A stretch of DNA of 64,000 nt, taken from Entomortierella parvispora E1425. Taxonomy: Eukaryota; Fungi; Mortierellomycota. The position numbers and the translations under genes were made by a program. Shown one piece after another: positions 1-64,000 of this stretch (positions are counted from its first letter, which is position 1; every line of letters starts with the position of its first letter). Below the pieces are notes generated by a model. The model was not told where the DNA came from and did not search any database. It saw only the letters and a program-made list of their open reading frames with translations. The stretch is from the NCBI GenBank assembly GCA_020891255.1, contig BQFW01000006.1, forward strand, positions 186,001-250,000, read 5' to 3'.

Positions 1-1446
1 GTGACAGTAAGCAAGCAGTCCACTCTATCAGAATCAGCTGTTCGGTCCCTCATTGTGTTACTCAAGAACGACGACTGCAGGGTTCGATCATCAGCTGTAT
101 TAATATTGGTCACACAGTCTACATTGACAGGACCCGTCATCAAGTCTCTCATTGCTGCACTCATGAATGACGGCTGGGGGGTAAGATCTTCAGCAGCGCT
201 GGCATTGGGTAAACAGACTAGGCTTACGGACTCGGCCATTCGGTCCCTCAATGCTGCACTCAAATGTTGCCATTGGAAAGTCAGGTTTTCAGTGGCGACT
301 GCTCTCGGCAACCGGTCCATGTTGACAGTACCCGTTATACAGTCTCTCTTCGCTGCAATCAAGGATGACGACTGGAGAGTTAGGTCTTCCGCACAATTGG
401 CATTGGAAAAACAGTCCAAATTGACGGAATCGGCCATTCAGTCCCTCATTGTTGCACTCAAGGATGAGGCGGAGGATGTTAGGTCCTTAGCACAGTCGTT
501 ATTAGCCAAGCAGTCGACGTTATCGGAATCGGCCATCCAGTCCCTCATTGCTGCACTCAAGGATGACGATTGGAGAGTGAGGTATTCGGTACAGTTGGTA
601 TTGGAGAATCAATCTATGTTGTCGGAATCGGTTATCCAATCCCTCATCGGTGCACTCAAGGATGAAGTTCGGGAAGTTAGGTCTTCAGCAGCATCGATAT
701 TAGGCAAGCAATCCATCTTGACGGAATCAGTCATTGGGTCCCTCACGGTTGCACTCGGGGACGACTATTGGAAAGTCAGGTCTTTAGCAGTTTCAATACT
801 GGGTGCACAGCCTATGTGGACAGGATCAGTCCTTCAGTCTGTCGTGGCTGCACTCGAGGATGAGGATCAGGATGTGAGGTCTTCAGCAGCGTCGGCACTG
901 GGCAAACAGTCGACGTTGCCAGAATCAGTCACCCAGTCGCTCATTTCCGCGCTCCAGGACGACCATTGGAAAATAAGGACTTCAGCACAATTGGCCTTAG
1001 AAAACCAGACAGCACTGACAGAGTCCGCCGTTCAGCGGCTCATTGCGGCACTCGAGCATGACGTTAAGGATGTCCACGTTGCAGCGGAAACGATAATAGC
1101 CAAACAATCCACGTTGACGAGATCAGTTATCCAGTCCCTCGTTGCGGCACTCAGACATGACGAACAGAGAGTCAGGGACTTGGCTTTCCATATTCTTCAG
1201 AGCCAATTCGCGTCGACGGGTCATGCACTTTTATATCTGACAGAAGAGGAGACTGCCTCTCAGTATGAGCGCCACCTCTTTAGTTATAGTTGTGGCCGTG
1301 TGTTGTCTTTCCAGGTACGGCCTAATGGACTGTATTTCTACACGGAGCAAGGTGCACTGCACGTAGAACTCAATGACCAAGAAAGACTGGATGTGATATC
1401 GTCGGCCTTTAGGTCTGTTCAGCAAAGGTTTGGGCTGATACCATAA
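1..1446 (+). CDS. HEAT-repeat protein, 5' part outside the window; about 13 repeats of 33 aa; possibly the C-terminal part of a NACHT-HEAT NLR-like protein
   Basis: Uninterrupted 481-aa frame with the repeated unit VRSSA(A/Q)xALxKQSxLxESxIQSLIxALKD(D/E)xWx at 99-nt periodicity. No introns. Short non-repeat C-terminal domain. Confidence 0.85.
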   Translation: MTVSKQSTLSESAVRSLIVLLKNDDCRVRSSAVLILVTQSTLTGPVIKSLIAALMNDGWGVRSSAALALGKQTRLTDSAIRSLNAALKCCHWKVRFSVATALGNRSMLTVPVIQSLFAAIKDDDWRVRSSAQLALEKQSKLTESAIQSLIVALKDEAEDVRSLAQSLLAKQSTLSESAIQSLIAALKDDDWRVRYSVQLVLENQSMLSESVIQSLIGALKDEVREVRSSAASILGKQSILTESVIGSLTVALGDDYWKVRSLAVSILGAQPMWTGSVLQSVVAALEDEDQDVRSSAASALGKQSTLPESVTQSLISALQDDHWKIRTSAQLALENQTALTESAVQRLIAALEHDVKDVHVAAETIIAKQSTLTRSVIQSLVAALRHDEQRVRDLAFHILQSQFASTGHALLYLTEEETASQYERHLFSYSCGRVLSFQVRPNGLYFYTEQGALHVELNDQERLDVISSAFRSVQQRFGLIP

Positions 1447-1947
1447 TGAACGCTAGTGTCGGCGGTGCTGCTGTTTTTTCGATTTTGTATTCTGGCTAGC
1501 CACATTTTAGCAGAACCAATTCCTTAACCATTGAAGCATCCAATAAAAAGTCATCTGTTAATTGCGCGCATCCAGCTTACAAGGAGTGTCCAGTGTGTGT
1601 GGGACGTGTCGAAACTCATCCGTTCGCAAGCAAGAACGAGGATCAGGGGGATATTCTTTCCAAGATAAGTCCGGGGGGGGGGAAGTTGTATATCTTTAGT
1701 CCAGCGAACGGCGACCATATTGTGACCCTGAATCCAAAGCAACTAAATACACTGCAACGCCTCACGGGTTGCTATCAGGAATTCAGAGAGATACACGGAC
1801 GATTTATTGGACAATGGAGATCACTTGAGTGCCAACTCGTCAGACCCAACTCTGGTTGGTTTCTCCGATTTACAATGATGGTAATTTCTCTGTTTGTTGG
1901 ATGTCTGACGTTTGCCGGTTGGACTACCGGGAGCCCAACCAAAGACC

Positions 1948-4791
1948 TTAACAAGTATCCGAGTCGGTAAAGCCATCCTCTTCTGCATCAGCCGCAGCCT
2001 TCAATCGCTCAGCAAATGACTTTGGCTTGCCTGGTAAGGATCGTAACTTTGATGCAATGCTGCGTTCAATGTCAGTTCTTTCAAGTTCAATCGATTTTCG
2101 ACTAGATGGTGAATTAAGCGCAAAGCCCTCCTCGTCGTCATCCTTCAGCTGATCCATGATCGACTTTCGCCTGCCAGTTTGCTTGGCCGGTGAGTTTAGC
2201 ACGAGAAGGTCCCACTCCAAATCCGACTCCATCTCTACATTGGAGGGTGGCAAGATTGCCCTATTGCCCCGTCGAATTCGGCGTTCATACTCCGCTTTCT
2301 TTACGAGCACTTCTTTCGAGTACCGATCATATAACATCTAGATGTAATGAACACACAGTTGTTGGTGCAATCGCACACATCAGGCAAAAAAAAAAAAAAA
2401 GAAAAAAAAAATCCAACATCACTTACACAACACTTACCAAAAGACTGAACAGGCGATGCATATCGTTTTTCATAAAGTCCAGGATCTCAGACTCCATTTG
2501 TGGTAGAAGGATTTTGTCACAAGCTGGACCAGCGACCCAAATATCATCCAACATCTTCAGAGAAAATATTGTAGCTTCCATCCCTATACGCCATTGATAA
2601 ATACCCACCTGGTTAGAAAAGTGATGACTTCAACAACACAACATAAAGCAAAGATAGGCACTCACAGGTCCTACCTCTCATCACACAAACAGGGGGACAC
2701 ATCAGCCCGTAATTTCTTAGCAATAACGAAATCGACTTCATGGCCTTGATAGTTCTTCGAAGCTGTATGTCTTCTTTGACATCGGTACACAACGCCTTCT
2801 TCAATTCGAAGTTGGCGAGCTCGAGGTGTTCAACAGTCATGATCGAATCGCACTTTCGCGTCCCAGCATTGATTCCAAAGATCGTAAAGAGATCCAAGTT
2901 CGATTGTCTGGCAGCTGCAAGGCCTTGCTCACCGCTACAGTAATCCACCCAGTAGTGCACTATTAACAACAGACTACATTCAGAAGAAGCCTTTGATGGG
3001 ACATGACGATATCACTTACAGGTTCAAGGCCAGGCAGGCTGTTGCTGGCAACTGTTCCCGAAAAATAGCTGACCACAGACTGACGGCATCTCCCTCTGAT
3101 GCATCCTTGGTTCGGCCAGACAACGGACGCTCTGCATGCTTGAGGCTATGTTACAATCCAGCATTAGTGTTATTCGCGTTAGTGGTAGGTAGAGCCATGT
3201 TACCACAGTATTCAATTCATGAACAACTGCTCACATTGTTTTAAGAGCATCGAGGGAACGGCAATAAGGCTCGGAGCCCGCTATAGCCTGAAGCTCATAA
3301 ATTTTGGATATCAACACCTGTGCTTTCACTCCGGCATCTGTCGTCGTAGCACCTTCAGCGATTTCCATTAGCGGTGCAACAATTGCTGAAAACCCGGCGT
3401 CTGGAGTGTCGAGCTCCTTAACAGCACACACATCTAATGCTCGCTGATATTCGTCCTTGAAGGTAGCATTCGCAGTTTGACAGAACATGTTCCAGACACC
3501 CGAAAGTGAGACGCTACACAAAATAACAAGATACGGGGTCAGCAAGGGTCACCTAGAGTCTAAAAAATAGAGCATAGACAGTTGAACTTACAAAGCGTCC
3601 TTGAGAGGCAGGCTGTAGTCTGGATTCGGGTATTTGGTAGCATCACTACCCTTCTTAAGGTATGATAGGGACAGGTGGCATAGTTTCTGTCGTTTAGTAG
3701 GAAGGATGTCATCAACAGCTGTGAACTCGGGTAGTGCCTCGTAGATGCCAAAGTGCTATGAAATTAAAGAGAGAAAAAAGAGTCAGCGTCAAAGGCACTC
3801 ATCCAAGATATAAATATAGGCAAGGGCAAGAGTGAATCATACCATGGCGTGAGCAATATCGACAAGCGACCTAAAAGTGGCGGGATCCTTTTCAGTACGG
3901 CGCCGCTTAATCCCATCCACCAGAGAATCTTCCGATCTCCCACGACTTTTAGAAGATGAGGACGAAGTCCTAACAGTGGACGACAAAGATGAGGCTGAGG
4001 AAGTTCCAACAGAGGATGGCAGAGACGAGGTCGAGGAAGTCCCAACGTTGGACGACAAAGACGAGGGCGATGAAGCCCCAACAGAAGCCCCATGAGTAGA
4101 TGACAAAGCCCCGATAGTAAAGGGTGAAGACCCAGTAGTTGACAACGGAGCATTCAGGAAAGGATGACAATGATCATCGGCGGACTGAGACTTGCCGTCA
4201 GGAATGGCGCTCATACTATTCATGGGCAGAGGTGCCGGTGCTAAAGAAGAGATGGAGGGTGTTAATAGTCAATCGTACCAATAACAGGCTCAAAACAACA
4301 GGCGATTTCATGAGGTGGGGTTTACTATTACGGGTCATTGCTGTATGCTCCTTGTGCTGTGTGACAGAGGTCAGAGGCATGTCGGAGGGCACAACAGAGT
4401 ACTGTCTCTGCTCTTCGGCATTCTCGGCGATAATACTCTCCGCAAATGGTTCTGAGCCTCCGATGATGTGGCCCGCTGTCTTCCATGCCATTTTCTTCGC
4501 GATTGCCTTGGCATTCTGACGCTCCCAATAGGTGCGACCTTCTGAGTTCTTCCACGCCTCAAATTTGTTGGTCAAGAGAGTTCTCTCCTGCTCGGGAATA
4601 TCAGCCTCGCCGAGGCATCTCATGTACCTGCGGTGGCCATCATCACACTGGATAATGCCAAACTGGTCAAAGAACACTCCAGGGGCTTTGTCACGGGTCT
4701 CTTGAAACCAGGATATTTCCGGGTCTGTAAGTGACTTCGCTCCTTTGTTCTCGTCCTTCCTGTTGCCCTTGCTGCTTTTGGAGTAGACCAT
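1948..4791 (-). CDS. CR (Crinkler-RHS)-effector-like protein: helical header, low-complexity linker and C-terminal PD-(D/E)xK nuclease domain with intact catalytic motif (gene A, about 740 aa)
   Basis: Hand-built 8-exon model, all GT-AG and phase-consistent: 4791-4332, 4240-3843, 3755-3592, 3513-3235, 3145-3020, 2934-2675, 2583-2438, 2337-1948. Motif GE...RKCD-x13-ELKK (Asp 2849-2847, Glu 2807-2805, Lys 2801-2799). Confidence 0.8.
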
Positions 4792-4986
4792 GATGGGGCA
4801 ATCTTTGGGATGCCTAACCAAGTAATAGAGAAAATGAATTAATGAATTATATAAGTCAGTGCAAGAATTAAAAGAAGAAACAAAAATGGGAAAAAGCGAC
4901 GAGAACGAGCACATATCAAGAGACAAAGAGGATTTCATCAGTCTTCATCAGTCTTGCATTAGAGTGCAGGTATCAAATGTACATTC

Positions 4987-5175
4987 ACAAAGGTTCACAA
5001 AAAAGCGAGCGCCAACAACCATGCAGACCACAAGAGGGGCCACCAGACCTTGATGTACTTTCTGCTCTCAGTAAGGAAGGACAAAGAAGTGTGGGAGTCG
5101 CGGTTTAAACTGACATTCAGTGGCAGAACGCCATGGAATGGAGTCGCGTTACCATCCTTATTCCTAATGCTCAAT
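4987..5175. repeat. Dispersed repeat of about 180 bp, copy 1, about 200 bp upstream of gene A
   Basis: Aligns by eye with 9287-9458, 9480-9640 and 9950-10135 (shared aggttcacaa...cagaccttgatgtactt...gtgggagtcgcggtttaaac...cagaacgccatggaatggagtcgcgtt). Confidence 0.85.
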
Positions 5176-6752
5176 GCTCGACACTACGACGAACTCATCA
5201 AAATCATTACTGGGCGATGCCAGCGCGAAAGCACGGGTAATGGCGGCAGCAATGCAGACGAAACATGCGGTACACTTCTATCGAGAATGAAACGACTTAC
5301 AACTAAACGAAACGACAATCTTTGAGAGATGTTCGGTGATGGGAAAATGAGAAGTGTTTAGTGATGGGGACGAAAGAGAGGGGTGTTCGGTGATGAATGG
5401 AGTGGCACTCACAGATTTTGGGCGTCTATGCAGCGAAACGGGAGCGAGGCCAACAAATAGGGAAGCAGAGCACTGAGGTGGAAGACAACGGGGTCAAGAA
5501 AGTTCAGCTTCGCGTTCTTGAACAACTTTCCGCGACGCGCCATGCTCACACACGTGACATCGTAAGGAATGACGTCTCTGTATTTGGACACGGCGTATTG
5601 TAGACATCGGCCAAACAGGAAATCCATCTGGGACGCGCTATAGCACTACAGTGCCAGATTGATCAGATGGAAGAGGATGGCACTTACATCAACCAACTGT
5701 AGCCCTTCGTGTCAGGCGAACTTCACTGTTCGTCCATGCTTCTTCCTCCCCACACCAGCATCATGCTCATCTCATGCATTCATCTTTATTCTTGTATCTT
5801 GCATCACCCCCTCTCCGCTCTCTCCTCTCTCATCAGTCTTATCCGTGTCTCGTGTCGCTGTTTTCTCTGTAGCATCGCGCTCAATGAGGGGGAAGGCGAA
5901 AAATCAAGGAGTGAAACACTGTCAAAGTTTGGGAAGAAAAAAATGGACTCAAGGGCACCAACTCACAAAAAATCAGGGACTCGTAGATCGTTCCTATCTC
6001 TTTCCTCCTTGTTCCCTCTTGTTTGCTCCTGTGCGTCCGAGTTGATCGTCTCGGCTTTTCTCTTTTTCTTTGTTTCTATCCCTCTTCTTTCCATTTCTCT
6101 TTCTTTGATGGTTTCTTCTTTCCCCATTTTGTGCCTCACTATTTCGTCTGTTCACTGAAGAGCCTTTCAAAGTACCGCGACCCTCAATTCTCAGCCTACA
6201 ATCACCGAGATAAAAGAACCAGGCTACTCAGACATCCATTTGTTAATATCAGGTCTGCAGGGACTGAGCTGTGCCTTCTTTCTCTGCTTGCGTTCAACTC
6301 GACACATGCATCCCTCCTTTCTTCGGCTCTCTCGTCACTTGCACCCACTCAACTCTACTGTACTATCCTCTCGTCTCCTTTCTTGAATCACGGTGAAAGA
6401 CAGCCTTATTGGACTGCTTCTGCTCTCGCCAAAACGCGACTTCTCCCACTTTTTCCCAAGGAACTCCAGCTTAAAAGCTTCAAGATGAACAGTAGCCGAC
6501 TTTTCGCCTTCTACTCAATTTCAGGGGCCCCAAAGAAATCCCAATCTTGAAAATCACCGTGGAGGGCAGTACAGTTTGGTCGTGGTGATTGTACGCTTAT
6601 CAGGAATCAAGCATTCGCCAATGGTTTTGCGGAGACAGGTGTATCCAAAGATTTGGCAATGCGCACTTTTTTTTTTTGTTTTCGAGCAAGTAGAGCAAGT
6701 AGTTTAGGATGGATCTGGAAAGTTCAGCCAGTGGTTCTTTCTATCGTCCTCC

Positions 6753-9073
6753 TCATAGTTCGTCCTCCTCACCAATGACATTGTGATCATGCTCAAGTTC
6801 CGCCATCACCTTTTGCATTCCCTGCTGGAAGCGTTGATTGTTTGGTGTGGATATACCGACCATGGTCCTTGCTGCCTTTGGCTCTGTTGGTTTTGTCGGC
6901 GTACGAAAGATAACGTCGCGCCAGTTAATGTGCTCAATCTCCTTGTCCAGACCATCATCATCCTCAACCTCTATGCCCGCCAAATCGCTCCCATGTTCGA
7001 TGCCCGTTCCTTCTCCTTCCTCGTCCTGTCCAACTGTATTCTGAGTGTAGTTGAATATATCGATTTTCTCATTAGCATCCACTGTGTACTCGTGATAATA
7101 TTCCTAGATATACAGATTCAGAGATTTAATTCAGGCTTGAGAAGTGCCTTTCAACAATCTTCAGTTTTAGTACCCACCAGCAAGTTTTTCAGTTGATGGG
7201 CACCGTTATCGATGAAGAGATTCCAAGCCGCCTCCGTTTTTGGTAGCACGATGGCATTACAGGCCGGCGCGGCAACAAACACTCCCTTCCAAGGCATTAC
7301 TCGAAAAATATCAACCTTCAGACCTATATTTACAATATATTCAACACAATATTAGACCATTGCTTTCAATCATCTATCCAACCATTTTAAATCTTACCGT
7401 GGATCGAGAGCTGAGGCGGGCAATCCAGACCAAACTTGCTCAACTCCAGCATGACAGACCGCGCAATTTTAATGTTTTTCCGCAATTGAATCTTGACCGC
7501 AACGGGCGGAGTCGATGCCCTTGTTACCCCTCCATTTCCGAACTGTGTCTTTCCAATAGATAGGATACAGTTACACTTCCGTGCACCGCAACCTGTGTTC
7601 AATGCGCACGCCAGTTTGCTTTTCGACACACGGGTGGCATGGCTTGCCCTTTCACCGCTGTTGAGAGATTAAATGGAAAGGAGCGCGGCACACATAAACC
7701 AGTCAGAAACAAACCAGACGTTGAGTTATTCAAGGAAAGATATCTTGACTTACAAGTGAAAAGTAAATGGAGTTCCCTTTGGTCTACCATCCTTGAGAAT
7801 ACTGCCCCAGATCAACAGTGCATCGCTTTCTGAGGGCTCATTGTCGCCATGGTGTGGGTCAAGGATGTTCTCGATGCTATCATTTAAAATGGGATGACGT
7901 CAATATCCTGCGGATGCAACCAAGTTCTTGGATATCATAATATCACACTACTTACATATTTCTGAGGACCAGTAAGAAGAGCCTGAAGGCCGGCTTAGAG
8001 CCAAGGCACGAATACACGTCCTCCAAGACAGCGGTCAGCTTTTTTGTCTTTGTGATCTTCAGAGAGTTCAGCAGCCTTGTGACCTCCTCATCCTTAGATT
8101 CCAGCTCGGGTATTATACAGAGGCTTTTGGCGTCCAGGCGCTCAGCAGTTGATAATGTAGTTCTTGCCACAGGGGAGTATAAGTTGAAGACTCCAGACAA
8201 TGCAACAAAGGCGTCATGAAGGTGGAGACAACCTTCCTTGCTCGTGGTTTGCTGCTCAATGGCCCTTTTTGCATCTTTAAGGTGGCGCCATGCCAATTTG
8301 TACAATTTCCCAGGCACAGGATCGTCCTCGGTGTTACTGGTATCCTCTAAGGGAAGATCAACGGTATTGCCCTTGAACTAATCAGCAGGAGGAAATGTGG
8401 GCATTAGCTTCTACAAATAAGAATACGGCAACATTGCAAATACATTTCAGGAAAGCTCTACCAATTGAACGGCAATTTCCGCCAAATCGTGCCAGGGATC
8501 TCGAAGTCGTATCCTCTTCTTTGGCAAACTTTGCGCCGTTGCAGTCTTCGTTCTTTTGGAATGGTCTTTGCGTGCAAAATCCGCGCTTGGAATGAGATTG
8601 GGTGTGTTGGAAGTCCGGCTAGATCTGGGGATAGAAGGCTCAGTGTCACAGGCCGGCGGCAAGTCGTAAACTACTGCAGAGTACCGGGTCTGCTCCTTCG
8701 CATTTTCATCAATTATGGTGCGAACGAATGGTTCCAAGTCACCGATGATTTTTCCTGCTGTCTTCCAAGCCGTTTTCTTCGCGACTTCCTTCGTATTCCG
8801 ACGCTCCCAATAGGCCTGGCTTTTAGATCTCTTCCACTCGTCAAAGTTGACGATCAAAAGAGCTCGTTCTTGCTTGGAAAGATTAGACCGATGAAGAGCC
8901 CTCGCATATCGCAGGTGGCCATATTCTCGCTTGGTGATGCCGAACTTGTCAAAGAACGCTTCCGGGGTCGGGTCGCTGCTCTCTTTGAACCAAGAGATGT
9001 CTTGATCTGCAATTATCTTCGCACCGTTGCTGTTGACTTTCTCTTTGGCGCTGCCGTTATAGATCTGATCCAT
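6753..9073 (-). CDS. CR-effector-like paralog of gene A with a catalytically degenerate PD-(D/E)xK domain (gene B, about 637 aa)
   Basis: 6-exon model, phase-consistent, no stops: 9073-8462, 8377-7956, 7876-7754, 7657-7398, 7323-7178, 7103-6753. Nuclease exons are 260 and 146 nt, the same as in gene A. Motif reads RKCN-x13-GVTR. Header is homologous to gene A (ISWF.E....P..FFD.FG...YWER.N.K..AKK.AWKTAG.IIG..EPF). Confidence 0.8.
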
Positions 9074-9286
9074 GATGCGGCCAATTGACGTAAATTCTAA
9101 CGAAGCAATGCAATGATTGGGTTGTTTAAGTCATTGGTACAACAATTAGAAAATGATGTCACGCCTCACAGACTTGTGTGCAGCGCTCTGTCTGCCATTG
9201 ATAAACGATAAAATCATCTGGTGGCAGCAGGGGGTTAGCAAAGAGGATGAAACAACTCAGAGCCAAGCAAGTACTACCGTCCGAGC

Positions 9287-10205
9287 AAAGGTTCACAAGA
9301 GTAAGCGCCAACAAGCACGCGGACCATGAGAGGGACCATCAGACCTTGATGTACTTCCTGCTCACAGTAAGGAAGGTCAAAGAAGGACAGCACACTCTGT
9401 GGGAGTCGCGGTTTAAACGGACATTCGTGACAGAACGCCATGGAATGGAGTCGCGTTGAACGTCTTGCTTTGCGGATGTAACAAGCACGCGGACCATGAG
9501 AGGGACCATCAGACCTTGATGTACTTCCTGCTCTCAGTAAGGAAGGTCAAAGAAGGACAGCACACTCTGTGGGAGTCGCGGTTTTAAACGGACATTCGTG
9601 ACAGAACGCCATGGAATGGAGTCGCGTTACCATCCTTATTCCCAGTACTCAACCATGTACAATCCATAGAGTTTCGGAAGATAATGGGGAGACGGCGTGA
9701 GATGCAGCAGTGGGGTGAAGAATATTAAGATATTAAGAGAGCAGTGCGCTTGCATCTTCTGTTGATTGAGGAGCGTCAATGCTAACCATGGAGGACGTAG
9801 AAGGGAGTACAGTACTTGCCTGAGAATGAGAAGACCTGTTGAAAAGAAGAGCCGATGGAACGAATGGATATATAGGCAGGACAATCCACGCAATAATTAC
9901 GTCACCGGATGAGCTATCGCAACTGCTGGGTCACTACTTCCTCTTTCTCTAGGTTCACAAGAGTAAGCGCCAACAAGCACGCGGACCATGAGAGGGACCA
10001 TCAGACCTTGATGTACTTCCTGCTCACAGTAAGGAAGGTCAAAGAAGGACAGCACACTCTGTGGGAGTCGCGATTTAAACGGACATTCGTGACAGAACGC
10101 CATGGAATGGAGTCGCGTTACCATTCTCATTCCCAATGCTCAACCATGTACAATCCATAGAGTTTAGGAAGATAATGGGGAGACGGCGTGAGATGCAGCA
10201 GTAGG
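9287..10205. repeat. Three further copies of the 180-bp repeat (tandem pair 9287-9640 and a copy at 9950-10135), plus an 80-bp extension shared by 9635-9715 and 10130-10205
   Basis: Near-identical text repeats visible directly, e.g. aacaagcacgcggaccatgagagggaccatcagaccttgatgtacttcctg near 9310, 9480 and 9970. Confidence 0.9.
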
Positions 10206-10249
10206 TCAATGGGCGCGTGAATGATATCACCGAAGTAAATCACAGCGAT

Positions 10250-10528
10250 AAGAATCGCATGAGCTGCGTGCATCGCACGGACCGTGCACGTCGCGCTTTT
10301 CTTCACCACTTTCCACTTTCAAAATGGTACGATGGAAGAGCCCTTGATGAATCCTTCTCGGTCATTCCTGCCGAACCTCATCCCAACGTTGATGACCTCA
10401 AGAGGGCCATCAACAAGATCTTGGATCTTCAAACACGCCCGATTGATCTCATCACCGCGCCTCAGTTACCAGTCCACCGCGCCTCAGTTCCCAACACTCC
10501 CATGCCCTCAAACACAAAAGTTGTCTAA
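10250..10528 (+). pseudogene. Orphan Crinkler N-terminal (ubiquitin-like) domain fragment with its upstream sequence; start region deleted
   Basis: DGRALDESFSVIPAEPHPNVDDLKRAINKILDL...ITAPQL matches the CRN header pattern (F.V.......VDDLK.AI...L). It is homologous at the nucleotide level to the reverse complement of 55500-55700. Confidence 0.65.
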
Positions 10529-10659
10529 TAAACAATAAAAGCAATGTGCATGCTGTCGTGAAGTCAACTCGAATTCTGTGACATGCTAGCAAGAAACAGT
10601 TCTACAGTACATGTACAGTGCAAGTCGCACATTAGACCGAATTTCGGTCCATTGTGCGA

Positions 10660-11031
10660 CTTTGCCAGGCTGTTCTTCGATTCAATGGTGACCTTTGTGG
10701 CCAACTTTTTGATGTCAAAATCAAAATTCTTTTCCTTTTTTGTTGAGATCCACATATCGAGTTTGCTATGGAAGCGCTACATGCCATCTTCAAGTGCCTC
10801 AAATGTTCTTTTCCATTAAGGGATCTTAAACGGTGGCAGACGAATATTAGAGATCTCCGCTTTAACAGGCAACACGACGGTGGCTCTTGTGCTATCTACG
10901 CTGCTCAAGCGATAGAATACGATATCCTTGATCGCCGGGACGACCTCGTTTCGACTTCTAAACTACTGAAATGGTTCTTCCTGAACATTCAGCATCATCG
11001 TGTCCAATATCTACTTCTCGTCTTAGGTTAA
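10660..11031 (+). pseudogene. Ulp1/C48-type cysteine peptidase-like fragment, degenerate
   Basis: FFDSM followed by ...W......RQHDGGSCAIYAAQAIE resembles the DS and Q-x-(D/N)-x-x-x-C-G motifs of Ulp1 peptidases. The catalytic His-Trp region is not recognisable, and there is a stop at 11029-11031. Confidence 0.4.
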
Positions 11032-11110
11032 GAAGAGGTATTACTGGTTGATTGTACTATTGGATATTGTTATGTATGGTAGGCAACATGGCTAATCATA
11101 TTTTCTTTAG

Positions 11111-12366
11111 GAGTCTGTTAATGTCCTTTGGAGAAAGGAGCATTCCTCGGTGGAATCAAGCGAAGAATCCCATCCCGATGATTCTGATCGGAATCAAGAA
11201 CGCTCGAACGATGCAGAGGATAGTGATAATGGTCCTTCAGACTCCTCAGCACCGCAGGCAAGCGTCAATGGGTCACCTACAACAGAGGATAGAGATAATG
11301 GTCCTCCAGACTCTACAGCACCCCCAAAGGCAAGCGAGGGTCGACATTTGATAGGGATTAGTGAAGTTGATGGCCTTGATCTACCAGAGTCGGATAAAGA
11401 ACTACCACGAGTTGACAGCGACGGAAGCGAGCCACAGAGTATGTCCCGTTATGGAAATATCAACGACAGGATAAAAAAGGAGGATGATGACTGGAGGGAC
11501 CAATACTGGGACAATGGCTCCCCCGATTCCGCCGATTCCCCTTGCGACATTAGCAGGAATCAAAGGCCTGGAGATGGCCATGGACGACCAGCCGGTAATG
11601 TAGATGATCATAGGAGGAACCAGCGCTCTAAGGACAGCCCTCGTATGGATCCACAAGGCCAATTGCAACCCAGCCACGGCCGACACCATACAAAGAGCCC
11701 AAGCGGGAGCAGGAGCAGCGGCTACAGCAGTAGGGAACAACGCCGTCGGAACCATTGCCATAAAAGGAGCCAAAGCAAGAGCAGCGACTACAGCAGTAGG
11801 GACCTACGCCATGGAGGCCGTCGTTATAGAAGGAGCAGAAGCAGGAGCAGAAGCAGCGACTACAGCAGTAGGAACCTGCACCGTGGAGGCCGTCGCTATA
11901 AAAGGAGCCGAAGCAGGAGCCGAAGCAGCGACTACAGCAGTAGGAGCGAACGCCGTGGGAGTCGTCGCCTCAAGAGGAGCACTCATAATAGGAACAGCCA
12001 AAGAAGCGACAGCTGTAGGGATCGACTGCTTAGGAGCCGACGCCGTAGGACCCGCCGGAATGGGAAGAGTCGAAACAGTGACTGCAGTAATAATTACAGC
12101 AGCGATTACAGCAGCAATTATAGCAGCGAATATAGCAATATGGACCGACAGCGCCGAAACCGATGTCATAACATTCAGCACCACAAGAACCAGCGTCACA
12201 TAAACCAACGCAGCCGGGACCGACATCATGGCTATAAACGAAGTTGGAGTCAAGAGCGTAGCTTCCCAGGCCATGTGGAGCAGCACCATTGGGATCGAGG
12301 CATCAGCAACGAAGCCAGAAATATGGGCAAACCCGACTTACCGGACGGAGACGAGCGTGATGATAG
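11111..12366 (+). CDS. Acidic then Arg/Ser-rich low-complexity exon, probably the N-terminal part of the Mutator polyprotein
   Basis: Acceptor ttttctttag at 11110 and an open frame of over 400 codons with (SSDYSSR...GGRRY.RSRSRSR)n repeats. It runs into the FAR1 frame via a one-base frameshift near 12365. Confidence 0.55.
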
Positions 12367-15311
12367 GGACATGTGGTCCCTGAGGTCGGCTCTATATTCC
12401 AAAGTCTGGATGAAGGAAGGTCACTGATCAAGTCATGGGCGGCCAAGGTCGGGTTTAAAGTCAGGAGCCGTGATTCAACTCTCTTGGGGCCTCACCAGTC
12501 AGGTATGAGTTTGCTCTCGTCATTCCTGTATTGTTTATTGGATTTTTGCTAATTTGTGTACGTTGTTGCTCGGGACATGTATAGTAAAGTTGGTCTGTTC
12601 TCTACAGGGCAACCATACTTCGCAAAAGGTCGATGATATAACGAAGCACCACAAGAAGCCGCTCTCGAAACGCTGCGACTGCCCTTTCTTCATTAACATG
12701 ACCAGCCCTCGCAAGATCTCTCCAAAGTGGCATATCACGAAGTTGCATGCAGAGCACAACGGGCATGAAATGAATCTTGATCTTGCACTATACGTGGAAC
12801 TTACTCCACCAATGCCTGCCGTTATTCAACGGTGTGCAACACTGGCTCACAGCATCAGGAAGACAATGGAGGATCTGGCTTACGACTTTCCCAACTGTAA
12901 TTTCAGCAAAACCGAGGTTCAGAGCCGACACAAAGCCTTTAGAAAAAAATCTGTACCTGCAAAAATATCTCAAAGTACCCAACTAGTCACCTTGTTGAAC
13001 CAGAAGTCTCTGTCGCTTGATACATTCGAGGGTTGGTACTACCAGACGAAATATGATTCCAAAGACCATCTACTCAACCTCATCTGGATGAGTCCTGATC
13101 AGAGGGAACTTTATCGACGCTATGGCGATGTGGTGGTAAACGACACGACATGCCAGACGAAACAGGCTGGGGATGAAATCGAATTGCTCTGTGGTTATCG
13201 ACTCCATGTTCAAGACTCGTCTGGTCGCTTGTGCATTAACCCGCCAAGAACTGGTAGTCGATTATCTTTGGATCTTGACCAATTTAAGATTGGGTAGTGG
13301 GGGCCATGTACCGAAGGTTATCATGGTGGACGAGGATCCTTCTATGGACGTCGCGTGTCCCGAGGCTTTCAAGCAAACTCATGTCGTGAACTGCGTCTGG
13401 CGCATTAACAAGAACATCTCCACTCGTTTGAGACGCCCCTTGGGTGATGAGCGATTCAAGATATTCATGCAGTTCTTCAGCGATGCGCGAGAGGCTCTTA
13501 CCCCATGCGCATTTGAAGTCATATGGGCTCAGTTGACGGCTCATTGTGATGATCCGGCAGCGCAAGGGATTGGAACGCAGGAGAAGGTTCGCAAGTACGT
13601 TGCGAGACTCTATGCGCGACGATGTCATTGAGCAGGGCCATGGGTTCTAGCATCCTTTACAGCAGGCATGAGGTCGACACAGCGAGTGGAGATGACACAC
13701 AACCTCATCAAGATGATGAATGTGAATAGCAATACTTCACTTGTCGACCTCTTTTCCGCAATCAGCACGAAAATACGAAATGAGATGTTTAGCTTGAAGA
13801 CTTCGGCCAGGGATCTGCCGGAAATACCACATTCCATGTCTATAAAGTTGTTTGGCTCTGCTCTCCGGGTGAACCGACAATTCCTCGACAAATTTGCCCA
13901 AAATCAGATGAAGCTCGAAGTGGATTTTTCTTTTGGGCATCGTCATGTCCCTGTTGACATTGCTGATGTCATGAACAAACGCGGCGACGTCAATGCCGGG
14001 CCGGTAAGTACCATCATGAGAAGAGCCTTCTGCGTTTTAAGAGTCAAACTAATCGTATTTACTCATCCTCTGAAATACGCCGTAGGCAAGAGTGACACGG
14101 GACGCTGCTCGGCTGGATTCTGTGTTCGCTTTAGTATCGAATATACAAGTGGACGTGGTAGATTCTGTCTTCAAAGTTTGGGACACGTCAACGGACGGAT
14201 ATTATTCTGAGTACGTTGTCCTATTTCTCGACAGCTCGTACTTTTGCACATGCGCTATGTTACAAAACAAAGGAATAGTTTGTCGCCACTTCTTTTGGAT
14301 GATGCAAGAGGACCATCGATTCATGTACCACATTCGGTTTATCCTTAGACGATGGTTCCAGGAAGAAATGCAGCAGGGCGCTATCACTGACGACAAGATC
14401 AAAGGACTCCCTTTTATCACAGCGGGCACCTACCGAGACCTTCCATCAGAAGAGAATCGCACAGCCGTAGGAAAGGATCGTTCATCCAATGGAATGTATC
14501 GTTCAGTCATTGGAACGAATCGTCCAGCCATTGGAAAGGATCGTCCGGCTAATGGAAAGGATCGTCCAGCCATTGGAAAGGATCGTCCAGCCACTGGAAA
14601 GGATCGTCCAGCCACTGGAAAGGATCGTAGCCAGTGGAGAGGACCGCCCAGCCAGCGGAGAGGACCGCCTAGCCAGCGGAAAGGATCAGCTCACTGACGG
14701 TTACATGAGCACCTCCCAAAAATTCTTTCCCCCGCAACCAGTATATCCACCCAGGACAGAAGGAGAAGTTTGGAAAGAAGCGCTTTAGCACAGTCATGGC
14801 GATGTCCAAGCAAGTCGCCGAGGGCTTGAAATATGTGCCAGATGAGGAGTATCAAGGCATGCTGGGAATAGTGGGCATGGTTAAGCAATTGGCGAACAGC
14901 TTGTCGCAAGGAACGATGGGTTTCACTTTGGAAGATATGACTGCAACCCGCGATCATCTACAGAAACTTCACGACGGGCCAAACAATGTCACTAATGGGG
15001 ATGAGGGCAGAGATATCGACATCGATGAAATCCATGCAATCTCGGATATATTCAATGGCATCCCTCCTTCAAACATTAGCGACGGCGAGATACCAAAAGC
15101 GATAGGCCGACCAAAGTTCACTCGACTCAAAGCGTCGTATGAGTCCAAACGCAGTCGACCAAAAGAACAAGCGACATCATCAACAGAGCAACCAAAGAGG
15201 CGGGCCAAGGGCACAGAGCAACCAAAACGGCTAGCCAAGGGTACAGAGCCAAGGCCACCGACAGCTGCACCCGCTCTTGTCAGTAAATGGAGTCGGCGCC
15301 CAATCCACTAA
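12367..15311 (+). mobile_element. Mutator (MULE) transposase pseudogene: FAR1 domain, MULE DDE domain, SWIM zinc finger, C-terminal tail
   Basis: PEVGSIFQSLDEGRSLIKSWAAKVGFKVR; intron 12503-12584; C..CPF..W.ITKLHAEHNGH; DTTCQT/(N)RLGM...VID..FKTRLVACAL..E...VDED...CVW(R)INKN; FTAGMRSTQRVE; YFCTC...GIVCRH. Lesions: frameshift near 13160, TGA at 13629-13631 in place of Trp, frameshifts near 14630 and 14770. Confidence 0.9.
14465..14690 (+). repeat. 21-bp tandem repeat (GKDRPA(T/I/N) heptapeptide, about 10 units) in the transposase C-terminal region
   Basis: ggaaaggatcgtccagcca(t/c)t repeated. One unit is 2 nt short and shifts the frame. Confidence 0.9.
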
Positions 15312-15639
15312 GGCTAATTCTGAGCCAAAAAATGTCAGATGGACAGAACCTAAGACGACACTTGACTTTGCCCCAAGAGAACAATGACTCTATAGAAAGT
15401 GTAGTGTGACATTGCTGAGAAGAAGAGCTGGGAAACATACAAAGTATTTTTATTTAAAGCACCGCCGGTATTGGGTGTCTGGACGCTGTCATGAGGAGAC
15501 TTTCAATCATCGATGGAAGAAGTGGTGTATCTTCATTCAAGGTCTTCTATCCAACTTCGTGTCAGAGACACTGTAAAAGGTAGTCAGCTCAAAAAATATA
15601 GAGCCGAGGTCAAATCATGTGGGAGTGACCTTCAAAATT

Positions 15640-15861
15640 GTTACGGGCGAGTAAAATTTATCGCAGTGATACACTTGACGTGGAAGGAAGAATTTCTCGG
15701 ATGAAAATTATTACAGGGGCAAGCAATGGTTGTGAAGATTTTTTGGGTAGGAATTATTACGGGAGGATATCATGTCAAGGTTCGTTTCACAGAAAATCTG
15801 ACGGGCGAGTGCCGAGAATTTTTACTGGGGCGGAACCATTGATTTTGACGGGGGGACTAAG
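15640..15861. repeat. Probable right terminus of the Mutator element, with subterminal (T/G)ACGGG motifs
   Basis: Repeated ttacgggcgagt, ttacgggagg, tgacgggcgagt and ttgacgggggg, ending just before the LHS1 duplicate. No matching left TIR was found in the window. Confidence 0.4.
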
Positions 15862-15874
15862 AATTCTTTAGTTG

Positions 15875-16582
15875 CTTTAATCCGATCTGATTCGACTTTA
15901 ACAGAGGTCGTCATCCGCAAAAAAACCTCGTCGTCCTCATTACCATCCTCGACACCCAAGGCATCTGCATCTGCATCTGCATCTGCTAGAGCCCCCTTTG
16001 TATGGTACCGGTTTCATTTTATTCTAGATTTTTTTTGCTTGCGAGCCGATCTACAGCTCGTCCTTGGTATGCTTGGGAGTATCGCGTTGCTGCTCCTTCT
16101 TCTCCTCCTTCTGCTCCTGCTCCTTCTCCTCCACGGGCTCCTTCTCAACAGGGGCCTCCTCCTCAGGGGCAGCCTCCTCAGGGGCCGACTCGGACGAGGG
16201 CTCGGATTCACCCTCAGCCTTCTTCTCGGTCTGCTCAGGCTTCTCTGTCGAGTTGTTCTCCTTCTCCTTCTTGGTCACCTTGGGCTTCTTCTTGCTCATC
16301 AAGCGGTGCATTTCCCGCTCAACAGGGTTGCCGCGCAACTGGATCTCGCGTGCCGTCACAACGCCATCCTGCCAGAGAGCAAGCTTCTCCTGAGCAGCCT
16401 CCTTCTCCTTCATCCAGGCCAATACATCGTCGCAGGCATCAAACAACTTTTGAACATCGGCGGGCTCGTGGAAGGCTCCCTCGCCAGGCAAGAGGTGCTC
16501 GCCGACAGTATGGGCCCTGGTCACGGAGGAGCGGTGAGTCTCAAAGGCCTTGGGACTCGAGATACGCTTGGTAACACGGACA
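15875..16582 (-). pseudogene. Duplicated 3' end (about 178 codons, KDEL stop and 3' flank) of the LHS1/Grp170 gene
   Basis: Direct repeat of 21417-22117. The frame is open to ...PKHTKDEL* but has no ATG, signal peptide or ATPase domain. Confidence 0.9.
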
Positions 16583-16869
16583 GCCACGCTTGATGAACGT
16601 TGTTGAGAAGGAAATATGAGAATATGAGGTGTGTAGAGAGGGAAAAGTCAAAAGAAACATCGCCAAGATGAAGAAGAGAAGGAAATAGATGCGCTGATGA
16701 TGGAACATGAGAGTTGATTAGTCTGACAGTACAATAGAGGGAAGAGTACTGCACGATGTGAAGGAGGAGAAGGCTCCATCAGAAAGAGAAACATTCACTC
16801 CCCCCCCCCCAATGACAAGCTGCAACTGGATACATTTATTGGCCGATCAACACCATTGACGTCAATATT

Positions 16870-17334
16870 TTAGGCTTCCTTGGGGTACAATTCTTGTAAG
16901 GTCGCCTGAAGATGTTCATTAAACTTGGATCCACTTCCAGCAAACCTGACTTCACCATCGACCACCAACACAATACAGGGAAGAGCGACGTACTCGGTCT
17001 TACGGAAGACCTCTAGAGTATAAGAGAAAGGGCAATGGAATGCTCATCAGTTGTAGAAATGAAAATCGCGGAACGAGAGTTCAAAAAGAAGTCAAGATGA
17101 TAAACTTACCGTCTCTAATGTACTCGTCAACATTGTCGACATAAAGTGAATAACGAAAGTTTTCCTTTTTTGTATTGATGAACTCCTTCACGCCCTTCAA
17201 GCCCATCATTAGAGGATGGCGACCAAGCATCCCTTCATTGTTGATACCAATGATTGCTACCTGCCCCGTGAGTTTCTCTGAAAGATCCGAAAGCTCTAGA
17301 CCAAGGCTGATGCATGGCCCGCACCTACGATGAC

Positions 17335-17378
<44 letters not shown>

Positions 17379-17863
17379 ACGAGGGGAGGGGAAAGGAGGG
17401 CAGGGAGTTAGTGTTCCGATGTTTCCTCCTCTCAGAAAAAAAAGCAAAAAAGAAGTAGAGGGTCTCCTTACCAGGAAGCCCAGAAGTCAAGGAGAACAAT
17501 ACGCTCTTTGCCCTCGTACTTTGGTCCTCCAACATGATGGATGGCCCCAAGAACAGAAACCACATCAATCCTTGCCCCGGTATAGGGACTCACCCAACCC
17601 GGTCGTAAACAGGCTGGAGGACCGGCCTTGAGAGAGTCCCGGATTTTTTCAAATGTCTCTCTGTGTTGGTAAGACTTTAAACGTTCTAATGGGTCGTCAT
17701 ATCCAATTTCCTTGACCTGGGCCTTGAATACCTCGACGGCAGCCCAGAACGGTTCCTCTTGCCATTTATCGTCGTACTGGTCTTTAAAAGGGCGGTGGAG
17801 GGTCTCTAGATAGAAGTTGTTGAACTGCTCTTCTTTGGTGAGGGGGGTGTCCTGGGTGGTCAT
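16870..17863 (-). CDS. TlpA/redoxin-family thioredoxin-like protein with a WCGPC active site and an N-terminal extension of about 120 aa (249 aa, no signal peptide seen)
   Basis: Exons 17863-17472, 17324-17110, 17012-16870 splice in phase to give IVLLDFWASW|CGPCISLG...VAIIGINNE...LPCIVLVVDGEVRFAG. Confidence 0.88.
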
Positions 17864-20009
17864 GGTGTTGGGTTGTTTGGAATCAAAGTGGGGGACGGTG
17901 GGAGATTTTTATCACAAAAAATAAGAGAGATATTGAGTTTGGTTCGAGGTGCCCGGGTCAGGTCAGCGATCGACTTGGAAGAGAATGCCTGTTTCTGCAA
18001 CTTTTGTCCAGCAGGTGAATCATCTATATTGAGAAGTGGAGCAGTATTTTTTTGTGTTCATTATCGCTGTGTTACACCCGCCAGAGGAAAACACGGACGG
18101 ATAAACAGACAACATTCTGCGCCATACATGTACATGCACATGTACTTTCCAAAAGACACAGGAAATGGCAATGGCAAGCGCCATTGAACCAATTGCAATG
18201 CGTGTTTCCAACGATCTTTTCCATACCTTACATTCGATATCTCAAAAAATGTAGAGGCGTGTGGACAAAAGCATAGCTCTTGTGTTCAGGGTCGCGGCTC
18301 GGAATCAGATGCCGAAAGGATAAGTGCTCTCTATCAATTGCTCAACCCAGCAGAGCAACAGAGGGATGACAAGCACCACTAAACTGACCGCGTTTACGTT
18401 GATCTCTTCCCATCGTTTGCGGAGGCATGTGGATCGTCCAAGCAACGAGGCATTTTATTTTGTGTCCATTGATGCTGTGTGGCACCTGGGAAATGGGTCG
18501 AACCCACTTTCAAAGGATAAAGTTGGGACCAACATCAGGGCAAAGAGCAAAATGCAGACGCGACTATTCGTGTCATCTGCCTGCTCCTGCTATGAACAGA
18601 TTGAACTGAAGGAACTGTCCGTTAAGAGACACGCCCAATGCTCAACCGAAAGGGCGTTTTTTTTTGTTTGGATGGACGGTTGAACTGTAATTGCAAAGCT
18701 GTGCGACCTTGGCATCGCGAGTCCTGTTCCTTGGATCAAATCCATTGTCACGTACCGCGCCCAATCATGGTCTTGCCTGGTCCTCTGCTCACAACTCACA
18801 CAAATCACAATGGACTCTCTACAGTACCGTTCTGCTGGACAGCCGAAAAGACCACTGTGCTACGCGACATTGGCGGCCGACCAAAAATCAAATGAGAATC
18901 AGACGGCAAATAAGAGAGCGTCGGGCGACAAAGAAGAGAATCGAACAGCAAGCAAGGGGCTGTTAGAGTGGACGACAAGTAGACACCTACGCGTCTGGTG
19001 GAATCATTCGGGTGCCCGTTGTCCATTGTAAACCGAAGAGTCTTCTTTTCGTCATCCGGACCGATCCTGCTTGCCTATCGTCCAGTGCTCTTGTTTGTCG
19101 TCCGATGTTCTCCTATCCGGCTTCCCCTTTCTATTGGCGCTTCTGTACATGCGCATGTACTTTCTTGCCAAAGAACTTAAATTCGTGGAAAAGGCACGAT
19201 CAAAAGGATGGGTGAGGGTGAGCACAATGCCGCTGGAATTTTTTTGCCATTTTGATCTCAAAAACACAACATGCACGCAACAAGGAGAGCAACACAGCAC
19301 AATTGCCTGCAAATGTTCCCCATGGCGTGATGATTAAGGTTCTACCAGTGGTGGGGGCGGTCCTCAAGCATGAACGCGTCTATTGTTAACGTCGCCTCAC
19401 TGGTCCCACACGCGTTCTGACCCCTGTGTCTTGTCAAGTGCTCTTATTTGTTATCTCTTTGTGTCCAATGGTCTTTGCTTCCCATTCAAACGAAACACAA
19501 CGCCTCGCTGTTTGACTACTGTAGGGTGTCCATTGCAAACTCTGATCCCAATTTGTGCTCATTCCTGTCCAACAGCCTGGCCCTCGGTTTGACCTGATCA
19601 GTTCCCGAGAAAAACAGGTTTACCAATAGGCTGTTCTCGGTGCTGACTTTACCCCAGAGATTTGCCCCAAGGCATCAACAAACACGCGCTGTCGGGCAGG
19701 ACGACAAGCAGACATTGTCCTCCCGTTGGCTGAATGTTTTTGTTTGTTATTTGTGCTGTGGTTTATGTATAGATACTGTATACTGTCCAGCAGTGCTCTG
19801 TGTACCTGTTATGTCTTCTGGTCGCCTGTGCATTGTACATGTAGGCTGTGTCTTGTGTTTCGCGTTATTTTGTATTGTATCTTTGCGCCTTTGTTTCGAT
19901 TTCGTTTTTTTTTTTTTTTTTTTTTTTGGGCGCCATTTCATCCAAGGCCTACGCTCATGCAAAACTTCTATGGAACGTCAGCATGGGTGTTGGCGACTTA
20001 CTCGTCAAG

Positions 20010-20236
20010 TATAAAAGCCTGGCCCGCTCCTCTCCAATTTTTGATTCCTCAGTAACACAACTCCCCCCTTCCCCAATACACCAAGAATCCCCACCAAGAT
20101 CACTCCATCTTGAATACCTAAGTCTTGTAAGTCTATATGCAGTATTGAGGATCGCTTTCACTCAATGGATCAGACTATTATACGACCAACAACTAACTAA
20201 AGTCCAACATGCTCCTATCATCGCATTCATTTTTAG
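20010..20236 (+). promoter_or_regulatory. TATA box (20010-20017) and 5'-UTR intron (20127-20236) of the repeat-peptide precursor gene
   Basis: TATAAAAG; GTAAGT donor, ACTAAC branch point, and tttttAG acceptor 5 nt before the ATG at 20242. Confidence 0.6.
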
Positions 20237-20241
20237 AGAAG

Positions 20242-21030
20242 ATGAAATTTTTATCGATTACCGGCGCCGTCGCGATTGCCTATCTTGCCGTGGCTTTTGC
20301 GCGACCTTCCTTTGAAGGAAAGCCTCTTTCCAAGAGAGGGTTCAGGTGCAATGATCCTCCAGAGTGCACAAGCTTTACCCATTACCCGGATGGCACTGTG
20401 CATGAAGGCGAGCTCTCCAAGAGAGGATTCAGATGCGATAACCCCCCAGAGTGCACCAGTTTCTCTCATTACCCCGACGAGGCTGTCCACGAGGGTGAGC
20501 TCTCCAAGAGAGGGTTCAGATGCGATAATCCCCCAGAGTGCACAAGCTTTACCCATTACCCGGATGGCACTGTGCATGAAGGCGAGCTCTCCAAGAGAGG
20601 GTACAGATGCGAGGATCCCCCAGCGTGCAACAGCTTCTCTCATTACCCCGACGCGGCTGTCCACGAGGGTGAGCTCTCCAAGAGAGGGTTCAGATGCGAT
20701 AATCCCCCAGAGTGCACAAGCTTTACCCATTACCCGGATGGCACTGTGCATGAAGGCGAGCTCTCCAAGAGAGGATACAGATGCGAGGATCCCCCAGCAT
20801 GCAACAGCTTCTCTCATTACCCCGACGCGGCTGTCCACGAGGGTGAGCTCTCCAAGAGAGGGTTCAGATGCGATAATCCCCCAGAGTGCACAAGCTTTAC
20901 CCATTACCCGGATGGCACTGTGCATGAAGGCGAGCTCTCCAAGAGAGGATACAGATGCGAGGATCCCCCAGCATGCAACAGCTTCTCTCATTACCCAGAT
21001 CCAACCTCTCACACAGATGGTTCTCTTTAG
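20242..21030 (+). CDS. Secreted Kex2-processed repeat protein (KEP): signal peptide plus 8 Cys-x5-Cys peptide repeats separated by KR (262 aa)
   Basis: MKFLSITGAVAIAYLAVAFA signal, RPSFEGKPLSKR pro-segment, then 29-aa (87-nt) units G(F/Y)RC(N/D/E)(D/N)PP(E/A)C(T/N)SF(T/S)HYPDxxVHEGELSKR; the last unit ends PTSHTDGSL*. Confidence 0.93.
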   Translation: MKFLSITGAVAIAYLAVAFARPSFEGKPLSKRGFRCNDPPECTSFTHYPDGTVHEGELSKRGFRCDNPPECTSFSHYPDEAVHEGELSKRGFRCDNPPECTSFTHYPDGTVHEGELSKRGYRCEDPPACNSFSHYPDAAVHEGELSKRGFRCDNPPECTSFTHYPDGTVHEGELSKRGYRCEDPPACNSFSHYPDAAVHEGELSKRGFRCDNPPECTSFTHYPDGTVHEGELSKRGYRCEDPPACNSFSHYPDPTSHTDGSL

Positions 21031-21586
21031 TTGGTCGAGTCATCGAACCTCACTCGTGCATATTACCTATCATATATTAGTTTAGATAGATATAAAGTGA
21101 CACCTGTTGAATTTGAACATGTTTTCCTTTTCTTGAGCTCGAGATAATGAGAGACAATGGACAGGTTCTGTGGAGAGTGCGGGAAGGTGGAAAGCCCATG
21201 TAAGACTTGAAGCAGACACAATCCATGCTTCCTTTGACCACATGTCAAACCGGGGGAAAAGATATATCGAAAGTTGTTAGTCTACCATTGACATTGACAC
21301 CTTTTGGCACCACTATTCGACATTCTACATTTGATCCAGGGTCGTTCCGACAACTTTGTCGCCCGATTCGACCAAGGATTCTTTGATTCGAATCACCGAC
21401 GGGTATTCGATCCGACCTTTGATCCGATTTGATTCGACTTTGACAGAGGTCGTCATCCGCAAAGAACCTCGTCGTCCTCGTTACGATCCTCGGCACCCAA
21501 GGCATCTGCTTCTGCATCTGCTGGAGCCCCTTTTGTATGGTACCGGTTCAATTTTATTCTAGATATTTTTTTGCTTGCGAGCCGAT

Positions 21587-34539: not shown

Positions 34540-36200
34540 ACGCGTCCATGATCCGACGAACGAGATCAACGACGACAGCGCCACGACTCCAGGCGGGAAC
34601 CATTGGATCTTGAGCTTTCTTTTAGAGGCATTCAATTGCTTTTCAGTCTGTGCCTCTCTTTTTTTGCGCGAGATAAAATTCAACAGCCAGAAAGGACTCC
34701 AACAACAAGAAAGGACTCCAGCAGTCCGTTCATTGACTCCTGGAGAGACCATTCGGATGCAGTCCAGAATGTGGTTGAGCATAATGGGAGGAGTACTGTC
34801 TACAAAGGCAGGCTTGACTGCATATGGAGTGGTGGGCAACAACTCAGGCGAGGCTCTGGCTTACAAAATAAAAAATATAGAATAAATTATTCTTGGAAAA
34901 AAAAAGAGTCTGAAAAATGACCTTCATTTCGAACGCGAAAAACATTTGCAGGCTGTTGTCCACATTTCAACTTTTCCTCTTGCATCACATTCATCCACAT
35001 CGCATTCATCCACCTTCAACCTCAACAATGTCCAGTCCAGGTAGTGAAAGCTCCTCCTCCTCGTCTGGACGCCGGGGAAACGGTGCTGATTTAGTGCGCT
35101 TTCTCAGTCGACTCTCATATCGCCACCCGGAATTGACCTTGGGTTTCAAAGGGTGTCCTCCTGCTAGACACCCATAACAGAGGTTCCCTGTCAGGATGAG
35201 CACACCCAACTGGGGATTCCTTTTTTTTATGAACTAGGAAGTAGGACCTCAGGATTTTGATCGTATCTAGTACCTGACAGCTCTCGACCCTGCAAGTGAT
35301 CGCCAAGAGTCTCGTCTACCGGGATAGGGAAGGGGTGGTTCGTGTTCTTGAGTCCAGCAATCTACCGGAACTTCAACAAGCTGGTTATGGTGTAACTCGC
35401 GAATGAGTCTCAAAGAAATCTGCTATTGAGAGCTTTTGGACTAAGTCTTTGCCGATGGAGGAACTTAAAAGCCGAGTTTCACCTGTCCATTGTGAAAAGC
35501 TTTTTGGTCTGCCTCAGTGTCTTCAGAATGATCCTTTATGACGACTGGATTGAACTGCAGCATTTGAAGGATCGTCCACAACTCACTTTCCCCAAAGATC
35601 ATGCCTTTCAAGAGCCGGTCACTGTAGAAGGCGGAGAAGCCCTGTCTCTAGTTTGTTCGTTTTGCAAAAGTGACATTTGGAACCGGCACCACTTAATTTG
35701 CAACAATGGCGGCGTCCATCCCCGCACCTCAAAGCGCCCTTACTTGCTGTGCCTGGAATGCTTTGCTAGGGGAAGGGGTGGCCCGCACAGGGCCACATCC
35801 TGTACCGAGATTCATGTGAGCTGATTCCGGATGCCTTCCGGGTGTGGTAAACTGTGACGACTTCTATTATGGAGGGAGAGAAAGGCAGAAGTATCATTCC
35901 TAACAACATAACCTGTTATATTGATACAGGGAGCGCATGTACCGGAAAGTCCTCTCGCCATTCGTGGTCCAAGACTTGTCTGAGGCATATTGGGGACGAA
36001 AATCCTGGCGACTTCTCATGGAGCTTCTTGAAGACCAGGACAACATCTTTATGATCGATGGTGAAAAGGTGGGCTTTAAAACGCCGGAACAATGGGCGAC
36101 AATGGAAACCAGACACGAAGACGCCAAGGAAGGTGATTGGGCGAAAGGTTGATCTGATTGCAGGACCAAATGGGCTGGATGATCGTCGAGAGGATGAAAA
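34540..36200 (+). pseudogene. Fragmented gene remnant including a Cys/His zinc-finger-like segment
   Basis: CSFCKSDIWNRHHLIC...CLECFARGRG..H among protein-like segments broken by stops and frameshifts. Confidence 0.4.
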
Positions 36201-36409
36201 AGTGGGATGAAAGTGTTCAACAAGTTCTTGAAAGAATCGAGCTCTGATCTTTTCCGCGAGACGTATACCATAATGGCGAATAGGCTACAGGACACCATGA
36301 ATGGGAGTTTCAAGGATAAAGCCCACTTCTTCGGAATTTACGCAGGGAGGTTAGTGTGGCCTGATGGACTCAAAAATAAATGAGTGCGCGCAAATCCCAT
36401 GTAACCTTG

Positions 36410-36593
36410 CGAAAGTTGGTCAATTGCAAAATTCAAAGGGTTCTTGTGCCCTACGAAGCCCTACATGCCTCCAAAGATACATTGGAGGTTCGCGTGTTGC
36501 TCGCTTGATTTTCCCCTGCAATAATTGCAAAGATGACCAAATCTCGGGGAAACGAGAATTCTTTGCAATTAAAATTAGGCAGGTTTGACTGTA
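36410..36593. mobile_element. Possible solo end of a Tc1/pogo-type DNA transposon
   Basis: The reverse complement reads TA|CAGTCAAACCTGCC..., with internal inverted AATTGCAAAG/CTTTGCAATT repeats. No partner TIR was found. Confidence 0.3.
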
Positions 36594-37317
36594 TCGACAG
36601 TGACTTGTCGACGGAGGAGTCATGGATGCGCCTAGCAAGGGAGACATCGCAGCATAGGATGGGACGTGTTGTGCACCACATGCATGAGATGAAGAGCTCA
36701 ATTGCTTTTGCGTTCGCCCTGTGCACAAGCAGAGGCATGGGCACAGGAGGTACGTACTCTTGTTCATTATTCACCCATTCACCCGCTTACTTCACTTTGC
36801 CACCAACGCGACCACTCCAAGGGCAAGCACGACAGAGAATGCAGCAGAGAGGAAGAGAGAGAGAGTGAGCACGCACCTTGCCACGTGCGAGTCGGTGGGG
36901 GGTTGTCCACCGTCCGTTCTCTTCAAGTCTCTCCTCTCGTTCGTTTTCTTATCTCCCCTTTGCAGTCAGAACGGGAACCCTTGGCTCTCTCATCACTCAC
37001 TCACTCGCGCTCTCTCCTCTCAACGGTGTCCTCCTCCTCCTCCAGTCAGGCGACCGAGAGCAAGACAAGAGCAAACACAAAGTCGAAAGAAAGGGAGGAG
37101 AGACCAACCTATTCGAGCCACGAGAGCACCGCACTCGTCCTCGCCCGTCCACATTCGTTGTTTGCCCTGTCCAACCCAACTCCCTACAACCACTTTGTCC
37201 AACTGCCTCCTTTTTTCGCCCTCGTTCGTCTCGCTCTCTTTCGATTTCGCCTTTGTCTTTCTTCGTTCATCTTCCCAGCGACCTCTTTTGTCTTTTGTCT
37301 TTGTCCCTGTGTACTGT

Positions 37318-37349
<32 letters not shown>

Positions 37350-37482
37350 TTTCTCCTTCCTTCCTTCCTTCTTTCCTCTCTTCCCTTCCTCTTTCTGTTC
37401 TTCTACTCTTCCTCTTCTTCTTCTTCTTCTTCCTCTTACTCCACACTCCCTTCTCGTCCTTCTTCCCCGCCATCCAGTCGAA

Positions 37483-40416
37483 ATGGATCAACCTCAATTA
37501 GACCAGACGCCCATAATCATCGAGGACGACATTCCATCCGAGTCCATCGGTGACAGCGGCAACAACCTCACCATGATGGACGCAAACCCTTCCTCCGTCT
37601 TTACCGATACCCTCTCTTCCTTCTCCTCCGGTCACTCCAGTCTCTTTGGCGGCAACAACAATGCAAACAACAACCTCTCGACCTTCTCCTCCTCGACCTC
37701 GGCTTCCTCGAGAAGAGGCTCGATGCAGGCCGCCAAAGTCGAGGTCCGCGAGACCCTGGACGCGTGCTTGACCGAGAACAAGGATGGCTACACGCAACTG
37801 AAGCAATACATCCTCAAGGGCGTCATCGGTCAGGGTGCCTTTGGCAAGGTGCACTTTGCTGTGGACGAAAACACTGGTGTGGGCTATGTAAGTCATGTTT
37901 CTCCTCTCTTTCCCCCCTTCTTTATCCTCCTCTGTCTTTCATGGATGCTCGGCGTTCTTGGATAAACACATTGCCACAGGACAAGGAGGATGCGCGATCA
38001 GTTGATCGTGGTCAAGACAATAACAAAACGACAACACTCAAGCGGGATACAATTATGGCAGCAGGACAAACAGTTTGCCTAAAGGAAAGAAAAAAAAAAG
38101 AATCCACGGGCCCTGATATTTCTTAAACTAACTTTTTTTGTCTGTGTGTGTGTGTTTGTTGAAACAGGCTGTCAAAGAGTTTAGCAAGTCCAAGCTTCGG
38201 AAAAAGGACAAGGCCAATCTCTTCAAGCTTGGACCTCGTGGTCGCGGACGTGGTCGCAGAGGTCCTGATGCGCCCAGTCCTACACCCGAGTCTTCTCCTC
38301 TGGACTTGATCCGAGGTGAGATTGCCATCCTAAAGAAGCTGCACCACCCCAACATTGTCAAGCTGTACGAGGTCCTGGACTTGGCTCAAGACGACTCGAT
38401 GTATATGGGTATGTGTAAATTTTATTTCTTTCCTTCTTTCTTTCTTTCATTTTTTTGGTCCTGGGAAAAAACAAAGTTTATACGAAAAGACTCTCTCAGG
38501 AGAGCAAAATGGCGAACATGCATAAGGAGTTCATCCGTTCACTGCGCTTTGGAGGAATGGTGTCACTAACCAGCTTGTTTATCTGCTCTGCGTGGCATGA
38601 TCTCTTTTTTGCAATTTTTTTCTTCGTCCTACCTTGACCAGTCTTTGAGTGGTGCGAAAAGGGCGTGTTGATGCCGGTGTCTCTTAGGGAAAAGTATGAG
38701 CCTGTCTTTTCCGACGCAGAATGCCGCGATGTGTTCCAGCAAATGATCCTCGGCATCGAATATCGTACGTATCCCTCTCCTCGTGTGATCCTTCATGGCG
38801 CTCTTACTGCATAACGATGGAAGAACCAAACCCAAAGTCTCACATGAAACTGTCCTCTGTCACTGCTAGTCCATGAGCACGACATCATTCACCGCGACAT
38901 CAAACCCGATAATTTGCTCCGCTCCCACGATGGCACTGTCAAGATTGTGGACTTTGGCGTTTCTGAAATGTTTGACAAGAAGGGCGATGATTTGACCAAA
39001 AAGTCTGCAGGAAGTCCAGCCTTTATGGCGCCAGAACTCTGTCGTCATGATCACGGCGAGGTGTCTGGAAGGGCGACGGATATTTGGTCGATGGGCGTGA
39101 CGCTGCACTGTCTTCGCTACGGACTTTTGCCCTATGTGTCAGAATCCATTCTCGAGATGCAGCGTGTCATTCGGGAGGAGGAGTTGAATTTGTCAGATGA
39201 GAAGGACGAGCGGTTCGCCACCTTGATGCACCAGCTCTTGGAGAAGGACCCTTTGAAGCGTATCACCATTGACCAGTTGCGCGTAAGTTTTTTTTATATA
39301 CATTTTTAATCCTTTTTTTTTTGCGTGGGTCCAGTGGTTTTTAGGCGACAGCGTGATCAATGCCATGCCTGACTCTTTTATTTTTTCGAAAAACTCTATA
39401 GGTTGATCCATGGGTGACCAACGATGGACAGGTTCCTTTGATCTCCAAGGAAGAAAACATCATCAATGCTGTTACTGAAGTCACAGAGGAAGAACTCCGC
39501 GGTGCTTTCCAAAAGATTGGCGGCCTGGCCACTGTGGTAAGTATTTCTTTTTACAATATATGTAATATCTTCCTGCACAAAGGTTTTGAGATGCTTATGT
39601 CCGCTTTGATGTTCATTGTCATGGTAGTTCAAGGCAATCACAAAGTTCAAGCGAGGCATCAAAACTTCCTCGAACCGCTCTGCTACATCTTCTCCAGTCC
39701 TGGATAGTCAAAAGAGCGCCGTGTCAGAATCTGAACGCATGCAGGATGCTGATGAGGATGTTACACCTACCTCCACTTTGGTTCAATCAATCACCGCCAC
39801 TGCTGAGATAACCTCAACCCCGGTCGCGGAACCACCAATGCTTGTGAACGAAGCCCTTGAGACGGCTGTGGAGCATGTTGCATTGGATGACGAGAAGCCA
39901 GCTGCGCCTGAAGAACCTACAGCTGCCTCTGATCCAGAGTCATCAACCCCTGTTGTTGCAGAGGAGAATGTCATCCATGCGGCTGTGGAGGCTGCTCAGG
40001 AGACACCCAAGGAGGAAAAGGAGGACGAGGGACCAGCAGGATACCAGGTCTGTGACATGGAGTCGGGTCTGTGCTATTGGGTTCCAGCAGCCAAGAAGGT
40101 CAAAAGCACACCTTCTCCACCTCCCGCCGAACCTGTAGTTACCCCTGCTGTTGTCGTTGAATCGGTTGCACCAGCCGAGGAAGAGACCAAGCCTGTATCC
40201 ACAGCAAGCACAGCACCATCGTCATCAAATGAGACTGCCGCAGACACTCACGAGAACTCGACAGGTTTGAGCCATCATAGTACATTGTCGTCTCCAAGTC
40301 AGGGCAATGGCTCAACTTCACGATCATCCTCACCCACGCGATCCTTGACGCCCGGACCACGGTTGGTGGGCAAGCTGTCGAGGGAGCGTTTTGCCATGTT
40401 TGAGAAAACGTCCTAA
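37483..40416 (+). CDS. CaMKK/Ssp1/Sak1-like Ser/Thr protein kinase, multi-exon, with an acidic disordered C-terminus
   Basis: IGQGAFGKV; A(V)KEFSKSKLRK plus RP-rich insert; EIAILKKLHHPNIVKL; HRDIKPDN; DFG; GSPAFMAPE; DIWSMGVTL. Confidence 0.92.
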
Positions 40417-41134
40417 GAAATCAAAACCTCATCTTTGGACCCTTTGCCTTTTACCACACAAACAATAAATAGTTCATTATAACGACTATGGAGGGTTTGC
40501 TTTAAAAAAGGCTATGGTATTTGTATTCGCGATATGTACAGATGGAAGAGTTGGATTATGAAGAAATGAGAGGTAGCAACAAAAAAAACAAAAAAAAAGG
40601 AAACAAAAAAAACGTGAGGTGATATAGATATATGCAAAGGGCGGAGAGGGTTGATGCTGTTGAGAGAGTCAATGTGAGAAGATGCTATGTTAAGATAGGC
40701 AATAGGTATGAGGGGGTAAATGGAGCCAGAGGAGGAGGAGGAAGTTTGAAGGGGATGGGGGGGCTGCATTGAATGGGAGTCCGAGATAAAGAAGACTGCC
40801 AAGGATCGAGTTGAATCGCGATAAAAAAGAGAAAAAGAGAGAGAAAAAAAAAGTGGAAAGAAGGACGAGTGCGACCCGTTGAATGGGTCCTTCTCAATCC
40901 CTTTTGTCCTTGAGGAGGTTGTTGTTGTTCTTGTAGATATCATGATCACGGTCGCGTTCTTTCTTTTTGGGGGGGGGGGAGGGTGTTTTTCCTTTTGATT
41001 TTTTTTTTTTTTTTTTTGGTCGCTTGTCATTTCGTCATGGTGTGCATGCTCTTGTGTCCGTCCTGTCCAAATTCAAAACAAGCCCAGCGTTCTCCTGGTT
41101 TGACTTGTCCTGCCGCCGATGCCGTCTTGTCATT

Positions 41135-43194
41135 TTAGTACAAGACGCGGGTGACAATGTTGGTGGGGGTTTCGCTGACACGTCTGTAAATTTCCTGGAT
41201 CTGTTCGGGCGTCACGTCCGAGATATCGGCCATCAAGTACGCAATCTTGCCCTTGGAATCCGAAAACTGCTTGTCGACGTTATGTTCGGCCAAGATGTTG
41301 GTGATCCGCAACAGCACTCCGGGGACGTTCATGTGGGTGTAGCACAGACGGATCGAGTTTTCCTCATCGCGGATGGCTCTCAGGTCGACTTCAGGGAAGT
41401 TGACCGCGCCGATGGACGTGCCCGAGTTGATAAACTTGATCAGGGCCTGCGAGACCTCGACACCGATCATGGACTGGGCTTCCTCGGTCGAGCCGCCAAT
41501 GTGGGGGGTCAGCAAGGTGTTGGGGCAGCCGACCAATTCCGATTCAAAGAAGGGACCGTTCGCGGCAGGCTCCTTGGGGAACACATCCACGGCGGCACCG
41601 CCCAAGTGACCGGAGCGTAAGGCCTTGGCCAACGCTGGGATCTGGACCACGGTGCCACGGGAGGCATTGATCAAGTAGGCGCCTTGCTTCATCTTGGCGA
41701 GCTCGGCCTCACCAATCATGTTCTTGGTCTCTTCGGTCTCGGGGACGTGGAGGGTGATGAAGTCCGAGAGCTCGAGCAATTCATCGAGCGTGTGGACTTG
41801 CTTGCTGGTGCCCAGGGGCATCAAGGGCACAACGTCGTGGAAAAAGACGCGCATGCCCATGGATTCTGCAAGGACAGAGAGCTGGGATCCAATGTGACCA
41901 TAACCGACGATGCCTATTTAAAGAAAGTCGTAAACTCTGGTTAGTACATTTGAAGTAGGGTGGGTACATGGAAGAGGGAACAGAAAACCCGAAAAGAAAC
42001 ATGGATCAAAAAAGAAGAAAAAGAAGTAAAGGAAGGAAACACAAGACCACAGCTACGAGGGTTTTGATTTTTCCTGTTGTGGTTGTTGTTGTTCTGCCCA
42101 ACCTACTCCTCGTCCCCCTTTCTTGATCTTATCTCTGTTGATATTCAACCCACATGCATGTAGCACATAGGGTCAGCCCTGATCACCATGCCCAAATAAC
42201 AATGCAGCCAAAAATAATAATAAAAAAAAAAAACTTACCAAGAGTCTTTCCACGGATCTCATAACAGTTGGCCGACACCTTTTGCCACACGCCCTGATGC
42301 ATCTCTCGGCTGCGATCGCCCAGCTGTCTCGACAAGAGGACAATCTCGGCCAAGACCAACTCGGCGACCGATCTCGAGTTGGAAAAGGGCGAGTTGAAGA
42401 CAGCAATGCCCTTCTGGGCCGCGACCTCCAGATCGACCTGGTTGGTGCCGATGCAGAAACAACCAATGACGCCCAGCTTCTCGGCCGCTTCCAACACCTT
42501 CTTGGTGAGCTTGGTCTTGGAACGGATGCCGATACAATGCACATCGCGGATCTTTTCGATCAAGACGTCTTCTGGCAGGGCCTTGACATGAGCCTCGACC
42601 TATTAACAAAAACAAAAAAAAAAAATGTTTGTTATTGGGGTGTGTTCATGTCTTTTTTTTTTTTTTTTTGTTTTGAGAAGTGAAATGAAATGAGGTGGTG
42701 CCTTTTTTTTTAAAAGGGGAAGATCAAGGGAGAGAAAAGCGAAAAAGGGCAAGGGATAGGATGGACAAGGAGAGAGCTTATTTGTGGGGCGCCCTTTGTT
42801 TATCCCTTGCATTAGCTGCTTTGTTTGCCATTCATGGCACCGGGCTTCGGCAAAACAAGGTCAAGTTGCACAACAACGTGGCGAGAAGGAGCAAGGAAGG
42901 AAGGAAGAAGGAAGAGCCTTGGTGATGGCAGAAACATGTCATGCCATGCCATGCCATGCTATATCATGTCATCTCAATTCCCCAGAGGCGATGACAAGGG
43001 ACACAAGTTCGAAAAGAATGAAGGGAGAGAACCAGCCCGATATTTCGCTGGAACAAAAATAAGAAGGCGGACAAACCGCAAAAAGGCAAAGGGGCAAAGG
43101 AGAGGAAGAAGAACGTCGTAGATCGGAGGATGGACCCATTTTGTTCGACAATCGATCCTTCCTCTTGAATATCGAGTCCTGGTTCGTTCGCTCT

Positions 43195-43228
<34 letters not shown>

Positions 43229-43993
43229 CCCCCTTCCTCTTCCTTTCCTTTCTTCCTCCGCTTGCTCAATGATCAACGATCATTCTGAACATATCTTTTC
43301 GGTTTATCCGTCTTGGGGGTTTTTTTCTTATCTGGCTTGGCTGTTCCTTTTTTTTTTGCATTGTTCACTGTTGAAATGGTCTGACTCCCCTCATTTTTTT
43401 TTTTTGGGCCTTTGTTATTGTTGTTGATGTTGTTTTCCCTTAGCGTGCTTTTCATTCTTCACAAGGAGGCCGCGATGTGGAGTCATCATTCCATCTTCAA
43501 CAACAAAAAGAGAAAAAAAAAAATAGCCCATCCCTTTTTTTTTTTTTTTTTTGTGATGATTGATTTTTTTTTTTTTGTGTACCTGATAGCCTTGATCTCG
43601 GAGGGCCGTGACAGCAGTCTCGTTGACGTTTTCCAACAGCAAGATCTTGATATTGGCGGTGTTGAAGGGTTTCAAGATCTTGACCTTGTTGGATCCACCG
43701 AACGAGCCCTGACGTTCTCGTACAGAGACGGGTGTGCCCTCGTTGGTAGGAGGGACATTGTTGTTGCCGGTGATTTGTTGGACCGGGGTCGAAGGAATTG
43801 ACATGGAGGGCATGACTCTGGTGGTGAAATAAGATGATGAAGTAGCAGTAGTAGTAGTAGCAGCAGTAGAAGTAGGGGTCCCTGGAGTTCGAATGGACGA
43901 AAGAGTGTTGCTGTTGTTGGTAGAGTGAGAGGAAGAAAAGGTGCGAGGTGGAGAAGAAGGAGCAAAGAGAGCAATTGAAGAAGACAAAGACAT
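41135..43993 (-). CDS. SER3: D-3-phosphoglycerate dehydrogenase with C-terminal ACT domain, multi-exon
   Basis: KILLLENVN, IGIRSKT, GCFCIGTNQVD, NSPFSNSRSVAE, INASRG, LTPHIGGSTEEAQ, ACT domain (HMNVPGVL). Confidence 0.95.
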
Positions 43994-45114
43994 GGTAAGA
44001 TCGCTTTTTAGTTTGCTCGTATTCAAGTGGTTTTTTTTTTTTTTTTTTTTCTTCTTCCAAGACACAAAGGAAGAGATAGATCAATTGATGACAATTGAAG
44101 GGGAATGGCGACGATAGTGGGGAAGGAACAAGACCAAGCTTTTTTGGATCGGGGGTTGGAAAACACAAAAAGAGAATGAATTACAATGGTCGATAGGCTA
44201 TTGTAAAAAAAGGGGATTTGTATCGATTGGATGGAGATTAGGACTGTGCAAAAAAAAAAAAAAGAGGTGAGTAAGAGGGGAAGAAAAAAGAGGACTAAAA
44301 AAAAAATGGTGCCTTTCTTTTTTATCCTTGGAATCTTCCTTTTCACTCCTATCTGTCAGAGTCGCTGTGTCTCTAGCACTGGCTCTCTTTTCTCTCTCTC
44401 CTTCGTTCTATTCCTTTTTTTCTCATTCTCTGTCTGTTCTCTTTCTCGGAGATACGGACGGACGGATGGACAGAAAGAAAGCAAAGGAAGGGAGAGAGAC
44501 CGTTGCTTCCAAGAACACAAAGGCAAATTTGCTTTGTTCGGTGACTGTGATGTCCTTATCAGGTATTTCGTGGGGTAACACTTGAGCGGGCGGAGTTGTT
44601 GTTGGTTGCGTGCCTGTCCTCGATGACGGAAGGAAACAAAGGTCTTTCCACTCACTCACTCACACAGATGGGGAATAGGCTCCGGTAGACAGTGTCCCTG
44701 GTTCATTTTGAGAGGGTCTCGGTGACTCTTTCTGAATGCTCTTCTTTTTTTTTTTCTTCTTGTTTTGCCCCCGCGCAAAGATTCGCATGTGAAGAAGATA
44801 AACTTGCTTCTTTTTCCTTTTTTTTCTTCCTTCCTTACTCCACTTCGTTCTCACATTCATGGTTCTCTTTTTTTTTTGTTTGTGTTGCGCTTTTTGGTTC
44901 CTTACTTTTTTAATAATCAAAAAACCAAGTCTATGAGTACAAAACTGTTGCGAAAAAAATCAATGAAAAATCAAAGTGGTACTTTTGGAGGGGGTGCTAT
45001 CTTTTTTGGGAGTCGAGTTCTTTTTGGATGGGAAGAGAAGAGAGGATACTATACAAAGCAAATGATTGAAAAAAAACAATAGAAGAAAAAAAGAAAAAAG
45101 GGAATCACTTTTTG

Positions 45115-48037
45115 TCAGACTGGTCCAGCCGTGGACGACGCGGCGGACAGACTCACTGCCCCGTCCACCTTTGCGCTGCTGCCACCAGTGGTGGCGGTCT
45201 GCGCACCGTCTCGAAGATCGATCTCCTTGTTCTCGGGAGAGGGCAATGTTTGACCGACCACACAGTTCATCGGTCCATCTTCACTGTCATCGGTCGTCAG
45301 ACAATGTGTCACCGCGACAAGATCTTCGCCATGGTTCGTTTTGTAGTCCATCGCACCTTCCGTCGCACCTTCCGTCGCACCTTGTGGATGCTCCATCACA
45401 GGTAGGGTGGGTCCAGACGCCGCTGCACTAGAGATGGACGATGTTGGACCGGCGGTCGGTCCAGTATGGTCATCATCCATATAGCAATCATCCAAAGGCC
45501 CACATCCCGATCGATCAAATCGAGAACCCACTGGGCCAAACAGACTGCTCGAGGCTTGGTTCCAGTCATAGCGGACATTGCCTCCTGATATCACTGCGGG
45601 TGTACTACTGCGCATTGAGCTCGCACTGGCGGATGGGTGCTCAGTGGAAGTGACCGTGGGTGGGGCCGTGGAGTAATGTCTCGGCATTCCGGGAGGCCGC
45701 ACATGGTCATCCTTGGGGACAGTCTCGCCACCATGGAAGAAGGATGTGTCATTGGGCAGCGGTGTCTTTTCCTCAAGTGTGACACTGGAGGCGCCGGCAG
45801 GGAAAGGATCCGAGGACGAGGTCATGATGGAGAGCTGGTGTGCGAAGGGTATATGCTCTCCACGTGTGGCCCATCCAGGGTCCGCTGTCACCTCCACGTA
45901 ACCATTGCCGTATTCTTGGCGAATACTTGGGTAAATGTTCTCTGTCTGAAGACTACCGTGACGACGTTGTCGGAAGCGGACCTCGGGTGCTTCACAGGTT
46001 TCAACCGAAGGGTTTTGCGCCAGTGCTGCCGTACCTGGAAGAGGAGGCTTTTCGGCGTTTGTGCCAGAGATGGTCGAGAGAGGTGAAGGTTCCCGACTTT
46101 GGTCTTTTGAAGCCGTCTCTGCTCCTGTTGCAGCGGTTGTTGTTGTACCGCTAGTTCTTGTCAAGTTGACAGGTTCCTTGGCCGCTAGGGCCGCCTCGCG
46201 CTTCAGGACTGACACAACCGCTTCTTTGGCCATGGCAGACTTGCCCAAGCCTTGAAGCGATCGAGGGTGAATGTGCAGTCCTTGCAGACAAGACGATAAA
46301 GACCGACCTGATAAAGACCGTTTTATCTTCCGTATTACATGGCCCTGAGATGCCTCCGTGTTGGTCGAATGCCGCAGTCGTCTGTGTGGCGCCCGTTGAG
46401 GCCGAGAGTCATCCAAAACCAAGACACCAGCCGCCACTAATAGAAACAAGAGAAGAAAGATAAATGAAAAGACGGGGTCAGCATAATCAGGAACATTAGG
46501 CTGCTGCATGTCAATCATTTTTTTGTGAGGGGATTATTTCAGAAAAGGTACATACCAGAGACGCGCCGACCTGTGGTGAGGTGAGCAGGCAAAGGTGCAC
46601 TGACAGGTCGATCTGGTGTGGCCACATCAGAGACTGAGTTCTCGGTGCCAGTGAAGGCGGCCACCTTCTGAGCTTTCTGAAGCTCGACCCATTTCTCGCG
46701 GTTTCTCGCCAATGAGATCAAGAATGGTGTGGCCTCGGGCAAGAACTCGACAAAGCTCTCAAAGTAGGGCTGAACCACAAAGTCGCCAAAACCCAGACCG
46801 ATCTGGGGCTGTTGACTTTGGTTGCGGTCCATGTTGGGTGAGACAGGCAGGTCCTGCGCCTTCTCAATATCCCCTTGACGGAAAAACTCCTGAATCACCA
46901 GATCCGACCAGCGTTTGCAAAGGGTCCAGGGCTTGACAGCGTTCGAGATATCGGCGGCGTGCAACAGGCAGTTCAACAGGTTCTGTCGAAGCTCCGGTGT
47001 GAGATCCGAGGGTGATCGCGTGCCCTCCAGGCTGCTTGAGGTCTGGTCAGTGCCTTCCGAGGAAAGAGAGCCCTGAGAGGCATCGGAAGCATCAGAGGCA
47101 GTGGAGCATGTGGAAGATTGGCGGTGGTGATTGTGGCTGTGGTTTACCGGGCACTCGAAGCGCGCGCGCATGGCATCGCGTGCGACCGATGCGACCGTTG
47201 GCTTTTCCGAGGCAACAGTGTCGACTGCGTGGGGGGCAGTGGGCGAGGGGGGGACGCTCTCTGTCTCGGATTCTGAATCGGTGGATTCGCTATCCGAGGT
47301 GCTTGGGGAGGACGAAGGGCTGGAGGTGACCTCGATCAACTGGTTGAGGTTGTTGAGCATGTCATAGTGGAAGGCCATGTCGGTGGCCATGATGGCCTTG
47401 ATCATGGCATCCTTCATGAATGCCTCAGTGGCGTGGTTGCCCTCGGGCAACATTGCTGCCGACGTTTTGGAAATGTTGCGGAAGAGACGGTGCTTGGCCA
47501 CGAGGTCCATGGCAAGAGAGCAAGAGTATTTCTCTAGAACAGAAACTTCACCGTGTTGCTTCACCAACTCGGTCTTGGCATTGACTTGGAAAAGGTTGTT
47601 GAGGCCGGGCTAATTATTGCATTGATTTTAATGACTGTCGTTAGTAAGACGTATTTGAAGAAAGGACGACCATGATCCCGATGTCAGATGTATACACTTA
47701 CATGACCGATATCGTGGCAGAGTCCAGCGAGAAGCAAGGCAGCCATGTCGGGTTTGGAGAGGTATTGGGCGGCGTTCATGTTGGAGAGGATGTTGAAGAG
47801 GACTGCGGTAACATCGGCGGCGTGGTAGAAAGAGTGGTAAAAGGTAGCGAGGTAACCCCGATCGACGTCAATGATGAAGTCGAGAAGCTCGCCTTCTGTG
47901 ATATTGAGGCACTCGACCAAGCCCAGTTTGCTGAACATGGCGAGGATGATGCCGTAGATCTCTGGTAGTGTGTGATCCCAGACATTGAAGTCGAGGCCCA
48001 CTGGCTTGGCCTTTCCAGACAGAAATCTGAGCATCAT
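45115..48037 (-). CDS. Class I cyclic-nucleotide phosphodiesterase-like protein with a long disordered C-terminal tail; start uncertain
   Basis: YHSFYHAADV, HDIGH|PG, ATDMAFH, HAADISNAVKPW, EFFRQGD. Exons about 48037-47705, 47610-46555, 46436-45115, the last joined as RRVS|VAAG. Confidence 0.88.
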
Positions 48038-48909
48038 CTAGAGAAGTGGATGTGAAGAGAGGAAAGGAGGGGTGCCAAGAGTGCGTGAGTAAGAGAGAAG
48101 AAAGAAAGAGAGAGAGAGGGAGAGAGAGAGAGAGAGATGAATACAAAAGGGAGAAGAAGGGTGGGGATGACGAGGGGTGGGGTGGGGGGGTTTGGACCGG
48201 TTCCTTTTATAGTGGAAGATTGAGTAAAGAAAAAGGTGTCGTCTGGCCAGGGGCTCAGAAAGAAAGGGGGTGGGGTGCAGTGCTGGACCGTTGGATAGAC
48301 ACACCGCCCGAGACGACAGGATGCGCCTAGACAGACAGACAGACGCACGGATGGACGGACAGACAGACAGACAGACAGATAGATCGAAGGTGTGGAAACA
48401 CAGCCGACCCACCCCCATCGCTAGCATCCATCATCACTGCCATTGCCATTGCGGTGTGGAGAAGAGGAAGGGAAAAGAGCCAGATAGGGGAGGGGGGCGG
48501 TGGAGGAAGGAGGATGAAATGGGCCCTGTCCACAGAACGATGGTTGCAATCCACACCCGACGGCTCTTTCATTTCACTGCTGGCACAGGCACAGAGAGAG
48601 GACAGACCCATGGGCCAGGAACAACAACGTGCGTTGAGTGGATGACACGACAACCGTGCGAGGGCGGTGTGTGTGTGATCAGAGTAAACTCCCGAAAATA
48701 AATAAAGAGGACAAAAAAAGATGGCCGTGCATTGTGATGTGATTTGATACTGATGTGCGTCTGCGTGCGTCTGTGTGCATCTGTGTGCGTCTGCTTGGTG
48801 GTGTGCGCATGTGCAGGCCCAGGGGGGGAGAAGGCAACCATGAAAAAAAGGCAGCCCAGTGGATTGCATCCAAGGCAAGGGGGGCAAGGGTGGATCGATG
48901 GACAGCAAC

Positions 48910-48946
<37 letters not shown>

Positions 48947-49850
48947 CTAGCATGCCATGGCGAGGGGTGTCAGCAAAAAGAGACAACGCCAAAAATAAAG
49001 GGGGGAAAGGGACAAGGGGACAGACCGATAACCTGCTCTTTGCCCAATGTTTGAGGAGGAGGATGATGATGGTGGACTGCCTAGGGTGGGTGGTCCTTGC
49101 TGCTGCCTGTTTTTTTTTTTTTTTTTTTTTTTTTTTTGTGTTTTCTCCCTCCTCCCCCCAACGGCCGTCTATCCGTGCTACCATGGCCGCGACCCCAATG
49201 ACAGCGACCTGGGTTTCATCCAAGGCGGTGGCTCACGCTCACTCTTTCTCCTGGGCCAACACCATGTCCATCCATGCCCATCCTGCCAGCGAAAAGAGCA
49301 ATCGCACCGCCACCGCCCCTGAACGATGAACAAACTCAAAATGAGCCGTGATCAAAAGCAGTCCGAGACCATTGATGTCGACTGACCAACAAGAGAAGGT
49401 GCAAAGCGAACCAGCAGAAGGACAGAGGTAGACAATCAAGTGGGAAAGAGGCCTCCAGTGGGGCATTGAGAAGAACACCAGGGAGAGGGAACTGCAGCGC
49501 AACGTGTTGTTGCAAACAAAAAACAAAAAAACTAGCTCCTTCTTTCTCCATTCCACCCTCATTCGTTCATGAAGTCTCAACAAAAAAAAGAGAAAAGGCG
49601 CGCACTGTGGGAATAGAGTCGTCACAGAGGAAACTGAAGGCAGTAACTTCCGCAGGGGGAAGAGTGCGCTTACCCGTTCACAGGTGATGAGGTCGTCGGA
49701 GGACTGCCGACAGTGTCGGAGGATCAACATGGTTACTAGACGAGTCCAAGACGATTACTGTGTCGAAGGGAAGGAGGATGCAGGCCGTGGGGCGACTCTT
49801 TTTAAAGACGGAGGCGATCGCTGCAGAGCGTGCGTGTGTGCGTGTGTGTG

Positions 49851-49853
<3 letters not shown>

Positions 49854-49938
<85 letters not shown>
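49854..49938. repeat. (GA)n microsatellite, about 42 units
   Basis: Direct reading. Other simple repeats nearby: (GACA)n near 48330-48380, (GCAA)n near 48910-48942, (CT)n near 50652-50690, (TCAATGG)n near 51115-51148. Confidence 0.97.
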
Positions 49939-49942
<4 letters not shown>

Positions 49943-50645
49943 AGGCGTTGACAGTGAAGTGAGGCGGACTACGCGGAGACAGGGGGGGGAAGAATGAAGA
50001 GGCAACAAAAAAAGAGAAGAGGGCGTGTTAATATATGAAGTGAAAATACAAAAGAGGTGTTGTTCGGGGGTGTCACCCCGTCCTTTGGGTCTGACCGAGC
50101 TTTTATATGAATTGGGCCCACCGCTGCAGGCAGGCAGGGCTGGCCTTGGTCGATGCCCAGTCCAACTCCCAGCGAACCCTTCAAGACAGCCAAATGTAAA
50201 CAAAAAGTCGGTGTTGTGTTTGTTGACATGCACGAGAGGGGGAGAATGAATGCTCGTCTACTGCTTCTTTGTGTTTGCAGCGTTGTTGTGGGTGGGAGAG
50301 AGACACACACCGGAAGCATGGCGGTGGTGGGTGTTGTTGTTGTTGTTGTTGATGTAGGACCATCGGTGTTTTGTGTTTGCACAAAATATGGGTCTGTGTG
50401 TCTGCAGCCTAGGGGGGGAAGGATGACCAACTCTTTCCCGTCCCGCTCGCCTAGCCTGCCCTCATCCCTCTTTCTCGGACTGCAAGGCTCTCTACTCTGT
50501 CCAGTGTCTGGCCCGTGCTGCTGCTCTCCTGTCTGGTCTGCACTGGTGGTGGATTGGAACGTCCAGAAGGATTCTGAAAGGACTGACTTCCGTCCGTAGA
50601 TTGTCTATCGAGCAGAACGCGATGGCACTGCCAATCCGACTCCAT

Positions 50646-50696
<51 letters not shown>

Positions 50697-53399
50697 CTTT
50701 TTCATTTGTGAAAGAGATGAAAAGAGATGACAAGAGATGAAGAGGGTGCCCGACTGTCTCCTTGGGTTGTGGTTTTTGGTGCTACCGGGACGAGCTTGTC
50801 TCCCATGCAACAACATGTCATCCATCCTGACCATCCTGACCCATGGTCGCACATATGTCCACAAAGACACAGCGTGTATGCAAACAAGCACTACCAGAGC
50901 CTCCGCCATCGTTCATTTCCCGTCAGGTCTTGTGGCTGCTCATGCTGTTATGCAAAAAGGCAAAGAATAATAAACTTACACAAAAAAAAAAAAAGAAACT
51001 TTCCGGTGTCGATCCTGGCAAGGTAAGAAAAAACAAAAAGGTGACAGGAGGGCGGACTGTGAAAGGTCAAAGAAGGTGTCCTGCAGGAGGTTGTAGGAGG
51101 GGGTATAATGGGTGGGTCAATGGTCAATGGTCAATGGTCAATGGTCAATGACGACGACAAACAACAAAAGGGTGTTGGTGGCAAAGAGGCAGAGAGAAAG
51201 AGAAAGAGAAAAGAGAAAAGCCCGCAGTTCAATTTTTTTTTTTTTTTTTTTTCGTTTCCTGCCAGCGAGCTGAGACATTGCCTTCCCTGCCATTGTCTCA
51301 CTCTTGAACCCTTGGCGGAGCCCGGGAAAGCAAAGGACGTGAATGACCAACGTCCTCTTGGCCACGCGCTTTTCCAGTTTCTTATTTTTTCTTCTTTTTC
51401 TTGTCCCCGACCATTCAATCTTTTGGACCCCATTCCTTCATTTTTCGTGCCTTTAAAATGCATAGAAGTAACAACAAAAAAGAGCGCGAGACCTAAGAAA
51501 ACAACGTTCCCAGTTATATTAACTGAACGAGTTGGCTTGGATAGGAATCATAAAACTCTTCGAACGTGGTTTGGTTCATTGCCCTGACCTCCGCCCTAGT
51601 CTGTCCAACTCCTCCCTCCTACACCCTCTCACACCCATTCACAATTCTGGTGTGGTCCCTTCTCCCAAAGCAAGTCTGGGCAGTTGGAGAAGTAAAAAGG
51701 GGGGAAGAACGTGTGGATCTCTCGATCTCTCTCTTCATCAAAAAAAGACGACGATGCCAGGTGGCCAAAAGGGGGGGAGGGGAAGGGAGGGGGGGCTGGG
51801 GGGAAACAATTTCAAATATGCGATTTGGGGAAGGAGAGAGAGAGAGAGAGTTAAGAGAGAGTAAGAGAGAGAGAGAGGGGGGGGAGAAGACCGAACCACA
51901 ACACATGCAAAGCACTGAATAAACAGCATGCACGGGAACAGAACGATTTGTTGATTTTTTGTCTGTCAGCCAGTGTTTGTTCAACGAAGGGGAGAGAGCA
52001 CGGGAATGAGACTTTTTCGTGCCCTAGCCCAAATGGGGATCCAAAGGGTGTCTATGCGAAAGAGAAGGATGGATGGATGACCCAAACAACACGAGTACGC
52101 AATCAAAGTACCAAAGACCAAGGCCTGGTATGCCCAACCCCCCTGTGCCACCAGCAGAGTACAAAAGAGGAGGTGTAATGGCCAGGGCAAGGAATGGAAT
52201 GCTTCAGGAGGGCTGCGATATGTTCATTGCTGGTTTTTTTTTACCTTTACAGGGTGAGAGGGACGAGAGGCTTGAAATGAAGTGAACAAAGAGACTGAAT
52301 AAAGGGAGAGAGGGACAACTACCCCGGTATTTGTACCCGTTCGGTACTTGGCTAGAAGGGGACTCTCTCTCTCTCCCTCCCTCTTTCTCTCGTCAGCAAA
52401 GTTACCGTAACTGCCAGGGCAAAGATTCATAGAACGTTCACTGAACACCCCCCCCCCCACAAGCTCTCGTCGACTAAACGGCCTAGACAATTCAAGCTCC
52501 GCGACCCGCCGAGGAGAGATTCACTTAAAAACCAAGGACCAAGGGGATAGTCTCCATCTACCCCACTCTGGCCGCTTTGAAAAAAATATATATCCAGCCG
52601 GCGTATTTTTAAAAATCTCACGAATTTCATTTTTTGAGACCATCAAGCAAACCAGGCAGCGTGCCGATCTATCCCATTCGTCTACGATTGCCTAAGTAGG
52701 AGGGGATACCGCGGAATAGGAGAGAATGAGAGGAAAAAAGACAACGTCCGTCTGACCCAACAGAGACGCTAGACCCACATTTATTAGTCTCATTTTGGGT
52801 TGGGTCAGGTCATCCGATCGTCTGTGTCTTTCTGACTCGCTTTGTCATGATCTTGTTGCTGTGCGTGTCGTGTGTGCCCTGTATACTTGGGTGCATCTAG
52901 TCCACATGTTCAGAACATCTGTCGTCACTAACCAGTGAGAGAGGAACGTGACTTTGAGGCTCTTGTGCTTCTATTTCATCTTTGCTTAAGTATCAGCACC
53001 GTAGGCACTAAGTCCCATCGTCGCCTTAGGGCCTTAGGGAATCGATAGCGTCTTCAAACCCAATAGCATTGCTTTGCTCAACCATGTTAGCCTGAGGGCA
53101 AAGATATCATCCTCTGGCACGTATCTATCCTTTGACCACAAGAAAGACTTAACTGGTTTGAAGCTGTTGGGTGGAAGAGAGGCATGGAATAACATAGAGG
53201 ATGAAGACAATGCCGCCACTCAACAGTAGCAAAATGGTGGTTAGCTTGTTCCAGATCGGGGGCCCCCTTTTATATCCATGTGAAGAAAGAAGTAATGAAC
53301 CTTGCCCCCCCCCCTCGAAATCCCCCCCCCCCCTCGAAATCCCCCCCCCCTTCGCATCATTCATTGAAGTTCATTGCCGGCAAAAATGTCGGCGTCTAT

Positions 53400-55588
53400 T
53401 TTCGTTTTCTTTAAGTCGTTTAATGTCTCTCATCTTCTTTTGCCTTTTGACTATACCTATGAGCTCAATTCGTCCTTCGTCGACTCAAATCGAATGACTA
53501 AATGCATCAACACCCCTTTCCTTTGCAGTTGTTTCTTCGGGGTTGTCCAATACCTTTTCTGAGCACGATATCCCAGTACAAACTGCTGATATGACGTTGA
53601 CCTATGACTTCATAGCCGTGTAGAGTAGAAAACCAGTTACTGAAAATTCTTGTCATCTCTGAATCATATACAGTCTCTCGAGGCACAGACTGCCTTCGGG
53701 AACCGTTTACAAGAACAGCGTATGGCGACGACTTGTACGACAACTCGTGGGCCTGATATACAAGTAGCTTGTCGACAAAATGAAGCGCGGACTTAATGAT
53801 TTCCATTACATCCAGTGACCTAATTGTGGAGTGGAGGTGAAGTATTGGGGGCGTTGCGGTACACAGACGGAATCACGGATTGCAGAACGAAAGAGTCCAT
53901 AAGAGGCGATGCAACTTTGAATCCGTCCCCCGTCCCGTCTTCTTCTTCTGCAATCAACAAACCAAGGGCCACTAAGTATCTTGCGAGCTCGCGGTTGGGA
54001 TACGCAGACACATGCACCGTCATATCGCTCGTATTTCCAAGGAAGCGAGATCGATAGAAAGCCAGTGCCGACTTTTGGTGTTCTGAGTCTCCATGGAGAT
54101 CACGGATTAATCTCTGGAATGTTCCGTACGATTCCATAGCAACGATAACTTTGTTGACGATGGATTCCCAGTGAGCCACGGTGATTCGTAGGGGGAGACG
54201 CATCATGGAAAGGCTCTTTTCCAATGCAACGCCACATATATTGACCAGTCCCGAATGCCTACAATAGAACTATCATGATCAGTATCGGGGTCATGCACAA
54301 ATTTTTTTGTCACCACTTACCCATTACACATTGAAAAGATACGTTCAATAACATCGTTGTCTATGATCATGTGGCGATCCGCTGCAAACTCTTGATAGAG
54401 TTCACGTACTTGGTCCATTGAAAGACTTCTGTTTTGAAAGTTGCCACAGGGGTTGAAGGGCGAGAGCATAGACTCTGTTTGGTTTAACTGGAGAATAGCA
54501 TACGTCCCAATCGAAACGATCGAGCGGATGACGTGTGATGGTCTGTCTGATCCTCTAGAGGGGTCGTTCCTGATACTACGAAGTTTGCCTAACATTGAAG
54601 AGCAAATCTCGACGGCATAAGGGTCATGAATCCTGTCGAACTCGTCAAAGAAAATAACCACCGGTCGAGTCCATCTCTTGTGTTCCGTATTGAAGGCATT
54701 GCGAAATCCGTATGCGCTGTTGAACGCAAGCGGAGTGCCGCCTAGTTTCAGTAAAGTGCAAAGAGACGACCAGAACGCTTCTTCGCTGGAGAGAACCAAA
54801 TTCGTGAAATCAACACTATTTCAGAGGTAGTTAGTTTGAGCGGGTTGCTTGATACACATAGGAGCCGAATAAACACGATGGTCTACTTACTAAAGGCACT
54901 CGTAGACGTCTTTCAGTGCTTCCATGGCGTCGACGATACGGGAAGATTTCCCGGAGGCCCTGGCTCCAAACACTCGAATAAATTCACCATTATGAATTCT
55001 TTGGACAAGAGGTTTGTTGTTGTCTGTTTGATCAGCGTAGTAGACAAAAGAACGCATTTCCATGTACACTGTGCTGTTGGGCCTGAATCGTTTGAGGAAT
55101 GGCTGAACGAGATTGTCTCCAGTGCGAACTCTTTTCACTCCTATGAAGATGACCATCGTGGGAAGTACATTAGTCGCCACATGATGACCACAGCGCGAGC
55201 AACTATGGGAGAAAGGCAAAGCTGCACTATTGAGTGTCAACAATAATTACCTTCTGGTGGTTGTTGAACGATCATACAAAGGTAGGGGCGTTGTGAATAA
55301 AAGGTAGTAAAATGATGGCATTGAGATGTAATCATCAGACACAGGGCTCTACGTGGGATGCTACGTGATTGACATACCTATGTAGGACATGGTGAAAAGG
55401 CAAGGTTAGAACAATAATGCTCACAAGGAAACAGCTGAAATGACAAACAATCGCCACTAATGACCACAGCAAGGCAAAGCTGCATTACCTGGTGGGTCAT
55501 CAATGTCGGGATGAGGTTCGGGAGGAATGGCCGAGAAGGATTCATCAATGGCTCTTCCATCGTCGATGCACCAGTATTTTCGTTCCAT
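53400..55588 (-). pseudogene. Crinkler-type effector pseudogene: CRN header, AAA/STAND-like NTPase and degenerate nuclease domain
   Basis: ATG 55588 MERKYWCIDDGRAIDESFS...; Walker A GARASGKS; Walker B VIFFDEFD; NG|HSGLVNMCG; PRETVYDSEM...WDIV. Frameshift near 53825 and stops downstream of about 53510. Confidence 0.78.
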
Positions 55589-55754
55589 CGTAGCGAGAAG
55601 AGATGAAGGTGGAAAGTGGTGAAGAGTGCTTTTGCTGCTGGCCAGAAGAGCGCGTGCTTGGCCAGCATGGTCAGTGCGATGTACGCAGCTCATGCGACTC
55701 TCGTCGCTGCTTCGCGCTCCCATGTCTCTTTTCACATCCATCTGCTGCGCCTCA

Positions 55755-55850
55755 CACCACCACACAATCTTCACCACACAACCTTCACCACACAACCTTC
55801 ACCACACAACCTTCACCACACAACCTTCACCACACAACCTTCACCACACA
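55755..55850. repeat. 14-bp minisatellite (CACCACACAACCTT), about 6 units
   Basis: Direct reading. Confidence 0.92.
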
Positions 55851-55940
55851 CAATCAATCATCACCACACACATCAGTCATAGCCTCCTCCAGTAAGTGGG
55901 CACTTCGAAATGTTTGCTTTTTTTGTTCATTTTCTAACAG

Positions 55941-56245
55941 CCACCCTGGACCAGACCATGCGTTGGTAACGCTACCATTGACATTGGAATCCAGGTGTTG
56001 GTGCATGAGCTCCAGGAGAGCGCTTGGCTTTTTTTGTTATTTACAAGATAAGAGCTGGCGCTCGACCTGGAAGTGCAGTTAGTCAATGTTCTCTGATTGT
56101 TGGCCACCCTGGACCAGACCATGCGTTGGTAACCGTCGTTACCATTGACATTGGAATCCAGGTGTTGGTGCATGAGCTCCAGGAGAATGCTTGGTTTGTT
56201 TTGTTATTTACAAGATAAGAGCTGGCGCTCGACCTGGAAGTGCTT
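55941..56245. repeat. Tandem duplication, two copies with 163-bp spacing
   Basis: ccaccctggaccagaccatgcgttggtaac ... gctcgacctggaagtgc starts at 55941 and again at 56104. Confidence 0.92.
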
Positions 56246-56374
56246 ACAATTAGGCTTGCATACTCCACCAACATCAAGAACTCTGTTTTTTTTCGTTACT
56301 GACCATTTCTTTATTAATTCTTCCAAATTCCGTCGTGGTGGCGTTGGTTTCCTAAATTTCAGCCACTCACAGAA

Positions 56375-57580
56375 ATGTTTCATGGCAAATTCAAAGAATA
56401 CTACAACAGTCTTACAGAACCCTCAGTCGCCTCTCACTTCGACTTCTTCGAAAGCGTGCCTGGCTTAACAGAAGCAGTCGCTACCGCCATTTGGCTGAGA
56501 GGCTTGCAAGTTTTAGAAAAAAATTCAGATCCGGTCTTTTAGTGTCTGAAAAAGAGATATGTCACAGACAAGAACAACGGGAAACTGAAGCAGTACTGGA
56601 ACGATCGGAAACTGGTGCAAGAAGAAGAGAAGACAAATAAGGCCGCCGCTATCCAGACTTCTATCTCGATCAATCGTGCAACAACAAGGGTTTTACAGTC
56701 TGCAGATAAGCAAGTCGAGAACCGCCTTAACAAAGCCGACGAGCGCAACCTACCAGGTAATTAACTGCTTTGATTGAAGAGTCGTGATGACCTTGAGATC
56801 AATGTTGACTCACTCCAGTTGCATCCGTCAACGTAGGATTGCCAGTGTCTACAACAATAACCACGTCATATTCAACCAAGCCCGCAATGAAGTCCTCCCA
56901 GGCGTCCTGTAACGACGATGGTGAGTGTGAATATTTTCATAGGGCCATGCTTGTGGGACTGTAATATAGTGTGACTCCGATGTTGAGGCTAGTGTTCACA
57001 ACCGCATGGTCTAGATGCGAGCACAATTTCATTATGGCGAGGCACTAGACCATTGGCCCAGGAGGCTGTGTTGGCTGATCCTATTTTTATTATTATTTTT
57101 GGAATAGCTCTATCCCCCGCCGTTGTTGAAGTAGATGAGGCCGATGATGAGGATGAGGATGAGGCCAGCATCTCCAAACAAGTTCCAACAAATGTACGTC
57201 TCCATTCCTGACCACCTGATTTGTGTATCTTTGCCAGTACTTACTGAATGATCATTATTTTATTAGGGCGAGCTTACAGAAACCGCTATCCCACCCATCG
57301 CCCCGAACCAGTCATTGGCATCATCAACAAGTACCACACCACTGAATGCAAGCAAGATCCCACAGCCGACGGGAATGCCACTCAATAACAAACGAAAATA
57401 TCCAAGTGCAAATACCATCGACCAACCATGGCGCTCGTTGCTGGAATTGATGCTACAGAAGGTTAGTCTTTTATTGTTTGCGCTGGATTGTATACTAGAG
57501 CGATGGCTACTCTGTTAGCCTATTCTACGATGACGACGAAGATTCTGATGTGGATATGGACGTGGAGGATGAAGAAAACT
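56375..57580 (+). pseudogene. 5' part of another header-nuclease family gene, related to genes A and B, with a premature stop and truncated
   Basis: MFHGKFKEYY...FFE...W...L...F*CLKKRY...LKQYWNDRK (TAG 56540-56542). KRK...IDQPWRSLLELM parallels KKR...RDPWHDLAEIA in gene B. Confidence 0.6.
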
Positions 57581-58051
57581 CTTGTCCTGACTCAACTCCT
57601 CAGCACCAGGCCGCTCGGGATGACGAAGATATGCCCTTTTCGAGCTGGTAGTATTCTTGTTTGAAGGCCACTGGGTCGTAAGTGGAGGAACCGAGTGTAA
57701 CTTGCATTTTGGCGAGCTACACTGCCTGGATTTCAGAATTCGGCCGGATCGTAACAAGACCCAAGGACTTTTCTTTCAGCAAAAGGCCTGCGTCGGATTT
57801 TCGATACGGTATGATGTCCAGGACGTAGCAAAGGCAATAGGCGGCGCGCTGATCTTGCCAACTGCCTCAAGACCAGCTACGAACGGCGCGAAACTTTCAG
57901 CACATGGTGCTGTTATAAAATCCATGAGTTGCCAGTTCGAAGGGTGGGTTTCCTTAAAGTGGTCATCGATGTTAAGCCCCCCCTGAACACTGGGACCGAG
58001 GCTACCGCAAAATGTTGACTCCTCCCGTTCCGACATTGTTGAAGTGCACAT
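57580..58051 (-). pseudogene. Truncated duplicate of exon 1 of gene C
   Basis: LNIDDHFKETHPSNWQLMDFITAPCAESFAPFVAGLEAVGKI aligns with LDIDDYFKKTHPSNWHPMDYITARCAESLAPFMAGLEEIGKL. Frameshifted, ends near 57580. Confidence 0.8.
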
Positions 58052-58099
58052 GATTAGTATATTCGATGAATACTTTCATACTGACCATCTAATAGGAGG

Positions 58100-58760
58100 A
58101 GTAGGGGAGGGATGCATTGTACAAGGATATCCCGCTAGACACCAAACTGGATGCCCGCATAGGCTACACTACCTTGGGCTGCCAGCACCGTTGCAACGAC
58201 AACCCTATGATTGAACTGCTACACAATCACAATTGAGAGTGCACGAAGGTGCAAGACCTTTCTCCAATCATAGTTTCATAATTAACATAACATAAAGAAT
58301 CAAGAAAAGTGCCATGGTGCATGCTGAGTACGGAAAGATTGAGTAGGAGAGGAGGGATGCATTGTAAAAGGATATCCCGCTAGGCACCAAACTGGATGCC
58401 CGCATAGGCTACTCTACCTTGGGCTGCCAGCACAATTGCAACGACAACCCTATGATTGAACTGCTACACGATCACAATTGAGAGTGTACGAAGGTGCAGG
58501 ACCTTTCTCCAACCATAATTTACAAGAATCAAAGAACGGTGCATGCTGAGTGCGGACAGAATAAGTAGGGGAGGGATGCATTGTAAAAGGATATCCCGCT
58601 AGGCACCAAACTGGATGCCCGCATAGGCTACTCTACCTTGGGCTGCCAGCACAATTGCAACGACAACCCTATGATTGAACTGCTACACAATCACAATATT
58701 GAGAGTGTACGAAGGTGCAGGACCTTTCTCCAATCATAATTTACGAAGATTCAAGAACGG
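58100..58760. repeat. Tandem array 1: three units of 219-245 bp
   Basis: The anchor GGGATGCATTGT starts at 58109, 58354 and 58573. Confidence 0.93.
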
Positions 58761-59302
58761 TGGATGTGGAGACATAGAAGGGGAGGAAACGAAATCAAAA
58801 GTTGACGATGGATGTGATTACCTTGAACGTGAAGAATAGAGATGCGATTCAGTCTGGATGCGTGGTGATGACGGATGAGGATGGAGGTGACATTAGATTC
58901 CAATGGCTGTGGGAAGTCGTTTTCGTGTTTCCCGCCACGTGACTCACGTGATGGAAACGAAGGCGCGATTTGATTGATTCATCGCGAGGGCAGAGGACAA
59001 AACTTCTGTTGTCGCCACTTATTCGCACTTTTAGAATCATGCTGCCTGCTGAGAAGTTCCGGAATAGGGAGGGTGGAGGTCACTCTGCGTTATGGCGTTC
59101 TCGGTACGAGCAAAGGCAGGGAATAAATAATCGACCTAAAAATACAACTTTCTGTAAGACACACCGCGTTGCTAAGCGCCAGGATTGATGGCAAGCGTCT
59201 TCTGCATATCGACGGTCGTATTTAATTCTCAAACTAATAGTACTAGTCGAGGTAAGGCGGGCCTGTGTTGCTATGATACAGTTGTCGCGTGTGCGTCTGG
59301 TA

Positions 59303-61393
59303 TTATCTCCGCGGATGTGCCCGCTGCTTGGAGGGGCTGTGAGGTGCCTGGCCAGATGCCTTTGGAGGGGTAAAGGACGTGTGGGTAAGCAACTTTCGTG
59401 CTGCCTTGGTCAATTTAATGACTTCCTTGTCTGCCAGAGCTCCCATTTCCGAACGCTCAGTGACTTGAGCTTTCACATCCAATGAAAACCTGAGGCACAT
59501 TTCCCAGCATTCCTTCAAATTACGAACATTATTTGAAGATGACACGACCTTGAACGATCCCAGACAGTAGGTTCGGTACATTCCATGATAGTCCATAGCA
59601 ATCAATTCAGTCGTGTCCTTGAATGTCCTTGTTCCAAAGACTTTCAAGCTAGGCTTGACTTGCTCCTTGTTTTTGATCATCTCCAGAATGGTGTAGTTCA
59701 AAAGATCACGGAGCATCCTTTTCAATTTCATCTTATCGTCTTGATCCTTAGATGCCTGCACGCGGTGTAATTTGCTGCTTTCAGACAACAAAATTTGATG
59801 CCCTCCCGTCTCGGTAACTCCGTCAGCAAACTTTCCTCGTCCTGAGGCATCAGCGTCATTGGTTTTGCGGTAGGATACAGCAGGGACATATATCTCACCC
59901 CATATATAAGGAAGGCCATGAACGAATAGTGCACCACGAAGCAACTCGACGACATAGTCTCGAAAGTATTGACGCTCGTTCATGTCCGGGTCAATGGTTT
60001 TTGTGTTCATGAAGGCAGTACGTCTAAATAGCATATGGAGCAGAACTAATTAATACCATATTTACGAAAAGAATGACATTCAAGGTAACAGGGACACGTA
60101 CAGTGGTTGGAATGACGTGAATAAGTAACGGTTCAGAGCTGGCACAGGGTTGGGAACCTTCATGAGATCATCTATCCTCTCCGAGAGCTTCTCCAGACTG
60201 ATCTCGCCTTGGAACAGATTGTCCAGCATGTCCTGATAATCTTGAGGCATGTCAGGCAAAGCCGGTAATGCATCCAGGGCCGCGAAGAATCCGCTGTCAT
60301 CCATGAAGTCTTGAAGTTCGCCATTATGGCAAAAATCAGCAATGTTATCTTTGCAAAGATTCATCACAGGACACGCCTTTAGAATGGAGGACTTTGATCG
60401 GTCGAAGCTGGATGATATGTTTACATCTCCTATTCGCCAAGTAGATGACATGCCGATCATGTCCCAAAACATAGAACCTAAAATGAACCATTGTCAGCTG
60501 GTGTAAAACAAGAATATCTCATGTGTGTGTAAATTAGCTCACTGTACCTTCAAGAACAATGCCACTACCGAGCTCTGGCATAGTGGGTGGTGGAGTACTG
60601 CAGCGGTACACGGTAGAATCGACAGCTGGAGAAGAATGTCTGATGGCTAAAAACAGCGTAAAAGAAATGTCAAGGTTCGAGGAATCCAAAACTATGTGAT
60701 ACTGGTGTCGGCGATGATAGAAGCATACCTGTAGTCTCAGGGATTATTGTGTCATAATCCATGGGGTCTGCGTCCTCCGCTGATGTCACAGTAGCCTCTC
60801 TCATATCGCCCTGATCAGCACGCTGGCGCTTGGCTATTAAAGGACATAGTGGAGCGATAAGGAGTCACATCAACTTCAAAGAAAGATAGGTCCAGCAGCT
60901 ATCACGCCCACTTACATACACCCTTCCCTTTGATATCTTTACTCTTGTCCTGGCTCAACTCCTCTGCACCAGGCCGCTTTGGATGACGAAGATATATCCT
61001 TCTGAAAGATGGCAGTATTCCTGTTTTGAGAGTCGTTGGATCAAACGTGGAAGATGCGAATCCGACTTGCATTTTAGTGAGCTGTACTGTCTGAAGTTCA
61101 GTATTCCGCCGAATTGCAACAAGACCCAAGGACTTTTCTTCAAGCAAACGGCCTGCTTCAGACTTCATAAATGAAGTCCAGCGTCTGGCAAAGGCACTGG
61201 GCGGAGGGCGGAGTTTGCCGATTTCCTCCAAACCAGCCATGAATGGTGCCAAGCTTTCGGCACATCGAGCTGTGATATAATCCATAGGGTGCCAATTGGA
61301 CGGATGTGTTTTCTTGAAATAGTCGTCTATGTCGAGTTCATTGAGGAAGCTGAGATCGATGCTGCCTTGAAAAGTTGGCTCCTCCATTGACAT
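59303..61393 (-). CDS. CR-effector-like protein with a helical header and a C-terminal restriction-endonuclease-fold domain of a different subtype (gene C, about 592 aa)
   Basis: 5-exon phase-consistent model: 61393-60916, 60833-60729, 60646-60548, 60477-60102, 60023-59303. GEIYVPA...RGKFADG-x-ILLSESSK...KDQDDKMKL motif. Confidence 0.75.
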
Positions 61394-61488
61394 AGTTGAA
61401 ACAAACTGAAGAATTCTAGGCAAGCAGTAACCAACTCAAAGACATGCTGTCAGTATAATGCGAGATTATTTAACTGGGTAGGGACACA

Positions 61489-62250
61489 GGGATGCATGGT
61501 AAAAGGATATCTCGCTGCTCTACCTCGAGCCGTCTGCATATTTGCAACAACGACCCTGCGATTGAACTGCAGTACCTTTCTCCAATCATAATTTCAAGAA
61601 AGAATAATCGGGGGAGGGATGCATTGTAAAAGGACATCCCGCTAGGCACCAAACAGGATGCCCGCATAGGCTACTCTACCTTGAGCCGTCTGCACAGTTG
61701 CAACAACGACCCTATGATTGAACTGCTACACAATCACAGTTGAGAGTGCACGAAGGTGCAGGACCTTTCTTCAATCATAATTAACATGAAGAATCAAGAA
61801 ACGGTGCATGGTGGGCGCAGAATGAATGAGCAGGGGAGGGATGCATTGTAAAAGGATATCCCGCTAGGCACCAAACAGGATGCCCGCATAGGCTACTCTA
61901 CCTTGAGCCGTCTGCACAGTTGCAACAACGACCCTATGATTGAACTGCTACACAATCACAATTGAGAGTGCACGAAGGTGCAGGACCTTTCTTCAATCAT
62001 AATTAACATGAAGAATCAAGAAACGGTGCATGGTGGGCGCCAGAATGAATGAGCAGGGGAGGGATGCATTGTAAAAGGATATCCCGCTAGGCACCAAACA
62101 GGATGCCCGCATAGGCTACTCTACCTTGAGCCGTCTGCACAGTTGCAACAACGACCCTATGATTGAACTGCTACACAATCACAATTGAGAGTGCACGAAG
62201 GTGCAGGACCTTTCTTCAATCATAATTAACATGAAGAATCAAGAAACGGT
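61489..62250. repeat. Tandem array 2: one deleted unit plus three units of about 222 bp, homologous to array 1
   Basis: The anchor GGGATGCAT starts at 61489, 61616, 61838 and 62061. The last two units are nearly identical. Confidence 0.93.
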
Positions 62251-63761
62251 GGATGTAGAAAAATATGAGGGGTGGAAATGAAATCAAAGTTGACCATTGG
62301 TGTGATTACCTTAAACGTAAAGAACAGAGACGCGATTCAGTCTGCATGCGAGGTGACGGAGTGGGCGCACGGCAGCAGTTCAAGCAACGACGGATGAGGA
62401 TGGAGGTGACATGCATCGTGCATGCACTCGCGGTCGTTTTTTTCATGTCTCGTGCCACGTGACCCACGTGATGGAAATGAAAGCGCGCTGCGCGACTTGG
62501 CAGCGCTTGGATCGCCTTGTGTCATTCCCGCCTTTCACGCCGTCATTGACTTGCCTTCTTGATAATCAGTTCTCATAATCAGGGAACCACCAAATTACAC
62601 ACGAAGGACTTAGAAGTCATTTCCCCTCTCTTCTATGGTGGTGTACTAAGCGGCAATTGATTTGTATTTTGATGATGACCGTCTTTTCTAATGAAAAACT
62701 CCTCATATCATCTTTAGACTGTTGATATCCAAACCAACAAACCGGCTTGGCTGAACGTACATGCTACATATTGGCGGTCCTACGTTCTGCTCCGACAGTA
62801 AATAGCTGCAGATACCAAATCTCATTGCCGCAGGACGCTTTGGCAAAGCTGCTTTGCATCGTTTTGGTCTTTGCCTTGAGGATGTCCGCCTCGCAGTCCA
62901 GGACTTGGTGACATCTAGCGATATCAGAGAGGTGTTTGCATTGTATGGAGAAGCCAAGACCTCGGGGTGCTGGCCATGAAGGGAATGTATCACCGTAACT
63001 CCTTCTGTTATGCATTTTTCGGCAACCCACATCAGTCTCTGCGGAAATGGGGGTTGGAAGTCAAAATCACCAAGGTAAGCGAGGCGCTAATACCCAACTG
63101 AGATTCGTGTTCAAATACCTATTATGGTGACCTGTTATATTCTATTACTACCATTGCTCGTAGCCACTGCAGGACGATCTTGAACGAGTTGATATGGAGA
63201 TCCTCATTCCAAGTTGCGCCCTAGCGCTCTGGAGTGGAAAGTGATCGAACTAGAATACTTGGATCTGGGCGCCGTGAGCTCAAGGGAAGAAAAAGTGGAG
63301 GTTCTGAGGGGAATTTGGGCGAAACGAACGAAAGGAGAGAACGACTGACCATCAAAGAATGGGTCTTACATGGTCCCTGGATGGATAACGGTCTGCTCTC
63401 TCTGCAAAGTTCCTCTTTGCACAAAGAACGATCGAAACTGTTTTGAGGAGTGCCATACGCCTCTCGAGTTTTAGAATAAACCATCGTGAAAAGATATCGT
63501 CTCTTGGTCTTCTCCCGACCATGTGATCGTAGAGCATGAAAGGAGATAGCGACAAGTGTGTTTCCTACTGAGCTGGATGTGTTATGGGTTGTGTTTTCAG
63601 AGGACGGGCCACTGGGTTCCATCAGTTGAACCACGCGCAAGGAACTGATAAAAAGAGGATAGACTATGGGAAAAGCAGCACTTTGGTCATTCGTACGCCT
63701 TCACTTTCCATTCTTTGGATCCTCCTTTCAAATCATCAACAGCTCCAGCTCCTCCAACCCA

Positions 63762-63792
<31 letters not shown>

Positions 63793-63959
63793 CATTAGTC
63801 TTCATTCTCCTTGTTTACTGCACCGTCATTCACCCTTTCGTGGACAAAGCCTGTATGCTTTTCGTTGCATTTCGCTACCATCTGGACCCCGCCAGAGCTA
63901 GACAAGCAAAAAGTAATGACACCAACTTTCTTCTAAACACAAAAATGCCATAGATTACC

Positions 63960-64000
63960 ATGGGAATCCAGGGCCTTGCAGCTAGGATCAAATCGACCGA
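63960..64000 (+). CDS. Start of a possible XPG/FEN1/EXO1-like PIN nuclease, cut by the window end
   Basis: Only MGIQGLAARIKST is visible, resembling the MG(I/V)xGL N-terminal motif. Confidence 0.3.
   Translation, partial: MGIQGLAARIKST

Follow-up and report, generated by a model that had tools for sequence, protein, structure and literature searches.

The window, a 64,000-nucleotide stretch of contig BQFW01000006.1 from Entomortierella parvispora E1425, carries two spliced genes on its minus strand. Gene A (1948-4791), modeled from reading frames and GT-AG junctions, has eight exons: exons 1-4 (4791-4332, 4240-3843, 3755-3592 and 3513-3235) and exons 5-8 (3145-3020, 2934-2675, 2583-2438 and 2337-1948), all separated by GT-AG introns. 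These encode a header exon, a Ser-rich linker exon, a helical middle region, a PD-(D/E)xK domain and an acidic tail. Gene B (6753-9073) is likewise modeled with six exons (9073-8462, 8377-7956, 7876-7754, 7657-7398, 7323-7178 and 7103-6753) arranged in the architecture seen in A. All six are open, giving 636 codons without a stop or frameshift, and GT-AG boundaries were found at 5 of 5 introns. The nuclease domain spans exons A5-A7 in A (2438-3145) and exons B3-B5 in B (7178-7876), of which A6 and B4 are both 260 nt and A7 and B5 both 146 nt. In each gene the 260-nt exon is entered after two codon bases and left after one, and the 146-nt exon ends in phase 0; the A5/A6 junction is also used by an annotated orthologue protein, P0040. 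Exon-by-exon alignment (local BLOSUM62 scores) showed the two genes to be collinear, with scores of 363 for the header, 60 for A4/B2, 44 for A5/B3, 122 for A6/B4 and 77 for A7/B5. Identity is about 50% in the header and only about 33% in the nuclease exon. The preliminary description of two spliced paralogs with a common header and matching nuclease exon sizes and phases is thus borne out.

The header of A, encoded by exon A1 (4332-4791, minus strand), is a 153-residue alpha-helical N-terminal module, and that of B comprises the first 150 residues of exon B1 (8624-9073, minus strand). An AF2 model of the header (pLDDT 80.8) consists of four helices, three short and one long; the header exons had no Pfam match, and the model had no clear fold match. 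Upstream of both genes lies a conserved non-coding element of ~170 nt, which is present as tandem copies at 9286-10205, beginning about 210 nt upstream of the B ATG, and as a single copy at 4984-5236, about 190 nt upstream of the A ATG. This element is conserved above the level of coding sequence. Together, the upstream repeat and the header exon form a 5' module that is specifically common to A and B and is found elsewhere on B-type genes: header and element occur together at the loci L022, L025 and L026, and neither occurs at L023, L027 or L024. The A header shares 50-57% identity with those of B-type orthologues, and the A orthologue (P0040, locus L024) has no header. A therefore resembles a composite, with a 5' module of the B type attached to a body of the A type, an arrangement that would place A and B under the same regulation.

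A and B fall in separate, well-supported clades, and their last common ancestor covers 41 of the 126 tree tips. This placement indicates that they are old paralogues rather than recent duplicates, so that of the proposed tandem paralogy, the paralogy on one strand stands and a recent tandem duplication does not. The A orthologue P0040, from Mortierella claussenii, is collinear with A2-A8, 84-98% identical to A in A5-A7, and separated from it by a pN of 0.14 and a pS of 0.69. B is collinear with orthologues at L022, L023, L025, L026 and L027, and its nuclease-domain exons are 67-90% identical to those of orthologues that keep the catalytic triad. B orthologues stand without an A-like neighbor in four to five other genera: no A-type gene was found in the available flanks of these five loci (L027 being a 4.2-kb contig). 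Likewise, the DNA available around the A orthologue, 1.1 kb on its upstream side and about 10 kb downstream, showed no B-like gene. Because B orthologues occur alone elsewhere and no B-like gene was found beside the A orthologue within this DNA, the A-B pair is not a conserved unit.

The C-terminal domain of the family to which A and B belong is predicted to adopt a PD-(D/E)xK fold of the HsdR-N type, an assignment based on motif conservation across 152 representatives, weak HSDR_N matches and structural matches to restriction nucleases. The orthologue stretch P0040:277-458 was modeled with AF2 as a proxy for the A domain (pLDDT 79.9). In this model D77 lies inside strand 75-82, and E91 and K93 lie directly past strand 85-90. 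Of the 50 highest VIA-align rows, over 20 were REase-fold proteins, with DrdV as the best match (Z 6.8, rmsd 3.7, 130 residues aligned), followed by BpuSI (Z 5.9), the HsdR fragment 3h1t (Z 3.9), TT1808, NgoMIV and EcoRI among others, all with middling Z values (<8). The closest named Atlas models were HSDR_N clusters. HSDR_N (PF04313) was matched by 9 of 51 members, with a best E of 8.8e-5 and all matches under the gathering score of 25.1 bits, and every other Pfam family was matched by at most 2 of the 51. A Foldseek search with the nuclease model returned nothing significant, and a profile search against PDB sequences gave no match. The REase fold claimed earlier for this domain is supported, by the conserved motif and the HSDR_N matches as well as through the orthologue model.

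A carries the catalytic motif D-x13-E-L-K at 2799-2849 on the minus strand (GAT 2849-2847, GAA 2807-2805, AAG 2801-2799), and additionally retains GE, RK and Q-x-RK, motifs conserved in the family. At the equivalent place B reads N-x13-G-V-T (7522-7572, minus strand; AAC 7572-7570, GGG 7530-7528, ACA 7524-7522). Both motifs were read directly, and the B codons matched the earlier assignments exactly; the accompanying claim that each B codon is a single substitution from Asp, Glu or Lys needs widening to one or two base changes when the orthologue codons (GAC/GAT, GAA/GAG and AAA) are taken as reference. No columns of the family are more conserved than the three triad positions, with D in 133 of 145, E in 144 of 154 and K in 145 of 152 non-gap rows. 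At least one triad substitution was present in 20 of 152 representatives, sporadically distributed, and P0121 is the only other representative with a triple loss. Among the 17 copies found in this genome B alone is triad-dead, and the other 16 retain the triad. Seven B relatives (P0011, P0013, P0025, P0062, P0097, P0151 and P0152; clade support 0.986), 74-86% identical to B in the nuclease exon bearing the motif, all keep D, E and K. The loss is therefore specific to the lineage of B, and members of its subfamily elsewhere are catalytically intact by sequence.

The substitutions in B, seen only in this lineage, are D to N, E to G and K to T in the triad, and T to I and A to V at two flanking residues. 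B departs from its orthologues at 25 of 203 orthologue-invariant positions, and these include all three triad sites, for which the naive chance is about 0.002. Since D, E and K are the top-conserved columns and only 25 of 203 positions changed, loss of the entire triad goes beyond chance. The motif stretch showed a mild excess of change, with 5 of 16 orthologue-invariant positions altered compared with 20 of 187 elsewhere (Fisher p = 0.03), and five or six replacements fall inside 17 codons of the active site. Other motifs of the family, namely GE, RK, Q-x-RK, the PSE-x-D helix, DPWH and TPTK, are conserved in B.

Outside the active site, B is constrained at the rate of intact orthologues, as are its splice sites and non-catalytic motifs. 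The dN/dS of B was about 0.11-0.16 overall. Pairwise omega between B and its orthologues was 0.12-0.16, compared with 0.12-0.18 among the intact orthologues themselves, with dS near saturation (0.5-1.5). On the B branch, dN was about 0.09 and dS 0.55-0.84, these being distance-based estimates averaged across the whole branch, which could mask a complete loss of constraint in recent time. At the 203 invariant sites, B and an intact Benniella orthologue each had 25 private changes, and about 300 other B codons showed no excess of change relative to an intact orthologue whose branch is equally long. These values are far from the dN/dS near 1 that had been named as refuting, and the earlier view of a triad-specific loss in a preserved frame holds, with splice sites, other family motifs and a low dN/dS all kept.

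The family to which A and B belong is, so far, an undescribed fungal family seen solely in Mortierellaceae. It comprises 270 representatives at E <= 0.001, and all ten members looked up by name were "hypothetical protein" entries from Mortierellaceae. No Pfam model matched A, B or the members examined above its gathering score. At least 17 copies are present in this genome, two of them with in-frame stops, which indicates that redundancy and decay do occur in the family. The variable headers form an exchangeable alpha-helical N-terminal part, which is followed by a disordered, Ser/Thr-rich linker that probably ends in a nuclear localization signal (a basic KKR-type stretch beside the DPWH motif), a helical middle region, the HsdR-N-like PD-(D/E)xK domain and an acidic tail in which a TPxK/SPxK site is conserved.

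Among known proteins, the HsdR N-terminal nuclease (PF04313) and the type IIG/IIL enzymes BpuSI and DrdV resemble the family in their alpha-beta-beta-beta-alpha-beta core, in which D and E-x-K occupy consecutive strands and the helix after them carries a conserved Gln. They also provided the top structural matches, and HSDR_N was the only Pfam family matched repeatedly. The family differs from them in that its Pfam matches all lie below the gathering score, helicase and methyltransferase modules are absent and the model has an extra helix between core strands one and two. Moreover, the family is eukaryotic and intron-containing and carries, fused to the nuclease domain, helical headers and a disordered linker as well as an acidic tail. 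In Podospora, Spok meiotic drivers contain an HsdR-like PD-(D/E)XK domain, and the K240A substitution abolishes killing (PMC6660238), so the earlier statement that they kill through such a nuclease is correct as literature. Like Spok (PMC6660238), the A/B family is fungal and intracellular and combines a helical or coiled-coil N-terminus with unstructured linkers and a nuclease domain of HsdR-like type. Unlike Spok, its proteins have no Pfam kinase domain and, by inspection, no Spok-type Cys cluster (the resistance parts of Spok), they end in an acidic tail past the nuclease domain, and an antidote would here need to be a separate gene. Sequence comparison gave no match to Spok; PF20516 (PDDEXK_12) appeared only as a language-model lead (0.76) and never in hmmscan. 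Crinkler/CR effectors, according to a review (PMC5289972, reviewing Zhang et al., 2016), have N-terminal headers, some alpha-helical, that are swapped over REase-fold C-terminal domains, and show lineage-specific expansions, including in non-pathogenic eukaryotes. The A/B family resembles them in its modularity, its exchange of headers over an REase-fold domain, its lineage-specific expansion and its presence in a non-pathogenic eukaryote. Its header model, however, is all-helical rather than ubiquitin-like (LFLAK/DWL), and a nuclear localization signal is likely. Pfam found no Crinkler model on the A and B header exons and no P-loop NTPase or kinase domain in 10 full-length members; A and B have hydrophilic N-termini without a signal peptide by inspection. 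Neither the Crinkler/CR nor the Spok membership suggested previously is therefore supported.

We favor the reading, at a probability of roughly 60%, that A and B diverged anciently, that A is an active nuclease and B a retained pseudo-nuclease, and that no dedicated toxin-antidote relation between them is indicated. Judging from its full metal-binding and catalytic set, A most likely encodes an active, intracellular, Mg-dependent DNA nuclease. B would be catalytically dead and kept for a non-catalytic role such as binding nucleic acid or a partner, since the triad is lost only in this lineage while the rest of the protein stays constrained. As in pseudoenzymes, dead paralogues that selection maintains, all catalytic residues were lost in one lineage with intact orthologues; the motifs for fold and binding were kept, the frame stayed open, the splice sites are intact and dN/dS is well below 1.

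Two other accounts of B concern its residual activity or its fate. B could be a redundant copy in early decay, in which one inactivating change let the other catalytic residues drift and the open frame and low dN/dS reflect recent loss or earlier constraint on a long branch; the finding would then be ordinary. The copy number and in-frame stops noted above, the scattered catalytic substitutions across the family and the averaging of dN/dS over a branch of dS 0.55-0.84 are all consistent with this. We nevertheless consider decay unlikely, as the replacements concentrate in the 17 active-site codons with no excess in about 300 others, all five introns and 636 codons are intact, and every non-catalytic motif persists. 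Catalytic residues are known to migrate within the PD-(D/E)xK superfamily, as in the Cfr10I/NgoMIV type, and B retains the GE-motif Glu and the PSE-x-D helix, so that B might still be an active nuclease with relocated residues. This we regard as highly improbable: three canonical positions are gone together, which recurs only in P0121, and no new Asp, Glu or Lys has appeared close to the motif relative to orthologues.

The preliminary description had instead proposed that selection made B a dominant-negative partner, antidote or decoy of A, forming a toxin-antidote, self/non-self or spore-killer-like pair, in which B would block cleavage by binding A or its substrate through the header or the dead nuclease domain. 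The adjacency of the genes, their similar headers and the common upstream element, which suggests co-regulation, fit this proposal, as do the mild excess of change in the active-site pocket of an otherwise constrained B and the occurrence of triad loss in the only genome seen with a B-type header on an active paralogue. The long terminal helix of the header model could mediate dimerization, and Spok offers a precedent for an HsdR-like nuclease as a fungal killer (PMC6660238). Even so, we find the proposal quite improbable, given that in the flanks available intact B orthologues lack an A-like neighbor and the A orthologue a B-like one, the A orthologue has no header, A and B are distant paralogues and triad substitutions arise sporadically across the family. 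Slightly less probable still is a co-regulated, header-matched two-gene conflict module with A as a nuclear killer nuclease and B as its dead dominant-negative guard; this would amount to a Spok-like scheme split over two genes, or to allorecognition, in an early-diverging fungus outside Dikarya, and an exchangeable cassette of header and upstream element would match killers to guards. Because A and B are old paralogues whose orthologues stand by themselves in other genera, neither the toxin-antidote reading nor the Crinkler and Spok readings find support, and co-occurrence did not pair the two genes at the loci compared.

With A as a predicted active nuclease and B as a putative retained pseudo-nuclease, the locus offers a natural intact and triad-dead pair with a shared 5' control region, suited to the study of the PD-(D/E)xK scaffold minus catalysis, and it lets Spok-like nuclease conflict systems be sought outside Ascomycota. 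More broadly, the 270 representative clusters define a sizeable nuclease-like family without a Pfam model, which in this genome alone numbers at least 17 copies. Its members are predicted to be restriction-enzyme-like nucleases of eukaryotes whose N-terminal headers can be exchanged, and they occur in a group of fungi, the Mortierellaceae, with uses in both biotechnology and soil ecology. The element conserved upstream of both genes may itself be a useful regulatory part.

Gene A (minus strand; exons at 4791-4332, 4240-3843, 3755-3592, 3513-3235, 3145-3020, 2934-2675, 2583-2438 and 2337-1948) and gene B (minus strand; exons at 9073-8462, 8377-7956, 7876-7754, 7657-7398, 7323-7178 and 7103-6753) are predicted to be spliced from eight and six exons, respectively, with GT-AG at every intron. 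As proposed in the preliminary description, successive exons of 260 and 146 nt have identical phases in both genes, and the A5/A6 junction is also used in the annotated orthologue of A, protein P0040 of Mortierella claussenii. Exon-by-exon alignment showed A and B to be collinear, with local alignment scores of 363 for the N-terminal header module encoded by exons A1 and B1 (~50% identity), 60 for A4/B2, 44 for A5/B3, 122 for A6/B4 and 77 for A7/B5; the two genes have diverged in their linkers and C-terminal tails.

We then examined what domain the 260- and 146-nt exons encode. Searches were run exon by exon rather than with a joined A or B protein, and database orthologues stood in for the whole domain. 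Pfam gave no match for any of the 14 single exons or for the paralogue ORFs. A profile built from seven copies of the 260-nt exon in the present genome was searched against 1.84 billion representatives, and 270 proteins matched at E <= 0.001. Across 152 representatives together with A and B, the columns of the catalytic triad were conserved (D in 133/145, E in 144/154 and K in 145/152), as were the Glu of a GE motif, an RK preceding the Asp, and a Q-x-RK in the next helix, whose Gln was kept in 147/153. When modelled with AlphaFold2, the A-orthologue domain (P0040:277-458; 51-sequence alignment; pLDDT 79.9) ran helix, strand, helix, strand, strand, long helix, strand, strand, helix, with the Asp within the second strand and E-x-K directly past the third.

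A Foldseek search of the PDB with this model returned no significant row, and a separate sequence profile search of the PDB was blank. In an exhaustive VIA-align search, restriction-endonuclease-fold proteins made up more than 20 of the top 50 rows, led by DrdV (Z 6.8; rmsd 3.7 over 130 residues) and including BpuSI (Z 5.9), a putative restriction-endonuclease-domain protein (Z 5.4) and TT1808 (Z 5.0), with BstEII, NgoMIV, Cfr10I, EcoRI, Hjc, Cas4, NucC and an HsdR fragment in lower rows. The closest named shapes in the ESM Atlas were type I restriction R subunits with HSDR_N, which was also the only Pfam family matched repeatedly (9 of 51 members; best E 8.8e-5, all below threshold). Taken together, these moderate lines of structural, profile and motif evidence make a PD-(D/E)xK fold of the HsdR-N type very likely, in agreement with the nuclease fold first assigned from the sequence.

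In A, the triad reads D-x13-E-L-K (GAT 2849-2847, GAA 2807-2805, AAG 2801-2799), and the homologous positions of B read N-x13-G-V-T (AAC 7572-7570, GGG 7530-7528, ACA 7524-7522), exactly as previously described; orthologues carry GAC or GAT, GAA or GAG, and AAA at these sites. The genome carries the nuclease exon at least 17 times, two of the copies having in-frame stops. The triad is kept in 16, and B is the sole copy without all three residues. RIP-like mutation was ruled out as the cause of the loss, the three changes being G>A, A>G and A>C, and so was assembly error, since the differences involve three separate codons as well as two adjacent residues. Elsewhere in the family, at least one triad substitution occurs in 20 of the 152 representatives, and the only other triple loss among them is in P0121 of Gamsiella multidivaricata (KAG0366137.1), which reads N, A, S.

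To place the loss in B, we compared it with its closest relatives, P0011 (Podila horticola), P0025 (Benniella), P0062, P0013, P0097 and the fragments P0151 and P0152. All seven keep D, E and K, share 74-86% identity with B in the nuclease exon, and form one clade with it (support 0.986); the triad loss is therefore private to the B lineage. A groups with P0040 (support 1.0), and the node at which A and B join takes in 41 of 126 tips, so that these separate positions mark the two genes as old paralogues. Codon analysis of exons B2-B5 by pairwise and three-point distances gave omega values of 0.12-0.16 for B against its orthologues and 0.12-0.18 among the intact copies, with a dN of ~0.09 and a dS of 0.55-0.84 on the B branch, much like the intact Benniella branch; dS is near saturation and these estimates are averaged across a long branch. 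For A against its orthologue, pN was 0.14 and pS 0.69.

Private changes number 25 in B and 25 in the Benniella copy, counted over 203 positions that are otherwise invariant. Five of those in B fall within the 16 invariant positions from Asp to Lys (Fisher p = 0.03), and all three catalytic residues are among the five (naive chance ~0.002). The motifs GE, RK, Q-x-RK, PSE-x-D, DPWH and TPTK are intact in B. The omega values, the intact motifs and the clustering of changes between Asp and Lys support the earlier proposal of a selective catalytic loss in an otherwise constrained protein.

Names were looked up for ten members, and all are hypothetical proteins of Mortierellaceae (Podila, Benniella, Mortierella, Gamsiella, Entomortierella and Haplosporangium), and the Atlas neighbours of the family are Mucoromycota clusters without Pfam. 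By inspection, members have a variable N-terminus and no signal peptide, followed by a disordered Ser/Thr/Pro-rich linker that ends in a basic KKR-type stretch adjoining the DPWH motif; next come a region of helices, the nuclease domain, and an acidic tail in which a TPxK/SPxK site is conserved. Paralogues on contigs C1, C12 and C3 have the same body and different N-termini. Word searches returned only two fragments with exon B4 and nothing with exon A1, single-exon queries missing full-length kin. A model of the header, folded from the single header exon of A, consisted of three short helices and one long one (pLDDT 80.8), and a fold search with it gave no convincing match (best Z 5.1, helical noise). 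Distant relatives of this header precede other C-terminal bodies at L045 (G000:C16:21500-29500), L046 (C11), L047 (C8) and L049 (C16:45000-53000) of the present genome. By eye, strings resembling D...E-x-K, such as PDVV...GELKG at L045, occur in some of these bodies, and L047 reads E-I-T where L045 reads E-L-K. The sequences suggest a wider header-plus-nuclease superfamily in which catalytic sites have changed recurrently.

The feature specifically common to A and B is a 5' cassette made up of the header exon and a tandemly repeated non-coding element of ~170 nt, which precedes the ATG by ~150-230 nt. This element lies at 9286-10205 and 4984-5236 of the window, and is found upstream of every gene with an A/B-type header, often in tandem copies. 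Among the B-orthologue loci of other genera, it accompanies every header-bearing one (L025:8545-9847; L026:5408-5774; L022:4-121), and the loci without such a header (L023, L027 and the A-orthologue locus L024) also lack the element. Its identity between genera is 80-87%, versus 67-71% for coding sequence. The present genome holds the element in only four places, the fourth of which (G000:C3:1620399-1620548) adjoins a ribosomal P2-like ORF with no family gene nearby. Rfam was blank, and RNAalifold gave a hairpin-rich consensus (-24 kcal/mol) with compensatory changes at three pairs; the element may function as a promoter array, an enhancer array or a structured 5' leader. Given the common cassette, A resembles an A-type body with an acquired 5' end of B type, and header identities of 50-57% in all directions suggest that any such acquisition was not recent.

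B had been proposed to act as an antidote, decoy or regulator of A. The adjacency of the two genes and their common 5' cassette make up all the positive support for a toxin-antidote relation, which is judged unlikely. The neighbourhoods of B orthologues are unrelated (MutS5/CENP-T, Ipi1/aminotransferase and RTA1 among them), with no A-type gene in the flanks available, and at the A-orthologue locus an A1-type header was not detectable and a B-type gene was absent from the available 1.1 kb upstream and ~10 kb downstream; co-occurrence of A and B across genomes was thus not borne out in these flanks. A complex prediction for the A and B headers scored 0.00, which gives no answer and bears on neither side. 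The likening to Crinkler effectors and Spok proteins failed on the defining features of both. Most likely, the locus holds a predicted active nuclease (A) beside a retained pseudo-nuclease (B), both of an undescribed Mortierellaceae family.

Several further features were noted in the window. ORFs at 12554-14700 on the plus strand resemble, by eye, a MULE/FAR1-type transposase with a SWIM zinc-finger-like CxC...CxH string, and may represent a Mutator-like element ~3.5 kb upstream of B. Positions 1-1200 (plus strand) hold ten to eleven 99-nt tandem repeats, corresponding to 33-aa units, that belong to a neighbouring gene convergent on the 3' end of A. Lastly, the protein encoded by a long ORF at 11150-12427 on the plus strand is extremely rich in Arg and Ser and contains SRSRSRSSDYSSR as a repeated unit.

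Follow-up and report, generated by a model that had tools for sequence, protein, structure and literature searches.

A probable Kex2-processed repeat protein with two-cysteine cores in Entomortierella parvispora

The precursor gene

The window, by which we mean the whole 64,000-nucleotide stretch of the Entomortierella parvispora E1425 contig that was analysed, carries a transposon region, a thioredoxin-like gene, an ER-type Hsp70 gene, an FMN reductase gene and a citrate synthase gene and, between the second and third of these, an open reading frame that is, judging from the features set out below, a real gene for a secreted-looking protein (Table 1). Its N-terminus opens with MK and continues as an 18-residue hydrophobic stretch (GRAVY 2.1, or 1.8 for the 20 residues taken together) up to A-F-A, and on inspection it has the character of a signal peptide. 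The pro-piece, RPSFEGKPLSKR, leads into eight units of 29 residues (87 bp) that start at 20338, 20425, 20512, 20599, 20686, 20773, 20860 and 20947. LSKR precedes each unit and closes units 1 to 7; unit 8, the last of the B units, has instead a diverged tail without KR that reaches the stop codon. Tandem Repeats Finder describes the array both as a period of 87 with 7.7 copies and 78% matches and as a period of 174 with 3.8 copies and 96% matches. The longer period reflects units 3 to 8, in which two unit types alternate in three dimer copies that are 96-100% identical to one another (units 3, 5 and 7 have the same DNA sequence, and units 4 and 6 are 98% identical), while A-type and B-type units share just 77-79% of their DNA. 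A reading of this DNA made beforehand from the letters alone (the sequence-only reading) had described a signal peptide, a pro-piece and eight KR-bounded tandem units, and had seen in units 3 to 8 an A-B-A-B-A-B series left by recent expansion of a 174-bp dimer; the open reading frame is as it described, and the repeat analysis and the identities among copies agree with the expansion. Within the window tblastn finds no paralogue of the precursor. In two DNA runs of one sample, possibly the source of the window assembly, short-read contigs break inside the array, where word depth reaches about three times the flanking level; this is weak evidence in favour of three dimer copies.

Table 1. Positions in the window of the parts of the precursor gene and of the features around it.
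Feature	Position	Strand	Details
Region with FAR1 DNA-binding domain and MULE transposase	11150-15311	+	
72-bp tandem units	11699-11980		near the MULE element
FAR1/MULE transposase	12554-13631	+	Pfam
21-bp tandem units	14454-14642		near the MULE element
710-bp direct duplication, first copy	15875-16583		94.6% identity to second copy
Thioredoxin-like gene	~16900-17863	-	W-CGPC split by intron; no signal peptide
Long T-run	~19905-19927		upstream of TATA box
TATA box TATAAAAG	20010..20017	+	TATAAA at the same relative place in loci L001 and L002
Putative leader intron, 110 nt	20127..20236	+	GTAAGT donor, ACTAAC branch at 20192-20197, TAG acceptor
Precursor open reading frame	20242-21030	+	262 aa from ATG at 20242; reading of the window and list of open reading frames
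Signal-peptide-like N-terminus, 20 aa	20242..20301	+	putative cut after A-F-A; by inspection
Pro-piece, 12 aa	20302..20337	+	ends LSKR
Units 1 and 2	20338..20511	+	older, diverged copies; unit comparison
Units 3 to 8	20512..21027	+	174-bp A/B dimer, three times; Tandem Repeats Finder and unit comparison
Stop codon	21028..21030	+	TAG
710-bp direct duplication, second copy	21417-22119		
ER-type Hsp70 (Lhs1/GRP170-like)	21587-23822	-	ends KDEL; Pfam
FMN reductase	27796-28701		Pfam
Citrate synthase	31408-32709	-	Pfam

Three frames stay open through the repeat, two of them on the plus strand (+0 and +1) and the third on the minus strand (list of open reading frames), and the diverged units were therefore compared in every frame. 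Between A and B units the annotated frame gives a dN of 0.135 and a dS of 0.88, hence a dN/dS of 0.15; the two remaining open frames give 3.3 and 2.4. Likewise, units 1 and 2, which are 77% identical in DNA with 20 nucleotide differences, differ by 5 residues in the annotated frame and by 15-17 in four of the others, and by 7 in the sixth frame, itself interrupted by stop codons. Comparison of the window units with the cores of the related locus L001 gives a dN/dS of 0.09-0.32 where it can be computed, with dS near or at saturation. These estimates come from only 18-29 codons and are rough as numbers, although their direction is unambiguous. Purifying selection, as read from these substitutions, marks the annotated frame as coding, and no other.

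Upstream, the putative leader intron ends 5 nt ahead of the ATG and holds a further in-frame ATG at 20209. A GTAAG donor, a CTAA(C/T) branch and an AG acceptor align at matching places in L001 and L002, the loci of two relatives. The shared TATA and intron signals lend the gene model comparative support and would not amount to proof of expression. The TATA box and 5'-UTR intron of the sequence-only reading are thus present and conserved in two related loci, while its remark that the gene looks expressed was drawn from those signals alone.

Relatives and the conserved core

Among 5.8 billion proteins searched by word index there was one relative, P0001. phmmer, run exhaustively over 1.84 billion representatives, returned P0001, P0002 and P0005 together with unrelated repeat proteins, and P0009 and P0010 came to light with a profile search. 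The five relatives found in all hold 2, 2, 1, 1 and 1 cores. P0001, from a Logan contig (L001), has two cores and a signal peptide almost the same as that of the window protein, and P0002, from a JGI soil metagenome (L002), has two cores at a locus that looks decayed. P0005 and P0009, from Logan and JGI contigs, have a single core followed by A-L-K-R and then by an unrelated tail of about 60 residues. P0010, the only relative that carries a species name, is a hypothetical protein of Haplosporangium gracile (Mortierellaceae) in which P-K-K-R follows the single core. Every relative that can be placed belongs to the Mortierellaceae. Scanning JGI metagenome contigs with a profile of the unit recovered L002 once more and three chance matches with stop codons. 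Between the loci blastn aligns only the coding sequence and not the flanks, and no synteny is detectable in the DNA outside it.

Across these proteins the conserved module is, by alignment, a core of 18 residues, G-[FY]-R-C-x-x-P-P-x-C-x-x-F-x-H-Y-P-D, from which one unit of L002 deviates by having Arg for the first Cys. In the alignment of 12 units (A3), K-R before the core is invariant, as are the core residues G, R, P-P, the second Cys, F, H and Y; Leu at P4, the first Cys and P-D are kept in at least 90%. The sequence-only reading had also placed an invariant Ser at position 12 of the motif; its pattern holds within the window, but Ser12 varies across the relatives. Dibasic sites travel with this core. 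[LF]-[SA]-K-R stands ahead of it in all relatives, the next dibasic site follows H-Y-P-D after 2 to 9 residues in the 12 aligned units, and in the single-core relatives LKR or KKR comes within 1-2 residues of its end. Given that dibasic sites accompany the core whether it is present in one, two or eight copies, the pattern is the one expected of an excised peptide, and for a structural repeat it would be hard to explain. Two of the single-core loci (L007, 438-854, and L008, 165-569) have, after the core, more dibasic sites and a C-terminal stretch of 55-75 non-homologous residues; further, unrelated peptides may be set free from them, or their gene models may overrun.

The same evidence bears on the possibility of a secreted repeat protein that is never cut, wall-associated, adhesive or part of a matrix, in which the units are disulfide-stapled modules and KR is simply part of the repeat. 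Because a repeat takes its dibasic pairs with it when it is copied, nothing follows from how regular they are within one gene, and in the model obtained with AlphaFold2 from the single sequence without an alignment the short strand and helix elements recur from unit to unit. That model otherwise has no confident overall fold (pLDDT 56.6, pTM 0.24), and low confidence in a run without an alignment counts as weak evidence against a folded repeat protein. Further, the dibasic sites flank the core in the single-core relatives as well, copy number changes from 1 to 2 to 8 with the unit unchanged, the spacer varies in length, and the Leu found at P4 of nearly all sites fits the preference of Kex2. 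Also lacking from the precursor are N-x-S/T sequons, any Ser/Thr-rich region and a hydrophobic C-terminus of the sort that a GPI anchor requires, which makes a GPI-anchored or heavily glycosylated wall protein unlikely. We consider an uncleaved repeat protein an unlikely account of the gene.

L002 (630-1020, JGI metagenome 3300030054) looks decayed, although this could be an error of metagenome assembly. Relative to the other two loci it has a 7-nt insertion, which leaves the ATG of the signal peptide out of frame with the remainder; Arg replaces the first Cys in its first unit; and a third, degenerate unit (GYTCDGPPES...) lies frameshifted past a stop codon. This broken-looking relative, with its frameshift and its lost Cys, might suggest that the gene in the window is itself silent or decaying, a recently amplified repeat with no present function, and the position of the gene in a rearranged region, bracketed by a duplication and beside a MULE element, points the same way. 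Against this, the frame of 262 codons is intact in spite of a repeat prone to slippage, dN/dS lies well below 1 whether older units are compared with younger ones or one species with another, and the promoter and intron signals are conserved. We attach very little probability to decay.

Domain and structure searches

Searches for known domains and folds add little to the picture. RELT, PAN_4 and PAN_1 score above the Pfam cut-off for the protein as a whole (PAN_1 and PAN_4 at 33 and 28 bits), and no single stretch passes. The RELT and PAN matches cover just 9-15 profile positions, and the protein shows no domain-level match that would place it among PAN/apple domains, its match extending over 15 profile positions. 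These hits, like those to ET and others, were set aside as artefacts of summing over repeats, since in a two-unit piece they drop under the cut-off and in the relatives they do not occur. No PDB chain matches the unit profile. Structure hits from the ESM Atlas were discarded, as they belong to unrelated families with a TM by hit of at most 0.39, except for two short and unrelated entries. Finally, the run G-x-R-C...P-P-x-C...P-D resembles the loop of sunflower trypsin inhibitor and Bowman-Birk proteins; this likeness was likewise put aside, the loop here being two residues shorter and having no basic P1 inside.

Genomic neighbourhood

The neighbourhood was scanned with Pfam over open reading frames of at least 120 aa between about 11 and 32 kb, a design that short exons could escape. 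The citrate synthase matches its counterpart in Mortierella alpina at 94% identity and those in Podila species at 91-92%, other Mortierellaceae coming next, and so places the host in the Mortierellaceae (Mucoromycota). A DUF4112 fragment also lies among the neighbours. In the thioredoxin-fold gene an intron with a long T-run splits ...FWASW from CGPC, and the first exon alone has no Pfam hit. The Hsp70 gene lies directly downstream of the precursor gene and is convergent with it, an adjacency that is probably coincidental. The direct duplication of 710 bp comprises the 3' end of the Hsp70 gene, including the KDEL terminus, and sequence downstream of it; its two copies bracket about 4.8 kb with the thioredoxin-like and precursor genes, beside the MULE element, and suggest a local rearrangement or insertion.

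Over the scanned open reading frames there was no hit to DUF3328, tyrosinase, P450 or methyltransferase, and a dikaritin-type cluster thus appears not to be present at the locus, though short exons could escape the scan. The sequence-only reading had likewise seen no DUF3328 oxidase or other tailoring enzyme nearby. It had also put the gene forward as a possible RiPP family, a status to which these results lend no backing, there being no DUF3328 or tailoring gene in open reading frames of at least 120 aa within about 10 kb. A heavily modified RiPP precursor, dikaritin-like or of a new class, would need enzymes encoded elsewhere to modify the Tyr, His or Pro of the core. Its layout is that of the ustiloxin and phomopsin precursors (PMC7329392), and the core does offer an invariant F, H and Y and a Pro-Pro pair. 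What the locus offers around the gene, however, is a thioredoxin-like gene, an ER Hsp70, an FMN reductase, a citrate synthase and a MULE transposon in place of any of the four enzyme families, and most of the KEPs (Kex2-processed repeat proteins) that have been studied yield linear, minimally modified peptides (PMC9769878). Such a precursor is, in our estimate, very unlikely.

Predicted processing and products

The combined evidence favours a different account, namely that the gene probably encodes a KEP which releases anionic peptides of about 27 residues, each with a C-x5-C loop. The processed-precursor layout proposed in the sequence-only reading accordingly has support from the sequence, from selection and from the comparison of loci. 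The signal peptide would send the precursor into the ER and be cut off after Ala20. There, oxidation would join Cys4 to Cys10 in each unit by a disulfide, and the resulting ring of seven residues would enclose a Pro-Pro turn; we infer the bridge from the presence of two Cys, of which the second is invariant and the first is Arg in one L002 unit. A Golgi kexin of the Kex2 type would then cleave after every L-S-K-R and a carboxypeptidase of the Kex1 type would remove the K/R, so that eight anionic peptides in five sequence variants would be secreted. The preference of Kex2 is known, and Leu at P4 fits it. The acidic tail of each unit (..VHEGELS) would serve mostly as a spacer and as recognition context for Kex2, its Leu occupying P4. 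Since the A/B dimer was recently amplified threefold, each transcript would yield more peptide.

Cutting after KR and trimming K/R in silico gives five variants of 27 residues (once, once, three times, twice, and one terminal), the same set that the sequence-only reading had listed. Their predicted monoisotopic masses fall at about 2950-3022 Da, or 2 Da less if oxidised: 2994.26 Da for unit 1 and for units 3, 5 and 7, which are isobaric, 3022.25 Da for unit 2, 2950.23 Da for units 4 and 6 and 2952.21 Da for unit 8. The predicted net charge is -3 to -5 and the pI 4.4-4.6, a charge that is not conserved in P0001. Strongly anionic peptides of this kind would be unlike the classical cationic antimicrobial peptides. 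The antimicrobial and Cu/Zn-binding roles suggested in the sequence-only reading find no support in the analysis. The most likely role, and here we are guessing, is that of an extracellular signalling or interaction peptide rather than a membrane-lytic antimicrobial. Going beyond this, we would give only a small chance to the core being a peptide hormone of the Mortierellaceae or an inter-organism signal directed at plants, endobacteria or conspecific hyphae, or else a RiPP scaffold modified in trans; if that were so, the Mortierellomycotina would gain their first secreted peptide signal with a defined function. Fungi of the Mortierellaceae abound in soil and in association with roots. For peptidomics and bioassays the peptides are an easily synthesised target, namely five 27-mer variants and a single conserved core of 18 residues, whose predicted masses are exact.

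Comparison with known systems

Four kinds of known precursor invite comparison, the first being the KEPs themselves, as Le Marquer et al. 2019 (PMC6339444) and Umemura 2020 (PMC7329392) define them. Experiments in other fungi have shown that KEX2 and KEX1 process KEPs (PMC9769878). In Agaricomycetes, peptidomics and heterologous expression of KEPs, those of Coprinopsis among them, yielded linear, minimally modified products, and knock-outs were without an axenic phenotype (PMC9769878). The class is well represented in the Mucoromycota, with 357 KEPs in 38 of 39 strains and a mean of 9.15 per strain (PMC7329392); 8 have been counted in Mortierella verticillata (PMC7329392) and 11-12 in Mortierella elongata AG-77 (PMC6339444). 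The supplementary text of the two catalogues (PMC6339444, PMC7329392), as far as it was available, does not contain the core motif, and a literature search on Mortierella with Kex2 or RiPP returned nothing specific. The cutting layout is therefore well known in fungi, the Mucoromycota and Mortierella included, and the core family appears undescribed in the parts of the catalogues that could be searched. Since KEPs have already been counted in the phylum and the genus, the gene opens no new category. Of the earlier suggestion that this is a new peptide family outside Dikarya, the taxonomy of the host, indicated by the citrate synthase, stands and the core family looks new, but the class to which it belongs had already been recorded in the Mucoromycota (PMC7329392, PMC6339444).

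Precursors of the alpha-factor type (MFalpha1 of S. cerevisiae, and those of Sordariomycetes with W-C-x6-C-W) resemble the window gene in their prepro layout and KR-delimited tandem cores, and some Sordariomycete pheromone cores hold two Cys (PMC6339444). A mating pheromone precursor analogous to those of Ascomycota would accordingly share the architecture found here, and the nearest feature clusters in the ESM Atlas are Pheromone 1, MF_alpha and apidaecin, all multi-peptide precursors, at scores of at most 0.82 that provide a lead only; scores below 0.9 are often attained by shuffled sequences. There is, however, no Pfam match to MF_alpha at E up to 1; no STE13 spacer (X-A/X-P) follows KR, where G-F or G-Y is found instead; the peptides are acidic and of 18-27 residues as opposed to 9-13; the cores are C-x5-C rather than C-x6-C; and the phylum is a different one. 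For Mucoromycotina the pheromones reported are apocarotenoids (PMC6339444). A pheromone precursor is thus most improbable.

Similarly, the dikaritin precursors of ustiloxin and phomopsin, UstA and PhomA, combine a signal peptide with KR-separated, repeated short cores. They differ from the present gene in that no DUF3328 (UstYa) gene was found near it among open reading frames of at least 120 aa at about 11-32 kb, in that the core here is much longer than the four residues of Y-x-I-G, and in that a disulfide would be expected in place of an ether bridge. The apidaecin precursors of insects are also polyproteins of many near-identical, Pro-containing peptides with basic release sites, yet apidaecin is of animal origin, cationic, free of Cys and antibacterial, and the likeness is one of architecture only.

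With the KEPs the gene shares the three sequence features of the class (PMC6339444). The window protein has a signal-peptide-like N-terminus, nearly the same in P0001; eight 29-residue units where at least three near-identical repeats define the class; dibasic sites between the repeats (KR, RR or KK in the class), LSKR here and [LF]-[SA]-K-R in the relatives; no enzyme domain; and a lineage-restricted family of variable copy number. The single-core relatives would fail the rule of three repeats. The gene belongs to a new, narrowly distributed family within the known KEP kind, and with a dimer present three times and almost undiverged, next to relatives with one or two cores, it offers the sight of a KEP array in the midst of its expansion.
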